Source: Candidatus Flemingiibacterium sp.
GTDB taxonomy: Bacteria > Bacillota > Clostridia > Oscillospirales > CAG-272
Reading direction: 5' to 3'
Assembly (NCBI GenBank): GCA_045636145.1
Contig: JAZTWV010000047.1
Coordinates: forward strand, 11,101-75,100
DNA: 64,000 nucleotides
Part shown: positions 1 to 64,000 of the stretch, one piece after another
How positions within the stretch are numbered: the first letter of the stretch is position 1
How the letters are laid out: each line of letters starts with the position of its first letter
The notes under the pieces: model-generated
Seen by the model: the letters and a program-made list of their open reading frames with translations, nothing else
Told to the model about the DNA's origin: nothing
The model's database searches: none
Program-made: the position numbers and the translations under genes

Positions 1-360
1 AAGCCTGTTAAGCCGCGATATATCGTCGGCAATCAGCTTGCCGCCTTCAACTGCCAAAAATATGGCACCGTCCCCGTTTTTTTCGCACTCTGCAAGCTGT
101 TTTTCGCAGGTGCAGAGCTTCACATTTTTATGCGCTTCAAGCTCCGTTTCAAGTCTGTTTCGCGCATCAAAAAAATTTGAATATGCCTCCTCCTCACCGA
201 TGCGGTGGTCGCTCCACATTGCAAGTATCTGGCAGAATTTCTTGTATTTCGCAAGACGCGCAAGTGAGAGACAGAGGTCGTTTTCAAAGATGCTTTTGTT
301 TTGTTTTCGGCATTCGTAAAGTGTATCGCAGTGAAGATCGAAAATTGGCAGATTATTCAA
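1..360 (-). CDS. Membrane dipeptidase (peptidase M19 family), N-terminal part; gene continues past the left edge
   Basis: Own minus-strand translation from TTG at 358-360 (SD GAAAGGAAG about 7 nt upstream): MNNLPIFDLHCDTLYECRKQNKSIFENDLCLSLARLAKYK...AVEGG. The DLHCDT start is typical of M19 dipeptidases. Absent from the ORF track because there is no stop in the window. Confidence 0.6.
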   Translation of the reverse strand, partial: MNNLPIFDLHCDTLYECRKQNKSIFENDLCLSLARLAKYKKFCQILAMWSDHRIGEEEAYSNFFDARNRLETELEAHKNVKLCTCEKQLAECEKNGDGAIFLAVEGGKLIADDISRLNRL

Positions 361-378
361 AGCCGTGCTTCCTTTCGC

Positions 379-783
379 CTAATAATGTACCGCGTTTCGC
401 AGATGCTTGATATCAAGTGCGGGGGTATCTTCCGGCGTGACGGGATTCCCCTCGCGTATGGGAGGAAAATAAACCTCAATTACATCAATGCGCGGCTGTT
501 TGTTTGGCTTGTAACGCCTAAGATATCCTTCGGCGGCACGGAGCAGTTTTTTCTTCTTTTCATAATTAACAGCCAGGCAAGGACGCCCAAATCGCTTGTT
601 TGATTCTGTCTGCGCGCGGGTTTTCACTTCTACGAATACAATATATTTTTCATCCTCGGCGATTATGTCGAACTCGTCGCGGAAAATGCGGAAATTGCGA
701 GCTTTGATGCTGTATCCGGCATCCTCAAGAAAACGAGCTGCCAATTCTTCGCCGCGAGCGCCGATTGTAGCTTTATAGGTCAT
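379..783 (-). CDS. yraN: YraN family (UPF0102) endonuclease-like protein
   Basis: 134-aa ORF. GEELAARFLEDAGYSI...FDIIAEDEKYIVFVEVKTR matches the YraN/UPF0102 pattern. Overlaps rnhB by 4 nt. Confidence 0.85.
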   Translation of the reverse strand: MTYKATIGARGEELAARFLEDAGYSIKARNFRIFRDEFDIIAEDEKYIVFVEVKTRAQTESNKRFGRPCLAVNYEKKKKLLRAAEGYLRRYKPNKQPRIDVIEVYFPPIREGNPVTPEDTPALDIKHLRNAVHY

Positions 784-1394
784 TTTTCATCAAGGTTTTT
801 AAGGAAACACCGCCTGTAAATCGGGGGAATTTCTCCGTTTTCGGCGATAAACTCCTTAAGTGCGGCATAGTGAGCCTTGGTGGGGTATCCCTTGTGAGCG
901 GCAAGACCAAGCGTGGGATATATCTTATCAAGCTCATAAAGCTGACGGTCACGGGTCACTTTGGCAAGTATGGATGCCGCGGCAATTGACGGGGAGAGGG
1001 CATCTCCGCCAACGAGAGGAATTGCATGTATGGGAAATTCCCTCGCCACGTTTCCGTCCACAAGCACAAGGTCGGGCGTAGGGCTGAGCTTTGCCACAGC
1101 ACGCCGCATAGCAAGCTGTGATGCATTCAGAATGTTGTATTCATCAATCTCCGCCGGAGTAGCCTGTGCAACTGCCCATGAGATAGCATTTTCCACTATA
1201 AGCTCATACAGGGCATCGCGGCGCTTCTCGGTAAGCTTTTTTGAGTCGTTGAGACGCTCAAGCACAATTCCGGCAGGAAGTATGCAGGCACCTGCCACAA
1301 CATTTCCGCAAAGCGGACCTCTGCCGGCTTCATCTGTGCCGCATATGATGTGAAAGCCCTTTTCGGTATAGCTGTTTTCAATATTCCAATCCAT
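780..1394 (-). CDS. rnhB: Ribonuclease HII
   Basis: 204 aa. GTDEAGRGPLCGNVVAGACIL, DSKKL and LVDGN motifs of RNase HII. Confidence 0.9.
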   Translation of the reverse strand: MDWNIENSYTEKGFHIICGTDEAGRGPLCGNVVAGACILPAGIVLERLNDSKKLTEKRRDALYELIVENAISWAVAQATPAEIDEYNILNASQLAMRRAVAKLSPTPDLVLVDGNVAREFPIHAIPLVGGDALSPSIAAASILAKVTRDRQLYELDKIYPTLGLAAHKGYPTKAHYAALKEFIAENGEIPPIYRRCFLKNLDEK

Positions 1395-1411
1395 TATACG
1401 TCCGCTCCCTG

Positions 1412-2284
1412 TTAAAGTGTGGGCGGAAGCTCAAGGGTTATGCGACCTATCTTTGCTCCGCGGAATTCGTCAAGCAGCATATTGGCGGTGCGCTCGTAGT
1501 TTATCTCACCGCCTGATATAAGGAAGCCGCGCTTTTTGCCTATAACCTCAAACAGCTCATAGTCCTGAAGCTCCTCATACTGTGACATCTCACCGAGCTT
1601 ATAACGCTCTGAGAGCTTGTCCGGAGCATTTCTTCTGAGCCTGCCCACAAGCAGTATTGCTATGTGTTCAATGTCAAGTATGTCGTCTTTGATAGCACCC
1701 GTCATAGCGAGGTTTTCACCAACGGTGCGGTCTTCGAATTTCGGCCACAGCACGCCCGGCATATCAAGAAGGTCAATACCGATAGTGGTGGGAATCCACT
1801 GCTTTGTGCGAGTTACGCCGGGGCGATCCTCCACCTTGGCTTTGCCCGAACCTGCAATTTTATTTATAAGCGAGGATTTTCCGACGTTGGGTATACCGAC
1901 CATCATGGCTTTAAGCCGTCTGCCGGTCATACCCTTCGACTCGTAGCGTTCAAGCTTTTCCTCAAGCACCTTTTTTATGGCAGGCGCGATGGCGTTCATA
2001 TTTTCGCCTGCACGGCAGTCATAGAATATGGCTTCACGTCCGATACTGCGGTAATATTCCTGCCATTTTTTGCTGATATCCGGATCGGCAAGGCTTGCCT
2101 TGCTCAGCACTGTAAGATGTGGTTTATCCTTTGTCAGCCTTTCAAGGTCCGGGTTTTTTGAGCTGTGGGGTATGCGCGCGTCAAGTATTTCGATTACGAT
2201 ATCCACAAGCGGCAGACATTCAGTAATAAGCCGCTTGGTCTTTGCCATATGACCCGGAAACCACTGTATTATTTCTGAGGGCAT
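1412..2284 (-). CDS. rbgA: Ribosome biogenesis GTPase A (YlqF/RbgA)
   Basis: 290 aa. Starts IQWFPGHMAKT, with circularly permuted GTPase motifs (GIPNVGKSSLIN, DMPG). Confidence 0.9.
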   Translation of the reverse strand: MPSEIIQWFPGHMAKTKRLITECLPLVDIVIEILDARIPHSSKNPDLERLTKDKPHLTVLSKASLADPDISKKWQEYYRSIGREAIFYDCRAGENMNAIAPAIKKVLEEKLERYESKGMTGRRLKAMMVGIPNVGKSSLINKIAGSGKAKVEDRPGVTRTKQWIPTTIGIDLLDMPGVLWPKFEDRTVGENLAMTGAIKDDILDIEHIAILLVGRLRRNAPDKLSERYKLGEMSQYEELQDYELFEVIGKKRGFLISGGEINYERTANMLLDEFRGAKIGRITLELPPTL

Positions 2285-2305
2285 AGCTTTGCCTCCTTTC
2301 GTGTA

Positions 2306-2902
2306 TCAGTTGACTTTGCCGAATCTTGATAGTGGGGTAATTCTGAACAGCACACGGCCGAATATAAAGCGTGTGTCCACGCATCCTATCTGACTGCCGC
2401 GGCTGTCATTGGAGTAGTTGCGGTTGTCTCCAAGTACAAATATCTGTCCGTCCGGAACGGTTATGGGGAATTTCACATCGTAGGAACGCATATCGTAGCC
2501 GTCGATATAGTTTACATATGGCTCGTCAAGAGCTTCGCCGTCAACATATACGGTCCAAGTTTCAAAGTCGATGTCAACCTCCTGACCCTCGGTGGCAATG
2601 ACGCGCTTAACTATTCCGCCGTCAATTCTGCTGTCAGGGGATTGGAAAACCACAATATCACCCTGAGCCGGGGTGTAGAACAGATTGCTGACACACAGCA
2701 CCTCGCGGTCATGAAGGGTATTATTCATGGAGGGACCGTCAACAAAAGCGATTCTTACCACAAATGTGAAAATTAAAAGCACCGCCGAGATCGTAATGAC
2801 GAAAATCTCTATCCAATCGTATATTTCCCGTGCCGCTTTGAAGCCGGCAGTGGCTTTTTTAGAATTGGCGGAGGTATTGTTTTCATTAGGAGTATTATTC
2901 AC
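2306..2902 (-). CDS. lepB: Signal peptidase I
   Basis: 198 aa. N-terminal TM anchor, GPSMNNTL serine box, GDNRNYSNDSR box. Confidence 0.9.
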   Translation of the reverse strand: MNNTPNENNTSANSKKATAGFKAAREIYDWIEIFVITISAVLLIFTFVVRIAFVDGPSMNNTLHDREVLCVSNLFYTPAQGDIVVFQSPDSRIDGGIVKRVIATEGQEVDIDFETWTVYVDGEALDEPYVNYIDGYDMRSYDVKFPITVPDGQIFVLGDNRNYSNDSRGSQIGCVDTRFIFGRVLFRITPLSRFGKVN

Positions 2903-2928
2903 GGTGATATCTCCTTTCGGCAGGATAG

Positions 2929-4140
2929 TTATTTTTCGATCATGTAAGAGAGCAGGTCATAACCGTGCTCAAGATATAATCCCTTTGCCTCACAGCTTTC
3001 CTCGGTGAAGCAGTCAACGCCGTCCTGTTCCTTTTTAGAAGAATATATGATGAACGGAACGGGATCCATGGAGTGAGTGCGCATACACAGAGGTGTAGGA
3101 TGATCCGGCAGAATCATAATCTTGAAATCCTCACCTGTTGATACAAGATAATCGTAAACGGGACGGAGGATAAGCTCGTCGATCTTTTCAACTGAGAGTA
3201 TTTTGTTTTCAAGCTCGGCGCGATGACCGCATTCGTCGGGTGCCTCAACGTGTATGTATACAAAATCCTTTTCGTTTTCGAATGCCTCAATAGCGGCATC
3301 CGCCTTTCCGGAAAAGTTGGTATGAACATTTCCAGTAGCGCCTTCAACGTCAATAGACTGAAGTCCTGCGCAAAGTCCGATACCCTTTATAAGGTCAACG
3401 GCGGAAATTACAGCACCGCGAAGTCCCCATTTCTCATAGAAGTTGGGGAGCGCAGGCTTTTTGCCGGGACTCCAGAGCCAGATTGAGTTGGCAGGGCGCA
3501 GACCTCTAGCGCGGCGTGCTTCGTTTATGGGATGATGGTTGAGAATATCGTAGCTCTCACGCATAAGCTCATAGAACGGCTTGCCTGCATCACCCGTCGG
3601 GAGATGATCTTTTATGTTCTGACCGAGGATGTCATGAGGACGCATGAAATTGTATTCGGATGGAGTATTATTCCATATCATGCAGTGGCGGTAGCTTACG
3701 CCTGTGTAGAAATGACGGAAATCAGTACCGAAATGCTCCTCCATTGCCTTAATAAGCTCACTTGCTTCAGCAGTTGTGATCTCATCCGCAGAATGGTCTA
3801 ACATTATCTTGTCATCATAGTTTTCTTCTTCCTCGCTGAGCGTAACAACATTGCAGCGGTAAGCGGTATCCTCGGGGCGCATGGTGAGTCCCATTGAAAC
3901 AGCTTCAAGGGGAGAGCGTCCCTTCGAGTATATTTTGGGGTCGTAGGAAAGAACTGCTATATTTGCTGTATCTGATTCGGGAACCATTCCTTCGGGAACG
4001 TTTGAAACAGTGCCGCAGAGTGATTTTTTTGCAAGCTCATCCATCATAGGCTTGTTGGCGGCTGCCATGGGAGTTTTGTTTCCCAGCTCTTCGATTTTAT
4101 AGTCTGCCATACCGTCGCAGAGTAAAACAAGGTATTTCAT
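2929..4140 (-). CDS. apgM: Cofactor-independent phosphoglycerate mutase, archaeal-type (ApgM family)
   Basis: 403 aa. MKYLVLLCDGMADY...NKTPMAAANKPMMDEL and ...YIHVEAPDECGH... match the ApgM / alkaline-phosphatase-superfamily mutase pattern. Confidence 0.8.
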   Translation of the reverse strand: MKYLVLLCDGMADYKIEELGNKTPMAAANKPMMDELAKKSLCGTVSNVPEGMVPESDTANIAVLSYDPKIYSKGRSPLEAVSMGLTMRPEDTAYRCNVVTLSEEEENYDDKIMLDHSADEITTAEASELIKAMEEHFGTDFRHFYTGVSYRHCMIWNNTPSEYNFMRPHDILGQNIKDHLPTGDAGKPFYELMRESYDILNHHPINEARRARGLRPANSIWLWSPGKKPALPNFYEKWGLRGAVISAVDLIKGIGLCAGLQSIDVEGATGNVHTNFSGKADAAIEAFENEKDFVYIHVEAPDECGHRAELENKILSVEKIDELILRPVYDYLVSTGEDFKIMILPDHPTPLCMRTHSMDPVPFIIYSSKKEQDGVDCFTEESCEAKGLYLEHGYDLLSYMIEK

Positions 4141-4295
4141 AAGAGTTATATCCTTTATCAGTCATTTTGTTTCGAGTATATATGCAAACATAAATACTCA
4201 GAATATATTATACCACAAATAAACGGCGCATACAAGTGCGAATAGGTCAAATTTTCATGAAAAAAACAGGCGCGAAGTGTTTATTTTCACTTCAA

Positions 4296-4760
4296 TCACC
4301 TGTTTTTCATCTCTCTTAGCCGTTTAAAGAAGGATTTAAGCTGCATTACGGCATCTTTTTCCAAAACACCGAATACAATCTCCGGTTTATGGTTCAGGGG
4401 ATAAAAATTAAGATTTATAAGACTGCCAAATGCGCCTGCTTTGGCATCCTTTGCGCCAATCACTACACGTTTTATCCGCGAATTTACAATAGCACCGGCA
4501 CACATGGGACAAGGCTCAAGAGTTACATACAGTTCGCATTTGTGAAGTCTCCAGCCGCCAAGCTTCCTGCATGCTTCATTGATGGCAATAAGCTCTGCGT
4601 GCGCTGTGGCGTTTTTGTCGATTTCCCTGCGATTGTATGCTTCGGATACTATCTCATCGCCCATTACCACAACTGCTCCTACCGGAACTTCTCCGATAGC
4701 GGCGGCTTCATCGGCAAGTGCAAGTGCACGGCGCATGAATTTTTCGTCACGCTCATTCAT
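4296..4760 (-). CDS. tadA: tRNA adenosine(34) deaminase
   Basis: HAELIAINEA...LEPCPMCAGA zinc-deaminase motifs. Start moved to ATG 4758-4760, preceded by GGAGG. It forms an ATGAATGA overlap with the stop of the upstream gene, and the longer ORF-track start lies inside that gene. Confidence 0.9.
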   Translation of the reverse strand: MNERDEKFMRRALALADEAAAIGEVPVGAVVVMGDEIVSEAYNRREIDKNATAHAELIAINEACRKLGGWRLHKCELYVTLEPCPMCAGAIVNSRIKRVVIGAKDAKAGAFGSLINLNFYPLNHKPEIVFGVLEKDAVMQLKSFFKRLREMKNR

Positions 4761-5919
4761 CGGTGTAAGCCTCCGTTTCGGCGGTATCCTCGGTAATTTT
4801 CGGCGCAACCAGCCATGCGTTGGGAAGCCGTCTTCCGTATGTAGGATTAAGAGAGCTGTTCTTGGTTATAACCTCACCCTTGTAGGCAAGCACGGAGCTT
4901 GATCCGCCGTCACAGCAGGCGGCATTAACGATGCCGTATTTCTGAAGTATTTCGACAAGATCACCCATGGTGCATCCGATGCTCCATGTGGGCTGTCTTC
5001 CGTCGATTATAAGAAACGCGATAACTCCGTCCTCTCGCTGTCCAATGGCGGTGCGCGGCTGTATGCCGTATCCGCCGGAGCCTTCTATCTGCGCTTCTCC
5101 GTCGGCTATCAGGACAGGTCCGAACTGTATGCCTGCGCGAATATCGTAATACTGCCAATCTTTAACGTTGCCCACAACAAGCTTGTCGTTTGAGGTTATA
5201 AGCACCGAGCCGTAGTAGCTGACTGCCGTTCCCCAATATTCACCCTCTGAATAAGAAAGACCGATAATATCTCCGCCGTGACCGGAATCGCCGGGATCAT
5301 TGAAGCCGCTGGCGTTTATTCCGGCTATAGCACCGTGATGTGCCATCATGGCTTTTATGCGAAGTCCCTCCTTATGCTTGTATGGAGTAGAGCCGAGATA
5401 TACACGGGACGGATCGTCTATAAGCATTATTTTGCCGCGGTAGGATGTGCCGACTATCTCGGATATTACAATCCCTTCTTCAATATCGTTTACAAGTACG
5501 GTGTAACCTGCGTAATCGGTGTCACCGACACTAAGCTCGTTTTGGCACAGAATATCCGATGGAACTTCGGGTAAAATCGTAGCTTCCGCATCGGATGTAT
5601 CGGTGTCCTCAGCATCCGACTTCGAGAGATGCTCACCTCCGCCTATAACGTCGGATGTATCGGTTTTATTTGCCGTAACCTCATCTATGATATACGAGGG
5701 GATAAAGGCAGTGGCGAGCCACTGATGATCGCCTGTGGTCATAGCTGTTTCTATGTATATATCACGCCAATATTTGATAAAGGGGATATTTGAGAAAACA
5801 AACAGCAAATACATTGTGACTGCCAGAATTATGGCGGCGCAGGGGATTATAACCCGTTTTTTCTTAAGCATATCAGATAGTCTTAAATTCTTTTTAGGAG
5901 TTCTTATGTGATTCTGCAT
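4753..5919 (-). CDS. Phosphodiester glycosidase family protein (NAGPA-like, DUF2233), membrane anchored
   Basis: 388 aa. N-terminal TM helix and an acidic linker. C-terminal GINASGFND...QFGPVLIADGE...PRTAIGQREDG...IIDGRQ...CCDGGSSS is typical of the family. Confidence 0.7.
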   Translation of the reverse strand: MQNHIRTPKKNLRLSDMLKKKRVIIPCAAIILAVTMYLLFVFSNIPFIKYWRDIYIETAMTTGDHQWLATAFIPSYIIDEVTANKTDTSDVIGGGEHLSKSDAEDTDTSDAEATILPEVPSDILCQNELSVGDTDYAGYTVLVNDIEEGIVISEIVGTSYRGKIMLIDDPSRVYLGSTPYKHKEGLRIKAMMAHHGAIAGINASGFNDPGDSGHGGDIIGLSYSEGEYWGTAVSYYGSVLITSNDKLVVGNVKDWQYYDIRAGIQFGPVLIADGEAQIEGSGGYGIQPRTAIGQREDGVIAFLIIDGRQPTWSIGCTMGDLVEILQKYGIVNAACCDGGSSSVLAYKGEVITKNSSLNPTYGRRLPNAWLVAPKITEDTAETEAYTDE

Positions 5920-6185
5920 TTATTATCTCCACTCAGAAATTTATATTTTCACGGTGACGTGGTTAAATAAAAGCCGGCATTCTTAGCACGACTACTTAAT
6001 TATAAATAATAATGAAAGATATGGTGTTAATAATGTGTAAATTTTGTCTTTGCTTCGCACAAATTCGTTTTAATCTCACTACAGGTACACGGCACAAATA
6101 TTGTTACTCATACAATTCCCCACGGTGCGCAAATTAGTTTCACGGCGATTTCGAATATGCCGTAACAATGTAAAACTAAAGAGGG

Positions 6186-7223
6186 ATGTCAATGAGATCA
6201 AACAGATATAGAATAGTAATGCGTGCCGTATTGCTGATCTTATGTACCGCCATACTCTCTTTCGGAATTTTTGCGGCTGAATCGGGAGCGTCGGACGTAA
6301 AAATGCTTATACCGGGCGGAGTTCCTTTTGGTGTAAAGCTTTATTCCGAAGGTGTACTTGTTGTAGGTGTTGACAGTGTGATGTGCGGCGGAAAAAGTAT
6401 CAGTCCGGCAGGAAATGCCGGAATCAGAGAAAGGGATATGATAATTTCCGTAAACGGTCAGAGTGTTATTGAAGCGGCTCAGGTGTCCGAGCTTGTAAAT
6501 GCCTCCGGCGGTGAGGCTGTTGAGGTCGCCGTAAAGCGCGGAGACGCGGAGCTTGTATTTTCTGTGACTCCCGTTATTTCGGAGGAGGACGGAAAATACA
6601 GGACAGGACTTTGGATAAGAGACAGCACAGCAGGAATCGGTACTGTAACATATATTGATCCGAAATACGGAAGCTTTGCAGGACTTGGTCACGGAATATG
6701 TGACGTTGATACGGGTGAGCTTGTGCCGCTTTCACGAGGGAGCGTTGTTAATGTGGAAATAAGCGGTGTCGTAAAGGGGCGCTCGGGCACGCCGGGAGAG
6801 CTTAAAGGATATTTCAGCTCGGGCAAGATAGGTACACTATTCGGAAACAGGGAATGCGGCGTGTACGGCATATTTGCGCAGTATCCTGAGGGGGTAGACA
6901 GCAAAACTGTACCGGTATCCTTGCCGGGGGAGATATGTGACGGTGAGGCAGAGATGCTGTGTACTGTGGACAGTGGAGGTGTGAGTCCGTATAAGGTGGA
7001 GATATCTCATATAGATCACTCCGGACGAAGTGTGAAAAATTTTGTTGTCAATGTTACCGATCCGGCACTTCTTGAAAAAACAGGCGGTATTGTGCAAGGC
7101 ATGAGCGGCTCTCCAATAATCCAAAACGGCAAGCTTGTTGGAGCGGTGACTCACGTCTTTATTAACGATCCTACAAAGGGGTACGGGATATTTATTGAAA
7201 ATATGCTCTCTGAGGCAAGCTGA
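6186..7223 (+). CDS. spoIVB: SpoIVB peptidase (stage IV sporulation signalling protease, S55)
   Basis: 345 aa. Signal/TM segment, PDZ-like region, GIGTVTYIDP...AGLGHGI (His) and GIVQGMSGSPI (Ser) catalytic motifs. Confidence 0.85.
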   Translation: MSMRSNRYRIVMRAVLLILCTAILSFGIFAAESGASDVKMLIPGGVPFGVKLYSEGVLVVGVDSVMCGGKSISPAGNAGIRERDMIISVNGQSVIEAAQVSELVNASGGEAVEVAVKRGDAELVFSVTPVISEEDGKYRTGLWIRDSTAGIGTVTYIDPKYGSFAGLGHGICDVDTGELVPLSRGSVVNVEISGVVKGRSGTPGELKGYFSSGKIGTLFGNRECGVYGIFAQYPEGVDSKTVPVSLPGEICDGEAEMLCTVDSGGVSPYKVEISHIDHSGRSVKNFVVNVTDPALLEKTGGIVQGMSGSPIIQNGKLVGAVTHVFINDPTKGYGIFIENMLSEAS

Positions 7224-7299
7224 ATATAAAGGATGGAGCGGTCCTGTAAAGTCCGCTTCATCCTAAATTTATGCTTTTGATTTTCAATAAAATTCAAAA

Positions 7300-7327
7300 T
7301 TCGACAAATTTCGAAGCTTTTTCGACC
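7300..7327 (+). promoter_or_regulatory. Three phased Spo0A-box-like heptamers TTCGACA-aat-TTCGAAG-cttt-TTCGACC
   Basis: TTCGACA is the exact reverse complement of the 0A box TGTCGAA. The heptamers start at 7300, 7310 and 7321 (10-11 bp phasing). 7300-7315 is the exact reverse complement of 8960-8975. Confidence 0.6.
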
Positions 7328-7370
7328 ACTGCTAATAAATCTGCCTGTATGGGTTTATGTGTAATGCCAA

Positions 7371-7399
7371 TTGAAATATTCTGCGGTTTATGATACAAT
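7371..7399 (+). promoter_or_regulatory. Sigma-A-type promoter of Spo0A_C paralog 1 (TTGAAA-17-TACAAT)
   Basis: TTGAAA at 7371-7376, 17-nt spacer, TACAAT at 7394-7399, 62 nt before the ATG. Same geometry as 8876-8904 on the other strand. Confidence 0.6.
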
Positions 7400-7461
7400 A
7401 AATATATGAGCAAAGCTTATAGTAATAAAACAGCTATGTTTAAGACGGAAAGGCATACCGT

Positions 7462-7866
7462 ATGAATAACTTTGATGAAAAAAACGACGTAACTAATCTT
7501 TTTACCGCGGCTGAAATCTCAAGAAAACTGTTTTCTTTGTTTCCGCTTCTCGGAATATCGGCAAATCTCAGGGGATTTAAATATCTTTGTGACGCTGTTT
7601 GCGAAGTGTATTATGATCCAGTTGTAGGAGAGCGTGTGGTGAAAGGCTTGTACCGCTTTATAGCGCAAAAGAATAACACCACGCCTGACTGCGTGGAGCA
7701 TTCTATCAGAACGGCACTTGGAAGATTGGAGCGCCCCGGAAACAAAGCGAAATATTTTGAATTTGTCGGCAAAGAGGTTGGATATACGGCAAAGAAATTT
7801 ATAAATGCGGTTGCAGGCAAGCTTAGAGCGGAAAGCATGACGGAAAATACAAAAGTACAAATATAA
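7462..7866 (+). CDS. Stand-alone Spo0A C-terminal DNA-binding domain protein, paralog 1 (no receiver domain)
   Basis: 134 aa. LGISANLRGFKYLCDAVCEVYYD...LYRFIAQKNNTTPDCVEHSIRTAL...KFINAVAGKLR aligns with B. subtilis Spo0A [23 protein letters not shown]...[24 protein letters not shown]...EFIAMVADKLR (recalled from memory). SD GAAAGG precedes the ATG. Confidence 0.8.
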   Translation: MNNFDEKNDVTNLFTAAEISRKLFSLFPLLGISANLRGFKYLCDAVCEVYYDPVVGERVVKGLYRFIAQKNNTTPDCVEHSIRTALGRLERPGNKAKYFEFVGKEVGYTAKKFINAVAGKLRAESMTENTKVQI

Positions 7867-7876
7867 AAAATAAGTT

Positions 7877-7916
7877 CCCCTGTAAAAGCTTTGAAAATCC
7901 AAGGCTTTTACGGGGG
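7877..7916. terminator. 13-bp hairpin between the convergent Spo0A_C genes (probable bidirectional terminator)
   Basis: CCCCTGTAAAAGC (7877-7889) pairs with GCTTTTACGGGGG (7904-7916) with one G.U pair. A-run upstream, T-rich downstream. Confidence 0.6.
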
Positions 7917-7931
7917 ATTATGTATTTAAGG

Positions 7932-7960
7932 TTGACTTTTGAATGTCTGTGTGTTACAAT
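7932..7960 (+). promoter_or_regulatory. Orphan near-consensus sigma-A promoter (TTGACT-17-TACAAT) pointing antisense into paralogs 2/3
   Basis: TTGACT at 7932-7937, 17-nt spacer, TACAAT at 7955-7960. No credible plus-strand CDS lies downstream. Confidence 0.45.
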
Positions 7961-8038
7961 GTACCTATAGCTTTTGAATTTGCTAACCTACACCGGTCTG
8001 CACTACAGTATTATCAAGATTGAGCTTAAAAAACAGAA

Positions 8039-8410
8039 CTATTGCCTGCTGTCAAATTCTGCTGATATTTCATGCAGACGTCTTGCAATAGCGGAAATAA
8101 ACTGTGCGCAGGTGGGATGGCGGTGTGTAATGTCACAGTCAAAATACCTGCCAAACTCAAAAATACGACCGATGCGGCAGGCGCGCTCAACTGCATGACG
8201 GCAGTTCCGCTCAACGCCGGCGGCATCGGAAGCATGGCATAATCGTGCTACCTTGGGGTACAACGTTTTTGTTATGTATTCGGTTATGTCGGGCGAATGA
8301 TATGCAAGTATTATTGAGCATCTTAAGTAGTCATAACCCTTACAGCTTACCGGAATCCCAAGGTATATCAGAATATCGGTAATTTGAATGTCAAGAGCTT
8401 CATCACTCAT
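8039..8410 (-). CDS. Stand-alone Spo0A C-terminal DNA-binding domain protein, paralog 2 (Cys/His-rich)
   Basis: 123 aa. LGIPVSCKGYDYLRCSIILAY...LYPKVARLCHASDAAGVERNCRHAVERA...AQFISAIARRL. ATGA start/stop overlap with paralog 3, and SD GGAAGG lies inside the upstream gene. Confidence 0.8.
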   Translation of the reverse strand: MSDEALDIQITDILIYLGIPVSCKGYDYLRCSIILAYHSPDITEYITKTLYPKVARLCHASDAAGVERNCRHAVERACRIGRIFEFGRYFDCDITHRHPTCAQFISAIARRLHEISAEFDSRQ

Positions 8411-8817
8411 AGGTTGGTCCTTCCGGTATTTATCAGATTACGTCTCAGCTTATCCGCAAGAAGTGCTGTGAATTCTCGTACAGATGGAGTGCTTTCAGCA
8501 TTGCTTTTTAAAAAGTGTTCGCCAAGCTTCAATTTATCGCCGTTTTTAAAAAGGAGCTTTATTGCGGTTCGGCAGTTTCGTTCCACGCAGGATACGGTGG
8601 TGCAGTTTTCTTCCGCTATCTGCCGATACAGTCCAACGATAACATTTCTGATAGCGATTTTGTCCATATATACGATCTCTATAGCGCGGCAGAGGTACGA
8701 AAATCCCTTAAGGTGTGTGGACATTCCCATCTCCGTAAGCAGGGTGCGTATTTGCCGGATCAATTCTTCTTCTGTATATTCCGTGAACTCAAGGGGGCGG
8801 TAGGGGTGTGCTTGCAT
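8407..8817 (-). CDS. Stand-alone Spo0A C-terminal DNA-binding domain protein, paralog 3
   Basis: MGMSTHLKGFSYLCRAIEIVYMD...LYRQIAEENCTTVSCVERNCRTAI...EFTALLADKLR. Start set at ATG 8815-8817 (SD AGGAG, giving 136 aa). The 165-aa ORF-track version would run over its own promoter. Confidence 0.8.
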   Translation of the reverse strand: MQAHPYRPLEFTEYTEEELIRQIRTLLTEMGMSTHLKGFSYLCRAIEIVYMDKIAIRNVIVGLYRQIAEENCTTVSCVERNCRTAIKLLFKNGDKLKLGEHFLKSNAESTPSVREFTALLADKLRRNLINTGRTNL

Positions 8818-8875
8818 AGTCTTGCTCCTGTGGTGTATTATTTGCCGATATCTGCATTGAATGTTAACATATATA

Positions 8876-8904
8876 ATTATACCACATAAGTGCGCAGGTT
8901 TCAA
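8876..8904 (-). promoter_or_regulatory. Sigma-A-type promoter of the paralog 3-2 operon (TTGAAA-17-TATAAT)
   Basis: Minus strand: TTGAAA at 8904-8899, 17-nt spacer, TATAAT at 8881-8876. It lies 55 nt downstream of the 0A-box pair, exactly as for paralog 1. Confidence 0.6.
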
Positions 8905-8958
8905 TTAGGATAATTCCCGAACATTCAGACTGTGTTTTTTGCATAATATACTATAAAT

Positions 8959-8975
8959 TTTCGAAATTTGTCGAA
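8959..8975 (-). promoter_or_regulatory. Tandem 0A-box pair TTTCGAA-att-TGTCGAA (plus-strand reading)
   Basis: Contains a perfect TGTCGAA 0A box at 8969-8975 and a second heptamer 3 bp away, the head-to-tail geometry of tandem 0A boxes. The 16-mer 8960-8975 is the reverse complement of 7300-7315. Confidence 0.6.
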
Positions 8976-8986
8976 AAGTGAAAGAT

Positions 8987-9011
8987 TCGGTAAAATAAGT
9001 AAAAAAATATT
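8987..9011. repeat. 25-nt AT-rich motif TCGGTAAAATAAGTAAAAAAATATT, copy 1 of 2
   Basis: Nearly identical to 46934-46958 (TCGGTGAAAATAAGTAAAAAATATT). Both copies lie 11-12 nt from a 0A-like box. Confidence 0.5.
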
Positions 9012-9058
9012 AGTCTGTCACCGCGTTGCGATGACGGACAGCTAATGAAAGGAAGCAT

Positions 9059-9991
9059 ATGAACATATACAGATCTTTTGGAGAACTTATAGGAAAAACG
9101 CCTCTTTTTGAGACAGTGCATTACGGTACAGAACATAATCTTACGGCAAAAATATTCGCAAAGCTTGAATATTTTAATCCGGCAGGCAGTGTTAAGGACA
9201 GAGCGGCTCTTTATATGATAAATGACGCCGAAAAAAGCGGCAGACTTAAGCCGGGTGGGACGATAATAGAGCCTACAAGCGGAAATACGGGCATAGGACT
9301 TGCGGCAGTTGCCGCTTCACGCGGATACAGGGTCATACTTACCATGCCCGATACCATGAGCGTGGAACGCCGGACTCTGCTTGGCGCTTACGGAGCCGAG
9401 CTGATCCTTACAGACGGCAAACTCGGTATGTCGGGTGCCATAGAGAAGGCGAGGGAGCTTGCGGCGCAGATTGACGGAAGCATAATAGCGGGACAGTTTG
9501 AAAATCCGGCAAATGCTATGGCGCATTATGAGACCACAGGTCCTGAGATATGGGAGGATATGGACGGCAAGGTCGACATATTCGTTGCCGGCGTTGGAAC
9601 GGGCGGCACTATCACGGGAATCGGCAGATATCTTAAAGAGAAAAATCCGAATGTAAAAATAGTTGCCGTAGAGCCTGCTTCCTCACCTATGCTTTCCAAG
9701 GGAAAGAGCGGAGCACACGGGCTTCAAGGCATCGGAGCGAATTTTGTGCCGGATATACTCGATGTATCGCTTCTTGACGAAATTATAACCGTAAACGAGA
9801 AAGAGGCATACGGTGCCGCAAGGGCACTTGCAGGGAGCGAGGGAATCCTTGTGGGAATTTCTTCCGGTGCGGCTCTCCATGCCGCAGCCTTGCTTGCAAA
9901 GCGTCCGGAGAATGCAGGACTAAGTATCGTGGTACTGCTTCCGGATACGGGCGACAGATATTTGTCAACACCCCTTTTTGACGGTAAATAA
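9059..9991 (+). CDS. cysK: Cysteine synthase A (O-acetylserine sulfhydrylase)
   Basis: 310 aa. PLP-dependent fold with [19 protein letters not shown] and [10 protein letters not shown] motifs. SD GAAAGGAAG. Confidence 0.9.
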
Positions 9992-10003
9992 ATGCGGTAA
10001 ATG

Positions 10004-10075
10004 AGCGCGGTCAGCATAAAGTGCGGCCGCGCTTTTAAAAATATGTTAATATCACTGCGTACAGTGATATTTTGT
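10004..10075 (+). terminator. Two hairpins after cysK, the second with a T-run
   Basis: AGCGCGG...CCGCGCTTTT (10004-10036) and ATATCACTG-cgta-CAGTGATATTTTG (10049-10074). Confidence 0.5.
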
Positions 10076-10087
10076 CTAATTTCACTA

Positions 10088-10116
10088 TTGACAAAATTGC
10101 GGTTTAGGTCTAATAT
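10088..10116 (+). promoter_or_regulatory. Sigma-A-type promoter TTGACA-17-TAATAT
   Basis: TTGACA at 10088-10093, TAATAT at 10111-10116, upstream of the antiporter gene. Confidence 0.5.
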
Positions 10117-10169
10117 ATTATAGGTCGTGTAAGTACACGGCAAATCTAATTTAGATAGGGAAGTATGTT

Positions 10170-11465
10170 ATGACTTTGCTTCTTTCAATTTCACTTGCAA
10201 TGCTTGTTGGCTTGATGCTTTCACGCCTTGCAAAGCTTGTATCTCTTCCGGCAGTTACCGCTTATCTTGTGGCGGGAATTTTAGTCGGACCTTACTGCAT
10301 AGGTGCTCTCGGAATAGACGGACTTGGATTCCCGTCTCTTGAAAGTCTTGAGCATCTGTCCATTATTTCGAGTGCAGCTCTCGGATTTATCGCTTTTTCC
10401 ATAGGAAACGAGTTCCGCCTTTCACAGCTCAGAAAAACCGGCAAGGCGGCTACCTTCATTGGTATATTCCAGGCGGTTGCGGCGGCTGTAGTTGTTGATA
10501 TTGCGCTTATCGCTGTACATTTTGCAATGCCTGATGTGCTGACATTGTCTGCCGCTATTGTACTTGGCGCTGTAGCTACCGCCACAGCACCTGCGGCAAC
10601 CTTGATGGTTGTACGTCAGTATAAAGCCAAGGGTGAGCTTACAGAACTGCTTCTTCCTATCGTTGCAATTGACGATGCGGTGGGACTTGTGGTGTTTGCC
10701 ATATCTCTCGGTGTGGCACGTGCCCTTGAGCAGGGACATATCGACGTTATCTCAATTATACTTAACCCCATTATTGAAATCGTGGGATCACTGCTCCTTG
10801 GTGCACTTATGGGTGCGGTTCTTACCTTTATCGAGCGTTTCTTCCATTCGCGCTCCAAGCGTATGTCCATGGCAATAGCGTTTGTGTTCCTTACTGTTGC
10901 GCTGTCTATGCTGAAGTTCCATATAGGTCAGATTGAAATCGGTTTCTCATCGCTTCTCGTATGCATGATGCTGGGAACAGTGTTCTGCAACCTGTGTGAC
11001 TATTCGGAAGAGCTTATGGAGCGTGTTGACGGTTGGACAACACCGCTGTTCATACTGTTCTTTGTTCTTTCCGGTGCAGAGCTTAATATTTCCGTGTTTG
11101 GAAATATTATGATTGTGCTGATAGGCGTTGCATTCCTTGCGGCGCGTGCTGTCGGAAAGTGCGGCGGAGCGTATATAAGCGCAAAATGGATGAAATGTCC
11201 GCCCAAGGTGTGCAAGTATCTTGGTATCACACTTCTCCCTCAGGCAGGTGTGGCACTTGGTATGTCACTGCTTGTAAGCGATCTCTCACAGGGCGGACTT
11301 ATCAGGAATATTGTTCTGTTCTCTGTGCTTGTTCTTGAGCTTGTAGGTCCGCTTGCGACCAAGATTGCCCTTACCAAGGCAGGCGATATCATTCCGGAAG
11401 GAAAAACATCGGCGCGCGGCGTTATTCCCAGCAAACATGTTGGTCCTCATCCGAAGCAAAAATAA
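10170..11465 (+). CDS. Cation:proton antiporter (Na+/H+ exchanger family, CPA2-like)
   Basis: 431 aa and about 12 predicted TM helices. N-terminal pattern LPAVTAYLVAGILVGP is typical of Kef/NapA-type exchangers. Confidence 0.75.
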   Translation: MTLLLSISLAMLVGLMLSRLAKLVSLPAVTAYLVAGILVGPYCIGALGIDGLGFPSLESLEHLSIISSAALGFIAFSIGNEFRLSQLRKTGKAATFIGIFQAVAAAVVVDIALIAVHFAMPDVLTLSAAIVLGAVATATAPAATLMVVRQYKAKGELTELLLPIVAIDDAVGLVVFAISLGVARALEQGHIDVISIILNPIIEIVGSLLLGALMGAVLTFIERFFHSRSKRMSMAIAFVFLTVALSMLKFHIGQIEIGFSSLLVCMMLGTVFCNLCDYSEELMERVDGWTTPLFILFFVLSGAELNISVFGNIMIVLIGVAFLAARAVGKCGGAYISAKWMKCPPKVCKYLGITLLPQAGVALGMSLLVSDLSQGGLIRNIVLFSVLVLELVGPLATKIALTKAGDIIPEGKTSARGVIPSKHVGPHPKQK

Positions 11466-11473
11466 CTTATACG

Positions 11474-11510
11474 AAAAAATATCCTCGGATTTGCTCCGAG
11501 GATATTTTTT
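11474..11510. terminator. Bidirectional intrinsic terminator
   Basis: AAAAAATATCCTCGG-atttgct-CCGAGGATATTTTTT, between convergent genes. Confidence 0.8.
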
Positions 11511-11513
11511 ATG

Positions 11514-13442
11514 CTATTTGTAAGTCTTTACTGCGTACGCAAGCTCAGTGCCGTCGTCGGCAATCTGAACCACATCCGGCTTGCTGTTGGAGAAAAGTAC
11601 ATTTTCTACAGCTAAGGTGTTGGAGTCAATAAAGAGAGTGTTACGCTTCACGCCGTCAAGCTTGACGGTGCTGTACTTGTTGAAACCGGTTCCCTTTACA
11701 TACAATGTGCCGTCTGACACCGAGTAGGATTCCACCGTAATTGGTTGTGTACCGAATGTCATTTGCGCCTGAGCATATTTGCTTCCGCGCTCATCGTAAA
11801 GCTGAGCGTATTCAAGCGTATGAAGCGCATCGTCATAAGGCTCTCCTGTCTTGAAGCCGTTCTGATGAAGCAGCGTGATATCTCCCACATGGATGCCGCA
11901 CAGTTGTCCGACATACGCTGAAAGCATATAAGCTTCAAGATCGCGGTCATATGTATTGGGGTCAACAGAGTTATCAATACCCTGAAGCTCCGTGTTGCTC
12001 CATATCACATACTCGGTTTCGTATGCACTGCCGTTTTTCATCATATCGTCGGTAAGCGAAAGTGCCGGGAGATGATCTCCGTAGAATACCACAACGCAGG
12101 GCTCACCGCGCGACTCAAGAGAATCGCAGAGGTCGCCTATGAATTTGTCTATATCGTGGATCTCATTTACATAGAAATCATACTGATAATACATCTTTTC
12201 ATCGGTGATGTTGTATACGTCAATTGGACCTTTTTCCACAAAGATTCCCTGATTTGACAGCGGCTCATCGGGATATCTTCCGTGTGCCTGCACGCTGACT
12301 GCAAAAACAAAGTCGGGAGTGTTGGTTGAGTCGAGTGCGGAGTTTATCTCTTTTATAAGATTTCTGTCGTGAACCCAGCTTAGTACATTCTTCGTTACGT
12401 CAGACATCATCTCAATCGACGTAAATGTATCAAATCCAAGATTCGGATAGACCTTATGGCGGTCATAGAAGGTTGCAATGTAAGTATGGATAGCGTGGGC
12501 TGAATATCCAAGCGTTTTAAGATTTGCGGCAAGGCTTTCACAGGCGCGGTCCTGAAGGACGGTGGTATACGGAAATTCACCGAATCCGAAGTGATCCAGA
12601 TTCATTCCCGTAAGGACTTCAAATTCAATATTTGCCGTTCCGCCGCCTATATGAGGCACGCGCATGAAGCCGGATATGTTGTTTTCCTTAAGTGCTGTAA
12701 AATTGGGTGTGGGGTCCTCTGAAAATTCAACATCCTTTACGTATTTTACGTCAAAGAAGGATTCAAGCTGAACGTATATTACATTGGGAAGCTTGTCCGA
12801 TACAGTAGAATCGGAGGTGTTCTTCAGCGCATCAATTATCTCGTTTGCCTTGTCCGAGGAATATCCGCCCGGACGTTTGACTCCCTGAGAAAGGATACTG
12901 CGTGTAAAGCAGTAAACAAAGCCGTAGGAGTCGTATGAGTCGGATAGCTCAGCCGTTTCATAATCCGATGCATTGACAGGTACGGCAAGTGCGCCGAGTC
13001 CCACCGTCAGGATCGCTGTAAGCACCACGCATACGATGGATTTCTTATAGTTTACATGACAGCGTGGGCATTTGATGAACATAACCACTCCGAGCGCAAT
13101 AACTGCGACAATTCCTACTATTATAAGCACAATTTGAATTGTGGATAAATACAGATCCATAATGTCAAGAGCCGATTTGACAATAAGGAAGTCGATTGCG
13201 GAGAGAGGGGATGAACGGTATGTCAGTACCACGGCATTTGTTATGCCGAGAATCAGCCATAAAAGGCAGGCGAAAAAGAGAAATGTAAGCCTTCGCCGCA
13301 AAAGCAGAGAAATCGACAGAGTGAATAAAATAATAAGGGTATTTGCGGCGAAGATGTGCGGAGACGATATTAAAAATGTCAACGCACCCATTAGGGAGCG
13401 GCGTCCCAAAATTTCAAGGATAAATTCCAAAACAAATGCCAA
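11514..13442 (-). CDS. LTA synthase family protein (sulfatase-fold phosphoglycerol transferase) with a C-terminal Ig-like domain
   Basis: 642 aa. Five N-terminal TM helices, then an extracellular sulfatase-like domain (YVQLESFFD..., PHIGGGTANIEFEVLTG, VVFYGDHLP). The start is a TTG without a clear SD, so the N-terminus is uncertain. Confidence 0.7.
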   Translation of the reverse strand: MAFVLEFILEILGRRSLMGALTFLISSPHIFAANTLIILFTLSISLLLRRRLTFLFFACLLWLILGITNAVVLTYRSSPLSAIDFLIVKSALDIMDLYLSTIQIVLIIVGIVAVIALGVVMFIKCPRCHVNYKKSIVCVVLTAILTVGLGALAVPVNASDYETAELSDSYDSYGFVYCFTRSILSQGVKRPGGYSSDKANEIIDALKNTSDSTVSDKLPNVIYVQLESFFDVKYVKDVEFSEDPTPNFTALKENNISGFMRVPHIGGGTANIEFEVLTGMNLDHFGFGEFPYTTVLQDRACESLAANLKTLGYSAHAIHTYIATFYDRHKVYPNLGFDTFTSIEMMSDVTKNVLSWVHDRNLIKEINSALDSTNTPDFVFAVSVQAHGRYPDEPLSNQGIFVEKGPIDVYNITDEKMYYQYDFYVNEIHDIDKFIGDLCDSLESRGEPCVVVFYGDHLPALSLTDDMMKNGSAYETEYVIWSNTELQGIDNSVDPNTYDRDLEAYMLSAYVGQLCGIHVGDITLLHQNGFKTGEPYDDALHTLEYAQLYDERGSKYAQAQMTFGTQPITVESYSVSDGTLYVKGTGFNKYSTVKLDGVKRNTLFIDSNTLAVENVLFSNSKPDVVQIADDGTELAYAVKTYK

Positions 13443-13618
13443 CCCTACAAGAATTGGGATGGTAATGTGAAGCGGTGCGAAAATAAAGCGTTTTATACAG
13501 CCGCGAATGTTACTTATAATAGTCTGCGTGGTAAGTCCACTCCTTTCTGATGCAATTCATAGTATATCATATCACGATAGTATGAACTCCTAAATATGAA
13601 AATGTAAACAGAATTTTA

Positions 13619-14578
13619 TTATTGATTAAATTCCTTTAAAAACCATATTTTGCTCTTTTGCGCCGAAAAGCTTTTTTTATCGAGGTAATCAAGCACGGTG
13701 CCGTGGGTTTTGAACTTAAATTCCAGCTTGTATGCGTATAACGCCTGAAATTTGTATCCATGCTTTCTATCGTCCCTGTTTATGCCGTATTTTCCGTCTC
13801 CAAGGAGCGGATGACCGATTGATGCAAAGTGTGCACGTATTTGATGTGTTCGCCCTGTAACAAGCTCCACTTCAACAAGCGAAAGGTCACGGGTTTCTTC
13901 AAGCACACGGTATTTTGTGATTATTTCCTTGTAACCCGGACGGGGAGACGTTGAAATATCCACCATGTTGCTGGCGGAGTCCTTTTTTAAGTATCCTCTC
14001 AGCGTGTCGGTTTTCTTCTTTGTAATACCGTGAATCGCGGCAAGGTAAAACTTTGACAGCTCGTCGTTTTTAATCTTTTCGTTCATTACGCGAAGCGCTT
14101 CCGCATTTTTTGCCGCGATGACAATGCCGCCGGTGTTTCTGTCGATGCGGTTGCACAGCGCGGGAGCGAATGACTGCTCGTCCTCGGGCTTATATTCACC
14201 TTTTCTGTAGAGGTAAGCTTTGACATGACCTATAAGGGTATTAACCTCTTCCTCGTCATCGGAATGAACAATAAGCCCCGGCTGTTTTTCAAGGAGCATT
14301 ATGTTTTCATCCTCGTATACGATGTCAAGATGAGGTGTCAGCTTCATAAAAGCCTGTTCCGTTGCGGTATCCGAGAAAAATTCCTCAGATACGAACATCT
14401 CGACTGTATCGCCCTCATTTAGAATATACCCGATGTCGGTACGCTTGCGATTTACCTTTATCTTTTTGGTGCGTATGCATTTGTACATAAGCGATTTTGG
14501 CATTGCCTTGACCGCTTTTGAAAGAAATTTATCAAGACGCTGTCCTGCGTCATTCTGTTTTATATATAATGTGCGCAT
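13619..14578 (-). CDS. RluA family pseudouridine synthase (S4 domain plus catalytic domain)
   Basis: 319 aa. QRLDKFL S4-like start, NRIDRNTGGIVIAAKN catalytic Asp motif, TGRTHQIRAH. Confidence 0.85.
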   Translation of the reverse strand: MRTLYIKQNDAGQRLDKFLSKAVKAMPKSLMYKCIRTKKIKVNRKRTDIGYILNEGDTVEMFVSEEFFSDTATEQAFMKLTPHLDIVYEDENIMLLEKQPGLIVHSDDEEEVNTLIGHVKAYLYRKGEYKPEDEQSFAPALCNRIDRNTGGIVIAAKNAEALRVMNEKIKNDELSKFYLAAIHGITKKKTDTLRGYLKKDSASNMVDISTSPRPGYKEIITKYRVLEETRDLSLVEVELVTGRTHQIRAHFASIGHPLLGDGKYGINRDDRKHGYKFQALYAYKLEFKFKTHGTVLDYLDKKSFSAQKSKIWFLKEFNQ

Positions 14579-14651
14579 TGATTACTCCTGTGACTTGTAT
14601 CGGTGTTGTTTGACGTTGTAACGCGCCGAAATGTTCCCGAAATTCATATAT

Positions 14652-15167
14652 TTATAAAATAACATATATAGGTTTTGAGGTATACTTTTCTGAGGAGCAT
14701 ATGCACACCGCATAATCCTCATACAAAAAGTGCGAGAAGCACAGCTCCGAATCAAATACCGAAAATGAACTCATCGGACGGGAAAAGCCTTCTCCCGTAT
14801 ATTTCATATAACTTTCCTTTGCACACCAGACCTCATAAAAATTCATCGCCGGTGCTGTTATCACATAATCGGCTTCGGACGGCGTGAAATACCGTTTTGC
14901 CAAGCGCATAAGCCGCTCCTCGGTGCCGTCTGTATGTTCTACGTCGACTCCGATTTCATGATCGGATATTGCCACCGCGCAAAGAGTGTTTGAATGTGAT
15001 ATGCTGACATGGATCTTATCCTCATCTTTGAATCGCGGTCTGCCATTTTGATCATGACACAGCATGGCAGATCTTTTAAATATGTCACGAAACGCATATT
15101 CCGAAAGCTTTCGTGCCACCTCGTGCTCATCTGATTTTGTACATCCTGTAAGATACAGCCATATCAC
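14652..15167 (-). CDS. 4'-phosphopantetheinyl transferase (Sfp type)
   Basis: GVDVEH and WCAKESYMKYTGEG motifs. Start set at GTG 15165-15167, 8 nt after GAAAGGAGG. The longer ORF-track start lies inside the rnfB terminator. Confidence 0.7.
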   Translation of the reverse strand: MIWLYLTGCTKSDEHEVARKLSEYAFRDIFKRSAMLCHDQNGRPRFKDEDKIHVSISHSNTLCAVAISDHEIGVDVEHTDGTEERLMRLAKRYFTPSEADYVITAPAMNFYEVWCAKESYMKYTGEGFSRPMSSFSVFDSELCFSHFLYEDYAVCICSSEKYTSKPIYVIL

Positions 15168-15193
15168 GGTATGCGCCTCCTTTCGGCATAAAG

Positions 15194-15225
15194 CGACAAA
15201 ACGAGGCACCGTGCACGGCACCTCG
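15194..15225 (-). terminator. Intrinsic terminator after rnfB
   Basis: Minus-strand RNA CGAGGUGCCG-UGCA-CGGUGCCUCG followed by UUUUGU. The stem needs G.U pairs, so it is stable only in the minus-strand transcript. Confidence 0.6.
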
Positions 15226-15233
15226 TGTATTTG

Positions 15234-16082
15234 TCAGGCTTCTTCGATGTGTTCGGGATTTATTGTGATGTTTACACGCTGGGATTTATCCGACCAGATA
15301 ATCTTTCTCGGACACTTCTCGACGCACGCACCGCACTGAACGCATTTTTCGTAGTCGATGGATGCAACATAGTCGGTAACGTGTATAGCGCCCTCGGCGC
15401 AAGCTTTCTCGCAAAGGCGGCAGCTTATGCAGCCCACCTCGCAGTATTTTTTGGTAACAGCGCCTTTGTCAACGGACATACATCCAACCCAATGGGTAGA
15501 ATCGTAGGGGATAAGCTTAATAATATGCTTCGGACACGTTGTAACGCACTTGCCGCACGCCTGACATTTTTCGTAGTCAACTACAGCAACGCCGTTTACT
15601 ACTTCAATAGCGTCAAACACGCACGCCTTAACGCAGTTTCCAAGACCGATGCATCCGTTGGGGCAAAGCTTGTCGCCGCCGCCAAGCTTTGAAGCGGCAT
15701 AGCAGTCAACAGCACCCTCGTAAACGTATTTTTTGTTGGCAAACTCAGATGTGCCGGAGCACATAACCTGTGCACGCATACGGACAGGCTTTTCAGCCGC
15801 AACACCCATTATGGCGGCTATTTTTGCGGCAAGCGCTTCGTCACCTGCAACACAGGCTGATGTTTTCGCTTCGCCTTTTGCAATAGCCTCGGCTAGTGCC
15901 GCACAGCCTGCGTAGCCGCATCCTCCGCAGTTAGCGCCCGGAAGCAGTTCGGATATCTCCTCCACACGCTCGTCCGATTTCACATAGAAAATTTTTGAAG
16001 CTATGGCAAGAAGTACACCCATTGCGCCGCCGAGAATTGCAAACCACAGGGCGGCAAAAAGAATATTTTGAATGTTTTCCAT
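15234..16082 (-). CDS. rnfB: Rnf complex subunit B (polyferredoxin)
   Basis: 282 aa. N-terminal TM helix, GANCGGCGYAGC motif and several CxxCxxCxxxCP clusters. Confidence 0.9.
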   Translation of the reverse strand: MENIQNILFAALWFAILGGAMGVLLAIASKIFYVKSDERVEEISELLPGANCGGCGYAGCAALAEAIAKGEAKTSACVAGDEALAAKIAAIMGVAAEKPVRMRAQVMCSGTSEFANKKYVYEGAVDCYAASKLGGGDKLCPNGCIGLGNCVKACVFDAIEVVNGVAVVDYEKCQACGKCVTTCPKHIIKLIPYDSTHWVGCMSVDKGAVTKKYCEVGCISCRLCEKACAEGAIHVTDYVASIDYEKCVQCGACVEKCPRKIIWSDKSQRVNITINPEHIEEA

Positions 16083-16095
16083 CTGTGTGTCCCCC

Positions 16096-16683
16096 TTAGA
16101 AGCTCATTCCGGAGAATCCGGAGAAAGCCATGGCGATAAGTCCCGCCGCGATAAGTGCAATGGGAGTGCCGCGGAAGCTTTTTGGCGGCTCAGCAAAGGA
16201 AATGCGCACGCGGACTCCTGCGAAGATAACTATAGCCAAGGTGAAGCCAACCGCAGATGCGAAGCCGTATGCTAAGGATTCAATGAAATTGTACCCGTTC
16301 TGAATATTAAGAAGTGCAGAACCGAGCACGGCACAGTTGGTTGTGATAAGCGGCAGGTAGATACCCAGCGCACCGTAAAGAGCCGGTACGAATTTGCGAA
16401 GGAACATTTCGATAAGCTGAACGAAAGATGCAATTATCAAAATGAACGCGATGGTTTCAAGATATTCAAGTCTAAACGGAACAAGTATCAGGTGATATAC
16501 CGCCCATGTTGCCGCGCTTGAGAGGGTCATTACAAATACCACGGCAAATCCCATGCCAAGCGCAGTATCCGGCTTTTCGGATACACCGAGGAAAGGGCAG
16601 ATACCGAGGAATTTTGAGAAAATGTAGTTTTCCACAAGCACCGCACCCAGCATCAAAAGGAGAATTTCAACAAGATAGTCCAT
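16096..16683 (-). CDS. rnfA: Rnf complex subunit A
   Basis: 195-aa polytopic membrane protein, RnfA/NqrE-like (ENYIFSKFLGICPFLGVS). Confidence 0.9.
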   Translation of the reverse strand: MDYLVEILLLMLGAVLVENYIFSKFLGICPFLGVSEKPDTALGMGFAVVFVMTLSSAATWAVYHLILVPFRLEYLETIAFILIIASFVQLIEMFLRKFVPALYGALGIYLPLITTNCAVLGSALLNIQNGYNFIESLAYGFASAVGFTLAIVIFAGVRVRISFAEPPKSFRGTPIALIAAGLIAMAFSGFSGMSF

Positions 16684-16684
16684 G

Positions 16685-17407
16685 TCAGATTACCTCCTTT
16701 ACTTCCGCGCTTTCAGTCACGGTGATATCTTCTTTGGCAGTAAGCTCTGCTTCATTTTCAGCGGCTTTGATTTCGAGCGCCTTCTTCTTATCGTTTTCCT
16801 TTTTGGCGTTCATGATCTTATTCATAAGTGCAATGAGGAATCCGAGAGACAAAAATGCACCGGAGGGCAGAATGAAAATGATTGCCGGCTCAAAAAAGTC
16901 GGGCATTATCCGGAATCCGCAGAAAGTACCCGATCCGATGATCTCACGAACAGATGCAAGAAGTGAGAGCGCAAATGTGAATCCAAGACCCATCGCAAGA
17001 CCGTCAATGGCGGAAGGCAGTACGGGATTTTTTGATGCGAATGATTCAGCACGTGCCAAAATGATACAGTTTACTACTATGAGCGGAATGAAAAGTCCAA
17101 GGGACTTGTCAAGGTCGGGAAGATATGCCTTGATAAGCAGCTGTATCGCCGTTACAAATCCGGAAATAATAACTATGTAAGATGCTATACGTATCTGCTT
17201 TGGTATGAACTTGCGAAGGAGCGAAATGAAAATATTGGAGCAGATAAGCACGGCAGTGGTCGAAAGTCCCATTCCAAGTGCGTTTGTTACCGATGTGGTT
17301 ACAGCAAGTGTGGCGCACATACCGAGAAGCTGCATAAGAACGGGATTCTTATAGAACAGACCGTCAAGGAACTGCTCACAGACGTTTTTTACTGTATACT
17401 TGCTCAT
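16685..17407 (-). CDS. rnfE: Rnf complex subunit E
   Basis: 240 aa, RnfE/NqrD-like (NPVLMQLLGMCATLAVTT), with a Lys/Glu-rich C-terminal tail. Confidence 0.9.
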   Translation of the reverse strand: MSKYTVKNVCEQFLDGLFYKNPVLMQLLGMCATLAVTTSVTNALGMGLSTTAVLICSNIFISLLRKFIPKQIRIASYIVIISGFVTAIQLLIKAYLPDLDKSLGLFIPLIVVNCIILARAESFASKNPVLPSAIDGLAMGLGFTFALSLLASVREIIGSGTFCGFRIMPDFFEPAIIFILPSGAFLSLGFLIALMNKIMNAKKENDKKKALEIKAAENEAELTAKEDITVTESAEVKEVI

Positions 17408-17991
17408 TGTGCACCTCCGTTTGCCGCAAAGAAGGTGTGGTGCGCAGTAAGCGCGGTGTTTACCGCTTCAAGGATGGCATTTGATGAGATGGTAGAACCG
17501 GTGATTATGTCGATTCCGCCATTTAATGACTCAGCACCCTTGCCGATATACTGCGAGAGGTATACGGAATCGCCCACACGGCTTCCAAGACCGGGGGTCT
17601 CCGAATGAGACACCAATTTGACGCCTGCAAGCGTGCCGTCGACATTTACGCCTACCATTACGGTCATAGTGCCGCCGAATCCCAGAGGTTCAACCTGTGC
17701 CGCGTATCCTATGGCATTGCCGCTCTCTTTTACCACATAAAGCTCTGCTATTCCGCCAATGGGGGATTCGAAAAGCTCGCTTTCGATATCTCCCGAAAAA
17801 ATCTCGGCAATAGCCGCCGCCTTTTCGGCACGGGAATTTTCCGCGATCCTGTCAACTGTGAGCGCGTTTACTCCCGAAAGCAGAATTGCGGTAATTGTAC
17901 TTATGAGAAAAAGCTTAAACGTGATGCCGAGGATGGTTTTGACATCTCCGGTGTTTGCGGATGAAGATATTTCATTTTTTTGCTTTGCCAA
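17404..17991 (-). CDS. rnfG: Rnf complex subunit G (FMN-binding)
   Basis: FMN_bind motif GLGSR...TGSTISS. Start moved to the TTG at 17989-17991, 8 nt after GGAGG. The longer ORF overlaps rnfD by 74 nt. Confidence 0.8.
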   Translation of the reverse strand: MAKQKNEISSSANTGDVKTILGITFKLFLISTITAILLSGVNALTVDRIAENSRAEKAAAIAEIFSGDIESELFESPIGGIAELYVVKESGNAIGYAAQVEPLGFGGTMTVMVGVNVDGTLAGVKLVSHSETPGLGSRVGDSVYLSQYIGKGAESLNGGIDIITGSTISSNAILEAVNTALTAHHTFFAANGGAQ

Positions 17992-19069
17992 CCTTAGCAC
18001 CTCCGAATCTTGTGGGTTTGGTGTAGCGGTCGAGATACCATACAAGAAGATTCATAATGAGTATCGCGAAGGAAACACCCTCGTTATAGCCTCCGAAGTA
18101 TCGGATGAAAACGGTGAGCGCACCGCATCCTATACCGTATATGACACGTCCCTTATTGGTTATAGGTGAAGTTACATAGTCTGTTGCCATGAAAATTGCA
18201 CCGAGGAACAGTCCGCCCGAAAGGATCTCGTAAAGCGCAAAATCAAGGGTAGGCGTGCTTTGCGGGAAAATATAGGAGAGCAGAAATACAGTTCCTATGA
18301 ATGACACAGGAATGTGCCATGTAATGACACGGCGTACCAGGAGATATATAAATCCTGCGGTGAGCAGCAGAGCTGAGGTTTCACCAAGACATCCGCCCTC
18401 ATAGCCGAGTGCGGCATTGAAAAGCGACGTGCTTGTAGGAAGAATCCCATTTTTCAGTGCAACAAGGGGCGTTGCACTTGCTACTGCATCGGGGACAGAT
18501 ATAGCTATGGGTGAAAGCTGTGTATCGGGGGACACAAAGGTGTTAAGATGTGCCGGCCATGCAAACAGGAATACACGTGCCGCGAGAGCCGGATTGACAA
18601 AGTTTTTGCCAAGACCGCCGAAGAGCTGTTTTACCACGATTATTGCAAATACCGAGCCTACCGCAGGTATCCAGAGCGGTACGGATACAGGCATATTCAT
18701 ACCGATAAGAAGTCCTGTAACCACTGCGGAAAAGTCAAGCACCGTAACCGGCTTTTTCATAAGCTTTTCCCATATGAACTCGGACAGCATGGCGAATATT
18801 ACGGCAATCGCCGTTACTGTGAGTGCACGCAGACCGAATATGTATATGCCGAAAATAAGCGCCGGAAGAAGCGCGATGCACACATCAAGCATTATGGTGC
18901 GTGTTGTATCGGCGGCGCGGATGTGCGGTGAGGGTGTTACCGTGAGAAGCTCAGGGACAAACGCATTTTTGTCTGTATCTTCAGTTACGCTAATATTGTC
19001 AGCTACTGCTGAGGGAGCGGCAGTATTGGCGGTTATATCACTTTGAATATTGTTCTGTTCAGTCGTCAT
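17972..19069 (-). CDS. rnfD: Rnf complex subunit D
   Basis: 365 aa, RnfD/NqrB-like (TPSPHIRA...MLDV, ...FMATDYVTSP). Confidence 0.9.
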   Translation of the reverse strand: MTTEQNNIQSDITANTAAPSAVADNISVTEDTDKNAFVPELLTVTPSPHIRAADTTRTIMLDVCIALLPALIFGIYIFGLRALTVTAIAVIFAMLSEFIWEKLMKKPVTVLDFSAVVTGLLIGMNMPVSVPLWIPAVGSVFAIIVVKQLFGGLGKNFVNPALAARVFLFAWPAHLNTFVSPDTQLSPIAISVPDAVASATPLVALKNGILPTSTSLFNAALGYEGGCLGETSALLLTAGFIYLLVRRVITWHIPVSFIGTVFLLSYIFPQSTPTLDFALYEILSGGLFLGAIFMATDYVTSPITNKGRVIYGIGCGALTVFIRYFGGYNEGVSFAILIMNLLVWYLDRYTKPTRFGGAKVGKAKK

Positions 19070-19084
19070 TTTTCTGCCCCTCCT

Positions 19085-20434
19085 TTACTTGTTTTGGCTT
19101 TTTTCGCGTGCAATAAGCATTGCACGGCTGCGCTCAATTACCTTTATCTTGGTAGCGCGTATATATTGCGATATCGGAACGTGCGCAGGACAGCTGTAGG
19201 AACAGCTTCCGCACTCAACACAGCTTGTAATGTCGAACTGCTCCGCCATATCAAGCTTATCCTGCATAGAAAACATAGCAAGATAGTTCGGCATAAGCTT
19301 CATCGGGCATCCGCGCACACAGCGTCCGCATCTTATGCAGGCTATAGGCTGCTCATAAGGGTGCTCGATATCCTCGGACAACGCCAAAATAGCGGATGTG
19401 CCTTTGGTTACAGGAGAATCGATGTCCCACTGTGCAAAGCCCATCATAGGTCCGCCGTTTACGATCTTTTTCGGCTCGCGGGTAAGTCCGCCGCAGAAAG
19501 CGATAAGGTCGCGGTATGATGTTCCGATGGGAACAAGCACATTTTTGGGATTTTTGATGCAGTCACCGTCAACGGTTACAATACGCTCTACAAGCGGCAT
19601 ACCGGTTGCAAATGCGTTGTATATTGCGGCGCAGGTTTCGGCGTTGAAGATACAGCATCCCACATCTGCCGGGAGCTTGCCCATAGGAAGCTCCTTGCCT
19701 GTCAGTGCATAGATGATCTGACGCTCGTCGCCTTGCGGATATTTTGTTTTAAGTACATGAATTTTTACAAGCTCGCTGTCCGCTGTAAGCTCTTTTAGCT
19801 TTTTTATTGCGTCGGGCTTGTTGTCCTCAATTGCAATCTCGCCCTGTCTTATGCCGAAGGCTTTCAGAAGTATTTTGAGTCCGCCAATAACAGCACCGGG
19901 ATTTTCAAGGAGTAAACGGTGGTTTGCGGTTATGAACGGTTCGCATTCAGCGCAGTTTACAATGATATGCTCGACCTTGCCAAGAGCCGAATTTATTTTA
20001 GCATATGTAGGAAATGTGGCACCGCCCATACCTGAGATTCCGGCGTTCCTGACGACCTCAACGATCTCCTCTGTTGTGGTATCGGCAAGCGTTTTGCCCC
20101 ACGGTGCAATATCCGGGTGGACCTCCATGCGTCCGTCGTTTTCTATTACTACGTTTCGTATTCTTGCTCCTGTGGCTGTGCTGCGCTCGTCAATTCTTAT
20201 AACCTTACCCGAAATGCTTGAGTGCACGGGGCATCCGAGACCTGCTTCAACCTCGCCGATACGCTGTCCGCGAAGCACCGTGTCGCCAACACCCACACAA
20301 GGCTCTGCATGGATGCCTATATGCTGTGACATAGGTATTGATACCCAAGCCGGCGGTGTCATCGCTTCAACGGCACATCCGCGTGTATTTTTATGTTCTT
20401 CAACATGAATACCGCCATTAAAGGTTAATGCCAA
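19085..20434 (-). CDS. rnfC: Rnf complex subunit C
   Basis: Two CxxCxxCxxxCP clusters near the C-terminus and a GGGAxFPT-like motif GMGGATFPT. The probable start is a TTG at 20432-20434 after AGAGGTG. The ORF-track start at 20455 is also possible. Confidence 0.85.
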   Translation of the reverse strand: MALTFNGGIHVEEHKNTRGCAVEAMTPPAWVSIPMSQHIGIHAEPCVGVGDTVLRGQRIGEVEAGLGCPVHSSISGKVIRIDERSTATGARIRNVVIENDGRMEVHPDIAPWGKTLADTTTEEIVEVVRNAGISGMGGATFPTYAKINSALGKVEHIIVNCAECEPFITANHRLLLENPGAVIGGLKILLKAFGIRQGEIAIEDNKPDAIKKLKELTADSELVKIHVLKTKYPQGDERQIIYALTGKELPMGKLPADVGCCIFNAETCAAIYNAFATGMPLVERIVTVDGDCIKNPKNVLVPIGTSYRDLIAFCGGLTREPKKIVNGGPMMGFAQWDIDSPVTKGTSAILALSEDIEHPYEQPIACIRCGRCVRGCPMKLMPNYLAMFSMQDKLDMAEQFDITSCVECGSCSYSCPAHVPISQYIRATKIKVIERSRAMLIAREKSQNK

Positions 20435-20481
20435 ATGAGTCACCTCTTTGCTCAAAAATGATAAAATAATTGTATGATTAC

Positions 20482-20510
20482 ATTATACTACATTTCAGGC
20501 AATAAAACAA
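20482..20510 (-). promoter_or_regulatory. Candidate rnf promoter TTGTTT-17-TATAAT
   Basis: Minus strand: TTGTTT at 20510-20505, TATAAT at 20487-20482. Confidence 0.4.
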
Positions 20511-20609
20511 GAGCAAAAATGACGAAATTAACAAAAATATTCGCTTTAAACTATGATTTTATGCAAATTGTCAACAAAATAACAAGCCTGATATTTGTTT
20601 GACAAACAT

Positions 20610-21344
20610 TTAAATGGGAATAGCGGCAAAAAGCGGCATGAGAATAACGGTAATAATTCCGCAAACTGCAATGGACAGACCGCTCATGGCTTCCTCTATT
20701 TCTCCAAATTCCCGCGCACGGGATGTGCCGATAGCGTGCGCCGCCGTACCGCAGGCGACTCCCACTGCAATCGGATGCTTGATGCGAAACAGCCGCACAA
20801 CGCCCGATGCGATTATATTTCCCACAATACCTGTCAGAACGATTACAGCAACAGTTACGGGGACGATTCCGCCAAACTCTTCGGAAACGCCCATGCCTAT
20901 GGCGGTGGTAATTGATTTCGGAAGGAGCGTTACATATTGCTCGCGGCTGAGACTGAAGATGCGGCTGATAGCAAATACACTTCCTATGCTGACTATCGCT
21001 CCCGATGCTATGCCGCCCAGTATTGCCAGCGGATATTTCTTTAAATATGAGAGCTTTTCGTAAAGCGGTATTGCAAGGCATACGGTTGTTGGGGTGAGCA
21101 TTACCTGAAACAGCGCCGCACCCGTGCCGTCATATTTGCCATCGGCGGTAAGTCTTCCGTATATGAATATATCGGGATCAATTCCGGCGGCAATGAGAAA
21201 AACGATTATTACCGTGCAGGATATGAGAAGTGGATTTAATATCGCAAGCCGGAACTTTTTTTGAAGCTTCAGGGCTATAAGGAAAACGGCGGCGGTTAAA
21301 AAAGCACCGAAAAACGAGGTGTTTGAAGCTATATTATTTAACAT
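20610..21344 (-). CDS. lrgB: LrgB family protein
   Basis: 244-aa polytopic membrane protein. LrgB-like pattern (PKSITTAIGMGVSEE...) and overlap with lrgA. Confidence 0.8.
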   Translation of the reverse strand: MLNNIASNTSFFGAFLTAAVFLIALKLQKKFRLAILNPLLISCTVIIVFLIAAGIDPDIFIYGRLTADGKYDGTGAALFQVMLTPTTVCLAIPLYEKLSYLKKYPLAILGGIASGAIVSIGSVFAISRIFSLSREQYVTLLPKSITTAIGMGVSEEFGGIVPVTVAVIVLTGIVGNIIASGVVRLFRIKHPIAVGVACGTAAHAIGTSRAREFGEIEEAMSGLSIAVCGIITVILMPLFAAIPI

Positions 21345-21753
21345 TATCCACTTGCTCCTTCTTACTTTGGAATTTTATAAGTGCGCCCGTCACGCATCCG
21401 CTTACTGCCATTACAACAAAGGTAGACAGCGTAGCCGTTATCAGAATGGGCACAAGAAATTCTGTGCAGGCGTCGAATTTTTTAATAAGTCCCACGCCGG
21501 GGGCTACGAACATTATGGGCATAAGCGAAAGGAGCAGATCGCCGGTTTTTTTGACCTGCGACAGCTTTATAACTCCCGCAAGCAGCAGAATAAACATAAT
21601 TGTAAGACCGTATATGCTTCCGGGAATTGGCAGAGGGATAAGGTATCCAAGCAGCTCGCCGAGAAAGGATACGGCGAGGATAAGCGTGATTTGCGACAGG
21701 TATTTCATGGCTTTTATATCTCCGTATGTGTGATTTATGGACAGTGTATACAT
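21334..21753 (-). CDS. lrgA: CidA/LrgA family holin-like protein
   Basis: 139 aa with 4 TM helices, directly upstream of and overlapping lrgB. Confidence 0.75.
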   Translation of the reverse strand: MYTLSINHTYGDIKAMKYLSQITLILAVSFLGELLGYLIPLPIPGSIYGLTIMFILLLAGVIKLSQVKKTGDLLLSLMPIMFVAPGVGLIKKFDACTEFLVPILITATLSTFVVMAVSGCVTGALIKFQSKKEQVDNVK

Positions 21754-21911
21754 TTTACCATTTTATTATGTATATGTCAATAATAAGCGGTGTTTCGGGA
21801 AGAAATCCTCATATGAGAAAGCCACGAAGCCATCAATTGGTTTAAAGTGCACCAAAATGGTCGTGTTTCTTTGTATACAACGCCAAAAAATAAATAATAT
21901 TGGCTGCGCTA

Positions 21912-21939
21912 TTGACAAGAACCACAATATATGGTATCA
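21912..21939 (+). promoter_or_regulatory. nrdDG promoter TTGACA-16-TATCAT
   Basis: TTGACA at 21912-21917, TATCAT at 21934-21939. Overlaps NrdR box 1. Confidence 0.55.
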
Positions 21940-21969
21940 TTTAAGAACAACGCATACTATATATAGTGG
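21922..21969 (+). promoter_or_regulatory. Tandem NrdR boxes
   Basis: Box 1 is CCACAATATATGGTAT (21922-21937) and box 2 is ATACTATATATAGTGG (21954-21969). Both resemble the acaCwAtATaTwGtgt NrdR consensus, and the centres are 32 bp apart (three helical turns), as is typical. Confidence 0.75.
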
Positions 21970-22042
21970 TGCGACTATGAAAAATACAAAATGTGCGATA
22001 TGGACGATTTTTATAAAATACGGTAATTCAGGAGATGAAAAA

Positions 22043-24217
22043 ATGAAGATAATTAAAAGAAACGGCTCAGAGGCAGAGTTTGACAAGCAAAAAATTGCGG
22101 TTGCCATAAGCAAGGCAAACAACGCGGTGGAGGAAAGCTTCCGCATAACACCGCTTCAGATTGATCGGATAGTGGAAAGTGTGGTTATATCCTGCGAAAC
22201 ACTTGGAAGATCTCCCGGAGTTGAAGAAGTACAGGATATGGTAGAGCATCAGCTCATGGCGCACGGTGCATTTGAGCTTGCGAAGATATATATAACCTAC
22301 CGCTATACCAGAAGCCTTGTCCGTCAGTCCAATACAACGGACGACAAGATACTTTCGCTCATTGAGTGCAACAATGAGGAAGCAAAGCAGGAAAATTCCA
22401 ACAAGAATCCTGTGATAAATTCCACACAGCGCGATTATATGGCAGGCGAGGTGTCCCGCGATATAACCAACCGTATTCTTCTTCCCGAGGATATTGTAAA
22501 GGCTCACAACGAGGGTATTATTCATTTCCACGATTCGGATTACTTTGCTCAGCATATGCATAACTGCGATCTCGTGAATCTTGAAGATATGCTGCAAAAC
22601 GGAACTGTTATTACAGGCACTTTGATCGAACGCCCTCACAGCTTTTCCACCGCTTGCAATATCGCAACGCAGATCATCGCGCAGGTAGCATCCAATCAGT
22701 ACGGCGGTCAGTCCATTTCGCTTACCCACCTTGCACCGTTTGTGGCGGTGAGCCGTGAGAAGATCACACGGGACGTTAAGGGCGAGATGGCGGATATCGG
22801 CACGGAGCTGTCGGAGGATAAGATAAGCGAGCTTGTTGAGCGCAGACTGCGCGAGGAGATACGCCGCGGTGTGCAGACCATACAGTATCAGGTGGTAACG
22901 CTTCTTACAACCAACGGACAGGCTCCCTTTGTTACGGTGTTCATGTATCTTAACGAGGCAAAGAGTGAGCAGGAAAAGCGTGACCTTGCGCTTATTATAG
23001 AGGAAGTGCTTGAACAACGCTTGCAGGGCGTTAAAAACGAGAAGGGCGTTTGGGTAACGCCTGCCTTCCCGAAGCTTGTCTATGTGCTTGAAGAGGATAA
23101 TATTAACGAGGGTGCTCCTTACTATTATCTCACAAGGCTTGCGGCGAAATGTACCGCAAAGCGCATGGTGCCGGACTATATTTCGGAAAAGAAGATGCTT
23201 GAGCTGAAAATCGACAAAAACGGTGAGGGTCACTGCTACACCTGCATGGGATGTCGCAGCTTCTTAACTCCGTATGTTGACGAAAACGGCGAGCCGAAAT
23301 ATTACGGCAGATTCAATCAGGGCGTTGTGACTCTCAATCTTGTAGATATCGCGCTGTCCTCCGAAAAAGACCGTGACGCGTTCTATAAGATATTCGATGA
23401 GCGTCTTGAGCTTTGTCACCGTGCGCTCATGTGCCGTCATAACCGCCTTAAGGGCACACTTTCCGATGCCGCGCCAATACTTTGGCAGTACGGTGCTCTG
23501 GCACGTCTTGAAAAGGGTGAAACCATAGATAAACTGCTTTACGGCGGATATTCAACCATATCCCTCGGTTATGCGGGACTTTATGAGTGCGTGCGCTATA
23601 TGACGGGCAAATCTCATACCGACCCCGAAGCAACTCCATTTGCTCTTGAGGTGATGGAATATCTCAACGCCGCCTGCCGCCGCTGGAAAGCCGAGCATAA
23701 TATCGACTTCTCGCTTTACGGCACTCCCCTTGAATCCACAACCTACAAATTTGCAAAATGTCTCCAGCGCCGTTTCGGAATCATCAAGGGCGTTACTGAC
23801 AAGTCATATGTAACAAACTCCTATCACGTTCATGTTACCGAGGAGATAAACGCTTTTGACAAGCTTATATTTGAAGCGAAGTTCCAGGCTCTTTCTCCCG
23901 GTGGTGCTATCAGCTATGTTGAAGTGCCCAATATGCAGAACAATCTGGAAGCGGTCATGCAGGTCATCCGCTGTATCTATGACAATATCATGTACGCGGA
24001 GCTTAACACCAAGAGCGACTACTGCCAGGTGTGCGGATTCGACGGCGAGATCGAAATAAGGGAGACTGACGGCAAGCTTGTGTGGACTTGTCCTCAGTGC
24101 GGCAATAACGATCAGGACAAAATGAATGTTGCGCGCCGCACCTGCGGTTATATCGGTACGCAGTATTGGAATCAGGGTCGTACACAGGAAATAAAGGAAA
24201 GGGTACTTCATCTGTAA
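22043..24217 (+). CDS. nrdD: Anaerobic ribonucleoside-triphosphate reductase
   Basis: Start at ATG 22043 (SD AGGAG), MKIIKRNGSEAEFDKQKI (ATP-cone). C-terminal Zn ribbon CQVCG...CPQCG and glycyl-radical motif RTCGYIG. Confidence 0.9.
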   Translation: MKIIKRNGSEAEFDKQKIAVAISKANNAVEESFRITPLQIDRIVESVVISCETLGRSPGVEEVQDMVEHQLMAHGAFELAKIYITYRYTRSLVRQSNTTDDKILSLIECNNEEAKQENSNKNPVINSTQRDYMAGEVSRDITNRILLPEDIVKAHNEGIIHFHDSDYFAQHMHNCDLVNLEDMLQNGTVITGTLIERPHSFSTACNIATQIIAQVASNQYGGQSISLTHLAPFVAVSREKITRDVKGEMADIGTELSEDKISELVERRLREEIRRGVQTIQYQVVTLLTTNGQAPFVTVFMYLNEAKSEQEKRDLALIIEEVLEQRLQGVKNEKGVWVTPAFPKLVYVLEEDNINEGAPYYYLTRLAAKCTAKRMVPDYISEKKMLELKIDKNGEGHCYTCMGCRSFLTPYVDENGEPKYYGRFNQGVVTLNLVDIALSSEKDRDAFYKIFDERLELCHRALMCRHNRLKGTLSDAAPILWQYGALARLEKGETIDKLLYGGYSTISLGYAGLYECVRYMTGKSHTDPEATPFALEVMEYLNAACRRWKAEHNIDFSLYGTPLESTTYKFAKCLQRRFGIIKGVTDKSYVTNSYHVHVTEEINAFDKLIFEAKFQALSPGGAISYVEVPNMQNNLEAVMQVIRCIYDNIMYAELNTKSDYCQVCGFDGEIEIRETDGKLVWTCPQCGNNDQDKMNVARRTCGYIGTQYWNQGRTQEIKERVLHL

Positions 24218-24220
24218 GCC

Positions 24221-24742
24221 ATGTATTACGGAAACATAAAAAACTGCGACGTGGCAAACGGTGTTGGCGTGCGTGTGACGCTGTTTGTGTCGGGGTGCAC
24301 CAACAGATGCGAGCATTGCTTTCAGCCGGAGACGTGGGATTTTTCCTTCGGTGAGGAATTTACCAGCACAGTGGAGGACAAAATTCTCGATATGCTGAAG
24401 CCGTCGTATATAAACGGACTCACGGTGCTTGGCGGCGAGCCTTTTGAGCCGCAAAACCAGCGTGCGCTTCTGCCGTTTCTCAGACGTGTGCGTGAGGCGT
24501 ATCCGGAGAAGGACATATGGGCATTTTCCGGCTTTACATACGAGGAACTTCGACATGACGGCTCACATCCGAGATGCGAGGCGACGGACGAAATACTCTC
24601 GCTTATTGATGTGTTGGTGGACGGACGGTATGTTCACGAAAAGCGCAATCTTATGCTGAAATTCCGCGGATCGTCCAATCAGCGTTTAATTGACATGAAT
24701 GCCACACGCTTGACGGGACAGATCGTTTTGTGGGACGAGTAA
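24221..24742 (+). CDS. nrdG: Anaerobic ribonucleotide reductase activating protein (radical SAM)
   Basis: 173 aa. Starts YGNIKNCDVANGVGVRVTLFVSGCTNRCEHCFQ. Confidence 0.9.
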   Translation: MYYGNIKNCDVANGVGVRVTLFVSGCTNRCEHCFQPETWDFSFGEEFTSTVEDKILDMLKPSYINGLTVLGGEPFEPQNQRALLPFLRRVREAYPEKDIWAFSGFTYEELRHDGSHPRCEATDEILSLIDVLVDGRYVHEKRNLMLKFRGSSNQRLIDMNATRLTGQIVLWDE

Positions 24743-24790
24743 TAAAATGTAACTGCGAGCAAAGTTTGCAAAAACAGAAACGCTTTTGTA

Positions 24791-24877
24791 AAATAAACGG
24801 CAGGAGCAAGCCCCTGCCCTACAGAATACCATAAATCTCGGTTGTAGGGCGGGGGCTTGCTCCCGCCGTTTTATTTT
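24791..24877. repeat. REP-like inverted doublet, copy A
   Basis: Arms are CGGCAGGAGCAAGCCCCTGCCCTACA (24798-24823) and TGTAGGGCGGGGGCTTGCTCCCGCCG (24843-24868). They are flanked by aaaataaa / ttttatttt and lie between convergent nrdG and carB-dapF. Confidence 0.8.
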
Positions 24878-24902
24878 ATATCAGATTCACTATTGCAAAA
24901 TC

Positions 24903-25769
24903 TTAAAGTACAACCTTGCCTTCGTAGATCTTGGTGGCATCGCCTGAGAGGTATACCGCTTCATCGGTGTAGCGAATCTTGAGATCGCCGCCCTTTAATT
25001 TAACGGTGATTTCCTCATTCTTGGGGCAGTATCCGTTTTCAACCGCCGCCACTACAGCCGCACACGCACCGCTTCCACAGGCGAAGGTTTCGCCGGAGCC
25101 GCGCTCCCATACACGCATTTTAAGTGTGTGGGAATTGAGAACCTTGACAAATTCGGTGTTCACACGCTCGGGGAACAGCGGATCGTTTTCAAACTTCGGA
25201 CCAAGCTCCTGCAAATTAAGATTGTCAAGCACATCCTCAAACTCATCATTGAACACAACGCAGTGAGGATTGCCCATAGACACGCAGGTGATACGGTAAC
25301 GGTCGCCGGCAACCTGGGTAGGAACGCCGATCACGTTTCGAAGAGCCATCTTCACGGGGATAAGGGAGGGATTAAGCTCCGCCTTGCCCATGTTGACGGT
25401 AACGTTGCTGACCTCGCCGCTTACCTTTTCATATGTGGTCTCGCGGATTCCGCTCAGCGTTTCGATGGTAACGGTTTCGCCGTTTGCCATCTTATTGTCT
25501 ACCATATACTTTACAATGCAGCGTGCCGCATTGCCGCACATCTTGCCCTCTGTACCGTCAAGATTGAACATACGCATCTTAACGTCAGCCACGTCGGATG
25601 GGTACATCAGCACTACTCCGTCGCCGCCGATGCCGAAGTGACGGTCTGCAAGGCGGATGGAAAGTCCTTCGGGATTGTCGATCTTCTGGTTAAAGCAGTT
25701 GAAGTAGATATAGTCGTTTCCGCAGGCTTCCATCTTGGTAAATTCAAGAGTTGCCTTTGAGTCGCGCAT
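24903..25769 (-). other. dapF: DapF portion of the fusion ORF
   Basis: [23 protein letters not shown] resembles a DapF N-terminus. Both catalytic Cys motifs are present ([16 protein letters not shown] and [16 protein letters not shown]). No stop codon and no SD precede the internal ATG at 25767-25769. Confidence 0.8.
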
Positions 25770-28700
25770 ATCGTTGATATCAACAAGCTCGGTACAGCTC
25801 TGAGAATAACGGCTCTTAAGGCAGTCTGCAACCGCATTTGCCGTATCTATAGAGGTAAGGCAGGGGATTGCGCGCTCAACCGTCTTGCGGCGTATCTTAA
25901 CGCTGTCACGGGTAGGAATACGTCCCTTAGCGGATGTGGAGATAACATAGTCGATACGTCCGGATTCGATAAGCTTAAGGGTGTTGTTTTCGCCCTCGTG
26001 AATCTTATCTACGGTCTTGACCTTCATTCCGTAGTCTGCGATTACTTCTGCAGTGCCGCGAGTCGCGTAAAGCTCAAAGCCAAGGTCATAGAATCTCTTT
26101 GCGGTTTCGCCGATCTCGGACTTGTCGGAATCGCGGACGGTTATGAATATGCCGCCCTGCTTCTTCAGCTTGTAGCCTGCCGCAACGAGACCCTTGAACA
26201 GTGCTTCCTCGCGTGTGCTTGCAAGACCCAGAACCTCACCTGTGGACTTCATTTCCGGACCGAGGTGGTTGTCAACGTTCATCAGCTTTTCAAAGGAGAA
26301 TACAGGCACCTTTACAGCAACATAAGGAGATGTCTTGTAAAGTCCTGTGCCGTAGCCCATATCCTTAAGTTTTTCGCCAAGCATACAGCGTGTGGCAAGG
26401 TCTACCATAGGAACGCCTGTAACCTTGCTGATATAGGGGATCGTACGGGAAGAACGGGGGTTGACCTCGATAACATACAGTCTGTGGTCCTGATTGCTTA
26501 TAAGGTACTGTATGTTTACAAGACCCATTATCTTAAGAGATGTGGAAAGGTTCTTTGTTACTTCAATAATCTCCTCGCGGAGCTTATCGGTGATGTTCCA
26601 TGCCGGATATACCGCAATAGAGTCGCCGGAGTGGATACCGGTACGCTCAACGTGCTCCATGATACCGGGGATGAGGATATCATCGCCGTCACAGATAGCG
26701 TCAACCTCAAGCTCGATACCCATGAGGTATTTGTCTATAAGAACGGGGTTTTCGATGTTGTTTGCAAGGATTATCTTCATGTATTCCTTGATATCGTCCT
26801 CAGTAAAGGCGATGATCATATTCTGACCGCCGAGAACGTATGAGGGACGCATGAGAACGGGATATCCTATACGGGAAGCAACAGTAAGTGCTTCCTCTGT
26901 TGTCATTACGGTGAAGCCCTCGGGACGTGCTACGTGATTTGCTTCAAGCAGTGCATCAAAGCGTTCTCTGTCCTCTGCCGCGTCGATTGAATCGGCGGAG
27001 GTGCCGAGGATGTTTACGCCGTGCTCGGACATAAACTTTGTGAGCTTGATAGCGGTCTGACCGCCGAATGCTACTACAACGCCATAAGGCTTCTCGGTTT
27101 CGATGATGTTCATTACATCCTCGGGAGTAAGCGGCTCGAAGTAGAGTCTGTCGGCAGTGTCGAAGTCGGTGGAAACGGTTTCGGGGTTGTTGTTTACGAT
27201 AACAACATCGTAGCCTGCCTGCTTCAGCGACCATACGCAGTGCACGGATGCATAGTCAAACTCGATACCCTGACCGATTCGGATAGGACCTGAACCGAAA
27301 ACGATTACAGTCTTCTTTGAGGGATATTTCTTCTTCTCAATAAACTCTGCCGCCTCGTTTTCATCGTCGTAGGTGGAGTAGAAATAGGGGGTGTTTGCGG
27401 AGAATTCTGCCGCGCAGGTGTCAACCACCTTATAAACGGCACTCTTGTGCATACCATCGGGAAGTGCCTTGCCGCAGTATTCTTCGATAAGCTTGTCGGG
27501 GAAGCCCATTACCTTGGCTTCATGGTAAAGCTCCTTTGTCAGAGCTTCATCTTTGAGGCTGTGCTCCATTTTGATAAGATTGAGGAATTTATTTAAGAAC
27601 CATTCGTCGATCATGGTGATCTCGTGAATCTTATCCACGGTAGTTCCGCGGCGAAGTGCCTCGTAAACGATAAACAGACGCTCATCGTCCACGTTGTAAA
27701 GTCTTGACGCTACATCCTCATCGGACAGCTCGCGGTATTTCTTGTGCGAGAGGCAGTTCATGCCGATCTCAACACCGCGTACCGCTTTCATTATAGCCTG
27801 CTCAAAGGAAGTACCGATAGCCATGACCTCACCGGTTGCCTTCATCTGAGTGCCGAGGGTTCTCTTGGCGTAAACGAATTTATCAAAGGGCCACTTGGGG
27901 AATTTTACAACAATATAGTCGATAGTAGGCTCAAAGCAAGCATAGGTCGTGCCTGTTACCGCGTTGAGAATTTCGGGAAGTGTGTAGCCTATAGCGATCT
28001 TTGCCGCAACCTTTGCAATGGGATAACCTGTTGCCTTGGATGCAAGGGCGGAGGAACGGGATACGCGGGGGTTTACCTCGATAACAGCGTATTCCTTGCT
28101 TTCGGGATGAAGTGCGAACTGACAGTTACATCCGCCCTCGATTTCAAGCTCTTGGATAATGTCAAGAGCCGCGCCGCGGAGCATCTGATATTCGTCATCG
28201 GAGAGAGTTACCGCAGGGGCAACAACCACGGAGTCGCCGGTGTGAACGCCTACAGGGTCCACGTTTTCCATGGAGCAGATGGTGATAACGTTGCCTGCGC
28301 TGTCGCGCATAACCTCAAATTCGATCTCTTTCCAGCCGGATACGCACTTTTCAACAAGCACCTGGTGAATAGGAGAAGCGTTGAGACCGCCGTTTGTGAT
28401 CTCGATAAACTCATCCTCGTTGTATGCGATGCCGCCGCCTGTTCCGCCGAGGGTGAATGCGGGGCGGATAATAAGCGGATAGCCGTTTGCATGGGCAAAT
28501 TCAAGTGCCGCGTGAAGATCGTTTACAACGAGAGAGGGAATGCAGGGCTGACCTATTTTCATCATGGTGTCCTTGAACATCTGACGGTCCTCAGCCTTGT
28601 CGATGGTTTCGGGACGTGCACCGAGAAGCTTTACGCCCATTTTGTCAAGGAAGCCTTCCTTTGCAAGCTGCATTGACAGGGTAAGACCTGTCTGACCGCC

Positions 28701-28970
28701 AAGGGTGGACAGCAGGCTGTCGGGGCGTTCCTTTTCGATTATACGCTTGATCGTGGGCAGTGTAAGAGGCTCAATGTAAACCTCGTCTGCCATAGCGTTG
28801 TCTGTCATTATGGTCGCAGGGTTGGAGTTTACAAGAACGACCTCAAGACCGTCCTCTTTAAGCGCACGGCACGCCTGTGTGCCTGCGTAGTCAAATTCGG
28901 CTGCCTGACCGATAACAATAGGACCTGAGCCGATAACCATTACTTTTTTTATATCTTTTCTGAGCGGCAT
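24903..28970 (-). CDS. carB: Carbamoyl-phosphate synthase large subunit fused in frame to diaminopimelate epimerase (CarB-DapF, 1355 aa)
   Basis: Single uninterrupted ORF. The first 1067 aa are a complete CarB: two ATP-grasp halves ([19 protein letters not shown] and [18 protein letters not shown]) plus the MGS-like domain. The last 288 aa are a complete DapF. Confidence 0.85.
25770..28970 (-). other. carB: CarB portion of the fusion ORF
   Basis: 1067 codons, a normal CarB length. Ends ...[18 protein letters not shown]. Confidence 0.8.
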
Positions 28971-28989
28971 ATGTGTTCCTCCATTCTGC

Positions 28990-30063
28990 TTATTTCATTA
29001 AACCTATAAACTCGTCATAGATAAAGTCGGTGGCGTTGGGACCTCCTGCAGTGCCGGGACGGAACTGCACTCCGAGTGCGGGGATGTTCTTGTATTTTAC
29101 TCCCTCAACCGTACCGTCGTTGCCGTTTTTGTAGGTTACGGTGATGCTTTCGGGAAGCGTTGCCTCGTCAAGCGTATAACCCTGATTCTGAGATGTGATA
29201 AACACGCGCTTGTCGGAAAGTCTGATAGAGGGCATACCGCCGCGGTGCCCGTGGGGGAGCTTTACGGATTTTGCACCCTCTGATACTGCCAGCATAAGGT
29301 GTCCGAGGCAGATTCCGAGAATCGGAATGTTTTTCTTTGCGATCTTTGCAATCTCGGCGATGATATCAGGGTGCGACATAGGATCGGAAGGTCCGTTTGA
29401 AAGCACGATTCCGTCGGGATTCAGCGCCGCGATATCCTCGGCCTTAGTTCCGGCAGGAACGGTGATAACCTCGCATCCCCGTGCCATAAGTGCGGTCTTT
29501 ATGGAGTCTGAAACACCAAAATCCCACAAAACTACCTTTTTCGTGGCATTTTCGGGCTTTTCGGAGGTTACTTCTCCGCAGGTAACAGCCGAAACGGCAT
29601 CCGGTGCGGTATATGCTTTAATTTCCGCTGTCACAGCGCCGATATCGCTCGGAAGCTCATATGCTATCTTGGCTTTCATCGAGCCGTGATCGCGAAGGAT
29701 GCGTGTAAGCTTTCTCGTGTCGATGCCGGAGATGCCCACTATCTTATTTTCCCTCAAAAAAACGTCAAGAGCACCCTCACATCTGAAATTGGAAGGCTCT
29801 TGACATAATTCTCTGACAATATAAGCACAAACAGATGTGCCCTTACTTTCACATTCATGGGAAACAACACCATAATTACCGATAAGAGGGAACGTCTGGA
29901 CAACGAGCTGTCCCTTGTAGCCTGTATCGGTAAGTGTTGACATATAGCCGGTCATTGCGGTGGTAAAAACAGTTTCACCCATTACCTCGGCTTCATAGCC
30001 AAAGGATTTTCCGCAAAAAACCATACCGTTTTCAAGTATCAGGTATGTCGGTTTAGTCTGCAT
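28990..30063 (-). CDS. carA: Carbamoyl-phosphate synthase small (glutaminase) subunit
   Basis: 357 aa. GICLGHLML catalytic Cys motif and a class I glutamine amidotransferase C-terminal half. Confidence 0.9.
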
Positions 30064-30101
30064 ATATATACCTCCATAATCAAGTCTTTGTATCTCATAT
30101 T

Positions 30102-30130
30102 ATTATACCATTTTATCGGCTTTATGTCAA
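30102..30130 (-). promoter_or_regulatory. carAB promoter, consensus TTGACA-17-TATAAT
   Basis: Minus strand: TTGACA at 30130-30125, TATAAT at 30107-30102, about 38 nt before the carA ATG (SD GGAGG). Confidence 0.65.
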
Positions 30131-30319
30131 GGGTTTAATATGTATAAATGTTGAGGCAAATGGGTGCCGATTGTTGTGAAAAGGAATAAAGTGGGAAAAA
30201 TCACCATAAATCAGATAGAAAATTTGGTCATATTTTCACTGTTCTCTGATTGGAACTTTTTTTGGGAAATCTCGTCTTATTTGGTGATAAGATTATTATA
30301 TTACGGGAGGCGTTTTTGT

Positions 30320-32218
30320 ATGAAAAAATATATTGCTGTTTTAACCCTGTTGGCGGCACTGCTTGGTGGATGCGTTGCAGGCGGTGGAAATGAAACAAAC
30401 GAAACCAATACGGACTACGGCGCAGAGATATCGGATACCGTGACAGAGGTGTCAGATACGGACGGCACTGCCGATGACGGTATCCTCTACTCCGAGGGGG
30501 ACTTAGCGTTTCTTGATATCGGCGGCGAGATTGCCGTGATGTGCCGCGGCGAGCTTGCGGGAATATACGACGGATATTTTCTGCTTACCGACAGCGCGGA
30601 CTGCATAAATCCATACGTACTTGAAAAAACAGAGGACGGGGTCAGAATACACTGGCTTGATGAAAACGGTAAGAGCGATGGATACGCTTCTGCTGAAACT
30701 GCGGTGCAGTACGGAGATTTTATTGTAACCGAAGAGCGTGTATATGATGCGCAGATGAAGCAGACTATTCATTTCCCGTCACATTCTTACAGATTCTCTG
30801 TAGGCAATGTTACAGCAGACGGCGAGGAAATAACGGTGGAGGGTACTGACGGAAACGGTGAGCCGGTTATATTCCGCTATTTTACCCGAGCAATGGATAT
30901 GGATGCGGTAAGTGAGCTTCCCATACCGGAGCTAACGGTGACGGACGGGAAAATAAGGATATTTGATACGAGACCTGTTTGGGGAAATGACGGAAACGCC
31001 ATAGGTGTGCTTGAAATTGACGCGCCTGCTGACCCCGAACAGATCGGTTCCTTCGGTGAATATGTTACCTATAATACACATACACATATGTTTTTCATAA
31101 GTGACGACACGGTTGTACACATCAGCAAGGGCGACGGACTTCAGCATAATGTATATGATGACTTTTTCACTGTAGGCTATGAATTTTATATGCCGTATAC
31201 GGTATACGATAAAAATTTTGAGCGTGCTTTTGACGAAGAATTTCGAATATTCTCCCAGCTTAGCGACGGGAATTACATAGCCGTTCCAATACCGGCTGCA
31301 CTTCCCTCAGATGGGATAGAGTATACAGTCTACAACTCCGAAAAAGAGATAGTATATACAGGAAAAAACGATGACAGCGGTGGTATCATGGATGTCGGCG
31401 CGGATTATGTTCTGCGAGTAAAAGACGGTACACTTTTGCTGTATACTCCTTACGGCGAGCTTATGTGTGAGTTTGGGTATATCTCAGATACAATGGGATT
31501 CCACGATATGCTGTCCGGAGTGGGAGCTAAGGACGGTGTCCCATGCTACTATTTTATATTTGAGGACAGTGCCGACACGGATAAGGACGGCAATACCCGA
31601 CACATCGAATACTACTACGTCCCCGAAACAAACGAAGTCGGATTTGTAGACGGCGGATATTCTTCCTTTGCCTACGCAAAACCGGTGCTGTATCTCTATC
31701 CCACAGAGAAAACGGATGTTACGGTTACATTCGAGCATCCGGAGCGACTGACCACCGTATATCCTGCGTACAGCGACGGCTGGAGCGTTTCTGCCGCTCC
31801 GGACGGCACGCTTACGGACTCTCGCGGCAGAAGCTACTACGCCCTTTATTGGGAGGAAACAAGCGGTGTGTCTTTCTACAGCTTTGATGAGGGATTCTGC
31901 GTGGCAGGCGAAGATTCAGCGGTGTTCCTTGAAGAAAAGCTTGCCTACATGGGATTTTCTGAAAGAGAAGCAAACGAATTTATCATATATTGGCTTCCCA
32001 TAATGGAAGCAAGCGAGTACAATCTTGTAAGCTTTGAGCTGACAGGTGAGCGTGAAGCGTCAAATGCACTTCACATCACACCTGCACCCGATTCTATGCT
32101 TCGCATGGCTATGCACATAAAGACGATGGACGCTCCGGTTACAATTGCCGAGCAGAAATTGCCGTCCTTTGAGCGAAGCGGATTTTGCGCCGTTGAATGG
32201 GGCGGATGCGTGCATTGA
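30320..32218 (+). CDS. Large lipoprotein of unknown function
   Basis: Start at ATG 30320 after GGGAGG. MKKYIAVLTLLAALLGGC is a lipobox signal. 632 aa, acidic, with no motif I can place. The C-terminal approx. 190 aa (KPVLYLYPTEK...YYALYWEE...FIIYWLP) look like a conserved domain of unknown function. Confidence 0.6.
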   Translation: MKKYIAVLTLLAALLGGCVAGGGNETNETNTDYGAEISDTVTEVSDTDGTADDGILYSEGDLAFLDIGGEIAVMCRGELAGIYDGYFLLTDSADCINPYVLEKTEDGVRIHWLDENGKSDGYASAETAVQYGDFIVTEERVYDAQMKQTIHFPSHSYRFSVGNVTADGEEITVEGTDGNGEPVIFRYFTRAMDMDAVSELPIPELTVTDGKIRIFDTRPVWGNDGNAIGVLEIDAPADPEQIGSFGEYVTYNTHTHMFFISDDTVVHISKGDGLQHNVYDDFFTVGYEFYMPYTVYDKNFERAFDEEFRIFSQLSDGNYIAVPIPAALPSDGIEYTVYNSEKEIVYTGKNDDSGGIMDVGADYVLRVKDGTLLLYTPYGELMCEFGYISDTMGFHDMLSGVGAKDGVPCYYFIFEDSADTDKDGNTRHIEYYYVPETNEVGFVDGGYSSFAYAKPVLYLYPTEKTDVTVTFEHPERLTTVYPAYSDGWSVSAAPDGTLTDSRGRSYYALYWEETSGVSFYSFDEGFCVAGEDSAVFLEEKLAYMGFSEREANEFIIYWLPIMEASEYNLVSFELTGEREASNALHITPAPDSMLRMAMHIKTMDAPVTIAEQKLPSFERSGFCAVEWGGCVH

Positions 32219-32239
32219 TGGCGTGTGATAGTTAAAAAG

Positions 32240-32307
32240 CGGCGTGAGCAAGCCACGCCCTGCAATCCGTGTTTAACAGTTTGTAGGGCAGGGGCTTGCT
32301 CCTGCCG
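32240..32307. repeat. REP-like inverted doublet, copy B
   Basis: Arms are CGGCGTGAGCAAGCCACGCCCTGCA (32240-32264) and TGTAGGGCAGGGGCTTGCTCCTGCCG (32282-32307). They lie between the convergent lipoprotein and ROK genes. Confidence 0.8.
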
Positions 32308-32333
32308 TTTCTTGGCGGACGTTTATCTGTAGT

Positions 32334-32367
32334 AAAAAAAACGGCGCTGTCTCGCATGACAGCGCTG
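32334..32367 (-). terminator. Intrinsic terminator of the ROK gene
   Basis: GGCGCTGTC-tcgcat-GACAGCGCT, with an 8-nt A-run on the plus strand (a U-run in the minus transcript). Confidence 0.7.
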
Positions 32368-32372
32368 ATTTG

Positions 32373-33263
32373 TTATATTTTTCTAAAGCAATCGCAGGCA
32401 GCTCCGAACATATGGGAATATTCCAGCCTTGCGGAGCGGACTATCCTCTTCAGTGTCGGTACATCTGACAGAGCCTCACGAAGCTCGGCTTCGAATAACG
32501 GAAGTGCGCGGCTTATCTGTCCGCCGAGAATGAATATTTCAGCACCTACCTTTTTAAGATACGGTGCCGCCGCACGACCGAGAATCGTTCCGGTATCGCG
32601 GTAGACCTTCAGAGCATCTTCATCGCCTGTTGTGGCAAGCAGCTCTATCTCTTTAGCATTTCTTCCGCCGGGGGCATATCTTGCGGCAATACCCCGTCCG
32701 GAGACGAAATCCTCTGCAATATGCTCTTTGCCGTCACCGATATCGTACGGTTCGCACCATATATCATACAGCGGATCACCGTCAGGCTTTCTCAGGACCA
32801 CACCGTCCATCATGGTGGCAAAACCCAGACCCGTGCCAATCATTGCACCTGCGGCGTTTTTGTATTCGCCATAAGGTGAATTCCACATCTCGCCTGTCAG
32901 AAAGGCGGCGGAATCATGGATAAATGTCACAGGCACATCGCCTGCATATTCATTTATCCAGGGACGGAGCGGAAGATTGTATATAGCCTTGAATTTGTGC
33001 TTCATAAGGCTTATTCCGCCCTCGTAGTCGAAAGGGCCGGGGGTGTCGATTGCTACGGCGGATATTTCTATCTCTGCTTTTTGTGCTGTGCGAAACTGTG
33101 TGGTGATTGTACGGCGATAGCCTTCCTTCACTATCTCCGGCGAGCCGTCATTGTTTGCCGGAACGGTGAGAAATGAGCCGGGCAGAACTTCAGCACTTTC
33201 TGAAATAATAGCAGATTTGAAAAATGTTCCGCCTGCATCTATTGCGATAACGTATCTTTGCAT
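32373..33263 (-). CDS. ROK family sugar kinase
   Basis: 296 aa. IAIDAGGTFFKSAII phosphate-1 motif and ASKHA-fold pattern. Specificity unknown. Confidence 0.65.
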   Translation of the reverse strand: MQRYVIAIDAGGTFFKSAIISESAEVLPGSFLTVPANNDGSPEIVKEGYRRTITTQFRTAQKAEIEISAVAIDTPGPFDYEGGISLMKHKFKAIYNLPLRPWINEYAGDVPVTFIHDSAAFLTGEMWNSPYGEYKNAAGAMIGTGLGFATMMDGVVLRKPDGDPLYDIWCEPYDIGDGKEHIAEDFVSGRGIAARYAPGGRNAKEIELLATTGDEDALKVYRDTGTILGRAAAPYLKKVGAEIFILGGQISRALPLFEAELREALSDVPTLKRIVRSARLEYSHMFGAACDCFRKI

Positions 33264-33289
33264 TGTTTCCTCCGGGGGACTGCGTGTGG

Positions 33290-33907
33290 TTATTTCTTTT
33301 CTGCGGTAAGCTTTGTAAGTGCCGGAATGATGAGACCGCCTACGGCGTTGCCCAGTGTCATAACGGCGAGATATATGTAGGTTTTTCCGACAAGAACGCC
33401 TGCAAGGGAGAAGTAGTACATATTGGCGATGCAGTGCTCAAATGAGCAGAGAATGAACACCATTACAGGGAATATAACAAAAAGTGCGCGAACCATACTT
33501 GTGCGCTTCTTGTACTGGTCAACTGCGATGAACATACACATACCGCAGCCGATTGCAAGAAACAGTATGCTTAAAAGATCGTCGTTTAACTTTGCTTCGA
33601 CTATGCCCTTAACCTTTGGCGCAAGCTTCTCATACACTCTTGTGAATCTTACGAGCATTGCCATTGCCCAAGTACCCACAAAATTTCCCAGCCAGATGAC
33701 CAAAAGAGTCCATATGTAGGACGGGGGATTGTCAAGGGCATATCCGACCTTGCCTGTAAACAGGTTAAAGCCGAAAGCGAGGATGGTGAGAAGACCGATG
33801 GAGAACAGTGCCGCACCAACGACAGGGTTATCCACCGACAGGTAGACTGTGCCGCCAAGTCCGATACAAAAACCGGCAAGGATAGCGAGAATAAATGTGT
33901 TTTTCAT
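33290..33907 (-). CDS. Formate/nitrite transporter (FNT) family protein, short form
   Basis: Start at ATG 33905-33907 after AAGGAG (205 aa). FNT signatures NLFTGKV, WLGNFVG and FEHCIANMYY. Confidence 0.65.
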   Translation of the reverse strand: MKNTFILAILAGFCIGLGGTVYLSVDNPVVGAALFSIGLLTILAFGFNLFTGKVGYALDNPPSYIWTLLVIWLGNFVGTWAMAMLVRFTRVYEKLAPKVKGIVEAKLNDDLLSILFLAIGCGMCMFIAVDQYKKRTSMVRALFVIFPVMVFILCSFEHCIANMYYFSLAGVLVGKTYIYLAVMTLGNAVGGLIIPALTKLTAEKK

Positions 33908-34018
33908 TGATTTTGGTACTCCTTCGAGAGATTTTAGAACATATGCATATATTGTACCACAAATTTTTACAATTTGCAACAGAATTATTTAATTTTTGCA
34001 AAACTTCCGTAAGCTTCA

Positions 34019-35356
34019 TCATTTTGTTATATAAAAGTACTTTTCGGTTTCTTTTTTTATTTCTTTCACCGAAAGAAGCAAGGCTGTTATGTTCAGAGCA
34101 CTCATAATGCTTATGGTAAGGTCTGACAGACTCCACACTGCGTCGGGCGGCATTACAGAGCCTATAACTGCAATGGCGGAATATGCCGCAAGATAAAATT
34201 TCTGATAAATTCCGCAATGTTTGCCGTTTTGCAGATATCCGAGTGCTTCCGTGCCGTAGAAGAACCAGCAGATAATGGTGCAGAATGCAAATACCACCAC
34301 TGCGGCACACAGGATCATGTCGGCAAATGGGATAAAATTGCCGAAAGAGGAGATTGCTGTGCTCATTCCGTCAAGTGTTGGCGGTATTCCTTTCTTTTCG
34401 GCTATCAGCACGCACAGCGCGGTCAGAGTACAGATCACGGCGGTGTCGATGAACACCTCGAACATACCCCAAACGCCCTGAGCGGCGGGTGAGCCGGTTT
34501 CCGCGCCTGCATGGGCTATGGGTGCTGTGCCGCATCCGGCTTCGTTTGATACGATGCCGCGCGTGACCCCGATACGCAGAGCGCGATTTGTGAGTATTCC
34601 CACGATCCCGCCGCCGAATGCGCGGATGTCAAAAGCTTCTCTGACAATATCGCAGACTACCTCTGCGGCTGTGGGGAGATTTGTGAAAATTATGAAGAAC
34701 GACATCAGAATGTATATTCCGCTCATAAGCGGTATTAAACGGGAGGTAAGAAAAGAGATTCGTTCAAGTCCGCCGGATGCGGCGGACAGTGTAACTGCGG
34801 CTAAGAGAAATCCGCATATGATCGGCGGAACGCCTACGGTGCTGTTAAGTGAGACCGCAAAGGCGTTTGCCTGAGCGGCACAGCCCATGGTAAACGATGT
34901 TCCAAGGCAAAGTGCGGCAAACAGCACCGCCATAGCGTATGCGAATTTTGTTTTGTGATCGGCAATGTAAAAATATGCACCGCCGTGTGCTGTGCCATTT
35001 TTGTCATATCTTCGATGACGCACTGCCAGAACTATCTCGGCGTATTTTATGGGAAGTGCCGCAACGGAGCTTGCAAGCATCCAAAATACCGCACCTGCTC
35101 CGCCGATTGCAATAGCAGATGCAACGCCGGCGATGTTTCCCACACCAAGTGTGCCTGCTAATGCCACGAGCATGGCTTTTACGGGTGACATTGTACCGGT
35201 GCCGCCGGACATAAGTGCCGCCTTGATGCGGCGCGGCTTGGTAATAAAAAACGGGCGGAGCCTAAGTATCAGAAATATTCCGCATATAAATACGGTGATA
35301 CACAGCCCCGGTCCGAATATGTAACTGTTTATACGGTCGATAAAGGATAAGATCAT
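34019..35356 (-). CDS. Alanine/glycine:cation symporter (AGCS family)
   Basis: 445 aa. SPVKAMLVALAGTLGVGNIAGVASAIAIGGAGAVFWM is the AGCS signature region. Confidence 0.85.
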   Translation of the reverse strand: MILSFIDRINSYIFGPGLCITVFICGIFLILRLRPFFITKPRRIKAALMSGGTGTMSPVKAMLVALAGTLGVGNIAGVASAIAIGGAGAVFWMLASSVAALPIKYAEIVLAVRHRRYDKNGTAHGGAYFYIADHKTKFAYAMAVLFAALCLGTSFTMGCAAQANAFAVSLNSTVGVPPIICGFLLAAVTLSAASGGLERISFLTSRLIPLMSGIYILMSFFIIFTNLPTAAEVVCDIVREAFDIRAFGGGIVGILTNRALRIGVTRGIVSNEAGCGTAPIAHAGAETGSPAAQGVWGMFEVFIDTAVICTLTALCVLIAEKKGIPPTLDGMSTAISSFGNFIPFADMILCAAVVVFAFCTIICWFFYGTEALGYLQNGKHCGIYQKFYLAAYSAIAVIGSVMPPDAVWSLSDLTISIMSALNITALLLSVKEIKKETEKYFYITK

Positions 35357-35401
35357 AGCACGGCTCCCATAGACCGAGACTTATCGCAAACCAAAGCTCA
35401 G

Positions 35402-35602
35402 TCACGCCGAAATTCCGCAGGAGTTCTTCTCGTATGCTTTTTGAAGGTTTTTGTAAGCTGAGGTGTAGTGAAATGCTTCGGCGATGGTTTCGTTTGTGAT
35501 GTTGTCCCGATAATTATTTTCTATATATTGTATGAGAGCGCGGACGGTATTAGACCCGTCCTTTTTGTTGTCGGGTTTGCTGTCCTTTTGACGTATCAGC
35601 AT
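35402..35602 (-). pseudogene. Relic of an AraC-family regulator (first HTH only)
   Basis: The 66-aa ORF ...ALIQYIENNYRDNITNETIAEAFHYTSAYKNLQKAYEKNSCGIS resembles the first half of the AraC HTH region. The sensor domain and second HTH are absent, and only 45 nt remain before the next gene. Confidence 0.4.
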
Positions 35603-35624
35603 TATTATAGCGGCGTTTGGATTT

Positions 35625-35651
35625 TTAGCACTCTCCCTGTCCGCGTGATAA
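35625..35651. promoter_or_regulatory. Degenerate second CIRCE-like element
   Basis: TTAGCACTC-N9-GCGTGATAA: the left arm is perfect, the right arm matches 7/9, and the spacing is correct. It lies 150 bp upstream of the perfect CIRCE. Confidence 0.3.
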
Positions 35652-35734
35652 AAAGGCGTAAAATGATGGTTTTTGGCATAATTATATATTGTGGAAATAA
35701 GTTGTAACGAAAGTGTAAACTATAGAAAAAACCC

Positions 35735-35763
35735 TTGATTTTTGGAAATCGTGGGTGTACAAT
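35735..35763 (+). promoter_or_regulatory. groESL promoter TTGATT-17-TACAAT
   Basis: TTGATT at 35735-35740, TACAAT at 35758-35763, directly upstream of CIRCE. Confidence 0.65.
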
Positions 35764-35774
35764 ATATTCGTAAG

Positions 35775-35801
35775 TTAGCACTCGCACTCTTTGAGTGCTA
35801 A
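35775..35801 (+). promoter_or_regulatory. CIRCE operator (HrcA binding site)
   Basis: Perfect TTAGCACTC-N9-GAGTGCTAA. Confidence 0.95.
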
Positions 35802-35835
35802 AAATACGAAAATAAGCACGTCACACGACGGCTGA

Positions 35836-36141
<306 letters not shown>

Positions 36142-36183
36142 TAAAGTACCAACGAAGCAATACACAATTATTTGAAAGGATAA

Positions 36184-37827
<1,644 letters not shown>

Positions 37828-37852
37828 TATCGTGCATATAAGCGAATATGCA

Positions 37853-37886
37853 GATCCCCTCGGCGTTATGCCGAGGGGATTTTTTC
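37853..37886 (+). terminator. groEL intrinsic terminator
   Basis: GATCCCCTCGG-cgttatg-CCGAGGGGAT followed by TTTTT. Confidence 0.85.
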
Positions 37887-37920
37887 ACAAAAACATACGG
37901 GACTGAAAAATCAGTCCCGT
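37886..37920 (-). terminator. Terminator of the DUF1846 gene
   Basis: ACGGGACTGA-aaaa-TCAGTCCCGT. The minus-strand transcript is followed by AUGUUUUUG. Confidence 0.7.
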
Positions 37921-37926
37921 AATTTA

Positions 37927-39414
37927 TCATTTCCCGTGATACAGGCTGTTTACCTGATAGCGCGGCTCACAAGTGAGGTTTACGCCAAGCTTCTTGAACG
38001 TCTTTGCATCTATTTCCGCCAGAATAACGGAGGAATGCACCTCGCAGCCTGCAAGCTTGTCAAGCTGCTCCAGCGATCTTGCCGCAAGAGGAGATGTGGC
38101 GGCGCAAATGGAGAGGACTATCAGCACCTCATCGGTGTGAAGTCTCGGGTTGCGGTTGTGGAGATAGTCAACTTTAAGATGCTGTACCGGCTCAATAATT
38201 GATGGTGGAATAAGCTGAACGTCATCGTCTATATCCGCAAGCTTTTTTAAGGCATTGAGAAGCAGTGCCGCAGATGCGCCAAGCAGGGAGGATGTCTTGC
38301 CCGTTACAATAGTGCCGTCGGGAAGCTCGATTGCCGCGGCGGGGGAATTTGTAGCTTCCGCTTTTTTGTTTGCGGCATCAATTACAGGGCGGACGGCAGG
38401 TGAAAGGTTCGCCTGCTTCATTAAAATGTCCAGCTTGTGCACCGTGTCGCCGGTTGCCATGTTTTCTTTCTGATCGCACAGAGCGGTGTAGTATCTGCGC
38501 ACGATTTCACGGTAGGATGCCTCGCAGACCGCATCGTTGTCGATAATACAGTTTCCAACCATGTTAACGCCCATATCTGTTGGGGATTTGTAGGGCGAAG
38601 CACCGAAAATACGCTTGAACATTGCATCAACCACGGGGAAAATCTCAACGTCGCGGTTGTAGTTGACGGCGGTCTTTCCGTAGGCTTCAAGGTGGAACGG
38701 GTCGATCATATTTATATCGTTAAGGTCGGCAGTAGCCGCCTCGTATGCCATGTTTACAGGGTGCTTCAGCGGTATATTCCATATGGGGAAGGTTTCAAAC
38801 TTTGCATATCCGGCTTTTATGCCGCGCTTGTTCTCATGATAGAGCTGAGAGAGGCATACAGCCATTTTTCCGCTTCCCGGACCGGGTGCGGTGACTACAA
38901 CAAGGCGTCTGGTGGTCTCAACAAAGTCATTTTTACCGTATCCGCTGTCACTGACGATGGTTTCAACGTTATAGGGGTATCCGTCGATGGAATAATGGTG
39001 ATACACCTTTATTCCAAGCTCCAGGAGCTTGTTTTCGAACTTTACGGCGTTGCTTTGGGAGTCAAAACGGGTGAGAACCACGCTTCCGACATACAGACCG
39101 ATACTTCCGAAAGCGTCGATAAGGCGGAGCACGTCAAGATCGTATGTGATACCGAGATCGCCTCTTACCTTGTTCTTTTCGATATCGTCTGCACTTATGG
39201 CGATTACAATTTCGGCGTCATCCTTTAATTGGAGAAGCATTTGCAGCTTACTGTCAGGGCGGAATCCCGGAAGTACGCGGGATGCATGATAATCGTCAAA
39301 CAGCTTGCCTCCGAATTCAAGATACAGCTTGCCTCCGAATTGAGCTATGCGCTCACGTATATGCTTTGACTGCATTTCAAGATATTTGTCGTTATCAAAA
39401 CCTATCCTTGCCAT
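37927..39414 (-). CDS. UPF0371/DUF1846 family protein
   Basis: 495 aa. IGFDNDKYLEMQSKHIRERI...KLYLEFGGKLFDDYHASRVLPGF is the characteristic N-terminus of this family. Confidence 0.8.
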   Translation of the reverse strand: MARIGFDNDKYLEMQSKHIRERIAQFGGKLYLEFGGKLFDDYHASRVLPGFRPDSKLQMLLQLKDDAEIVIAISADDIEKNKVRGDLGITYDLDVLRLIDAFGSIGLYVGSVVLTRFDSQSNAVKFENKLLELGIKVYHHYSIDGYPYNVETIVSDSGYGKNDFVETTRRLVVVTAPGPGSGKMAVCLSQLYHENKRGIKAGYAKFETFPIWNIPLKHPVNMAYEAATADLNDINMIDPFHLEAYGKTAVNYNRDVEIFPVVDAMFKRIFGASPYKSPTDMGVNMVGNCIIDNDAVCEASYREIVRRYYTALCDQKENMATGDTVHKLDILMKQANLSPAVRPVIDAANKKAEATNSPAAAIELPDGTIVTGKTSSLLGASAALLLNALKKLADIDDDVQLIPPSIIEPVQHLKVDYLHNRNPRLHTDEVLIVLSICAATSPLAARSLEQLDKLAGCEVHSSVILAEIDAKTFKKLGVNLTCEPRYQVNSLYHGK

Positions 39415-39524
39415 GTATCGGTCCCCCCGTCAATAAAACTCACATATTATTATATCACATCTTAAGTTCTTTTTCAACACAATTTTGAAAAAAATGCAAA
39501 TTTATCTGGGGCGTCACCGAAGCC

Positions 39525-39553
39525 TTGACATATCTATTTGTTTGTGATATACT
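39525..39553 (+). promoter_or_regulatory. Promoter TTGACA-17-TATACT upstream of the radical SAM gene
   Basis: TTGACA at 39525-39530, TATACT at 39548-39553. Confidence 0.55.
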
Positions 39554-39609
39554 TTACTATAGATATTTATGCTCGAAAATGAGCTTTTTTATATGGAGTA
39601 ACTAATATT

Positions 39610-41166
39610 ATGGAACTGAAAAATCTAAACGGACGTGGAGCTCGTATGCTCCTTGTTTATCCCGATTATACGGACCGTGACTGCCAGAGAAGAGTCAGCG
39701 GCGGAAATTACAGTGAGGGACTTGCCTCCATTTCCGCTGTTCTTAAAGAGGGCGGACACCATGTGGAGCTTCTGCATCTTCTGAATCTTCACACCGAGGC
39801 GGATTACAAAAGCCGCCTTGCGGAAAAATCCGAAAACGGTGAATTTGATATTATCGGCTTTTCCATCCGTACCACGGCGTTTCCGGACTGTGTGGACTAT
39901 ATAAAGTGGACAAAGGAGCTTTATCCCAATGCACTTGTAGTCTGCGGAAGCTATCACTGCACGCTTGTACCCGATGAGGTTATGGCGGTTGACGGCGTGG
40001 ACTGCGTATGCGTTGGTGACGGCGAGTATGCGGAGCTTGAGCTGTGCGACAAGATGCGCGACGGCGAGGATTATACGGGTGTTGAGAGCCTTTACTTTAA
40101 AATGCCCGACGGAAGCGTAAAAAAGAATCCCATCCGTCCCCTTTTTGCCGATCTTGACCGCATTCCAATACCGGACTTTGATCTTTTTGATTACGACAAT
40201 CTGGAATCCTCCAAGGTTGGCACGGCTATAGTTGTTGTCAGCCGCGGATGCTTCTATAACTGCACCTACTGCGGAAACGGCAACTTCCGCAAGGTGTATC
40301 CCAACAAAAAGATATACGCTCGCTTCCGCTCACCAGAAAATGCCATACTTTATTTAAAAACATTGCTTAGCAAGCATCCTCAGATCAAGTTTATCAACTT
40401 CCGTGATGCCATATTCAATATGTTCCCCGATTGGTTCGACAAATTCATTGATATGTACACAAAAGAGATAGGTCTTCCGTGTACGGGCAACATACGCTTT
40501 GACATTCTTACCGAGGAAACGGTTAAAAAGATGAAAGCGGCAGGATTCTATACCATTGATATGGGGCTTGAGAGCGGCGACCCCGAAATGCGCTTCAAAT
40601 ATCTCCGCCGCTATCAGACGGATGAGATGATAATACGCTGTTCCGGATGGTTCCACAAGTACGGCATAGCACAGCTTACCTACAACATAATCGGTCTGCC
40701 CTTTGAGGATATTCATCGTGCGCTTAAAACTATAAAGCTCAACGCGCGTATCAAGAGCGACCGCACCATACCGAATATTTTTTACCCCTATGAGGGTACG
40801 GCTCTTTACGAGATATCCAAGGAGGCAGGATTTATACCCGAAGGCGACCTTACAAAGCGCCGTGTGCCGCTCGTACAGCCGCAGTTCCCTGAGGAGCAGG
40901 TGCTTTTCATTGAAGCGTATTTCATGCACTTCGTGAAGCGCTACAAACGTGCCTATGCCATGCCTGAGTGGCTTGGCAAACCCTATGAGCGGTGGCTTGA
41001 CAAGCGCGTTACGGGCAAACACGTGCCCTACAAGCTTCTTGTGAAGCTTCACGATATTTACGCGGCAGGACGCAACAGGCTGAAAGACTTTCTTGTAAAC
41101 AAGATGCCGAAGGTGTATGTGAAGCTTCGTATGCTTAAGCATCACAAGAGAGCAAAGGTAAAGTAA
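39610..41166 (+). CDS. B12-binding domain-containing radical SAM protein
   Basis: 518 aa. N-terminal cobalamin-binding-like domain and SRGCFYNCTYCGN (CxxxCxxC) radical SAM cluster motif. Confidence 0.85.
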   Translation: MELKNLNGRGARMLLVYPDYTDRDCQRRVSGGNYSEGLASISAVLKEGGHHVELLHLLNLHTEADYKSRLAEKSENGEFDIIGFSIRTTAFPDCVDYIKWTKELYPNALVVCGSYHCTLVPDEVMAVDGVDCVCVGDGEYAELELCDKMRDGEDYTGVESLYFKMPDGSVKKNPIRPLFADLDRIPIPDFDLFDYDNLESSKVGTAIVVVSRGCFYNCTYCGNGNFRKVYPNKKIYARFRSPENAILYLKTLLSKHPQIKFINFRDAIFNMFPDWFDKFIDMYTKEIGLPCTGNIRFDILTEETVKKMKAAGFYTIDMGLESGDPEMRFKYLRRYQTDEMIIRCSGWFHKYGIAQLTYNIIGLPFEDIHRALKTIKLNARIKSDRTIPNIFYPYEGTALYEISKEAGFIPEGDLTKRRVPLVQPQFPEEQVLFIEAYFMHFVKRYKRAYAMPEWLGKPYERWLDKRVTGKHVPYKLLVKLHDIYAAGRNRLKDFLVNKMPKVYVKLRMLKHHKRAKVK

Positions 41167-41179
41167 AAGGAGAATAAGA

Positions 41180-41356
41180 ATGGCACATTATATAGACAGA
41201 GAAAAGTGCATATGCTGTGCAACCTGCGATGTGGAATGTCCGTTCCATGCGGTAATAATCAGTCCGGAGGGAAAGTTCAGCATTGACGAGGAAAAATGCC
41301 GCGACTGCAAAAAGTGCGCCGAGGCGTGCCCCATGGACGCTATAAGCAAAAAATAA
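41180..41356 (+). CDS. Small 2x[4Fe-4S] ferredoxin (58 aa, below the ORF-track cutoff)
   Basis: Own translation: MAHYIDREKCICCATCDVECPFHAVIISPEGKFSIDEEKCRDCKKCAEACPMDAISKK. It has two CxxCxxCxxxCP motifs. SD AAAGGAG lies 8 nt upstream, and the start is 13 nt after the radical SAM stop. Confidence 0.75.
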   Translation: MAHYIDREKCICCATCDVECPFHAVIISPEGKFSIDEEKCRDCKKCAEACPMDAISKK

Positions 41357-41379
41357 GCGCGGCGGATAAAAAAATGACA

Positions 41380-41445
41380 AAATCCCCTTAGAGGAAGCTT
41401 GAAAACATAAAGACAAGCTTCTTTCAGGGGGATTTGCTGTTTTGC
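41380..41445 (+). terminator. Long imperfect hairpin plus T-rich tract after the ferredoxin gene
   Basis: AAATCCCCTTAGAGGAAGCTTG...CAAGCTTCTTTCAGGGGGATTT, then GCTGTTTTG. Confidence 0.55.
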
Positions 41446-41473
41446 AGACTTTTTTGGGGCGTGATTCGCGCTT

Positions 41474-41553
41474 CCGTAGGGCAGGGGCTTGCTCCTGCCG
41501 TTTGTGTAGATGAAAGTGATATTAGACGGCGGGAGTAACCCCCCGCCCTACGG
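41474..41553. repeat. REP-like inverted doublet, copy C (units in the opposite relative order)
   Basis: Arms are CCGTAGGGCAGGGGCTTGCTCCTGCCG (41474-41500) and CGGCGGGAGTAACCCCCCGCCCTACGG (41527-41553). They lie between the convergent ferredoxin and SLH genes. Confidence 0.8.
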
Positions 41554-41673
41554 TGTGGAGAGGTGTAATCTTTTTTTCGGGTATTTGACGTGCCCATGGA
41601 TGCGGATACATATCCGCACATTGCGAATAAAAAAGATGCGGTACGCCGCTGGCGTACCGCATCTGAGGATGAA

Positions 41674-44457
41674 TTATTCTACAGTAAAGTCAGAGGTGAA
41701 TTTCACGCCGTTTACCTTGAAGCTGAGTCTGTAGCTGCCTGCCTCAAGAGTTGTGCCGGTGGTTATCTCAAAGGAGAAGGTATCGGTGTCAAGGAGAGCG
41801 GTCTCAAAGCCTTCGCTGTCAACTGTGGTGTACTCCTTGGTGTCGGCATCGTACAGCTTCAGTGAGGTGAACTCATAGGAGTCAGCACTGCGGAGATCCT
41901 CTGCCGCCGCCACGGTGATCTTGCCCTCTGCATATTCTGCGGTGAAGGTTGCATCGCCGAGAAGGATAACAGACTTAACAGCGCCGTTTTCGGTAATTAC
42001 CTCAACGTTACCCATGAATACGTCCTTGATAGAGAGGCTGTCAACAGTCTCGTCGTTGTTAAGAACGGTAAACTTAACGCCGCTTGCAAGCTTGTAGGTC
42101 TCGCCGCCTACTGTTATAGTAGTGGGAGTGTAGCCGGATACGATACCGCTTGCTACCTCAGCCGCAGTGGTGGAGATAAGACCGTCAATGCCGGTGAGAT
42201 AATTTGTACCCTCTGCAAGCTCAGCGCTTCTTGACTTCATGGTTTCAATCTTGCCGGTGGAGAGATCAAGTACGATGTAGAGGTTGTAAACAGTGCCGTC
42301 AACAAGCTCCTTGCCTGCATGGCGGATTACCTTTACAGCGGTAGATGCAGAGTCTACACTGCCGAGGCTTCCGTCAGAAATATACATGTAGCGGAGAGTT
42401 TCAACAGAGCCTACCTCGTTGTCGAAAATTGCGGTTACGGATGCGCCGTCATTTATGGTAATTGTTGAAGTGTATGCGCCTGTTACCTTTGTAAAGGTGT
42501 CGCCGATCTTCACGATTATCACGGTATTGTCATTCATGACAAACTTAACGGACGATGCGCCGTCCGCAGTTGAGATAAGGGATTCTGCGCTTCCTGCGGA
42601 GATGGTGTGATAGGATGTGCCGGAGGTTACGGTGCTGGAGCTTGCCTCGTCTATAGCGAACGCGATCTCATCGTTGCGGCTGCTTGACTGAACGAACTTG
42701 TCATCGCCGGAAACGATGGTGCCGCCGCTTACAGTACGGGGGATAAGGGTGTACTCACCCTCTGCATCAACGGTGTAGCGATATACTTCACCGGGAGTTA
42801 CGGTGCGGTTGGAAACCATGATGGTCTCCTCCTTGCCGTCGATTACAGCTTCCATTACATAACCAAACTTGCCGTCGGCGAATACGGGAGTGGTCTCGCT
42901 CTCTGCAATAAGGTACTTGGAGGGAGCCTTTACAGTGGTAGAAGAGGTTTCTACCGCGAGTATCTGATCTCCGTATACTACAATGCTTACGGTTTCACCT
43001 ACGCCAAGCTGTGCATAGATGTCCTCGGCATCAATACCAAGCATCTCGTTTCCGAGAGTGTAGCGAGTGCCGCCGATGGTAGCGGTAGTTCTTGTGAGGC
43101 GTGTAACCTTTGCAGGATCACTTACGGGAAGGACAGCCGCGATTTCAAGAGTTTCGTTGCCCTCATTGAAGTAGTAGAGAACATAATCGCCGCTCTGGGC
43201 CTTGTGGGGATTGATTACGGTAAGCTCTTCTTCCTCGATGCCGCCTGCAATGTTTATCTCGCCGTCCTCGATTTCAAGCATATCGAAAGCGAAGGGCTTT
43301 ATGATAAGACGGCTTGCGGTGGTGCTTTCCTTAGAGTCAAAGATAAGATGTGCGTCGAATGCTCCGGTGAGCTCGGAAAGGTCTTCGTTTGTTGTAATCT
43401 GAACGAGGGTATCATCATCTGCGTGTGCATAAACGAGAAGCTCGTTGGAGTTGGTGGACAGTGCATCGGAAAGCTCCTCAACTACCTGATACTTAACTCC
43501 CTCGATGAGTACATACTCATAGTCCTCGTCAACCTCAATCTTTTCTGCCGCAACGCTCTTGCCAAGCTCGGTGCAGCCGATAACGCTTACAAGACCGGAC
43601 TTGTCGTCGCGCTTGTAAACAAGCTTATAGCTTCTGCCGAGGTGCGCATCTGCGTCGCCCTCAAGCTCAAGCTCGTCATACTTTACGGTAATAAGACCGT
43701 CATCGGTATGAACTGTGATGTAGCCTTCCTTGGTAACGGAAGAAACGCCTTCAAGTGCGTAGCTGTTGGTTGCAACAATAACGCTTTCGCTTATCTCGTA
43801 ACCAAATACACGCTCTGCAATGGTGGTGGACTCATAGAATGTAGAGCCGTTAGCCGCGGTTTTGGGGATGAGGTACTCTGCGGTTACAGCGTTGTAAAGA
43901 AGTCCCGCGATTTCCGCACGGGTGAGCACCTTGGTGTAATCAACATCCTCCATACCGTCGTCAAGCCCAAGCTTAAGCGCGGTGTCGATGTAGGTCCAAG
44001 GATAGCCTGCATTCATTTTTGCGGTGTCGTGACCGAGTGCACGCACCAGCATGGTCATGGCATCCTGCATGGTGATTCCCTCGGTAGGCTCGAATGTGGT
44101 TGCGGATGTACCGAGGATGTAGCCGGAAGCGTTTGCCCAGGAGATAGCACCGTGGTAGGTGTCGTCGTAGAGGTCGGTGAACGCAGTAGAGTTGATTCTG
44201 CCTGCGCTGTCCTTGCCGATCATAAGTCTGAACAGAAGCATTGCCATCTGCTCACGGGTAACTTTTTCATCGGGTGAAAATTCGGTGTCGCTTGTACCCT
44301 TAATGACTCCTATATCGGAAAGGATCTCGATCTGCTCAGCGTAGCGGTCACTAGGTGTAATATCATCGTAGGACTTCGCCTGAGCGCCGGTCATAAGTGC
44401 GGTCACTATCATGAGTGTCGCAAGAGAGCCGGACATGATTCTTTTGAGATTTCTCAT
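41674..44457 (-). CDS. SLH-domain cell-surface (S-layer-type) protein
   Basis: 927 aa. Signal peptide (…TGAQA), then three N-terminal SLH repeats (e.g. FSPDEKVTREQMAMLLFRLM, ...TMQDAMTMLVRAL, ...LTRAEIAGLLYNA). The rest is a long Thr/Val/Gly-rich beta-type region. Confidence 0.8.
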   Translation of the reverse strand: MRNLKRIMSGSLATLMIVTALMTGAQAKSYDDITPSDRYAEQIEILSDIGVIKGTSDTEFSPDEKVTREQMAMLLFRLMIGKDSAGRINSTAFTDLYDDTYHGAISWANASGYILGTSATTFEPTEGITMQDAMTMLVRALGHDTAKMNAGYPWTYIDTALKLGLDDGMEDVDYTKVLTRAEIAGLLYNAVTAEYLIPKTAANGSTFYESTTIAERVFGYEISESVIVATNSYALEGVSSVTKEGYITVHTDDGLITVKYDELELEGDADAHLGRSYKLVYKRDDKSGLVSVIGCTELGKSVAAEKIEVDEDYEYVLIEGVKYQVVEELSDALSTNSNELLVYAHADDDTLVQITTNEDLSELTGAFDAHLIFDSKESTTASRLIIKPFAFDMLEIEDGEINIAGGIEEEELTVINPHKAQSGDYVLYYFNEGNETLEIAAVLPVSDPAKVTRLTRTTATIGGTRYTLGNEMLGIDAEDIYAQLGVGETVSIVVYGDQILAVETSSTTVKAPSKYLIAESETTPVFADGKFGYVMEAVIDGKEETIMVSNRTVTPGEVYRYTVDAEGEYTLIPRTVSGGTIVSGDDKFVQSSSRNDEIAFAIDEASSSTVTSGTSYHTISAGSAESLISTADGASSVKFVMNDNTVIIVKIGDTFTKVTGAYTSTITINDGASVTAIFDNEVGSVETLRYMYISDGSLGSVDSASTAVKVIRHAGKELVDGTVYNLYIVLDLSTGKIETMKSRSAELAEGTNYLTGIDGLISTTAAEVASGIVSGYTPTTITVGGETYKLASGVKFTVLNNDETVDSLSIKDVFMGNVEVITENGAVKSVILLGDATFTAEYAEGKITVAAAEDLRSADSYEFTSLKLYDADTKEYTTVDSEGFETALLDTDTFSFEITTGTTLEAGSYRLSFKVNGVKFTSDFTVE

Positions 44458-44536
44458 AGTCTTGGATATCCTCCATATATTTATGATTCACAGACGAGCC
44501 GCATCCGTTTGTCAGATGCCCTCGCCGTGTGAATAT

Positions 44537-44565
44537 ATGATAACATACGGCAGGCGAGAAATCAA
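44537..44565 (-). promoter_or_regulatory. Promoter of the SLH gene TTGATT-17-TATCAT
   Basis: Minus strand: TTGATT at 44565-44560, TATCAT at 44542-44537. The approx. 75-nt leader begins with a stem (ATTCACA...TGTGAAT) and ends in SD GGAGG. Confidence 0.55.
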
Positions 44566-44599
44566 GATTTTTGGTGCATATGTTATAAAACTGTCATTG

Positions 44600-44624
44600 T
44601 TATTTATAGAAAATCTATAAATAA
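44600..44624. promoter_or_regulatory. Perfect 25-bp palindrome TTATTTATAGA-aaa-TCTATAAATAA
   Basis: 11-bp perfect arms with a 3-bp centre, 35-60 bp upstream of the SLH -35 box. Confidence 0.4.
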
Positions 44625-44663
44625 TGAATAATTTTCCAATCCTCCAGATAATACTTGATAGAG

Positions 44664-44706
44664 TATGAAAAATATCCCCACGCAGTCATATCATGCGTGG
44701 GGATAT
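44664..44706 (-). terminator. Terminator of the membrane protein/SGNH/lipoprotein operon
   Basis: ATATCCCCACGCA-gtcatatca-TGCGTGGGGATAT, with a U-run in the minus transcript. Confidence 0.75.
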
Positions 44707-44727
44707 TGATATATTTATGAATTCCGA

Positions 44728-45249
44728 TCATTCGGGAAGTTCCGTTTTGCCAAGAAGATAGTTTTCAACTGCGTCGAACACATCGTCCTTTACGTCCTCG
44801 GAGAGTATGCAGTACATTACATACTGCCCCATTATCTTAACGGTTGCCGACTGAAGCTTAGGCTTCTCCTCGGGCATATATTCTTCCATCCAGGTATCAA
44901 GACGCATGGCGAGATATCCGCCAACGGTGTCCTTGACACCTGTCACAGCCTCTTCGGATGGGGCTTTGAATATGCCGTATTCGTCGATGTTTATTCCGCT
45001 TGACTGAATTTTTACTACATGACCGCCGGAGTTTGACAGGTCAATTTTCATCATACCTTCGATATAATCGTCGGGGACGGCAGTCATACTGCTTCCTTCG
45101 GGAAGTGCGGCATCAGCCACAGCCGCAAGCTCGGAGGGAGCGATAGAATTGCTGTAATGAACGGTCTCTGTACCGCAGGATGCAGTGAGTACGCATCCGA
45201 GAGCAAGGGTTATTACAAAAACAAAGGATAAAAATCTTTTTTGTGACAT
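44728..45249 (-). CDS. Small lipoprotein (possibly DUF4358-like)
   Basis: Start at ATG 45247-45249 after GAAAGGA. MSQKRFLSFVFVITLALGCVLTASCG is a lipobox signal. The family assignment is only from memory of size and architecture. Confidence 0.5.
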   Translation of the reverse strand: MSQKRFLSFVFVITLALGCVLTASCGTETVHYSNSIAPSELAAVADAALPEGSSMTAVPDDYIEGMMKIDLSNSGGHVVKIQSSGINIDEYGIFKAPSEEAVTGVKDTVGGYLAMRLDTWMEEYMPEEKPKLQSATVKIMGQYVMYCILSEDVKDDVFDAVENYLLGKTELPE

Positions 45250-45271
45250 TTTTCCAGATCCTTTCAAAAAA

Positions 45272-46270
45272 TTATTCGGTTATATATGCGTGTGTGCGAA
45301 GATTGTCAAGCTCAAGTGTAAATGATGTTGAATTGAGGTGCATTCCGTCGCCGTTGTGATACTCCTCCGGAAGCCACCCTTCGGAATCACAGAGCACGGA
45401 ATAGGTGTCCACAAATTTAACGCCCGTCTCGTTTGCCACTTCAACAATCCAATGGTTAGCGGCGCGTATCTTATCATTGTTTATCGAATTAAGATGTTCA
45501 TAGGTGCGTGCCACGGGGAACATGGACTGACAGATTATTTTGGTGTCCGGGCTTGCTTCGGCAATGCTTGTAAGCATTTTTTTGTATTCGGACTTGAAAT
45601 ATTCCTCATCCATAAATGAAACACCGTTAACACCAAGGGTTATTACAAGGTATTCCGGCTGTTTTGCTGCGGCGGCTTCCTTAATGGTAAGCTCAGCACC
45701 CGTTTCTGGATAAACGATTTTTGCAAAAGAAACCTGAGAGAGGGTCAGTGTACCGCTTGCAGGAGTCCACACCTGAGTTGTATCACGTCCGCCCTCAAGC
45801 ATTTTGTAGGCGCGCAGTCCGTATGTGGTGGAGTCGCCGAGAAATACGATTTTACCGATATAGTCCGGTCCTGCATCATCTGTTGAGCCAAGAACCGTGT
45901 CCGGATACTCCGAAAGGAATTTTTCCCACTCATCGGTGGAATTTTTTGTGGGTTCAGCTACCGGAGTGTAGTCGGCAGGAGCCACAGTCACCGCCGGAGA
46001 TGTAACAACGGGTGCGGTATCGTGGGTATCAACGCTTTCCGTCTGTACATCAGAAACTGCCGCTGTGTCAGCCGCAGTTTCGGCGGAATCTTCATCATTT
46101 CCGGCACCGTGCTCCGCGAAGAGCGGAGTCGTATCGGCGGTAGTTTCGTCCGCACCTGTGGCGTGGCGTATTGTAGATACCGACACGAGAATTATGAGCG
46201 CGGCTATAATTACGAATATTATTCCCGCGGCGGCTTTATACATGAGTCCTTCATTGTTGCTGGTGTTCAC
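45272..46270 (-). CDS. SGNH/GDSL hydrolase family protein, membrane anchored
   Basis: 332 aa. TM anchor and an acidic/Thr-rich linker. Block I FLGDSTTYG, block III GVNG, block V DGMHLN. Confidence 0.75.
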   Translation of the reverse strand: MNTSNNEGLMYKAAAGIIFVIIAALIILVSVSTIRHATGADETTADTTPLFAEHGAGNDEDSAETAADTAAVSDVQTESVDTHDTAPVVTSPAVTVAPADYTPVAEPTKNSTDEWEKFLSEYPDTVLGSTDDAGPDYIGKIVFLGDSTTYGLRAYKMLEGGRDTTQVWTPASGTLTLSQVSFAKIVYPETGAELTIKEAAAAKQPEYLVITLGVNGVSFMDEEYFKSEYKKMLTSIAEASPDTKIICQSMFPVARTYEHLNSINNDKIRAANHWIVEVANETGVKFVDTYSVLCDSEGWLPEEYHNGDGMHLNSTSFTLELDNLRTHAYITE

Positions 46271-46302
46271 TTTTTATGTTCCTCCGATATGGGTTGGTAA
46301 TC

Positions 46303-46761
46303 TTATTTACTGTAATGGTTCCCGAATTTAGCCTCGTATTCAAGCTCTTCTGTAGCGCGGTTTTTCTTGATACTGTGTACTATCAGAGCAATAAATGCGA
46401 TGATAAGATACAGAACCGCGAAGATGAGAGAGCGGACAATTATCTGCGATATATCGGTATACACACCGGGGATTATGATAGCCACAATTGCCCATACAAA
46501 AAGGCATCCGAGAAAATGAAAAAGCAGTCGCAGGGACAGAGAATAGTCAAGCCGCCATACGAGATTCAGTGCGGCAACGGCGATACAGGCGAGAAAAATA
46601 AGTGCCGCCGAGCCGAGACTTAAAAATTTTCCGGCAGTGCCGCCGTTTGTGGGAGCGAGCTGATTAAATGCTGTGGCAATTATGAGAATGATAAATTCCG
46701 ATGCGGTAAAGTACAGGCAAGCACTGTACAGGATCTGTTTAAGCTTTTTCAATATGTTCAT
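46303..46761 (-). CDS. Small integral membrane protein (4 TM), function unknown
   Basis: 152-aa hydrophobic ORF with SD AAAAGGAA. First gene of a three-gene minus-strand operon. Confidence 0.5.
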   Translation of the reverse strand: MNILKKLKQILYSACLYFTASEFIILIIATAFNQLAPTNGGTAGKFLSLGSAALIFLACIAVAALNLVWRLDYSLSLRLLFHFLGCLFVWAIVAIIIPGVYTDISQIIVRSLIFAVLYLIIAFIALIVHSIKKNRATEELEYEAKFGNHYSK

Positions 46762-46808
46762 GCATAATTTCCTTTTTGATCGTTTACGTAAAATTACCCG
46801 TATTGTAT

Positions 46809-46837
46809 ATCATACCACTTTACTTAAGATTTTTCAA
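46809..46837 (-). promoter_or_regulatory. Promoter TTGAAA-17-TATGAT of the membrane protein operon
   Basis: Minus strand: TTGAAA at 46837-46832, TATGAT at 46814-46809. Confidence 0.5.
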
Positions 46838-46896
46838 CCTCACGCAGAAAATATTTATAAATCCGTAATCGTTTCATAACAATTTAGGTGCTTTTT

Positions 46897-46921
46897 GGTC
46901 GAAAAAACTCGATTTGTCGGC
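46897..46921 (-). promoter_or_regulatory. 0A-box-like operator related to 7300-7327
   Basis: The minus strand reads GCCGACAAATCGAGTTTTTTCGACC, against TTCGACAAATTTCGAAGCTTTTTCGACC at 7300-7327. It lies 59 nt upstream of the -35 box. Confidence 0.45.
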
Positions 46922-46933
46922 TCATTCGCGAAA

Positions 46934-46958
46934 TCGGTGAAAATAAGTAAAAAATATT
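46934..46958. repeat. 25-nt AT-rich motif, copy 2 of 2
   Basis: TCGGTGAAAATAAGTAAAAAATATT, against TCGGTAAAATAAGTAAAAAAATATT at 8987-9011. Confidence 0.5.
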
Positions 46959-46991
46959 CGCTGGGATGATGCATAAATTTGCGTATAATGA

Positions 46992-47020
46992 TTGACTTTT
47001 GCACCAAAAAAATGTATAAT
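46992..47020 (+). promoter_or_regulatory. nusB promoter TTGACT-17-TATAAT
   Basis: TTGACT at 46992-46997, TATAAT at 47015-47020. Confidence 0.65.
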
Positions 47021-47100
47021 ATATTATGTGTAGCTATTTCTATGTATAATCATGCGGTGATCCTCCAAAAAAGAGGGCACAGCATATATGAAAGATGGTC

Positions 47101-47137
47101 TGAAAGGAAGCTTTCGCTTCGCGAAAGCATTGGTTAT
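47101..47137 (+). promoter_or_regulatory. SD-hairpin leader motif, copy 1 (upstream of nusB)
   Basis: TGAAAGGAAGCTTTCGCTTCGCGAAAGCATTGGTTAT. An 8-bp stem (GCTTTCGC/GCGAAAGC) with a 3-nt loop lies between GAAAGGAA and the ATG at 47143. Confidence 0.6.
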
Positions 47138-47142
47138 TTGCA

Positions 47143-47598
47143 ATGGAAGAAAACATCAAAGCTCCGATAACACGTCATACGGCGCGCGAGTATGTATTTG
47201 CGCTCCTGTTTGCAAGGGCGTTCTCTCCGGATGAGCCGGCAGATGAATTTTACGCCCTTGAGCTTGAAAATGCCGAGATAGAGTTCGGAGATCAGATAGA
47301 TTATGTTCACGACGTATTTTTCGGTATCACGGACAACCTTACCGAGATAGACGAGAAAATTTCCGCGGCGGCAGAGGGATGGGCACTCAGCCGTATTGCC
47401 AAGGTTACACTTGCAATTATGCGCGTGTGCGTTTTTGAAATGATGAACGTCTCCGATGTCCCGAAGCGCGTTGCTCTTAACGAAGCGGTGGAGCTTGCAA
47501 AGAAATATGACGACGATAATGCTCCGGCGTTCATAAACGGTGTACTTAACACAATTTCACACGCTTTGCCTGACCGTCCCTGCGATATTGATTCATGA
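47143..47598 (+). CDS. nusB: Transcription antitermination factor NusB
   Basis: 151 aa. TRHTAREYVFALLF... and NGVLNTI motifs. An in-frame stop at 47101 leaves this ATG as the only possible start. Confidence 0.9.
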   Translation: MEENIKAPITRHTAREYVFALLFARAFSPDEPADEFYALELENAEIEFGDQIDYVHDVFFGITDNLTEIDEKISAAAEGWALSRIAKVTLAIMRVCVFEMMNVSDVPKRVALNEAVELAKKYDDDNAPAFINGVLNTISHALPDRPCDIDS

Positions 47599-48557
47599 AA
47601 CGCTTTTACATCGGTATAGACACATCGAATTATACCACCTCGTGTGCTCTTTTCGATACTGACGAATGCAGGTTTCATTCAAACGTAAAGCGGCTCCTCG
47701 GCGTTTTGGATGGGGAGCGCGGACTGCGTCAAAGCGATGCGGTGTTTGCGCATATAAAGAATTTGCCGTCGGTTACTGCCGAAGCATTTTGTGATATTGT
47801 CCCCGAAGCACTGTGCGCCGTTGGCGTATCTTATGCTCCGAGAGATGCGGAAGGCTCCTATATGCCATGCTTTCTTTCCGGTGTGGCGGCGGCTTCCACA
47901 CTTGCAAATGCCGTGAAAAAGCCTCTCCACCGATTTTCTCATCAGGCAGGGCACATTATGGCGGCGGTTTGGTCTGCAAATGCCAAAGATTTGCTGAACC
48001 GTGAATTTATCGCTTTCCACGTATCGGGAGGCACTACGGAAATCCTTCGGGTCACTCCAAAGGCGGTTGGCTTTGACATAGCGAAGCTTGGCGGAACGGC
48101 TGACCTTAACGCAGGTCAGTGCATTGACCGTGTGGGCGTTGCCATGGGGCTTAGTTTTCCCTGCGGACCGAAGCTTGAGACGCTTGCCCTTGAAAACACG
48201 GAGAAGCTTCCAAAGCCGAAGCTTTCGGTAAAAGGATGCGAGTGCAACCTTTCAGGCGTTGAAAACACGGCGGTAAGACTGCTTGGGGAGGGCAAATCTC
48301 CGGAATATGTGTCAGCGTATGTGCTTGATTTTATCGGGCGCACACTTATAGAGCTTACCAAAAACGCCCTTGACGGCACGGATATGCCTGTACTGTATGC
48401 AGGCGGTGTTATGAGTAATTCCATTATCAAAAGCATGATATCAGAGTGCGGATTTGACGCAAGATTTGCAAAACCCGAATATTCAAGCGACAATGCCGCA
48501 GGCTGTGCGCTTCTGTGCGCGGCGGCGGAGGAGGGATGGGAGTTTTGGACGAAATAA
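47595..48557 (+). CDS. Kae1/TsaD-like (glycoprotease/peptidase M22 fold) protein
   Basis: 320 aa. ASKHA-fold start YIGIDTSNYTTSCAL, SHQAGHI (HxxGH-like) and YAGGVMSN. Shorter and more divergent than a canonical TsaD. Confidence 0.55.
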   Translation: MKRFYIGIDTSNYTTSCALFDTDECRFHSNVKRLLGVLDGERGLRQSDAVFAHIKNLPSVTAEAFCDIVPEALCAVGVSYAPRDAEGSYMPCFLSGVAAASTLANAVKKPLHRFSHQAGHIMAAVWSANAKDLLNREFIAFHVSGGTTEILRVTPKAVGFDIAKLGGTADLNAGQCIDRVGVAMGLSFPCGPKLETLALENTEKLPKPKLSVKGCECNLSGVENTAVRLLGEGKSPEYVSAYVLDFIGRTLIELTKNALDGTDMPVLYAGGVMSNSIIKSMISECGFDARFAKPEYSSDNAAGCALLCAAAEEGWEFWTK

Positions 48558-49801
48558 ACGAAAATGCTCCCGTGGCGGAGGATAAAGGCAGAGCGGTGCT
48601 GACTATTGCACAGCTTAACGCCTATGTAAAACAGCTTATTGACGGTGACGGACTGCTTGCAAACGTCTTTGTCAAGGGCGAGATATCGAATTTCACAAAT
48701 CACTATAAAACGGGGCATTTTTATTTTACCCTTAAAGACCCGGACAGCCTTATCCGTGCCGTTATGTTTAAAAGTGCCGCGGCAAGGCTTAAATTTCTCC
48801 CCGAAAACGGCATGAAAGTCATTGTCAGAGGCCGTGTTTCAGCATTTGTACGTGACGGACAGTATCAGATATATGTGGAGAGCATGGAGCCGGACGGAGT
48901 TGGCAGTCTTTACATTGCATTTGAGCAGCTTAAGCGCAAGCTTGAAGCGGAGGGACTGTTTTCGCCTGCGAGAAAACGTCCGATTCCCAAAATACCCACA
49001 CGAATAGGCATAATTACCTCGCCCACAGGCGCGGCGGTCAGAGACATGATAAATATAACGCGAAGGAGATTCCCCTATGCCAAGCTTACCTTGTTTCCTT
49101 CGCTGGTACAGGGACCGGGGGCGGCGGCACAGCTTATCTCCGGTGTAAATCATTTTAACGCCGCAAAAAGCGTTGATGTAATCATTATCGGACGGGGCGG
49201 CGGCTCTATTGAGGATTTGTGGGCGTTCAATGACGAGACGCTCGCAAGAACGGTTGCCGCAAGCGAAATACCGGTAATAAGCGCAGTGGGACACGAAACG
49301 GATTTCACCATCTGCGATTTTGCGGCAGATGTGCGCGCTCCCACCCCCTCGGCGGCGGCAGAGCTTGCTGTGCCGGATACGGAAGAGCTGCTTCGTAAGA
49401 TAAACAACATTGTGGGGCATATGGAGCTGGCACTGACCAAGAATATCGGTATGCAGAGAACAAGACTTGAACAGCTTGCAAAGAGTAGGGCACTTACTTC
49501 CCCGCAGAATTTTATTGATGACAAGCGTATGGCGGTGCTGTCGCTTGCCGGACGTATGGAGCAGGGAATCAAGCTGTCGCTTACAAACAAGCGCGGCAGA
49601 TTTGCCTCGCTCACGGCATCTCTTGAAGCTCTTAATCCTATGTCTGTAATCTCCCGCGGATATTCTGCGGTCTTTGACGATTCGGGCAAGCTTGTAAAGA
49701 GCACTAAACAGATAAAAAAAGGCGACCGTTTCAAATTCCGTACAACTGACGGAAGCGTCATTGGAGAAGCGGTTGAGGTCATAACCGATAAAAAGGTGTG
49801 A
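48536..49801 (+). CDS. xseA: Exodeoxyribonuclease VII large subunit
   Basis: LTIAQLNAYVKQLI...GEISNFTNHYKTGHFYFTLKD (OB fold), GIITSPTGAAVRD, GRGGGSIEDLW. The start is uncertain between 48515 and 48536. Confidence 0.85.
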   Translation: MGVLDEINENAPVAEDKGRAVLTIAQLNAYVKQLIDGDGLLANVFVKGEISNFTNHYKTGHFYFTLKDPDSLIRAVMFKSAAARLKFLPENGMKVIVRGRVSAFVRDGQYQIYVESMEPDGVGSLYIAFEQLKRKLEAEGLFSPARKRPIPKIPTRIGIITSPTGAAVRDMINITRRRFPYAKLTLFPSLVQGPGAAAQLISGVNHFNAAKSVDVIIIGRGGGSIEDLWAFNDETLARTVAASEIPVISAVGHETDFTICDFAADVRAPTPSAAAELAVPDTEELLRKINNIVGHMELALTKNIGMQRTRLEQLAKSRALTSPQNFIDDKRMAVLSLAGRMEQGIKLSLTNKRGRFASLTASLEALNPMSVISRGYSAVFDDSGKLVKSTKQIKKGDRFKFRTTDGSVIGEAVEVITDKKV

Positions 49802-49825
49802 AGACAGAAAGGAATGGTCGTAACC

Positions 49826-50074
49826 ATGGAAAATAATAAGGAGCTTGCTTTTGAGGAAGCACTTGCAAGACTTGAGGAGATCGTTCGCGCCCTTGACGGC
49901 GGTGCCGCACCTCTTGATGAGTCTTTGGCACTGTTTGAAGAGGGTGTTCGGCTTGTTAAGCTGTGCTCCGCAAAGCTTGACGGCGCAGAGCAGAGAGTAA
50001 AGATACTTGTACGCGGTGAGGACGGAACGGTTTCGGAAGAAGATCTTCCCCCCATGCAGGAGGGCGGCAGATGA
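49826..50074 (+). CDS. xseB: Exodeoxyribonuclease VII small subunit
   Basis: FEEALARLEEIVRALD...LDESLALFEEGVRLVKLC. The start is either the second ATG (49826) or 49814. Confidence 0.85.
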   Translation: MENNKELAFEEALARLEEIVRALDGGAAPLDESLALFEEGVRLVKLCSAKLDGAEQRVKILVRGEDGTVSEEDLPPMQEGGR

Positions 50075-50982
50075 CCGGCTTTGAGATTGAAAAACTGCTT
50101 TCTGTTGGTGCGGATGCGGTTGAATCGGTGCTTTCGGAATATGCGGCAGGCGATGATGAAAAGTTCGGCGTTATTTACGAAGCGGTACGCTACAGTCTGC
50201 TTGGCGGCGGAAAACGGCTTAGACCGTTTATAGTTCTTCAGTTTGCGCTTCTTGCGGCGGCAGAGAGCGGTGCTGACCCGGAGCGTGCTTATATGGCAGC
50301 GCTTCCGTATGCATCGGCACTTGAAATGATACACACATATTCACTTATACACGACGACCTGCCGTGTATGGATAACGACGACCTTCGCCGCGGAAAGCCT
50401 ACAAGCCACATAAAATTCGGCGAGGCGAATGCACTGCTTGCAGGCGATGCGCTTCTCACCCGTTCTTTCGGTGTTGCGGTGTCAAATGCCTACGCGTCTC
50501 CCGAAACAAACTGCCTTGCGGCGGCACTGCTTTCGGAATGTGCAGGTATGGGCGGCATGATCGGCGGTCAGGTGCTTGATCTTATAGGTGAGAGTGAGCA
50601 CTTCGACATGGAAACTCTTGAGCGGCTTCAGTCGCTTAAGACCGGCGAGCTTATAAGATGTGCGGCTCTTCTCGGATGCTATGCAGGTGGTGCTTCGGAA
50701 AAAATGTGCGAGGCGGCGGAAAAATACGCGATGGGAATCGGAAGAGCATTCCAGGTTATAGATGATATTCTTGATGCCACCGGAGACGAAAAACTGCTGG
50801 GTAAGCCTATCGGAAGTGACAGGGAAAGCGGTAAAACCACATTTCTCACGTTTATGACCATCGACGAAGCGCGTGCTTATGCCGCGAGTCTTACAGAGAA
50901 TGCAAAGGCGGCGGTAGAAAGCTTCTGCGGCTCGGAAATACTGTGTGCCCTTGCAGATTATTTGTTGACAAGGAAGAAATAA
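50071..50982 (+). CDS. ispA: Polyprenyl (farnesyl/geranylgeranyl) diphosphate synthase
   Basis: LIHDDLPCMDNDDLRRG (first Asp-rich motif) and FQVIDDILD (second). Confidence 0.85.
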   Translation: MTGFEIEKLLSVGADAVESVLSEYAAGDDEKFGVIYEAVRYSLLGGGKRLRPFIVLQFALLAAAESGADPERAYMAALPYASALEMIHTYSLIHDDLPCMDNDDLRRGKPTSHIKFGEANALLAGDALLTRSFGVAVSNAYASPETNCLAAALLSECAGMGGMIGGQVLDLIGESEHFDMETLERLQSLKTGELIRCAALLGCYAGGASEKMCEAAEKYAMGIGRAFQVIDDILDATGDEKLLGKPIGSDRESGKTTFLTFMTIDEARAYAASLTENAKAAVESFCGSEILCALADYLLTRKK

Positions 50983-51435
50983 ATGGAGTACGTTACAGGC
51001 TTTTTTACAAACTATATTTTGGTATGCGCACTTATCGGTTGGTTTGGTGCGCAGTTTATAAAGTGTGTCAGATACATAGCAAGACACAAAAGTTTCAGTT
51101 TTGCTGTGATCATGTCTTCGGGTGGGATGCCAAGCTCACACTCCGCCACAGTAAGTGCCCTTGTGGTTTCTGCGGCAAAGCTGTGCGGTACATCGTCACC
51201 TGAATTTGCTCTTGCGTTTATACTTGCCTTTATTGTTATGTATGATGCGGCAGGCGTAAGGAGAGCGGCAGGAGAGCAGGCTAAAGTGCTTAACCGAATT
51301 GCACACGATATTTCGCTTGGCGATACAAAATACCTTGATAAGAATCTTAAGGAGCTTATCGGTCATACACCTCTGCAGGTGGTAATGGGAGCTTTGCTTG
51401 GTATTGCCATAGGCGTGATCGTGCCCGTATTTTGA
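50983..51435 (+). CDS. Divergent PAP2 family membrane protein (DUF212)
   Basis: 150 aa. GGMPSSHSATVSAL motif. Confidence 0.7.
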   Translation: MEYVTGFFTNYILVCALIGWFGAQFIKCVRYIARHKSFSFAVIMSSGGMPSSHSATVSALVVSAAKLCGTSSPEFALAFILAFIVMYDAAGVRRAAGEQAKVLNRIAHDISLGDTKYLDKNLKELIGHTPLQVVMGALLGIAIGVIVPVF

Positions 51436-52208
51436 TAATGCGTATCGATAAATATTTATTTGAGCACGGATTTGCCAAAAGCCGAGAGGCGGCAAAGCGA
51501 ATGATCGGCGAGGGAATCGTTGAGCTTGACGGCAGAATCGTAAGTAAGGCTTCCGAGGATGCCGGAGATGAAAGCAGTGTCCGTATTGTTGGAGAAACCC
51601 TGCGGTATGTGAGCCGCGGAGGACTTAAGCTTGAGCGTGCACTTGAGGCATTTTCGCTTGATGCTTCTGGACTTGACTGCGTTGACATCGGTGCTTCCAC
51701 GGGAGGATTCACAGACTGTCTTCTAAAAAACGGTGCGGCGCGTGTTCGCTGTGTTGATGTGGGGCGTTCCCAACTTGACGAAAGTCTTGCCAAGGACTGC
51801 CGCGTTGTGTCCTTTGAAGGAATGAACGCACGGTACATTACAGCCGATGATATCGGAGGCAGGTGTGATCTTGCGGTGTGCGACGTGTCCTTTATCTCGC
51901 TGACGCTTATTATGCCGGCTGTTGCAGGACTTTTGCGTGAGGGCGGAAAATTTGTGGCACTTATAAAGCCGCAGTTTGAAGCAGGGCGTGCAAATATCGA
52001 AAAAAACGGTATTGTCAAAGACAGAAACGTCCATACGGAGGTTATTTTACGGGTCCTTGATTTTGCCGAGACGTTGGGACTTTACTGCGGTGATCTTACG
52101 GTGTCCCCCATATACGGCGGTGACGGAAACCGTGAGTATCTTGCCTATTTTGACGGTATTGGCGGCTTTGACAAGGCTAATATAAAAAACATCGTGTATG
52201 ATACATGA
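51432..52208 (+). CDS. tlyA: TlyA family rRNA 2'-O-methyltransferase
   Basis: S4-like start RIDKYLFEHGFAKSREAAKRMI and SAM motif DIGASTGGFTDCLL. Confidence 0.85.
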   Translation: MIMRIDKYLFEHGFAKSREAAKRMIGEGIVELDGRIVSKASEDAGDESSVRIVGETLRYVSRGGLKLERALEAFSLDASGLDCVDIGASTGGFTDCLLKNGAARVRCVDVGRSQLDESLAKDCRVVSFEGMNARYITADDIGGRCDLAVCDVSFISLTLIMPAVAGLLREGGKFVALIKPQFEAGRANIEKNGIVKDRNVHTEVILRVLDFAETLGLYCGDLTVSPIYGGDGNREYLAYFDGIGGFDKANIKNIVYDT

Positions 52209-52242
52209 TTTTACATTCAAACACAGATGAGGTTGTGATTTT

Positions 52243-53103
52243 TTGAAAGCTATCGGAATATATCAGGATCCCAAAAACGATGTGGATTTTCTCGGAACAC
52301 TCAGGGTAATAAACGCGCTTGGCGGCAGGTGGCAGGTGATTATGCACCGCTCTCTTCGGGATAAGCTGTGTGCCGCACTCAGTGATGATGTGTGCCGTGC
52401 CATATACTTTGCGGATGATGCGGAGCTGTTCAGTGCACCCGACATGATGATCGTGCTCGGCGGCGACGGAACAATACTCAAAGCCGCGCGAAGCTGTGCC
52501 GCAGGAAATATACCGATTCTCGGAATAAATCTCGGGCGTATCGGCTACATGGCGGAGCTTGAGCTTGACGAGCTTTCAGCTTTTGACAGGCTCCAGAGCG
52601 GTGATTATAAAGTAGAGCGCCGCATGATGCTTGAAGCGGATATAGGCGGTGAGCGTCTGTTTGCACTTAACGAAGCCGTGGTTGGCGGCGCGTCAATTTT
52701 CCGCATTGTGGAAATTGAGCTTTACTGCGACGGCAAGCCGGTGAACTCCTACAGAGCGGACGGACTTATCGCATCCACCCCAACAGGCTCTACCGCATAC
52801 TCAATGTCCGCAGGCGGTGCGGTGGTTGACCCGCGCATGGAGGCACTTCTCATAACGCCAATATGTTCCCACTCTCTTAATGCTACGCCGCTTGTGTTTT
52901 CCGCAGAGTCGGAGCTTCGTATGAAAAACATTACGGTGCGTGAGGAAAAGCTCTATATAAATATTGACGGCTGTGAGACTAGGACGCTTTCTTTCGGAGA
53001 ATCGGTGACATTTCGCCGCTCTGCTGAGACAGTAAGCTTTATACGACTTAAGGACGGCGGATTTTATGATGTGCTCCGTCACAAAATGGCGGACAGACAC
53101 TAA
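52243..53103 (+). CDS. nadK: NAD kinase
   Basis: VLGGDGTIL and NLGRIGYM motifs. TTG start. Confidence 0.85.
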   Translation: MKAIGIYQDPKNDVDFLGTLRVINALGGRWQVIMHRSLRDKLCAALSDDVCRAIYFADDAELFSAPDMMIVLGGDGTILKAARSCAAGNIPILGINLGRIGYMAELELDELSAFDRLQSGDYKVERRMMLEADIGGERLFALNEAVVGGASIFRIVEIELYCDGKPVNSYRADGLIASTPTGSTAYSMSAGGAVVDPRMEALLITPICSHSLNATPLVFSAESELRMKNITVREEKLYINIDGCETRTLSFGESVTFRRSAETVSFIRLKDGGFYDVLRHKMADRH

Positions 53104-53115
53104 AGGGGAATTAGC

Positions 53116-53571
53116 ATGAAATACAATCGTCAGGCTGAGATAATATCTATAATCAGTGAAAATCAAATAGAGACCCAGGAAGAATTGTCAGAATGCCTCA
53201 GACAAAGAGGCTTTATGGTTACACAAGCTACGATTTCAAGAGATATCCGCGAAATGAAGCTTGTTAAGGTTGCCGGTGGTGGCAAGTATGTGTATGCACT
53301 GCCGCAGACTGAGGAGCGCGGTATCAGCCAAAAGGCACGAAATCTTCTTGTGGAGACTGTGGAAAATGTAGACCGTGCCAACAATATTGCGGTTGTAAAA
53401 ACCTATGCCGGTATGGCACAGGGCGCGGCGGCTGCCATTGATTCCATGGGTCGCTCGGATATTGTGGGAAGCGTTGCGGGGGATGACACGATCATTATCG
53501 TAATGCGTACAAACGATGCGGCGCAGTCACTTTGCGATGAGCTTTGTGAAATAGTAAACGGCGGAAGATGA
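53116..53571 (+). CDS. argR: Arginine repressor
   Basis: 151 aa. RQAEIISIISENQIETQEELSECL...VTQATISRDIREM, and a C-terminal GDDTIIIV motif. Confidence 0.9.
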   Translation: MKYNRQAEIISIISENQIETQEELSECLRQRGFMVTQATISRDIREMKLVKVAGGGKYVYALPQTEERGISQKARNLLVETVENVDRANNIAVVKTYAGMAQGAAAAIDSMGRSDIVGSVAGDDTIIIVMRTNDAAQSLCDELCEIVNGGR

Positions 53572-53592
53572 TTTTTCCACGGACGAAAGGCG

Positions 53593-55293
53593 GTGAGGTC
53601 TTTGCTGTACTCACTTCATATTGAAAACATAGCGGTCATAAAGTCCGCGAGTATTGATTTTAGCGGCGGTTTCAGCGTGCTTACAGGTGAGACCGGTGCA
53701 GGTAAATCCATAATAATTGATAGTATAAATCTTATATGCGGCGCAAAGCAGTCACGCGAGCTTATAAGAAACGGCGAGGACAGTGCACGGGTTTCCGCAG
53801 TGTTCGGTGAGCTTTCGGGTCACGCGGCACGCGCCCTTGATGAGCTTGGCATTCCTGCCGACGAAGACGGTATGATAATGTTCGAGCGCACACTTACCAC
53901 TCAGGGCAAATCCGTATCACGTGCCAACGGACGGACAATACCGCAGTCGCTTCAGCGTGAGGCTATGAAATATCTTATCGGTATACACGGTCAGCACGAT
54001 AATATGGCACTGCTTATGCCGGAAAATCATATTATTTATCTTGATGAGTTCGCGGATATAGAACAGCCCCTCTTAAAATATCAGGAGAGCTACGAGCGGT
54101 ACTGCGAATTAAAACGAAAGATTGCGGAGCTTCGCTCAGGCGAGCGTGAAAAGGCGCAGAAGCTGGAATTTCTTCGGTATCAGATCGAGGAGATCGAGGC
54201 GGTTAAGCTGAAGCCCGACGAGGAAGAAAAGCTTCTTGCAAGGCGCGCCAAGCTTCAGAACAGCGAGCGGATAACAATGCTTTCCGATACGGTATATTCA
54301 CTTCTTTACCGCAACGAAAAGGGGACGGCGGCACTTGATAAGGTTAAAAAGGCGGAGCGTGCCTTGGAGGCACTTGCACCTATAATGGATGATGCCGATT
54401 CGCTCATATCGAGACTTGATTCCATAACGTATGAGCTTGAAGATATAGCCCTTACCATTGACGCGCTTCGGGACGACGAATATGATGACCCAACGGCAGA
54501 GCTTGACAGAGTCGAGACCCGTCTTGATAAAATATCGAGAATTGAGCGCAAATACGGAGATACGGTCCCCGAAGTGCTGGCGTTTCTTGATAAAGCCAAG
54601 GCGGAGCTTGAAGAAACAGAGCTTTCCGAGGAGAATTTAGCTTCTGCGGAGGCAGAGCTTGCAGCTTTACTTGCCGAAATGGCGAAGATGGCAGATGAGC
54701 TATCCGAAAAACGCCTTGGTGCGGCAAAAAAGCTTGAGACGGAAATAATACGTGAGCTTTCCTATCTTGAAATGGGCGGTGTTAGCTTCTCTGTCTCGGT
54801 AAAGCGGCGGGTTGAATCCGACGGCGGTGTGGCGTATGCAAAACGGGGGGCTGACGACGTTGAATTTATGATATCCACAAACAAGGGCGAGCCACTGAAG
54901 CCTCTTGCGAGGATTGCATCGGGCGGTGAGCTTTCAAGAATAATGCTTACGGTTAAGACCGTGCTTGCGGAGAAGGATTCCCCGGGTACGCTGATATTCG
55001 ATGAGGTTGACACGGGTGTGTCGGGAAAGACCTCGGAGAAGATCGGCATAAAGCTTCGAGAGCTTGCAGGACTTGGCGGACAGGTTTTGTGTGTTACCCA
55101 TTCCGCGCAGATAGCGGCGAGGGCAGAAAATCACTACCTTATTGAAAAACGCGAGGTTGACGGCAGGGTGCACACATCGGTAACACCGCTTGACGGTGAC
55201 GGAAGAGTCAGAGAAACTGCGCGCATCATGGGCGGTATAAACATTACCGATAAGCTTATTGAAACAGCGCGTGAAATGATAAATCAAAAATAA
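53593..55293 (+). CDS. recN: DNA repair protein RecN
   Basis: LHIENIAVIK..., Walker A GETGAGKSIIIDS, coiled-coil centre, signature ASGGELSRIML, Walker B LIFDEVD. The start may be the TTG at 53602. Confidence 0.9.
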   Translation: MRSLLYSLHIENIAVIKSASIDFSGGFSVLTGETGAGKSIIIDSINLICGAKQSRELIRNGEDSARVSAVFGELSGHAARALDELGIPADEDGMIMFERTLTTQGKSVSRANGRTIPQSLQREAMKYLIGIHGQHDNMALLMPENHIIYLDEFADIEQPLLKYQESYERYCELKRKIAELRSGEREKAQKLEFLRYQIEEIEAVKLKPDEEEKLLARRAKLQNSERITMLSDTVYSLLYRNEKGTAALDKVKKAERALEALAPIMDDADSLISRLDSITYELEDIALTIDALRDDEYDDPTAELDRVETRLDKISRIERKYGDTVPEVLAFLDKAKAELEETELSEENLASAEAELAALLAEMAKMADELSEKRLGAAKKLETEIIRELSYLEMGGVSFSVSVKRRVESDGGVAYAKRGADDVEFMISTNKGEPLKPLARIASGGELSRIMLTVKTVLAEKDSPGTLIFDEVDTGVSGKTSEKIGIKLRELAGLGGQVLCVTHSAQIAARAENHYLIEKREVDGRVHTSVTPLDGDGRVRETARIMGGINITDKLIETAREMINQK

Positions 55294-55317
55294 ATCTTAA
55301 AAGGATGGTAAATAAAA

Positions 55318-56526
55318 ATGCAGTTGTACGAAGAACTTATTGAACGCGGTCTTATCGCGCAGGTGACAGACGAGGAGCATATCCGTGAGATGATAAACAA
55401 CGGTAAAGCTACCTTTTACATCGGCTTTGACTGTACTGCGGATTCACTTACAGCAGGTCACTTTATGGCGCTCACTCTTATGAAGCGTCTCCAGATGGCA
55501 GGCAACAAGCCTATCGCGCTTATCGGCGGTGGTACTACCATGATAGGAGACCCCTCCGGCAGAACCGATATGAGAAAGATGCTCACCAAGGAAGATATTG
55601 ACCACAATGCGGAATGCTTCAAGCGTCAGATGGAGAGATTTATCGAGTTTGGCGAGGGCAAGGCTATGATGGTAAACAATGCTGAGTGGCTTCTTAACCT
55701 CAACTATGTAGACCTGCTCCGTGAGGTTGGTGCTTGCTTCTCCGTTAATAATATGCTTAGAGCGGAGTGCTACAAGCAGAGAATGGAAAAGGGCCTTTCT
55801 TTCCTTGAATTCAACTACATGATAATGCAGTCCTACGACTTCTACTATATGTTCCAGAAATACGGCTGTAACATGGAATTCGGCGGAGACGACCAGTGGT
55901 CCAATATGCTTGGCGGTACTGAGCTTATCAGAAAGAAGCTTGGCAAGGATGCTTATGCTATGACCATTACCCTGCTTACCGACTCCAACGGCAAGAAGAT
56001 GGGTAAGACTGCCGGTAACGCAGTATGGCTCGATCCTAACAAGACCTCTCCTTTCGATTTCTTCCAGTATTGGCGCAACGTAGGAGATGCTGACGTTCTT
56101 AAATGTATCCGTATGCTTACATTCCTGCCTATGGAGCAGATCCGCGAGATGAACACATGGGAGGGCGCACAGCTTAACCGTGCCAAGGAAATACTCGCTT
56201 ATGAGCTTACAAATATGGTTCACGGCAAGGAAGAAGCCGACAAGGCACTTGAAGCGGCTCGTGCTGTATTCCAGGGCGGCGGTTCAAGCGAAAATATGCC
56301 CACCACCGAGGTTGAAGCTGTTGACACAAGCGTTGTGGATCTTCTTGTTGCAGGCAAGCTTGCTCCCTCAAAGGGTGAGGCTAAGCGCCTTATTCAGCAG
56401 GGCGGAATTTCCGTTGATGACGTTAAGGTGGAGCGCTTTGATGCGGTAGTTGAGGGCGCAAAGCTTAAGGACGGCGTTATCATAAAGAAGGGCAAGAAGG
56501 TATTCCATAAGTTTATAGCAAGATGA
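55318..56526 (+). CDS. tyrS: Tyrosine--tRNA ligase
   Basis: 402 aa. Class I HIGH-type region (DCTADSLTAGH), KMGKT (KMSKS-type), C-terminal S4 domain. Confidence 0.95.
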   Translation: MQLYEELIERGLIAQVTDEEHIREMINNGKATFYIGFDCTADSLTAGHFMALTLMKRLQMAGNKPIALIGGGTTMIGDPSGRTDMRKMLTKEDIDHNAECFKRQMERFIEFGEGKAMMVNNAEWLLNLNYVDLLREVGACFSVNNMLRAECYKQRMEKGLSFLEFNYMIMQSYDFYYMFQKYGCNMEFGGDDQWSNMLGGTELIRKKLGKDAYAMTITLLTDSNGKKMGKTAGNAVWLDPNKTSPFDFFQYWRNVGDADVLKCIRMLTFLPMEQIREMNTWEGAQLNRAKEILAYELTNMVHGKEEADKALEAARAVFQGGGSSENMPTTEVEAVDTSVVDLLVAGKLAPSKGEAKRLIQQGGISVDDVKVERFDAVVEGAKLKDGVIIKKGKKVFHKFIAR

Positions 56527-57218
56527 GTAGATACAAAACCCTGCTTTTTGATGCCGATATGACGCTCTTTGATTTCGATGCCGCAGAAAAGGCGGCTTTC
56601 GGTATAGTGATGGGTTCTTTTGGCATACAATATGATGAAGCGGGATTCGAACGGTATAAAAAAATAAATAAGGACCTTTGGGACGAATACGGGCGCGGTG
56701 AGATAACAAAAGGGTTTCTCCAAAGTGAGAGATTCAGCCGTTTTCTTGCCACGCTTGAGGCTGCATCGGATGCGGACGGCAGTACACTGAACAGTGCCTA
56801 TCTTGATGCCCTTGCGGATTCGTCGGAGCTTTTCGACGGAGCTATGGAGCTTTGCCGTGAGCTGTCCGCACAGTTTGAAATGTATATTGTGACAAACGGT
56901 GTATCGTACACACAGAAAAAACGCTTTTTCGCATCCCCCATACGGGAATATTTTAGAGATATTTTCGTTTCCGAGGATGCAGGTGCACCGAAGCCGCAAA
57001 AAGAGTATTTTGACTACGTTTTTTCGAAAATAGGCGAGGGAAAACGGAGCGGTGCCGTGATAATCGGCGATTCGCTTGCAAGTGACATCGCCGGTGGCAT
57101 CTGTGCCGGCATTGACACTGTATGGTACAATCCGAAAAGGCTTATAAACACCACAGATACTGTTCCAACTCATGAGGTGCACGATTACAGAGAGCTTTAC
57201 AACCTGCTTACCCGATAA
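56523..57218 (+). CDS. HAD-IA hydrolase (YjjG-like nucleotidase type)
   Basis: LLFDADMTLFDF motif I and GDSLASDIAGG motif III. ATGA overlap with tyrS. Confidence 0.7.
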   Translation: MSRYKTLLFDADMTLFDFDAAEKAAFGIVMGSFGIQYDEAGFERYKKINKDLWDEYGRGEITKGFLQSERFSRFLATLEAASDADGSTLNSAYLDALADSSELFDGAMELCRELSAQFEMYIVTNGVSYTQKKRFFASPIREYFRDIFVSEDAGAPKPQKEYFDYVFSKIGEGKRSGAVIIGDSLASDIAGGICAGIDTVWYNPKRLINTTDTVPTHEVHDYRELYNLLTR

Positions 57219-57237
57219 CAGCCATAAAGGAGACCGT

Positions 57238-58140
57238 ATGGATTATAAATCCTTGATTACAAGCCTTAAAAATCTTAAAATTGAATATAGCGAGAATGTG
57301 CCGCTTGCTCCTTATACCACGTTTCGTATAGGCGGAGCGGCGAGGCTGGCGGTGTTCCCGAAAAACTCCGACGAAGCGGTGTCTGTGTTTGAGTTGCTTG
57401 CGAACCGGACTCGCATACTCGTTCTTGGCAACGGCTCAAATGTTCTTGTATCAGATAACGGCTTTGACGGTGTGGCAGTAATTCTGTCGGGAATGAAAAA
57501 TATCCGCTTTGACGGAGACCGTATCACGGCAGATGCCGGTGTGTCGCTGACACACCTTGCCGCGGAAGCCGCCAAGATGTCGCTTTCCGGATTGGAGTTT
57601 GCCTACGGCATTCCCGGAACGGTGGGCGGTGGGATTTACATGAACGCAGGTGCATACGGCGGCGATATGTCGCAGGTGGTGGTGAAAAGCCGTTACTTTG
57701 ATCCATCAAGCGGCACTGTCGGTGAGCTTTGCGGCGAGGAGCATGAGTTTGCTTACCGTCACAGTGCTTATATGAATCGCGACTATGTGATACTGTCGGC
57801 AGAGCTTCAGCTTTCAAACGGGTGTAGGGAAGAAATATTCGAAAAGATGAACGACTATATGTCAAGACGCCGTGAAAAACAGCCTCTTGAATATCCAAGT
57901 GCCGGCAGTGTGTTCAAGCGTGGGGACGGATTCATTACCGCGCAGGTTATAGATATGGCAGGACTTAAGGGAAGAAGCGTTGGCGGAGCACAGGTGTCTT
58001 GTAAGCACGCGGGATTCATTATCAACCGCGGCGGTGCAACTGCCGCTGATGTGCTGGAGCTTATTGAAATCATAAAAGCAGAAATCAAAGAAAAATTCGG
58101 ATACGATATAGAATGCGAAGTCAGATATATAGGCGGCTGA
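57238..58140 (+). CDS. murB: UDP-N-acetylenolpyruvoylglucosamine reductase
   Basis: Start at ATG 57238 after AAAGGAG. PLAPYTTFRIGGAARL, GNGSNVLV and AGSVFKR motifs. Confidence 0.9.
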   Translation: MDYKSLITSLKNLKIEYSENVPLAPYTTFRIGGAARLAVFPKNSDEAVSVFELLANRTRILVLGNGSNVLVSDNGFDGVAVILSGMKNIRFDGDRITADAGVSLTHLAAEAAKMSLSGLEFAYGIPGTVGGGIYMNAGAYGGDMSQVVVKSRYFDPSSGTVGELCGEEHEFAYRHSAYMNRDYVILSAELQLSNGCREEIFEKMNDYMSRRREKQPLEYPSAGSVFKRGDGFITAQVIDMAGLKGRSVGGAQVSCKHAGFIINRGGATAADVLELIEIIKAEIKEKFGYDIECEVRYIGG

Positions 58141-58146
58141 CGCCAT

Positions 58147-59019
58147 GTGGGTGATAAAACGGTGGAAATTTTAATTATAACAGGTATGTCCGGTGCCGGA
58201 AAATCCCAAGCGGCAAATACACTTGAGGACCTTGGCTGGTACTGTATTGACAATATGCCTGCAAGGCTTATTGTCAAGTTTGCGGAGCTTTACCGCGCCG
58301 CATCGGAAAAAATTGAAAAAGTAGCGTTTGTTATGGATATCCGCGGCGAGGCGGAGTTTGAGACTTTGTTTTCGGAGCTTGATGCGCTGAAGGGACAGGG
58401 GGTCAATTGCCGTACTGTATTTCTCGACTGCTCGGATGAAGTAATAATAAGCCGCTATAAATTTACACGCCGCACCCATCCTCTTGTTACGGCGAAAAAC
58501 ATCAGCATTTCGGATGCACTTAAAGCCGAGCGCGACATACTGTCTGTTGCCGCGATGCGTGCCGATTACACGATTGATACCACCAAGCTTACTCCGGCGC
58601 AGTTAAAGGATAAAATCTGCGGTGTGGTAAGTGCGGCAGTAAGAAACGGTATACTTGTAACCTGTATGTCATTCGGATTCAAGCACGGTGCCGCAAACGA
58701 AGCGGATCTTGTGTTTGATGTGAGATGCTTCCCGAATCCCTATTATTACGATGAGCTTAAGGAGCATACCGGTCTTGAAGCCTGCGTGAGAGATTTTGTG
58801 TTCTCACACGAGGAGACTGTGACGTTCACAAGCAAGCTTTACGACATGGTGGACTACCTGCTTCCTTTGTATTCAAAAGAGGGCAAGGCACAGCTTATTA
58901 TCGGTATTGGCTGTACAGGCGGAAAGCACCGCTCGGTAGCTATCACAGAGGCACTTTCCGCACATATCAAAAATAGTGGCTACAATACGGTGACTATCCA
59001 CCGTGATATTACTAAATGA
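58147..59019 (+). CDS. rapZ: RNase adapter protein RapZ (YvcJ)
   Basis: ILIITGMSGAGKSQAANTLEDLGWYCIDNMP and ...IGCTGGKHRSV. The start may be the GTG at 58162. Confidence 0.9.
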   Translation: MGDKTVEILIITGMSGAGKSQAANTLEDLGWYCIDNMPARLIVKFAELYRAASEKIEKVAFVMDIRGEAEFETLFSELDALKGQGVNCRTVFLDCSDEVIISRYKFTRRTHPLVTAKNISISDALKAERDILSVAAMRADYTIDTTKLTPAQLKDKICGVVSAAVRNGILVTCMSFGFKHGAANEADLVFDVRCFPNPYYYDELKEHTGLEACVRDFVFSHEETVTFTSKLYDMVDYLLPLYSKEGKAQLIIGIGCTGGKHRSVAITEALSAHIKNSGYNTVTIHRDITK

Positions 59020-59051
59020 TCTGTCGGGACTACCCGATACTGTGGGAGAAA

Positions 59052-59084
59052 GTCTGAAAAATAAATTTTTCAGACAGTGTTTTG
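59052..59084 (+). terminator. AT-rich perfect hairpin after rapZ (possible weak terminator)
   Basis: GTCTGAAAAAT-aa-ATTTTTCAGAC, followed by AGTGTTTTG. Confidence 0.35.
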
Positions 59085-59160
59085 TGGCTTACATCGCCGT
59101 TCCGGCAATGTTTTGCTTCGCAAATCAGCCCCGAACTCCATGCGATGCTTTGCATCGCTT

Positions 59161-59197
59161 TGAAAGGAAACTTTCGCTACGCGAAAGCTATGGTTAT
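59161..59197 (+). promoter_or_regulatory. SD-hairpin leader motif, copy 2 (upstream of whiA)
   Basis: TGAAAGGAAACTTTCGCTACGCGAAAGCTATGGTTAT, 33/37 identical to 47101-47137, ending 3 nt before the whiA ATG. Confidence 0.6.
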
Positions 59198-59200
59198 AAA

Positions 59201-60115
59201 ATGTCATTTGCACAGGAAACCAAGGTCAGCCTTATCGCACATTCCGAGAGTGTGAAGCACGAGTGCTGCCGAAAGGCTGAGCTTTACGGTATACTGTACA
59301 CCGCAGGAATATTTTCCCGTGACCGTCTGAAGCTTGTTACCTCCTGCGAGGAGCTTGCGGAGCTTACGGTGAAAAAACTGCGGGATCAGTACCGTATTGA
59401 GGGTAATTTATATATAACGGAAAAAAAGAGCGGGGATGCGGATGAGCGCAGAAGCTGTAAAATAACCGTCCCCCAGAAAAAAGAGCTTTCAAGACTGTTT
59501 CACGGTCTTAAATATACAGAGGACGAGCCTGAACAGAATCTTAAAGAGGAGATGCTTAGGTGCGGTAACTGTCGGGCGGCGTTTTTGAGAGGCGTATTCT
59601 TATCCTCGGGTACGGTTACAGACCCGGGTAAGAGCTATCATCTGGAGCTTGACTTTACCTGTTCGCAAACAGCGGATAATATTCATAGCCTGCTTTCAGA
59701 GTGTGGTCTTGAACCAAAGCACACCTCCCGTAAGACTGAGCACGTGCTCTACTACAAGGACAGCGAGAGTATTGAAAGCTTTCTCGCGTTTATAGGAGCT
59801 ACGGGTGCCGCATTTACCATAATGAACAAGAAGATTGAGCGTGAGCTTCGAAGTGATGCCAACCGTCTTGCAAACAGTGAGCTTGCCAATATCGGCAAGA
59901 CTATTGCGGCGGCAGGGGATCAGCTTGCGGCTATAAATACGCTTAAGGCGGCAGGCGCACTGGAGCTCATGCCGGACGAGCTTAGGATAACCGCTTATCT
60001 GCGGCTGGAAAATGCGGATGCAACGCTGGCACAGCTTGCGGCACTGCATGATCCGCCCATAACCAAATCGGGTGTAAATCACCGTCTTAAGAGAATAATG
60101 GCATGGAAGCCGTGA
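59201..60115 (+). CDS. whiA: DNA-binding protein WhiA
   Basis: Start MSFAQETKVSLIAH...ECCRKAELYGIL matches the canonical WhiA N-terminus. LAGLIDADG-like core and a C-terminal HTH (KSGVNHRLKRI). The ORF-track extension back to 59003 is rejected. Confidence 0.9.
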   Translation: MSFAQETKVSLIAHSESVKHECCRKAELYGILYTAGIFSRDRLKLVTSCEELAELTVKKLRDQYRIEGNLYITEKKSGDADERRSCKITVPQKKELSRLFHGLKYTEDEPEQNLKEEMLRCGNCRAAFLRGVFLSSGTVTDPGKSYHLELDFTCSQTADNIHSLLSECGLEPKHTSRKTEHVLYYKDSESIESFLAFIGATGAAFTIMNKKIERELRSDANRLANSELANIGKTIAAAGDQLAAINTLKAAGALELMPDELRITAYLRLENADATLAQLAALHDPPITKSGVNHRLKRIMAWKP

Positions 60116-60153
60116 TGCGGCTTTTTGCCTTTTCAAAATAAAGGAAGAAGTAT

Positions 60154-63100
60154 ATGTCGGATTTTGTTCACCTCCATTTGCACAGTGAATATAGCCTGCT
60201 TGACGGAGCTTGCCGTATTGATGAAATACCAAGGCGCGCCAAGGAATGCGGTCACAGTGCCGCGGCTATTACCGACCACGGCGTTATGTACGGCGCTGTG
60301 GCGTTTTACAACGCCTGCAAAAAAGAGGGTATCAAGCCCATAATCGGATGCGAGGTGTATCTTGCCCGCCGCACGCGCTTTGACCGCGACCACGGTGAGG
60401 ACAGCGGGAGCTATCACCTTGTGCTTCTTTGCAAAAATGAAGTAGGCTACAAAAATCTCATTTCCATGGTCACAAGTGCCTTTGTGGAAGGCTTTTATTC
60501 AAAGCCGCGCATCGATATGGAACTCCTTCGCACACACTGTGAGGGTCTTATAGCGCTGTCAGCGTGTCTTGCAGGATATATTCCCCGTGCAATTGCCGAG
60601 GGCAATTATGAGGCGGCGGCAGAGCACGCAAGAGAAATGAAATCGCTTTTCGGGGAAGATTATTACCTTGAATTGCAGGATCACGGTCTTGCAGAGCAAA
60701 AGGCAGTAAACCGCGCTATAGTAAAGCTGTCTCACGAGCTTTCCATTCCCCTTGTGGCGACAAACGATGCCCACTATCTGCGCCGTGAGGATGCGGACAG
60801 TCAGGCAATACTTATGTGCATCCAGACGAACAATGTTATTACCGACGGACGCCCTATCGGCTTTGAAACGGACGAGTTTTACTATAAAACTACCCAGGAA
60901 ATGGAAGAGCTGTTCGGATATCTTGACAGCGAGGCACTTGGCAGTCCCATTGAAAATACCGCTAAAGTAGCGGATAAATGTAACTTCGACTTCGATTTTT
61001 CGAATATATATCTTCCGGCATTTACTCCGCCGGATGGAACTACATCTGATATATACCTAAGACAGCTTGCAAAGGACGGTCTCGAACGGCGCGTATCCGC
61101 CGGGCGTATAGTATACACGGACAAGCATCCTGAGAGTGAGTATCTTGAGCGGATCGAGTACGAGCTTGATGTGATAATACGCATGGGATATGCGGACTAT
61201 TTCTTAATAGTACAGGATTTTGTGGGATACGCCAAGAAAAACGGAATACCCGTAGGGCCGGGACGCGGCTCAGGTGCAGGAAGCCTTGTGGCGTTCCTTC
61301 TGGGAATCACCGACCTTGATCCCCTTCATTTTGAGCTTCTGTTTGAACGCTTTCTTAATCCCGAGCGTGTAAGCATGCCCGATTTCGATATTGATTTCTG
61401 CTACAACAGACGCGACGAGGTAATCGAATACGTCCGCCGTCGATATGGAAACGACCATGTGGCACAGATCATCACATTCGGTACTATGGCGGCTCGCGCG
61501 GTGGTGCGCGATGTGGGACGTGCGCTTGGAATGTCCTACGCTGACACAGATGCGGTTGCCAAAAATATTCCTCACGCTATGGATATGACCCTTGACGGTG
61601 CGCTTTCGGCAAGCAGGGAGCTTCGTGAGATGTACGAGGACTCCCCACAGGTAAAGCGACTTATAGATACCGCACGTGCCCTTGAGGGAATGCCGAGACA
61701 TTCTTCAACCCATGCGGCAGGTGTGGTTATCACCGACCGACCTGTCAGTGAATATGTTCCCCTTTCACTTAACGGCGATATTCCCGTAACACAGTTTGAC
61801 ATGGATACCGTGGCAAAGCTGGGACTTCTGAAATTTGATTTCCTTGCCCTTCGGTATCTTACCATAATATCCGATACCGAGAAGCAGATACGGGAGAGAG
61901 TGCCCGATTTTGATATTGAATCGGTGCCGCTTGACGATAAAAAGGCGTATGATCTCATATCCTCGGGAAATACCGACGGTATATTTCAGCTTGAATCCGG
62001 CGGTATGCGTCAAATGCTGACACAGCTTCGCCCCGACTGTATTGAGGATATTATCGCCGCAATCTCCCTTTACCGTCCCGGACCTATGGATTCTATACCG
62101 AAGTATATAGAAAACCGAAAAAACAGGGATAAGATAACCTACAAGACACCTTTGCTTGCTCCGATCCTTGATGTGACATACGGATGCATGGTTTATCAGG
62201 AACAGGTAATGCAGGTTTGCCGAAGCGTGGCAGGCTATTCTTACGGACGTGCGGATCTTGTGCGCCGCATGATGGCTAAGAAAAAAGCAGAGGAAATGGA
62301 AAAGGAACGTGCGGTGTTCGTTGAGGGTGCCGCCAAAAACGGTATTCCGTCACAAGATGCAAACGAGCTTTTTGACGAGATGTCGGGATTTGCTTCTTAT
62401 GCGTTCAACAAGAGCCATGCGGCGGCATATGCCATAATTTCCTACCGCACCGCATATCTTAAGAGCCATTATCCCTGCGAGTACCTTGCGGCTCTTATGA
62501 CATCGGTTATGGGAAATGCCGCAAAGACGGCGGAATATGTTGCGGAGTGCACGAGATACGGAATACGTATTCTTCCGCCGGATATAAATGAGTCCACCGC
62601 AGATTTCCGTGCCATAGTTAACGGAAAAGAGCGTTATATACGTTTTGGACTCTTAGCACTGAAAAATCTGGGAGTGGGCTTTATTGAGCGAATCGTTTCG
62701 GAGCGGCGCGGAAGTCCCTTTGCATCCTTTGAAGATTTTGTAGAGCGTATGTATGCAAAGGATATGAACAAGCGTCAGGCAGAGGCACTTATAAAGAGCG
62801 GCTCGTTTGACGGACTCGGCATATACAGAAGCCGTCTTCTTTTGTCATATGAGCGCATTATAGACCATTATCAGGAGCGCACCCGTGCCAATGTGGCAGG
62901 TCAGCTTGATATGTTTTCCATGGGGCTTTCTGAGGATAATGTGAAAAAAGATAGCTTTGTTTATCCCGATATTGAAGATCTGTCGCTAAGAGAAAAGCTG
63001 AAGCTTGAAAAAGAATGCTCCGGAATATATTTTTCGGGACATATGATCGAAGATTACTCACGCCATGTAGAAATGATATCTCCAACACCCATAAACGAGA

Positions 63101-63870
63101 TAATCGCCTCGTTTTCGGAGGATGAGGAGCGTGAGGCTTCATTTTCCGACAAACAGACGGTTACTCTTTGCGGTATTATAACCAGACGTCAGACAAAAAT
63201 GACCAAAAACGGTGCTCAGATGGCATTTATAAGCTTGGAGGATCGCTTCGGTGAGCTTGAAGTCATCGTATTTCCGAAAACCTTTGAGGCGGTGTCTCAT
63301 TTGCTTACAAATGAAGCGGCGGTCTGTGTTGTGGGACAGCTTTCTCTTCGCGACGATGAAGACCCAAAGGTGCTTGCCCAGAATGTGTTCAGACTTGACG
63401 ATAACGCCCATTTCAATGAATCTTCTAAGTCTCCCGGAACAGGTCATTCGAGAGTACAGCCGCCGAGGGAAACTGTGCGGCAGCCTGTGCCCGAGACACC
63501 TGCTAAAGCTGATATCGGTAAGCTTGACGGCATGAAATTTTATCATGTGAGCGGTGTTTCTGCACCGCCGGCGGCAGTGCCCATGTACGCACCTCCCACG
63601 GGGCGCACGGCACAGAGTGAATCGGTAAAAGTGCCGCAGCAGCCGAGCAAGGTATATCTGAGAGTTGAGCACACCGATGAGCGCGACAGGCTGTTTAAAA
63701 AAGCGGAGAATCTTGTTTATATCTTCTGCGACGGCACGGCAGAGGTGATTTTTTACGACAAGTCCACGTCAGAGTACAAGCGTCTTTCCGGAATAAAGCT
63801 TGCGGCATCTCCGTTTGTCCTTGCGGAGCTGAAAGCACTTCTCGGAGATGACAATGTGGTCATAAAATAA
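60154..63870 (+). CDS. dnaE: DNA polymerase III alpha subunit (DnaE type)
   Basis: 1238 aa. PHP domain start FVHLHLHSEYSLLDGA, and palm/fingers motifs (GPGRGSGAGSLVAF, MPDFDIDF). Confidence 0.95.
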   Translation: MSDFVHLHLHSEYSLLDGACRIDEIPRRAKECGHSAAAITDHGVMYGAVAFYNACKKEGIKPIIGCEVYLARRTRFDRDHGEDSGSYHLVLLCKNEVGYKNLISMVTSAFVEGFYSKPRIDMELLRTHCEGLIALSACLAGYIPRAIAEGNYEAAAEHAREMKSLFGEDYYLELQDHGLAEQKAVNRAIVKLSHELSIPLVATNDAHYLRREDADSQAILMCIQTNNVITDGRPIGFETDEFYYKTTQEMEELFGYLDSEALGSPIENTAKVADKCNFDFDFSNIYLPAFTPPDGTTSDIYLRQLAKDGLERRVSAGRIVYTDKHPESEYLERIEYELDVIIRMGYADYFLIVQDFVGYAKKNGIPVGPGRGSGAGSLVAFLLGITDLDPLHFELLFERFLNPERVSMPDFDIDFCYNRRDEVIEYVRRRYGNDHVAQIITFGTMAARAVVRDVGRALGMSYADTDAVAKNIPHAMDMTLDGALSASRELREMYEDSPQVKRLIDTARALEGMPRHSSTHAAGVVITDRPVSEYVPLSLNGDIPVTQFDMDTVAKLGLLKFDFLALRYLTIISDTEKQIRERVPDFDIESVPLDDKKAYDLISSGNTDGIFQLESGGMRQMLTQLRPDCIEDIIAAISLYRPGPMDSIPKYIENRKNRDKITYKTPLLAPILDVTYGCMVYQEQVMQVCRSVAGYSYGRADLVRRMMAKKKAEEMEKERAVFVEGAAKNGIPSQDANELFDEMSGFASYAFNKSHAAAYAIISYRTAYLKSHYPCEYLAALMTSVMGNAAKTAEYVAECTRYGIRILPPDINESTADFRAIVNGKERYIRFGLLALKNLGVGFIERIVSERRGSPFASFEDFVERMYAKDMNKRQAEALIKSGSFDGLGIYRSRLLLSYERIIDHYQERTRANVAGQLDMFSMGLSEDNVKKDSFVYPDIEDLSLREKLKLEKECSGIYFSGHMIEDYSRHVEMISPTPINEIIASFSEDEEREASFSDKQTVTLCGIITRRQTKMTKNGAQMAFISLEDRFGELEVIVFPKTFEAVSHLLTNEAAVCVVGQLSLRDDEDPKVLAQNVFRLDDNAHFNESSKSPGTGHSRVQPPRETVRQPVPETPAKADIGKLDGMKFYHVSGVSAPPAAVPMYAPPTGRTAQSESVKVPQQPSKVYLRVEHTDERDRLFKKAENLVYIFCDGTAEVIFYDKSTSEYKRLSGIKLAASPFVLAELKALLGDDNVVIK

Positions 63871-63884
63871 GGGGGATTTCTGAA

Positions 63885-64000
63885 ATGTTCAAAAGAAACA
63901 GGGAAAAGAAGCCGAAGCTTACCTATGGAAAAATTTGCGGCATATCCAAAATAGCATCTCCGATACTTAAAGGGCTTTATTATGCGGCTATTGTTGCCGC
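63885..64000 (+). CDS. Start of an unidentified gene (runs off the right edge)
   Basis: ATG at 63885, 8 nt after AGGGGGA: MFKRNREKKPKLTYGKICGISKIASPILKGLYYAAIVA... Too short to classify. Confidence 0.3.
   Translation, partial: MFKRNREKKPKLTYGKICGISKIASPILKGLYYAAIVA

Follow-up and report, generated by a model that had tools for sequence, protein, structure and literature searches.

The eukaryotic multi-enzymes CAD and yeast Ura2 carry further enzyme domains appended to carbamoyl-phosphate synthase (CPS). They join consecutive enzymes of one pathway (DHOase and ATCase), with the glutaminase included. Here we describe a bacterial locus in which the CPS large subunit, CarB, is joined in frame to diaminopimelate (DAP) epimerase, DapF. 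It lies in a Candidatus Flemingiibacterium contig, in the 64-kb stretch of DNA that was analysed as a whole (the window). Unlike CAD and Ura2, the fusion has a partner from lysine and peptidoglycan synthesis, leaves carA as a separate gene, and contains no ATCase or DHOase domain according to Pfam.

The fusion resembles standard CarB/PyrAB (E. coli; 1jdb, 1bxr, and 1a9x) in its full collinear domain set, its tail, and the presence of carA upstream. However, canonical CarB stops after the tail, and the fusion carries 283 more residues, which amount to a complete second enzyme. The half-domains, cysteines, and motifs of the fused DapF match those of standalone DapF (2otn; H. influenzae 1bwz and 2gke; E. 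coli 4ijz; Arabidopsis 3ejx). Unlike standalone DapF, it has no free N-terminus and, in this lineage, no start codon of its own, and it is bound covalently to a ~118-kDa partner. DcsC (7vdy) and the DapF/Glu racemase of NF038284 share the fold family and the two-cysteine chemistry with it.

Another protein in which DapF is fused to a second enzyme in one ORF is P0237, from the representative library. There, DapF is N-terminal, the partner is a Mur ligase, and the pathway logic is obvious (meso-DAP to peptidoglycan precursor), whereas CarB has no such direct link. In a literature search of incomplete coverage, no paper on a CarB–DapF fusion was found and nothing relevant on R. albus DapF. Each enzyme is textbook knowledge; the novelty lies in the architecture and in how stable it has been in evolution, across two pathways without a direct link.

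Organization of the carA–carB::dapF operon

The locus is composed of two genes between a promoter-like and a terminator-like site:

30102..30130, reverse strand: promoter-like site upstream of carA (TTGACA, 17 nt, TATAAT; consensus match only)
28990..30063, reverse strand: carA, CPS small (glutaminase) subunit, 357 aa (CPSase_sm_chain 3.7e-47, GATase 5.9e-35)
24903..28970, reverse strand: carB::dapF fused ORF, 1355 codons plus stop, ATG start at 28970
24799..24818, reverse strand: terminator-like hairpin (8 bp, 6 GC) with T-run (consensus match only)

carA is the first gene, immediately upstream of carB::dapF. Each of the two genes is preceded by a Shine–Dalgarno (SD) sequence GGAGG, with an anti-SD duplex of -10.6 kcal/mol for carA and -10.8 kcal/mol for the carB::dapF ATG at 28970. 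The original prediction of a single 1355-codon CarB–DapF ORF is borne out, both by the ORF itself and by the scores of both domains, which exceed curated cut-offs. Its product has 1355 aa and a predicted mass of 149.7 kDa.

The promoter-like site matches the consensus hexamers at 12 of 12 positions, has TG ahead of the -10 hexamer, and may well act as a promoter. The terminator-like hairpin is positioned ~85 nt beyond the end of the fused ORF. The two sites enclose carA and carB::dapF alone, and one promoter would read the two-gene operon, carA and then carB::dapF. The hairpin faces the terminator-like site of nrdG (24848-24867, forward strand). The 64-kb window contains no second carB or dapF and no pyrG or dapL. 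An Rfam scan of the whole window at gathering thresholds gave no match to an RNA element (attenuator or riboswitch).

The CarB and DapF parts

The fused ORF is divided into two parts, the second of which carries both active-site thiols:

25755..28970, reverse strand: CarB part, aa 1-1072 (NF003671, TIGR01369, E. coli tail alignment)
24906..25754, reverse strand: DapF part, aa 1073-1355 (two DAP_epimerase half-domains; TIGR00652, PF01678)
25536..25538, reverse strand: catalytic Cys1145, first active-site thiol, in KMCGNAARC, aa 1143-1151 (alignment to solved DapFs)
25077..25079, reverse strand: catalytic Cys1298, second active-site thiol, in FACGSGACA (alignment to solved DapFs)

The CarB part comprises two preATP-grasp/ATP-grasp units, an oligomerisation domain, an MGS-like allosteric domain, and a C-terminal tail. 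Pfam analysis of the fused protein gives two CPSase_L_D1/D2 pairs (each model in two stretches), CPSase_L_D3 (aa 423-497), MGS (aa 954-1039), and two DAP_epimerase stretches. The CarB equivalog NF003671 scores 1497.1 bits against a cut-off of 599 and covers aa 1-1058 (model positions 1-1053 of 1058), and the CarB model TIGR01369 scores 1448.3 bits against a cut-off of 1027. The tail is alignable with E. coli CarB to the latter's final residue. By score, domain set, and adjacent carA, this part can be assigned to the CarB family.

The DapF equivalog TIGR00652 (cut-off 114.65) scores 272.4 bits within the fusion and 277.5 bits with the DapF part alone. The match spans aa 1076-1353, corresponding to model positions 2-268 of 270. 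PF01678 scores 189.5 bits, in two stretches of the DapF part. Failure of this part in profile searches had been named beforehand as grounds for abandoning the fusion; instead, TIGR00652 exceeds its cut-off more than twofold. By structure, its closest relatives are true DapFs, such as that of B. anthracis (2otn, E 6e-70).

Both catalytic cysteine motifs had been described as intact, and KMCGNAARC and ACGSGACA are indeed both present. All 81 homologs compared retain the equivalents of Cys1145 and Cys1298, and the key residues of the GNDY, FN.DG.E..MCGN, MGNPH, and N.EF motifs are likewise invariant (81/81 sequences). The window's DapF part contains all of the substrate-binding motifs GNDF/Y, FN.DG.E, MGNPH, N.EF, and WERG, which, from published DapF structures, we take to be those that bind DAP. 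Taken with the score and the half-domains, the two cysteines and these motifs indicate membership in the DapF family. Two other specificities were considered and rejected because their scores are far weaker than that of DapF. The bifunctional DapF/Glu racemase model NF038284 gives 98-103 bits, below its cut-off of 350, and the O-ureido-serine racemase DcsC (7vdy) gives E 2.3e-34 versus 6e-70 for a true DapF.

The junction

CarB and DapF meet in a segment that has neither a stop nor a spacer and is highly conserved among fused homologs:

25734..25808, reverse strand: junction, aa 1055-1079
25767..25769, reverse strand: Met1068 ATG, a CarB-tail residue rather than a start codon (E. coli alignment, Leu variants, SD absence)

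Alignment places DapF residue 1 at about A1073-L1075, with effectively no linker after the CarB tail. After the final residue of a complete CarB (~K1072), a complete DapF would begin at once with its first residue. The original prediction was right that both halves are full length, but the true boundary lies ~5 residues further downstream than it had been drawn; the DapF part accordingly measures ~283 aa by the revised limits, rather than 288 aa.

The Met1068 ATG (25769-25767) is preceded by accgagcttgttgatatcaacgat, in agreement with the sequence quoted originally. The lack of an SD at this ATG had been taken as an argument for a true fusion. The SD is indeed lacking (anti-SD duplex +0.6 kcal/mol), but Met1068 was never the start of an ancestral DapF. 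Its counterpart in E. coli is the Met in the CarB tail ...VQEMHAQIK, and the position is Leu (CTT/CTC/CTG/TTA/TTG) in ~15 lineages. Only two in-frame ATGs occur in aa 1030-1095, with anti-SD values of +0.6 and +0.4 kcal/mol versus -10.8 kcal/mol at the carB start.

In an AF2 model of aa 941-1355, from which the rest of CarB was omitted, the modules have pLDDT ~90 (pTM 0.67), and pLDDT falls below 50 only at aa 1055-1063. The model gives no confident inter-domain packing, and a fixed inter-domain geometry is thus not supported at the level of this prediction.

Distribution, conservation, and selection

With the DapF part as query, we retrieved 80 species-representative genomes. The same in-frame junction is present in 78 of them, which come from many studies and assemblers and include isolates. 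This supports a true in-frame fusion, as originally proposed, over an adjacent independent dapF. The original prediction had also suggested looking for ~1350-aa CarB proteins in related genomes, and a complete ~1350-codon ORF is found in 66 of the 78 fused loci. Carriers include cultured Ruminococcus albus strains, Ca. Flemingiibacterium, Neglectibacter, and Christensenellaceae-labelled MAGs. Among them are R. albus 7 and 8 and a MAG with the 99% identical contig CAJGCT010000001.1. The exact window protein falls in a public cluster of 34 members (90% identity) drawn from many contigs of NCBI and ENA assemblies, with most listed members 1355-1356 aa long. In addition, more than 120 protein clusters (58-91% identity) have MGS and DAP_epimerase in one protein. 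At the level of sequence comparison, the CarB–DapF fusion is confirmed as a real gene architecture in a gut Clostridia genome.

The R. albus 8 ortholog is WP_002848374.1 / UniRef100_E9SAI5, and the automatic UniProt label of the R. albus ortholog is 'Multifunctional fusion protein'. The fusion protein is otherwise annotated inconsistently, as 'carbamoyl-phosphate synthase large subunit' or 'diaminopimelate epimerase'. Automated pathway reconstructions can therefore miss one of the two functions.

Median dN/dS over 154 pairs is 0.037 for the CarB half and 0.073 for the DapF half, values that indicate strong purifying selection on each half. The distances of the CarB and DapF halves are correlated (Pearson 0.83). 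In a neighbor-joining tree without support values, the fused DapF domains are monophyletic, with standalone copies as sister group. A search with a free DapF of the sister clade returned no Ruminococcus-named standalone DapF of at least 72% identity, a search in which such names are sparse and remoter copies would be missed.

Genomic neighbourhood and origin of the fusion

All 64 related loci with a carA match have carA directly upstream of the fusion and on its strand. In many relatives, pyrG and/or dapL are found downstream on the same strand, and the cluster reads carA-carB::dapF-(dapF)-pyrG-dapL. dapL encodes LL-DAP aminotransferase, which makes the substrate of DapF. A DapL-type aminotransferase gene is positioned 3' of the fusion in ~27 fused relatives. 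The clustering of the fusion with pyrG and dapL in relatives qualifies the statement of the original prediction that CarB and DapF have no obvious shared intermediate.

Simple loss of a stop codon had been offered as one explanation of the fusion. Stop-codon loss is its likely origin, but as an ancient, fixed event rather than a recent accident. The fusion appears to have a single origin, in an ancestor that belonged to the Oscillospiraceae-type Clostridia, where the stop would have been lost between tightly packed neighbours of a carA-carB-dapF-pyrG-dapL cluster. The ribosome-binding site of the ancestral dapF would have lain within the carB tail. Of 79 relatives, 22 retain a relic ATG or GTG exactly at the start of DapF, and 17 of the 22 have a GAGG/AGGAG SD-like motif 8-14 nt upstream of it. 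The fusion would then have been passed on vertically under purifying selection.

Product of the fused ORF

We consider it likely that the carA and carB::dapF operon yields CarA and one bifunctional ~150 kDa CarB–DapF protein, the result of an ancient fusion of single origin. To judge from sequence conservation, both modules are most likely active. CarB, together with CarA, would produce carbamoyl phosphate, and the C-terminal module would interconvert LL- and meso-DAP for lysine and peptidoglycan. As this lineage has no internal start codon or ribosome-binding site, DapF can be made solely as part of CarB, and the immediate effect would be that CPS and DapF are obligatorily co-expressed 1:1 and co-localised. 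DapFs of known structure work as dimers, and part of CPS oligomerisation runs through the allosteric domains; the DapF modules would therefore probably form pairs that bridge two CPS protomers, although this arrangement is speculative.

Neglectibacter caecimuris and its relatives carry a free dapF zero to two genes downstream of the fusion, and the fusion is therefore not everywhere simply the cell's DapF. In these genomes, the fused domain is more constrained than the free copy (dN/dS 0.045-0.094 versus 0.131-0.182). Its canonical motifs also differ in a lineage-specific way: GCGNDY has become AC[S/R]NDY, 7 aa are inserted, and in two of three NTEF has become NVGF. Both features, as well as the strong conservation of a junction without a spacer, would be expected if the DapF module had been co-opted, wholly or partly, as an appendage of CPS with a structural or regulatory role (such as a handle for dimerisation at the allosteric domain, or a module that senses DAP) and bulk DAP epimerisation were not the reason for its retention. 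We regard this as unlikely. In the window, as in all single-copy loci, the canonical catalytic and binding motifs of DapF are all intact, TIGR00652 scores above twice its cut-off, and dapL, which supplies the DapF substrate, lies 3' of the fusion in the ~27 loci mentioned above. The AF2 model shows no confident inter-domain packing, and the conservation of the junction arises in part because the junction includes the CarB tail itself.

It is very unlikely that the one ORF gives two proteins, with free DapF arising by internal initiation or by proteolysis at the junction. Dual products are plausible in the 22 relatives that keep a start codon at the DapF-start position, 17 of them with the SD-like motif, and the low-confidence segment aa 1055-1063 could be protease-exposed. 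However, neither a start codon nor an SD is present at this position in the window or in any Flemingiibacterium-type or R. albus-type sequence, and internal initiation in the window is rejected on these grounds. The Leu codons that replace Met1068 are non-start codons, no promoter-like site was found around the junction on the coding strand, and the open frame kept across ~80 species would be needless if separate products mattered. The window has no internal start or SD, and one polypeptide is therefore expected.

That the fusion is an error of sequencing or assembly, or a stop codon lost recently in one strain, was considered since one missing stop would look identical. The idea has nothing in its favour: 78 of 80 species-level genomes, isolates among them, share the junction in identical or homologous form, and the 34-member cluster, the more than 120 clusters, and purifying selection on both halves likewise refute it.

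Implications

Beyond the bifunctional CarB–DapF protein itself, the fusion might be a functional coupling device rather than a frozen accident, with the DapF module, which follows the CPS allosteric domain without a spacer, altering CPS quaternary structure or regulation. DapF–DapF pairing could bridge two CPS protomers, or CPS could sense DAP occupancy. We hold this to be rather doubtful, but it would account for a fused module in Neglectibacter-type genomes that is more constrained than the free DapF next door. If true, it would tie the supply of pyrimidine and arginine precursors to that of cell-wall and lysine precursors, and an effect of the DapF module on CPS assembly or regulation would couple pathways in a new way. 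Neglectibacter-type genomes, with their two copies, provide a natural experiment on such coupling.

The carriers of the fusion are abundant fibre degraders of the gut and rumen (Ruminococcus albus, R. bicirculans-type, and Flemingiibacterium). A ~150-kDa bifunctional enzyme may therefore supply the meso-DAP of these organisms.

The carB::dapF ORF and its gene neighbourhood

The carB::dapF gene is a single minus-strand ORF of 1355 codons starting with ATG, and its product has a predicted mass of 149.7 kDa. In profile searches, the CarB equivalog NF003671 matches aa 1–1058 with 1497 bits (cut-off 599), TIGR01369 matches the CarB part with 1448 bits, and the DapF equivalog TIGR00652 matches aa 1076–1353 with 272 bits (cut-off 114.65). 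Pfam finds the whole CarB domain series and two DAP_epimerase half-domains. By every sequence feature testable, the two parts are CarB and DapF family members. The original prediction of CarB and DapF in one ORF is thus upheld, with both parts above curated thresholds, and the nucleotides it quoted around 25767–25769 match the window exactly.

Features of the carB::dapF locus
30130–30102, minus strand, promoter-like site (TTGACA, 17 nt, TATAAT, with TG; consensus match)
30063–28990, minus strand, carA, upstream of carB::dapF
28970–24903, minus strand, carB::dapF, fused ORF
24818–24799, minus strand, terminator-like hairpin, convergent with nrdD-nrdG

An Rfam scan of the whole window gave 0 matches. 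Two plus-strand genes converge on the fusion gene: nrdD (21737–24217), for an anaerobic ribonucleotide reductase with ATP-cone and glycyl-radical domains, and nrdG (24221–24742), for the activase of that enzyme. In the listed nrdD ORF about 100 extra N-terminal residues precede the ATP-cone, so translation probably begins at the internal MKIIKRNG... instead. Downstream of the nrd genes lie RnfC- and RnfD-type genes (17972–20455, minus strand) of an Rnf ion-translocating ferredoxin:NAD+ oxidoreductase cluster. Pfam matches are absent for a 176-aa ORF (20551–21081, minus strand) and for a 684-aa ORF divergent from carA (30164–32218, plus strand). The latter contains an internal Met followed by MKKYIAVLTLLAALLGGC, resembling a lipobox-containing lipoprotein signal peptide, and its translation probably starts at a site downstream of the GTG listed.

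Conservation of the fusion

When the MGS-plus-DapF stretch is searched against protein clusters, more than 120 clusters with 58–91% identity combine PF02142 and PF01678 in a single protein, under the names Ruminococcus bicirculans, Ruminococcaceae, Oscillospiraceae, and Clostridia MAGs. The best 120 matches are all 357–730 aa and many are named 'partial'; full-length proteins of ~1350 aa exist. Many public copies appear to be truncated by contig ends or gene calling, and such fragments then receive the NCBI name 'diaminopimelate epimerase, partial'.

A survey with the DapF part alone as query, one genome per GTDB species, yields 80 loci. In 75 of them carB is in the same frame as dapF, with a gap of 0–3 nt and no stop. 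Inspection adds two loci cut by a contig end with the CarB tail still in frame (L011 and L047) and one where another dapF comes after the fusion (L080), giving 78 of 80 fused. Cultured carriers include R. albus 8, AR67, and KH2T6; MAG carriers include many Ca. Flemingiibacterium, Ca. Aphodoplasma, and submitter-labelled Christensenella or Christensenellaceae. The nearest relatives are Ca. Flemingiibacterium MAGs (L017, 99% identical). The exact window protein belongs to a public cluster at 90% identity, which has 34 members; most of those listed are 1355–1356 aa. The 78 fused loci and this cluster rule out an artefact. Clustering at 50% leaves only about 15 representatives with the fused architecture, down to 41% identity, and all matches below 41% are standalone DapFs of ~280 aa, indicating that the fusion is clade-restricted yet deep.

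The CarB–DapF junction

The original prediction took Met1068 (25767–25769) as the start of DapF. However, Met1068 is a residue of the CarB tail: when the window CarB tail is aligned with that of E. coli, which ends in ...KVISVQEMHAQIK, Met1068 falls opposite the E. coli Met and K1072 opposite the final Lys. L1075 aligns with the first DapF residue in the solved structures from H. influenzae and E. coli, and standalone relatives have their start Met four residues ahead of the FTKM motif, corresponding to A1073. From these alignments, CarB ends at about K1072 and DapF begins at about A1073, effectively without a linker. In about 15 lineages Met1068 is replaced by Leu (CTT, CTC, CTG, TTA, or TTG), so it cannot be a required start codon.

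In the window, just two in-frame ATG/GTG/TTG codons fall within aa 1030–1095, those for aa 1068 and aa 1080. The anti-SD pairing upstream of them is +0.6 and +0.4 kcal/mol, respectively. The carB and carA starts reach −10.8 and −10.6 kcal/mol, the median over 20 gene starts is −7.6 kcal/mol, and coding background gives −2.3 kcal/mol. The claimed absence of a Shine-Dalgarno before Met1068 is therefore borne out. The coding strand has no promoter-like site around the junction. With such weak pairing and no such site, a single polypeptide is expected in the window.

In 22 of 79 fused genes, ATG or GTG occupies exactly the DapF-start position (L024, L029–L031, L033, L036, L039, L042, L044, L046, and L049; L051, L053, L055, L056, L060, L061, L063, L068, L071, L077, and L079), with the junction at about position 6000 in full-flank loci. 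GAGG or AGGAG lies 8–14 nt upstream in 17 of these 22 (e.g., AGGAG, 7 nt, ATG), as in L036 (...TTA AGG AGC TCA AAA ATG AAA...). We read these sites as a putative relic of the ancestral dapF RBS inside the carB tail; such lineages may make some free DapF besides the fused form from one gene. The conserved Lys/Arg codon just before the DapF start could, as a guess, be a mutated stop (TAA/TAG to AAA/AAG).

The DapF module as an enzyme

Both catalytic Cys residues (Cys1145 and Cys1298) and the key residues of GNDY, FN.DG.E..MCGN, MGNPH, N.EF, and one further 15-residue motif show no variation among the aligned sequences (81 of 81). The top structural relatives are authentic DapFs (2otn, 6e-70; 9mro; 3ejx), as against only 2.3e-34 for DcsC (7vdy). 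A bifunctional DapF/Glu-racemase identity was rejected, its model scoring far under the cut-off. Across 154 unsaturated pairs, dN/dS has a median of 0.037 in the CarB part and 0.073 in the DapF part, and the pairwise distances of the two parts correlate (Pearson 0.83). An AF2 model of aa 941–1355 places both modules at about pLDDT 90 (pTM 0.67), with low confidence only at aa 1055–1063, in a construct that lacked the remainder of CarB, a possible packing surface for the tail; this model gives no evidence of a fixed inter-domain geometry. The modules of the window and R. albus are fully canonical and neither genome has a free dapF at the conserved position, which fits with the fused module serving as the working DapF in both.

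Origin and possible pathway links

A neighbour-joining tree (support values absent) groups all 79 fused DapF domains in a single clade, with the standalone DapFs of L037, L040, and L080 as sister group. The two unfused loci, L037 and L040, have the order dapF-pyrG-dapL. In relatives, the fusion is often directly followed, on its own strand, by pyrG (17 fused loci) and/or a DapL-type LL-DAP aminotransferase gene (about 27 fused loci). The simplest history is that an ancestral cluster, carA-carB-dapF-(dapF)-pyrG-dapL, lost its carB stop codon once. In C. thermocellum, carB (Cthe_0949) is separate from the dapF-aminotransferase genes (Cthe_3100/3101) (PMC3478167). Another DAP-pathway/carAB adjacency, of separate genes, occurs in E. 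coli K-12 (L081, NC_000913.3, 28374–34038), where dapB lies directly upstream of carA-carB.

The original prediction saw no obvious shared intermediate; the clustering with pyrG and dapL suggests possible links, which it had not seen. Candidates are glutamate, released by CarA and PyrG and consumed by DapL; aspartate, drawn on by both pathways; and UDP-MurNAc-peptide synthesis, where UTP and meso-DAP would meet.

Neither an ATCase nor a DHOase domain is part of the fusion, and carA is encoded separately, so the architecture is not CAD-like. A different DapF fusion, the 776-aa library protein P0237, begins with DapF and continues with the middle and C-terminal domains of a Mur ligase, a pairing that makes pathway sense since meso-DAP goes into the peptidoglycan precursor. 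In UniProt the automatic name of the R. albus 8 protein (UniRef100_E9SAI5) is 'Multifunctional fusion protein', and NCBI uses 'carbamoyl-phosphate synthase large subunit' or 'diaminopimelate epimerase'. No paper discussing a CarB–DapF fusion was found in the literature searched, whose incomplete coverage makes this absence of evidence only. The fusion is real, ancient, conserved, spacer-free, and obligate in the window's lineage; its parts are ordinary and their pairing is unusual, and the fusion itself is already in databases and uncharacterised.

Genomes with two DapF copies

The most interesting lead comes from Neglectibacter caecimuris (L082/L083) and relatives (L084/L085, L080), which carry a 1359-aa carB::dapF and a free dapF 0–2 genes downstream. 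The order is fusion, free dapF, then pyrG and the DapL-type aminotransferase gene (L082, 1133–7858; L084, 2879–7894; L080, 13–2681). Within a genome the fused and free copies are only 61–62% identical. Although both Cys residues are retained in the fused copy, it diverges from canonical motifs, with AC[S/R]NDY for GCGNDY, a 7-aa insertion, and, in two of three sequences, NVGF for NTEF. Its dN/dS is 0.045–0.094, versus 0.131–0.182 for free DapF. The fused copy is thus more constrained than the free one, indicating that it is retained for a reason that the neighbouring free DapF does not meet. This constraint is the main argument that fused DapF may have a structural or regulatory role related to carbamoyl-phosphate synthetase.

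Follow-up and report, generated by a model that had tools for sequence, protein, structure and literature searches.

Known repeats and interrupted ribosome-binding sites

By analogy of organization, the closest known counterpart of the element described in this report appears to be the REP2 (CREN) repeat of Neisseria, which, with similar IR sequences of Borrelia plasmids, has been the subject of several studies (Parkhill 2000; Morelle 2003; reviewed in Delihas 2011, PMC3184786). REP2 is a dispersed intergenic repeat of 120-150 bp with internal stem-loops and no terminal inverted repeats; it lies directly 5' of ORFs, to which it brings a 5' UTR, a ribosome-binding site (RBS) and an ORF-fused ATG, and it is present in about 20-26 copies per genome, its mode of spreading being unknown. 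The Clostridia element examined here resembles REP2 in all of these respects, although the likeness is one of organization only, between repeats that come from different phyla and are presumably unrelated in sequence. REP2 has a promoter, whereas no sigma-70-type promoter is seen in the Clostridia element, most copies of which are intra-operonic. The latter is further distinguished by a covarying three-way junction, a terminator-like 5' hairpin, a hairpin between the Shine-Dalgarno (SD) sequence and the start codon, and downstream genes that share no common theme.

Compensation of an overlong SD-start distance by a hairpin has so far been documented for only two genes, both of phage T4. The hairpin reduces this distance from 22 nt to 5 in gene 38 and from 27 nt to 11 in gene 25, and both cases have been validated by mutation (Nivinskas 1999; Malys and Nivinskas 2009; reviewed in PMC3014915). 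As in the Clostridia element, an SD that is too distant in the linear sequence is bridged by a hairpin whose stem is conserved among relatives. The T4 sites are single loci of proven function with residual distances of 5 and 11 nt, whereas the Clostridia module is the end of a portable repeat, known from its sequence, for which the residual spacing would be 14 nt if the ancestral ATG is served and 1-3 nt if the start is an AUG of the element itself (AUG1).

Two other groups of mobile repeats invite comparison. MITEs and Correia elements (CREE) are likewise small, non-coding, multi-copy, structured and strain-polymorphic, and can alter the expression of their neighbors, but the Clostridia element shows no terminal inverted repeats or target-site duplication, is strictly oriented and lies at a nucleotide-exact distance from the start codon. 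The REP/REPIN-RAYT and IS200/IS605-derived sequences share with it an abundance of hairpins, the lack of terminal inverted repeats and target duplication, and orientation-specific insertion; unlike them, the Clostridia element has end hairpins unrelated to each other, no GTAG-type head, no conserved 4-5-nt target at three empty sites and no identified transposase. In SD-sequestering RNA thermometers and standby sites, a U/C-rich strand pairs with an SD-like GAAAG near the start and a single-stranded ribosome-binding stretch lies alongside; these are regulators of single genes that have no second, stronger SD before the hairpin. The Clostridia element does have a stronger SD (SD1) ahead of its hairpin, and has no known link to temperature or a ligand.

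Two copies ahead of nusB and whiA

The window analyzed here, a 64,000-nucleotide stretch of genomic DNA from Candidatus Flemingiibacterium sp., contains two 37-mers with hairpins, TGAAAGGAAGCTTTCGCTTCGCGAAAGCATTGGTTAT (47101-47137, in the nusB 5' UTR) and TGAAAGGAAACTTTCGCTACGCGAAAGCTATGGTTAT (59161-59197, 5' of whiA), to which an earlier note on this DNA had drawn attention. Their sequences and coordinates were verified, as were the four mismatches over 37 nt, one affecting the loop. The 37-mers end 5 nt before the ATG of nusB (47143) and 3 nt before that of whiA (59201), and the ORFs that follow are NusB (47143-47598; PF01029, 2.4e-31) and WhiA (59201-60115; PF02650, PF14527). The TGA at 47101 lies 42 nt 5' of the nusB ATG and is therefore in frame, as the note had said, and the position of the nusB promoter (Table 1) assigns the motif to the 5' UTR. 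A hairpin of 7-8 bp does stand between the SD-like sequence and the ATG (8 bp in nusB, 7 bp in whiA), and the SD-like sequence does serve elsewhere in the window as an ordinary SD, in the forms GAAAGGAAG and AAAGGAAG, at ORF 9059 and at dnaE (60154). The claim that neither gene has an SD within 20 nt was nearly right, but GAAAG of the hairpin's 3' arm, the only SD-like sequence at less than 20 nt, is found 13-15 nt 5' of the ATGs; for most other genes of the window the aligned spacing is 5-10 nt, to an SD of the form GGAGG, AAAGGAGG or GAAAGGA. The note had also overlooked the displaced native SDs of both genes (Table 1).

In shuffled sequences, 0.00 occurrences of the 37-mer with up to 3 mismatches are expected. 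The 17-nt hairpin core alone was seen twice against 0.35 expected, and two or more occurrences arose in 9 of 100 shuffles. Since the core by itself is thus not significant, the evidential weight rests on the extended match and on the more than 100 copies found elsewhere.

Table 1. Features of the two element copies and their surroundings in the window
Feature	Coordinates	Strand	Basis or remark
nusB promoter, TTGACT-17 nt-TATAAT	46992..47020	+	kept in relatives
Displaced ancestral nusB SD, GAAAGATGG	47090..47098	+	alignment with relatives, which have GAAAGAGG 7 nt from the ATG
Truncated (5'-deleted) element copy	47101..47137	+	absent in relatives at 84% and 78% NusB identity; full-length at the same site in L001 (97%)
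SD1 of nusB copy, GAAAGGAAG	47102..47110	+	positions -27 to -24, beyond the search pattern, 83-99% conserved (over the 114 copies listed)
P4 hairpin of nusB copy, 8 bp, loop TTC (3 nt)	47110..47128	+	centroid structure, -11.6 kcal/mol
UUG at the family's AUG1 position, 2 nt 3' of P4	47130..47132	+	sequence
Displaced native whiA SD, GGGAG	59044..59048	+	comparison with relatives
Hairpin 1, GTCTGAAAAAT/ATTTTTCAGAC, then GTGTTTTGT; intrinsic-terminator-like	59052..59075	+	9/9 pairs covary in the family
Full-length element copy, 146 nt, between native whiA SD-plus-spacer GGGAGAAAGTC and whiA ATG	59055..59200	+	empty-site comparison; covariance model, 109.8 bits
P1 long-range helix, 5' strand, GUG-UUUUGUGG	59077..59087	+	covariation with 3' strand
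P2 hairpin, CATCGCCG-TTC-CGGCAATG	59092..59110	+	8/8 pairs with two-sided changes in the family
P3 hairpin, TTTGC-TTC-GCAAA	59112..59124	+	family alignment and covariation
P1 3' strand, CCCCGAACUCCAU	59129..59141	+	covariation
Optional additional hairpin, GCGATGC-TTT-GCATCGC	59142..59158	+	in some copies only (L009, L073, L109)
SD1 of whiA copy	59162-59169	+	within second 37-mer
P4 hairpin of whiA copy, 7 bp, loop TAC	59171-59187	+	within second 37-mer
AUG1 of whiA copy, 11 nt 5' of whiA ATG, out of frame	59190-59192	+	within second 37-mer

Occupied and empty sites

Relatives of the window NusB and WhiA were obtained from homolog searches; exact-protein look-ups of the two gave no match. Orthologs at 71-84% protein identity carry an ordinary SD 4-7 nt from the same ATG. 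Thus, in the nusB orthologs (84% and 78% identity) the native SD is followed by 7 nt and the ATG and the motif is absent, and in the whiA orthologs of L225 (81% WhiA identity) and L227 (71%) the sequences GGAGATGTC and GGGAGGAAGCC, respectively, directly abut the ATG, with the SD 4-5 nt away and no element. The rapZ-whiA spacer measures 181 nt in the window and 35-37 nt in these orthologs at 81% and 71%. The insert ahead of whiA is shared by the window and L224 (99%), and the nusB copy, 5'-deleted in the window, is full-length in its 97% relative L001, which has an additional copy 5' of argR that is not shared by the window or L224. By this comparison of occupied with empty sites, the window copies are lineage-specific insertions between a native SD and its ATG. 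The proposal of a conserved nusB/whiA leader fails at this point, the motif being absent 5' of the orthologs of both genes.

No target-site duplication was found in the flanks of three occupied/empty pairs, and the three empty sites have no evident 4-5-nt target in common. The alignments show no terminal inverted repeats, the ends AAGTYTGAAA... and ...GGTCATAAnn not being inverted repeats, and no associated transposase was found for the element. Since transposase, terminal inverted repeats and target duplication are all missing, the case for mobility is purely comparative, and it suggests that the element is actively mobile.

A repeat family of uncultured gut Clostridia

A scan with an exact pattern, conducted on one genome per species, matched at least 118 stretches, and the matches listed represent at least 114 copies in about 57 Clostridia metagenome-assembled genomes (MAGs), with at least 22 copies in CAZXAU01. 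Full copies vary little from ~140 nt in length, and the 37-mer is their 3' end. The earlier note had asked whether the motif might be a generic repeat; the family does not lie at arbitrary sites, 109 of the 114 copies listed being followed by a co-oriented long ORF with its ATG 8-22 nt 3' of the last hairpin (P4). The ATG is exactly 14 nt from P4 in 84 of these 109 and 13-15 nt away in 98, and the distance of 14 nt is also kept in copies that have no AUG1. A same-strand ORF ends no more than 120 nt upstream in 36 of 46 full copies and most copies are inside operons; no match to a sigma-70-type promoter was found in the whiA copy or in L016.

The genes 3' of the copies encode CysRS, ProRS, MreB, ParB, chorismate synthase, thymidylate kinase, IF2, a Cu-ATPase, GH106 and other unrelated products. 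With more than 100 functionally unrelated genes preceded by the motif, the suggestion that it binds a regulator common to nusB and whiA could not be upheld, and as its distribution indicates, the element is a multi-copy repeat in uncultured gut Clostridia rather than a control element specific to these two genes. A metabolite riboswitch or gene-specific leader was rejected on account of the heterogeneous downstream genes and the absence of the motif at nusB/whiA orthologs. The family has genome-specific subfamilies and presence/absence polymorphism. Ahead of infB, SD1 and P4 are retained across species despite diverged flanks, and in old, 5'-decayed copies only SD1 and P4 are retained. Searches of plasmids, phages and viral contigs gave no match to the element, and no prior description of the family was found in the literature.

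Architecture and conservation

From 5' to 3', the element consists of hairpin 1, a three-way junction (P1-P3), SD1 (AGAAAGGAAG), P4 and the tail CYATGGTCATAAnn, after which the ATG of the gene follows. Hairpin 1 and P1 were not recovered by RNAalifold from the raw MAFFT alignment, and a hand-drawn structure and a covariance model were used instead. In the hand-drawn structure 90.8% of the pairing cells pair, compared with 35-47% in slid controls, and 23 of the 41 pairs have changed on both sides; with 113 sequences aligned to the covariance model, the corresponding values are 91.6% compared with 33-49%, and 35 of 40 pairs. The stems also tolerate G-U pairs. The covariance-model search for known RNA families that the earlier note had recommended yielded no relative: the whole window had no match to Rfam 15 at the gathering score, the whiA copy gave noise only at E up to 10, and an A-type and a B-type copy gave nothing at E up to 1.

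SD1 is near-invariant, also outside the search pattern, and its consensus matches at 9 of 10 positions the complement of AGAAAGGAGG, which we take to represent the 16S 3' tail. The P4 stem comprises 7-8 bp (centroid energy, -11.6 to -14 kcal/mol), and the loops of P4 are hypervariable, with 35 different sequences. The near-invariance of the stem is partly a matter of ascertainment, since the pattern used to retrieve most P4 sequences fixes the stem; about a dozen variants are free of this bias. Stem variants include CTTTGGC/GCCAAGG, ACTTTGC/GCAAAGT and TCTTTGC/GCAAAGA, and the eighth pair, which is outside the search pattern, covaries (G-C 36, A-U 5, G-U 2). In L162, P4 has been swapped for an unrelated GC-rich hairpin, GGGGCUGUUUAAACAGCCCC, and SD1 and the tail have been kept.

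Several other identities for parts of the element were examined and set aside. A scan flagged P4 as a terminator on both strands, but no U-tract follows it 3' in the family. Ribozyme readings, among them a hammerhead-like one (CUGA...GAAA), were dropped with zero Rfam matches, and the core motifs of integron attC and dif/Xer sites are absent, as judged by eye.

A candidate portable split RBS and its alternatives

We lean toward the explanation, which the comparisons render somewhat probable, that the repeat inserts between a native SD and the start codon and carries with it a replacement in the form of a split RBS. Insertion would move the native SD to about 45-150 nt from the ATG, and the loss would be compensated by the element's own strong SD1, the stable P4 and the fixed 14-nt tail abutting the ATG of the gene. 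Folding of P4 would remove about 17-19 nt of path and thereby bring SD1 within reach of the start region, and the host gene would remain translated in the manner of T4 genes 38 and 25. The linear distance from the SD (GGAA) to the ATG is 33 nt in nusB, 31 nt in whiA and 31 nt in the family consensus; with P4 folded, 14 nt remain in both window copies, and 1-3 unpaired nt separate SD1 from AUG1 or its UUG equivalent. The split RBS put forward in the earlier note thus stands in outline, with regard to start-codon placement, the near-invariant SD and the compensated hairpin, with the reservation that the 14 nt left to the annotated ATGs exceed the spacing of either T4 case.

We infer both that SD1 and P4 drive initiation and which start codon they might serve: the geometry appears to be a better fit for AUG1, 2 nt 3' of P4, than for the annotated ATGs. 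Among the 109 copies listed, the AUG1 position is ATG in 75 and is in frame and open in 62; in the other 47, which include both window copies, AUG1 is missing, blocked or out of frame. The UUG at 47130, for example, sits 13 nt 5' of the nusB ATG and is therefore out of frame, and the out-of-frame position in both window copies is a caveat on AUG1 as their start. A literal split SD, in which AGAAAGGA and GGUCAU would together occupy the 16S tail, was rejected, the completing base G at d=7 being the rarest (3 of 114 copies listed). The tetrapeptide that begins at AUG1 (MVIN/MVIK) has a coding signal at the wobble position that is suggestive between subfamilies and weak within the large set.

The P4 3' arm GAAAG is SD-like in itself and might be the working SD, masked by the anti-SD-like CUUUC of the 5' arm, with SD1 as a high-affinity standby or loading site that can pair with this 5' arm instead; the host gene would then be translated at a throttled rate or conditionally, for example depending on temperature. 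We consider such a switch unlikely, albeit one that several observations would suit. GAAAG at 13-15 nt from the ATG amounts to about 9-11 nt of aligned spacing, which is in the range of other genes of the window, and the 14-nt distance from P4 to the ATG persists where AUG1 does not. Most of the unbiased P4 variants have a purine-rich 3' arm (GAAAG, AAAG, AAGG, GGAAG), and in the minimum-energy fold of the isolated whiA fragment SD1 pairs with the P4 5' arm (UGAAAG:CUUUCG, GAAA loop) and P4 is not formed. The stem of P4 is also much more uniform in sequence than hairpins 1-3, although this is partly the search-pattern effect already mentioned; GAAAG by itself is a weak SD, and the P4 substitute in L162 has no SD-like 3' arm, SD1 and the tail being retained. 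Quite improbable is a coupling by way of an upstream ORF, in which ribosomes would still be recruited by the displaced native SD, initiate at the NTG with which hairpin 1 begins (the former start-codon site), read through to the UAA in GGUCAUAA and re-initiate 2 nt on at the gene ATG. In 29 of 46 full copies an NTG follows a GGAGG-like sequence at 4-8 nt, the frame is open through the entire element in 35 of 51 copies, 11 of which end exactly at TAA (d=9), and three separate 1-nt deletions in one subfamily sum to 3 nt (141 compared with 144 nt). Against these points, about 40% of copies have CTG as the putative start, whose covariation is that of a stem position and not of a codon, 16 of the 51 copies have early stops, one in three frames open over about 115 nt is not unusual, and short copies such as that of nusB have no such ORF, yet have kept SD1 and P4.

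The common-regulator idea of the earlier note has a generalized form, in which the repeat would spread the site of a trans-acting protein or small RNA and so create a regulon, as has been proposed for Neisseria REP2/CREN, whose copies lie 5' of 14 co-induced genes (PMC3184786). The nucleotides of the P1-P3 junction and the tail AUGGUCAU are indeed conserved for no obvious reason. We nevertheless regard a regulon as very improbable: the genes that bear the element are housekeeping genes of unrelated pathways, copies are gained and lost between 97% relatives, the short nusB copy has no junction, the P4 loops are hypervariable, and the free covariation of the hairpin 1, P1, P2 and P3 stems together with the replaceability of P4 argues against sequence-specific recognition of the hairpins. 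Little credence at all can be given to a purely selfish DNA repeat, with hairpins recognized as single-stranded DNA by a transposase or recombinase (REP/RAYT- or IS200/IS605-like) and an SD-like sequence that is incidental. Genome-specific subfamilies, presence/absence polymorphism and several local palindromes in the absence of terminal inverted repeats would be expected of it, but the strict co-orientation with the gene, the fixed distance to the ATG, the conservation of SD1 and the tolerance of G-U pairs would not; moreover, SD1 and P4 alone survive in old, 5'-decayed copies, and essential genes (those for aminoacyl-tRNA synthetases, infB, mreB) must be translated after their native SD spacing is lost.

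The preferred explanation, that of an imported split RBS, can be extended to a novel class of mobile DNA that would seek out translation-initiation sites and deliver this RBS to them, a possibility that we put forward tentatively and consider doubtful as it stands. Such a unit of ~140 nt, with no protein gene, would fold into its three-way junction as RNA or single-stranded DNA and would integrate with nucleotide precision between SD and start codon by an undescribed mechanism, guided perhaps by anti-SD-like CUUUC strands that pair with SDs, or by way of an RNA intermediate. The unit would neutralize the effects of its own insertion by bringing with it the split RBS, an in-frame start codon and stops for the gene upstream.

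Implications

What appeared to be a motif of two genes has become a genome-wide phenomenon. If the split-RBS reading is true, an imported RBS interrupted by a hairpin underlies the translation of dozens of essential genes in a clade of uncultured gut Clostridia. The more than 100 natural variants of SD, hairpin and start constitute a mutational series for the study of hairpin compensation in Firmicutes. The nucleotide-precise placement at start codons, with no transposon hallmarks, suggests an unknown targeting mechanism that, once solved, could likewise account for an old puzzle, that of Neisseria REP2. In annotation, seemingly SD-less genes and inflated intergenic spacers in these MAGs are explained by the element, as are misplaced start calls such as MVIN-type extensions and a 370-aa whiA ORF. 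A separate REP-like repeat family is also present within the window.

Occupied and empty sites at nusB and whiA

The two 37-mers in the window form the 3' ends of two copies of a structured repeat, here called the element. Their positions, their 33/37 identity with one of the four differences in the loop, their distances from the ATGs and the hairpin of 7-8 bp with a 3-nt loop were all as described in the earlier note, and Pfam confirmed both gene identities. The 37-mer had no matches in shuffled sequence, and the 17-nt hairpin core by itself was not significant.

Features of the two window copies and their surroundings (window positions)
Feature	Position	Strand	Remark
nusB promoter	46992-47020	+	common to window and relatives
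37-mer of nusB copy	47101-47137	+	ends 5 nt before ATG 47143
P4 hairpin, nusB copy	47110-47128	+	8 bp, 3-nt loop
NusB gene	47143-47598	+	Pfam match
37-mer of whiA copy	59161-59197	+	ends 3 nt before ATG 59201
P4 hairpin, whiA copy	59171-59187	+	7 bp, 3-nt loop
WhiA gene	59201-60115	+	Pfam match

Most other window genes have a Shine-Dalgarno sequence (SD) of the GGAGG, AAAGGAGG or GAAAGGA type at an aligned spacing of 5-10 nt, so that the absence of a nearby SD from nusB and whiA holds, with the exception of GAAAG in the 3' arm of the hairpin. The motif's own SD-like sequence, GAAAGGAAG, is indeed a plain SD elsewhere in the window, at ORF 9059 and before dnaE.

Contigs with NusB homologs from uncultured Clostridia were compared with the window and have an identical gene order. 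The homologs with 84% and 78% protein identity have no motif in the nusB leader, which reads ...ATATGAAAGAGGTCTTGTATG and places an ordinary SD 7 nt from the same ATG; the window retains this old SD (GAAAGATGG, 47090-47098), with the ~40-nt motif after it. The rapZ-whiA spacer is 35-37 nt long in relatives at 81% and 71% identity and ends in GGAGATGTC or GGGAGGAAGCC directly before the ATG; in the window and a 99% relative (L224), 146 additional nt (59055-59200) stand between GGGAGAAAGTC and the ATG. Because the relatives have their SD close to the ATG without the motif and the window has extra sequence, both copies are insertions, specific to the lineage, that part the native SD from its start codon, and the notion of a leader conserved before nusB and whiA orthologs is refuted. 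A 97% relative (L001) has a full-length element at nusB; compared with it, the window copy is an internal-deletion derivative reduced to the 3'-terminal ~40 nt.

A further, diverged copy of L001 stands before argR, a site that is empty in the window, L224 and more distant relatives. This copy is of the B-type subfamily and lies at 11716-11839, between the NAD-kinase gene and argR (window 53103-53116), a spacer that measures 12-20 nt in the genomes without it. The empty window site ends in AATTAGC before the ATG, the heptamer that precedes the 5' hairpin (hairpin 1) in B-type copies L028, L048 and L068; the match could be chance or the footprint of a loss.

The whiA frame stays open throughout the whiA copy, and therefore a 370-aa ORF (59003-60115) runs from a GTG inside the end of rapZ through the whole element into whiA, where gene callers could mis-start the gene.

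A dispersed family with a conserved structure

One genome per species was scanned for the exact pattern AGGAANCTTTCGCNNNGCGAAAG, which gave at least 118 stretches; nine of those listed resemble the motif without being related, and belong to Planctomycetaceae, Pirellulaceae, Saccharibacteria, Mesorhizobium and a single Clostridia locus. The listed scan loci, the window and L001 together give at least 114 family copies in about 57 MAGs. Among the matches listed, the labels of these MAGs are Candidatus Flemingiibacterium, Eubacteriales, Oscillospiraceae, 'Lachnospiraceae' and Clostridia, and the gut hosts are deer, goat, horse, yak, chicken, rabbit and human. At least 22 copies sit in a single MAG, CAZXAU01, whose WhiA shares only 43% identity with that of the window. 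Among related genomes the motif is thus not specific to nusB and whiA. A long same-orientation ORF follows 109 of the 114 listed copies, and the hairpin-to-ATG distance is exactly 14 nt in 84 and 13-15 nt in 98 of the matches listed. Among the matches listed the genes downstream are unrelated (CysRS, ProRS, MreB, ParB, chorismate synthase, thymidylate kinase, an EngB-type GTPase, Maf, NIF3, D-Tyr-tRNA deacylase, IF2, Cu-ATPase, ABC transporter, GH106, HTH regulators and others).

Full copies are nearly uniform in length (~140 nt) and have the order of segments listed below.

Consensus order of segments in the element, 5' to 3'
Segment	Sequence and position
5' start	(native SD)-AAGTY, then hairpin 1 (e.g. 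GTCTGAAAAAT/ATTTTTCAGAC)
5' strand of P1	NNN-UUUUGUGG, after hairpin 1
P2 hairpin	after NNN-UUUUGUGG; then GA
P3 hairpin	UUUUGC-NNN-GCAAAA, after GA
After P3	CCAGCCMCAAUUCC-N'N'N'
SD1 (the element's own SD)	AGAAAGGAAG, after N'N'N'
P4	CUUUCGC-NNN-GCGAAAG, after SD1
Tail	CYAUGGUCAUAAnn-AUG, after P4

In the P1 helix the triplet and UUUUGUGG base-pair with CCRCAAUUCC-N'N'N', the stretch immediately upstream of SD1; P2 and P3 lie within this helix as the other arms of a three-way junction. P1 covaries, for example, internally (UUGCGG/CCGCAA, GUGA/UCCC), in the outer triplet (GCG/CGC, GUG/CAC, GGG/CCC, CGG/CCG) and, in one subfamily, as CCUUUUGUG/CACAAAAGG. In a MAFFT alignment 90.8% of cells pair, as against 35-47% with slid partners, with both-side changes in 23 of 41 pairs; for 113 sequences aligned to the family covariance model R1 the values are 91.6%, 33-49% and 35 of 40, in an alignment that leans towards structure by being fitted to the model. 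Copies within one genome have subfamily-specific stems and loops in common, and single MAGs can hold at least two subfamilies, A and B (P4 UCUUUGC/GCAAAGA). Copies truncated at the 5' end form a graded series in which the module of SD1 and P4 is the surviving part. The element had no match in Rfam and nothing similar in plasmid, phage and viral collections, and no sigma-70-type promoter was seen in the whiA copy or in L016; hairpin 1 with GUUUUGU scores as terminator-like.

A same-strand ORF ends within 120 nt upstream in 36 of 46 full copies among the matches listed, and these junctions are mostly operon-internal; in 8 of the 46 the upstream ORF stops at the element's own TGA (e.g. L117, L053, L039, L040, L017), as if an ATGA overlap of start and stop codon had been preserved. 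The 5' end, NTGAAAAATAAA, has stop codons in two frames, and an NTG lies 4-8 nt past a GGAGG-like sequence in 29 of 46 full copies (loci L001-L125 and the window). At L091 (4360-4497 and the bases beyond) two copies stand in tandem, the second beginning exactly where the gene ATG would normally follow the first.

A putative hairpin-bridged ribosome-binding site

The 3' tail of Firmicute 16S rRNA reads AGAAAGGAGG, and SD1 matches its complement at 9 of 10 positions; the four SD1 positions outside the search pattern are 83-99% conserved among the matches listed, where the P4 loop is hypervariable (35 different triplets). As the exact-pattern scan had fixed the stem, a stem-agnostic metagenome scan (AGAAAGGAA-N19-22-ATGGTCATAA) and a covariance-model search were run. 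These returned the compensatory P4 variant CTTTGGC/GCCAAGG, the variants ACTTTGC/GCAAAGT, GCTTTCG/CGAAAGC and TCTTTGC/GCAAAGA and, in a common human-gut organism, CTTTCGC/GCGGAAG with a G-U pair; one full-length copy has GGGGCTGTTTAAACAGCCCC in place of P4. The eighth pair, outside the search pattern, is G-C (n=36), A-U (n=5) or G-U (n=2). It follows from these variants and the eighth-pair changes that P4 is under selection as a structure.

The G-U form occurs in short-form copies on about 35 human-gut metagenome contigs (among L130-L220, e.g. L178 5222-5262), where it precedes a 151-aa ORF (MKLAEALQERADLN...) of a widespread organism.

On insertion of the element the native SD is moved away from its start codon, which now has before it a strong SD, then a conserved hairpin and a tail fixed at 14 nt; genes that bear it, many of them essential, persist with it. 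SD1 and P4 would plausibly act as a hairpin-bridged ribosome-binding site, as in T4 genes 38 and 25, where hairpins cut the spacing from 22 to 5 nt and from 27 to 11 nt and stem mutations lower initiation (PMC3014915). With P4 folded, the spacing to the annotated ATGs falls from 33 nt (nusB) and 31 nt (whiA) to 14 nt, somewhat beyond the T4 range of 5 and 11 nt, and that to AUG1, a start codon 2 nt past the stem, falls from 20 nt to 1-3. The earlier proposal of a split site is plausible and gains from the conserved SD1 and the retention of P4 as a structure, but its geometry is imperfect for nusB and whiA.

After P4 the sequence reads C-N-ATGGTCATAA-NN-ATG. Among the matches listed, 75 of 109 copies have AUG1 and 28 lack it; in 62 of the former it shares an open frame with the gene ATG, in 10 its frame is a different one and in 3 a stop follows it. 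At this position the nusB copy has UUG, 13 nt upstream of the gene ATG, and the whiA copy AUG, 11 nt upstream, so both are out of frame; the independent assemblies L001 and L224 match the window here. The 14-nt distance is kept in copies without AUG1, and infB genes of different species keep SD1 and P4 despite diverged flanks, both of which suggest that the ancestral ATG is the start codon served. The consensus in-frame AUG1 would be a fail-safe that adds MVIN or MVIK. After P4 the B-type subfamily (L108 4835-4975, L008 6586-6726, L091 4360-4497, L001 11707-11844) has ATGGTAATTAAA and the A-type ATGGTCATAAAT. The three differences all lie at wobble positions when read in the frame of AUG1 (MVIK vs MVIN), a hint of possible AUG1 translation, although the large set shows this signal weakly.

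Alternatively, the 3' arm of P4 may supply the true SD through its GAAAG, which the 5' arm, resembling an anti-SD, would mask, and SD1 would serve as a standby site; purine-rich 3' arms and a predicted alternative fold would agree with this, but L162, in which a different hairpin replaces P4, speaks against it. Translation may also be coupled through a uORF spanning the element, a reading that CTG starts and frequent early stops disfavour. Further, a trans-acting regulator may bind the element, or the element may be a purely DNA-level structure.

Relation to other repeats

In organisation the closest system is the Neisseria REP2/CREN repeat, together with the Borrelia IR: repeats of 120-150 bp without terminal inverted repeats and with internal stem-loops, present in 23-26 copies directly upstream of ORFs, which carry promoter, RBS and ATG and whose origin and spread are unexplained (PMC3184786). 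Unlike REP2, the element shows no sigma-70-type promoter, has a covarying three-way junction, a terminator-like 5' hairpin and a hairpin between SD and start, and lies mostly inside operons before genes without a common theme. It has neither the terminal inverted repeats nor the target duplication of a MITE, and shows no hallmarks of REP/RAYT. The element represents a new family of dispersed, RBS-bearing repeats, situated at start codons with nucleotide precision; no earlier description was found in the searchable literature, though one may still exist.

Two unrelated repeats were also met. GTAG-headed GC-rich palindromes (GTAGGGCAGGGGCTTGCTCCTGCC) occur in the window at 24804-24871, 32243-32310 and 41476-41503, two of them as inverted doublets ~20 nt apart followed by T-runs, and are REP/REPIN-like in look. 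The Planctomycetaceae MAG SYJV01 (L054, L055, L060, L099, L110) has a ~90-nt repeat that contains CTTTCGC-GGA-GCGAAAG and, with its long terminal inverted repeats (TACTACAGCGCG...CGCGCTGTAGTA), resembles a classical MITE.
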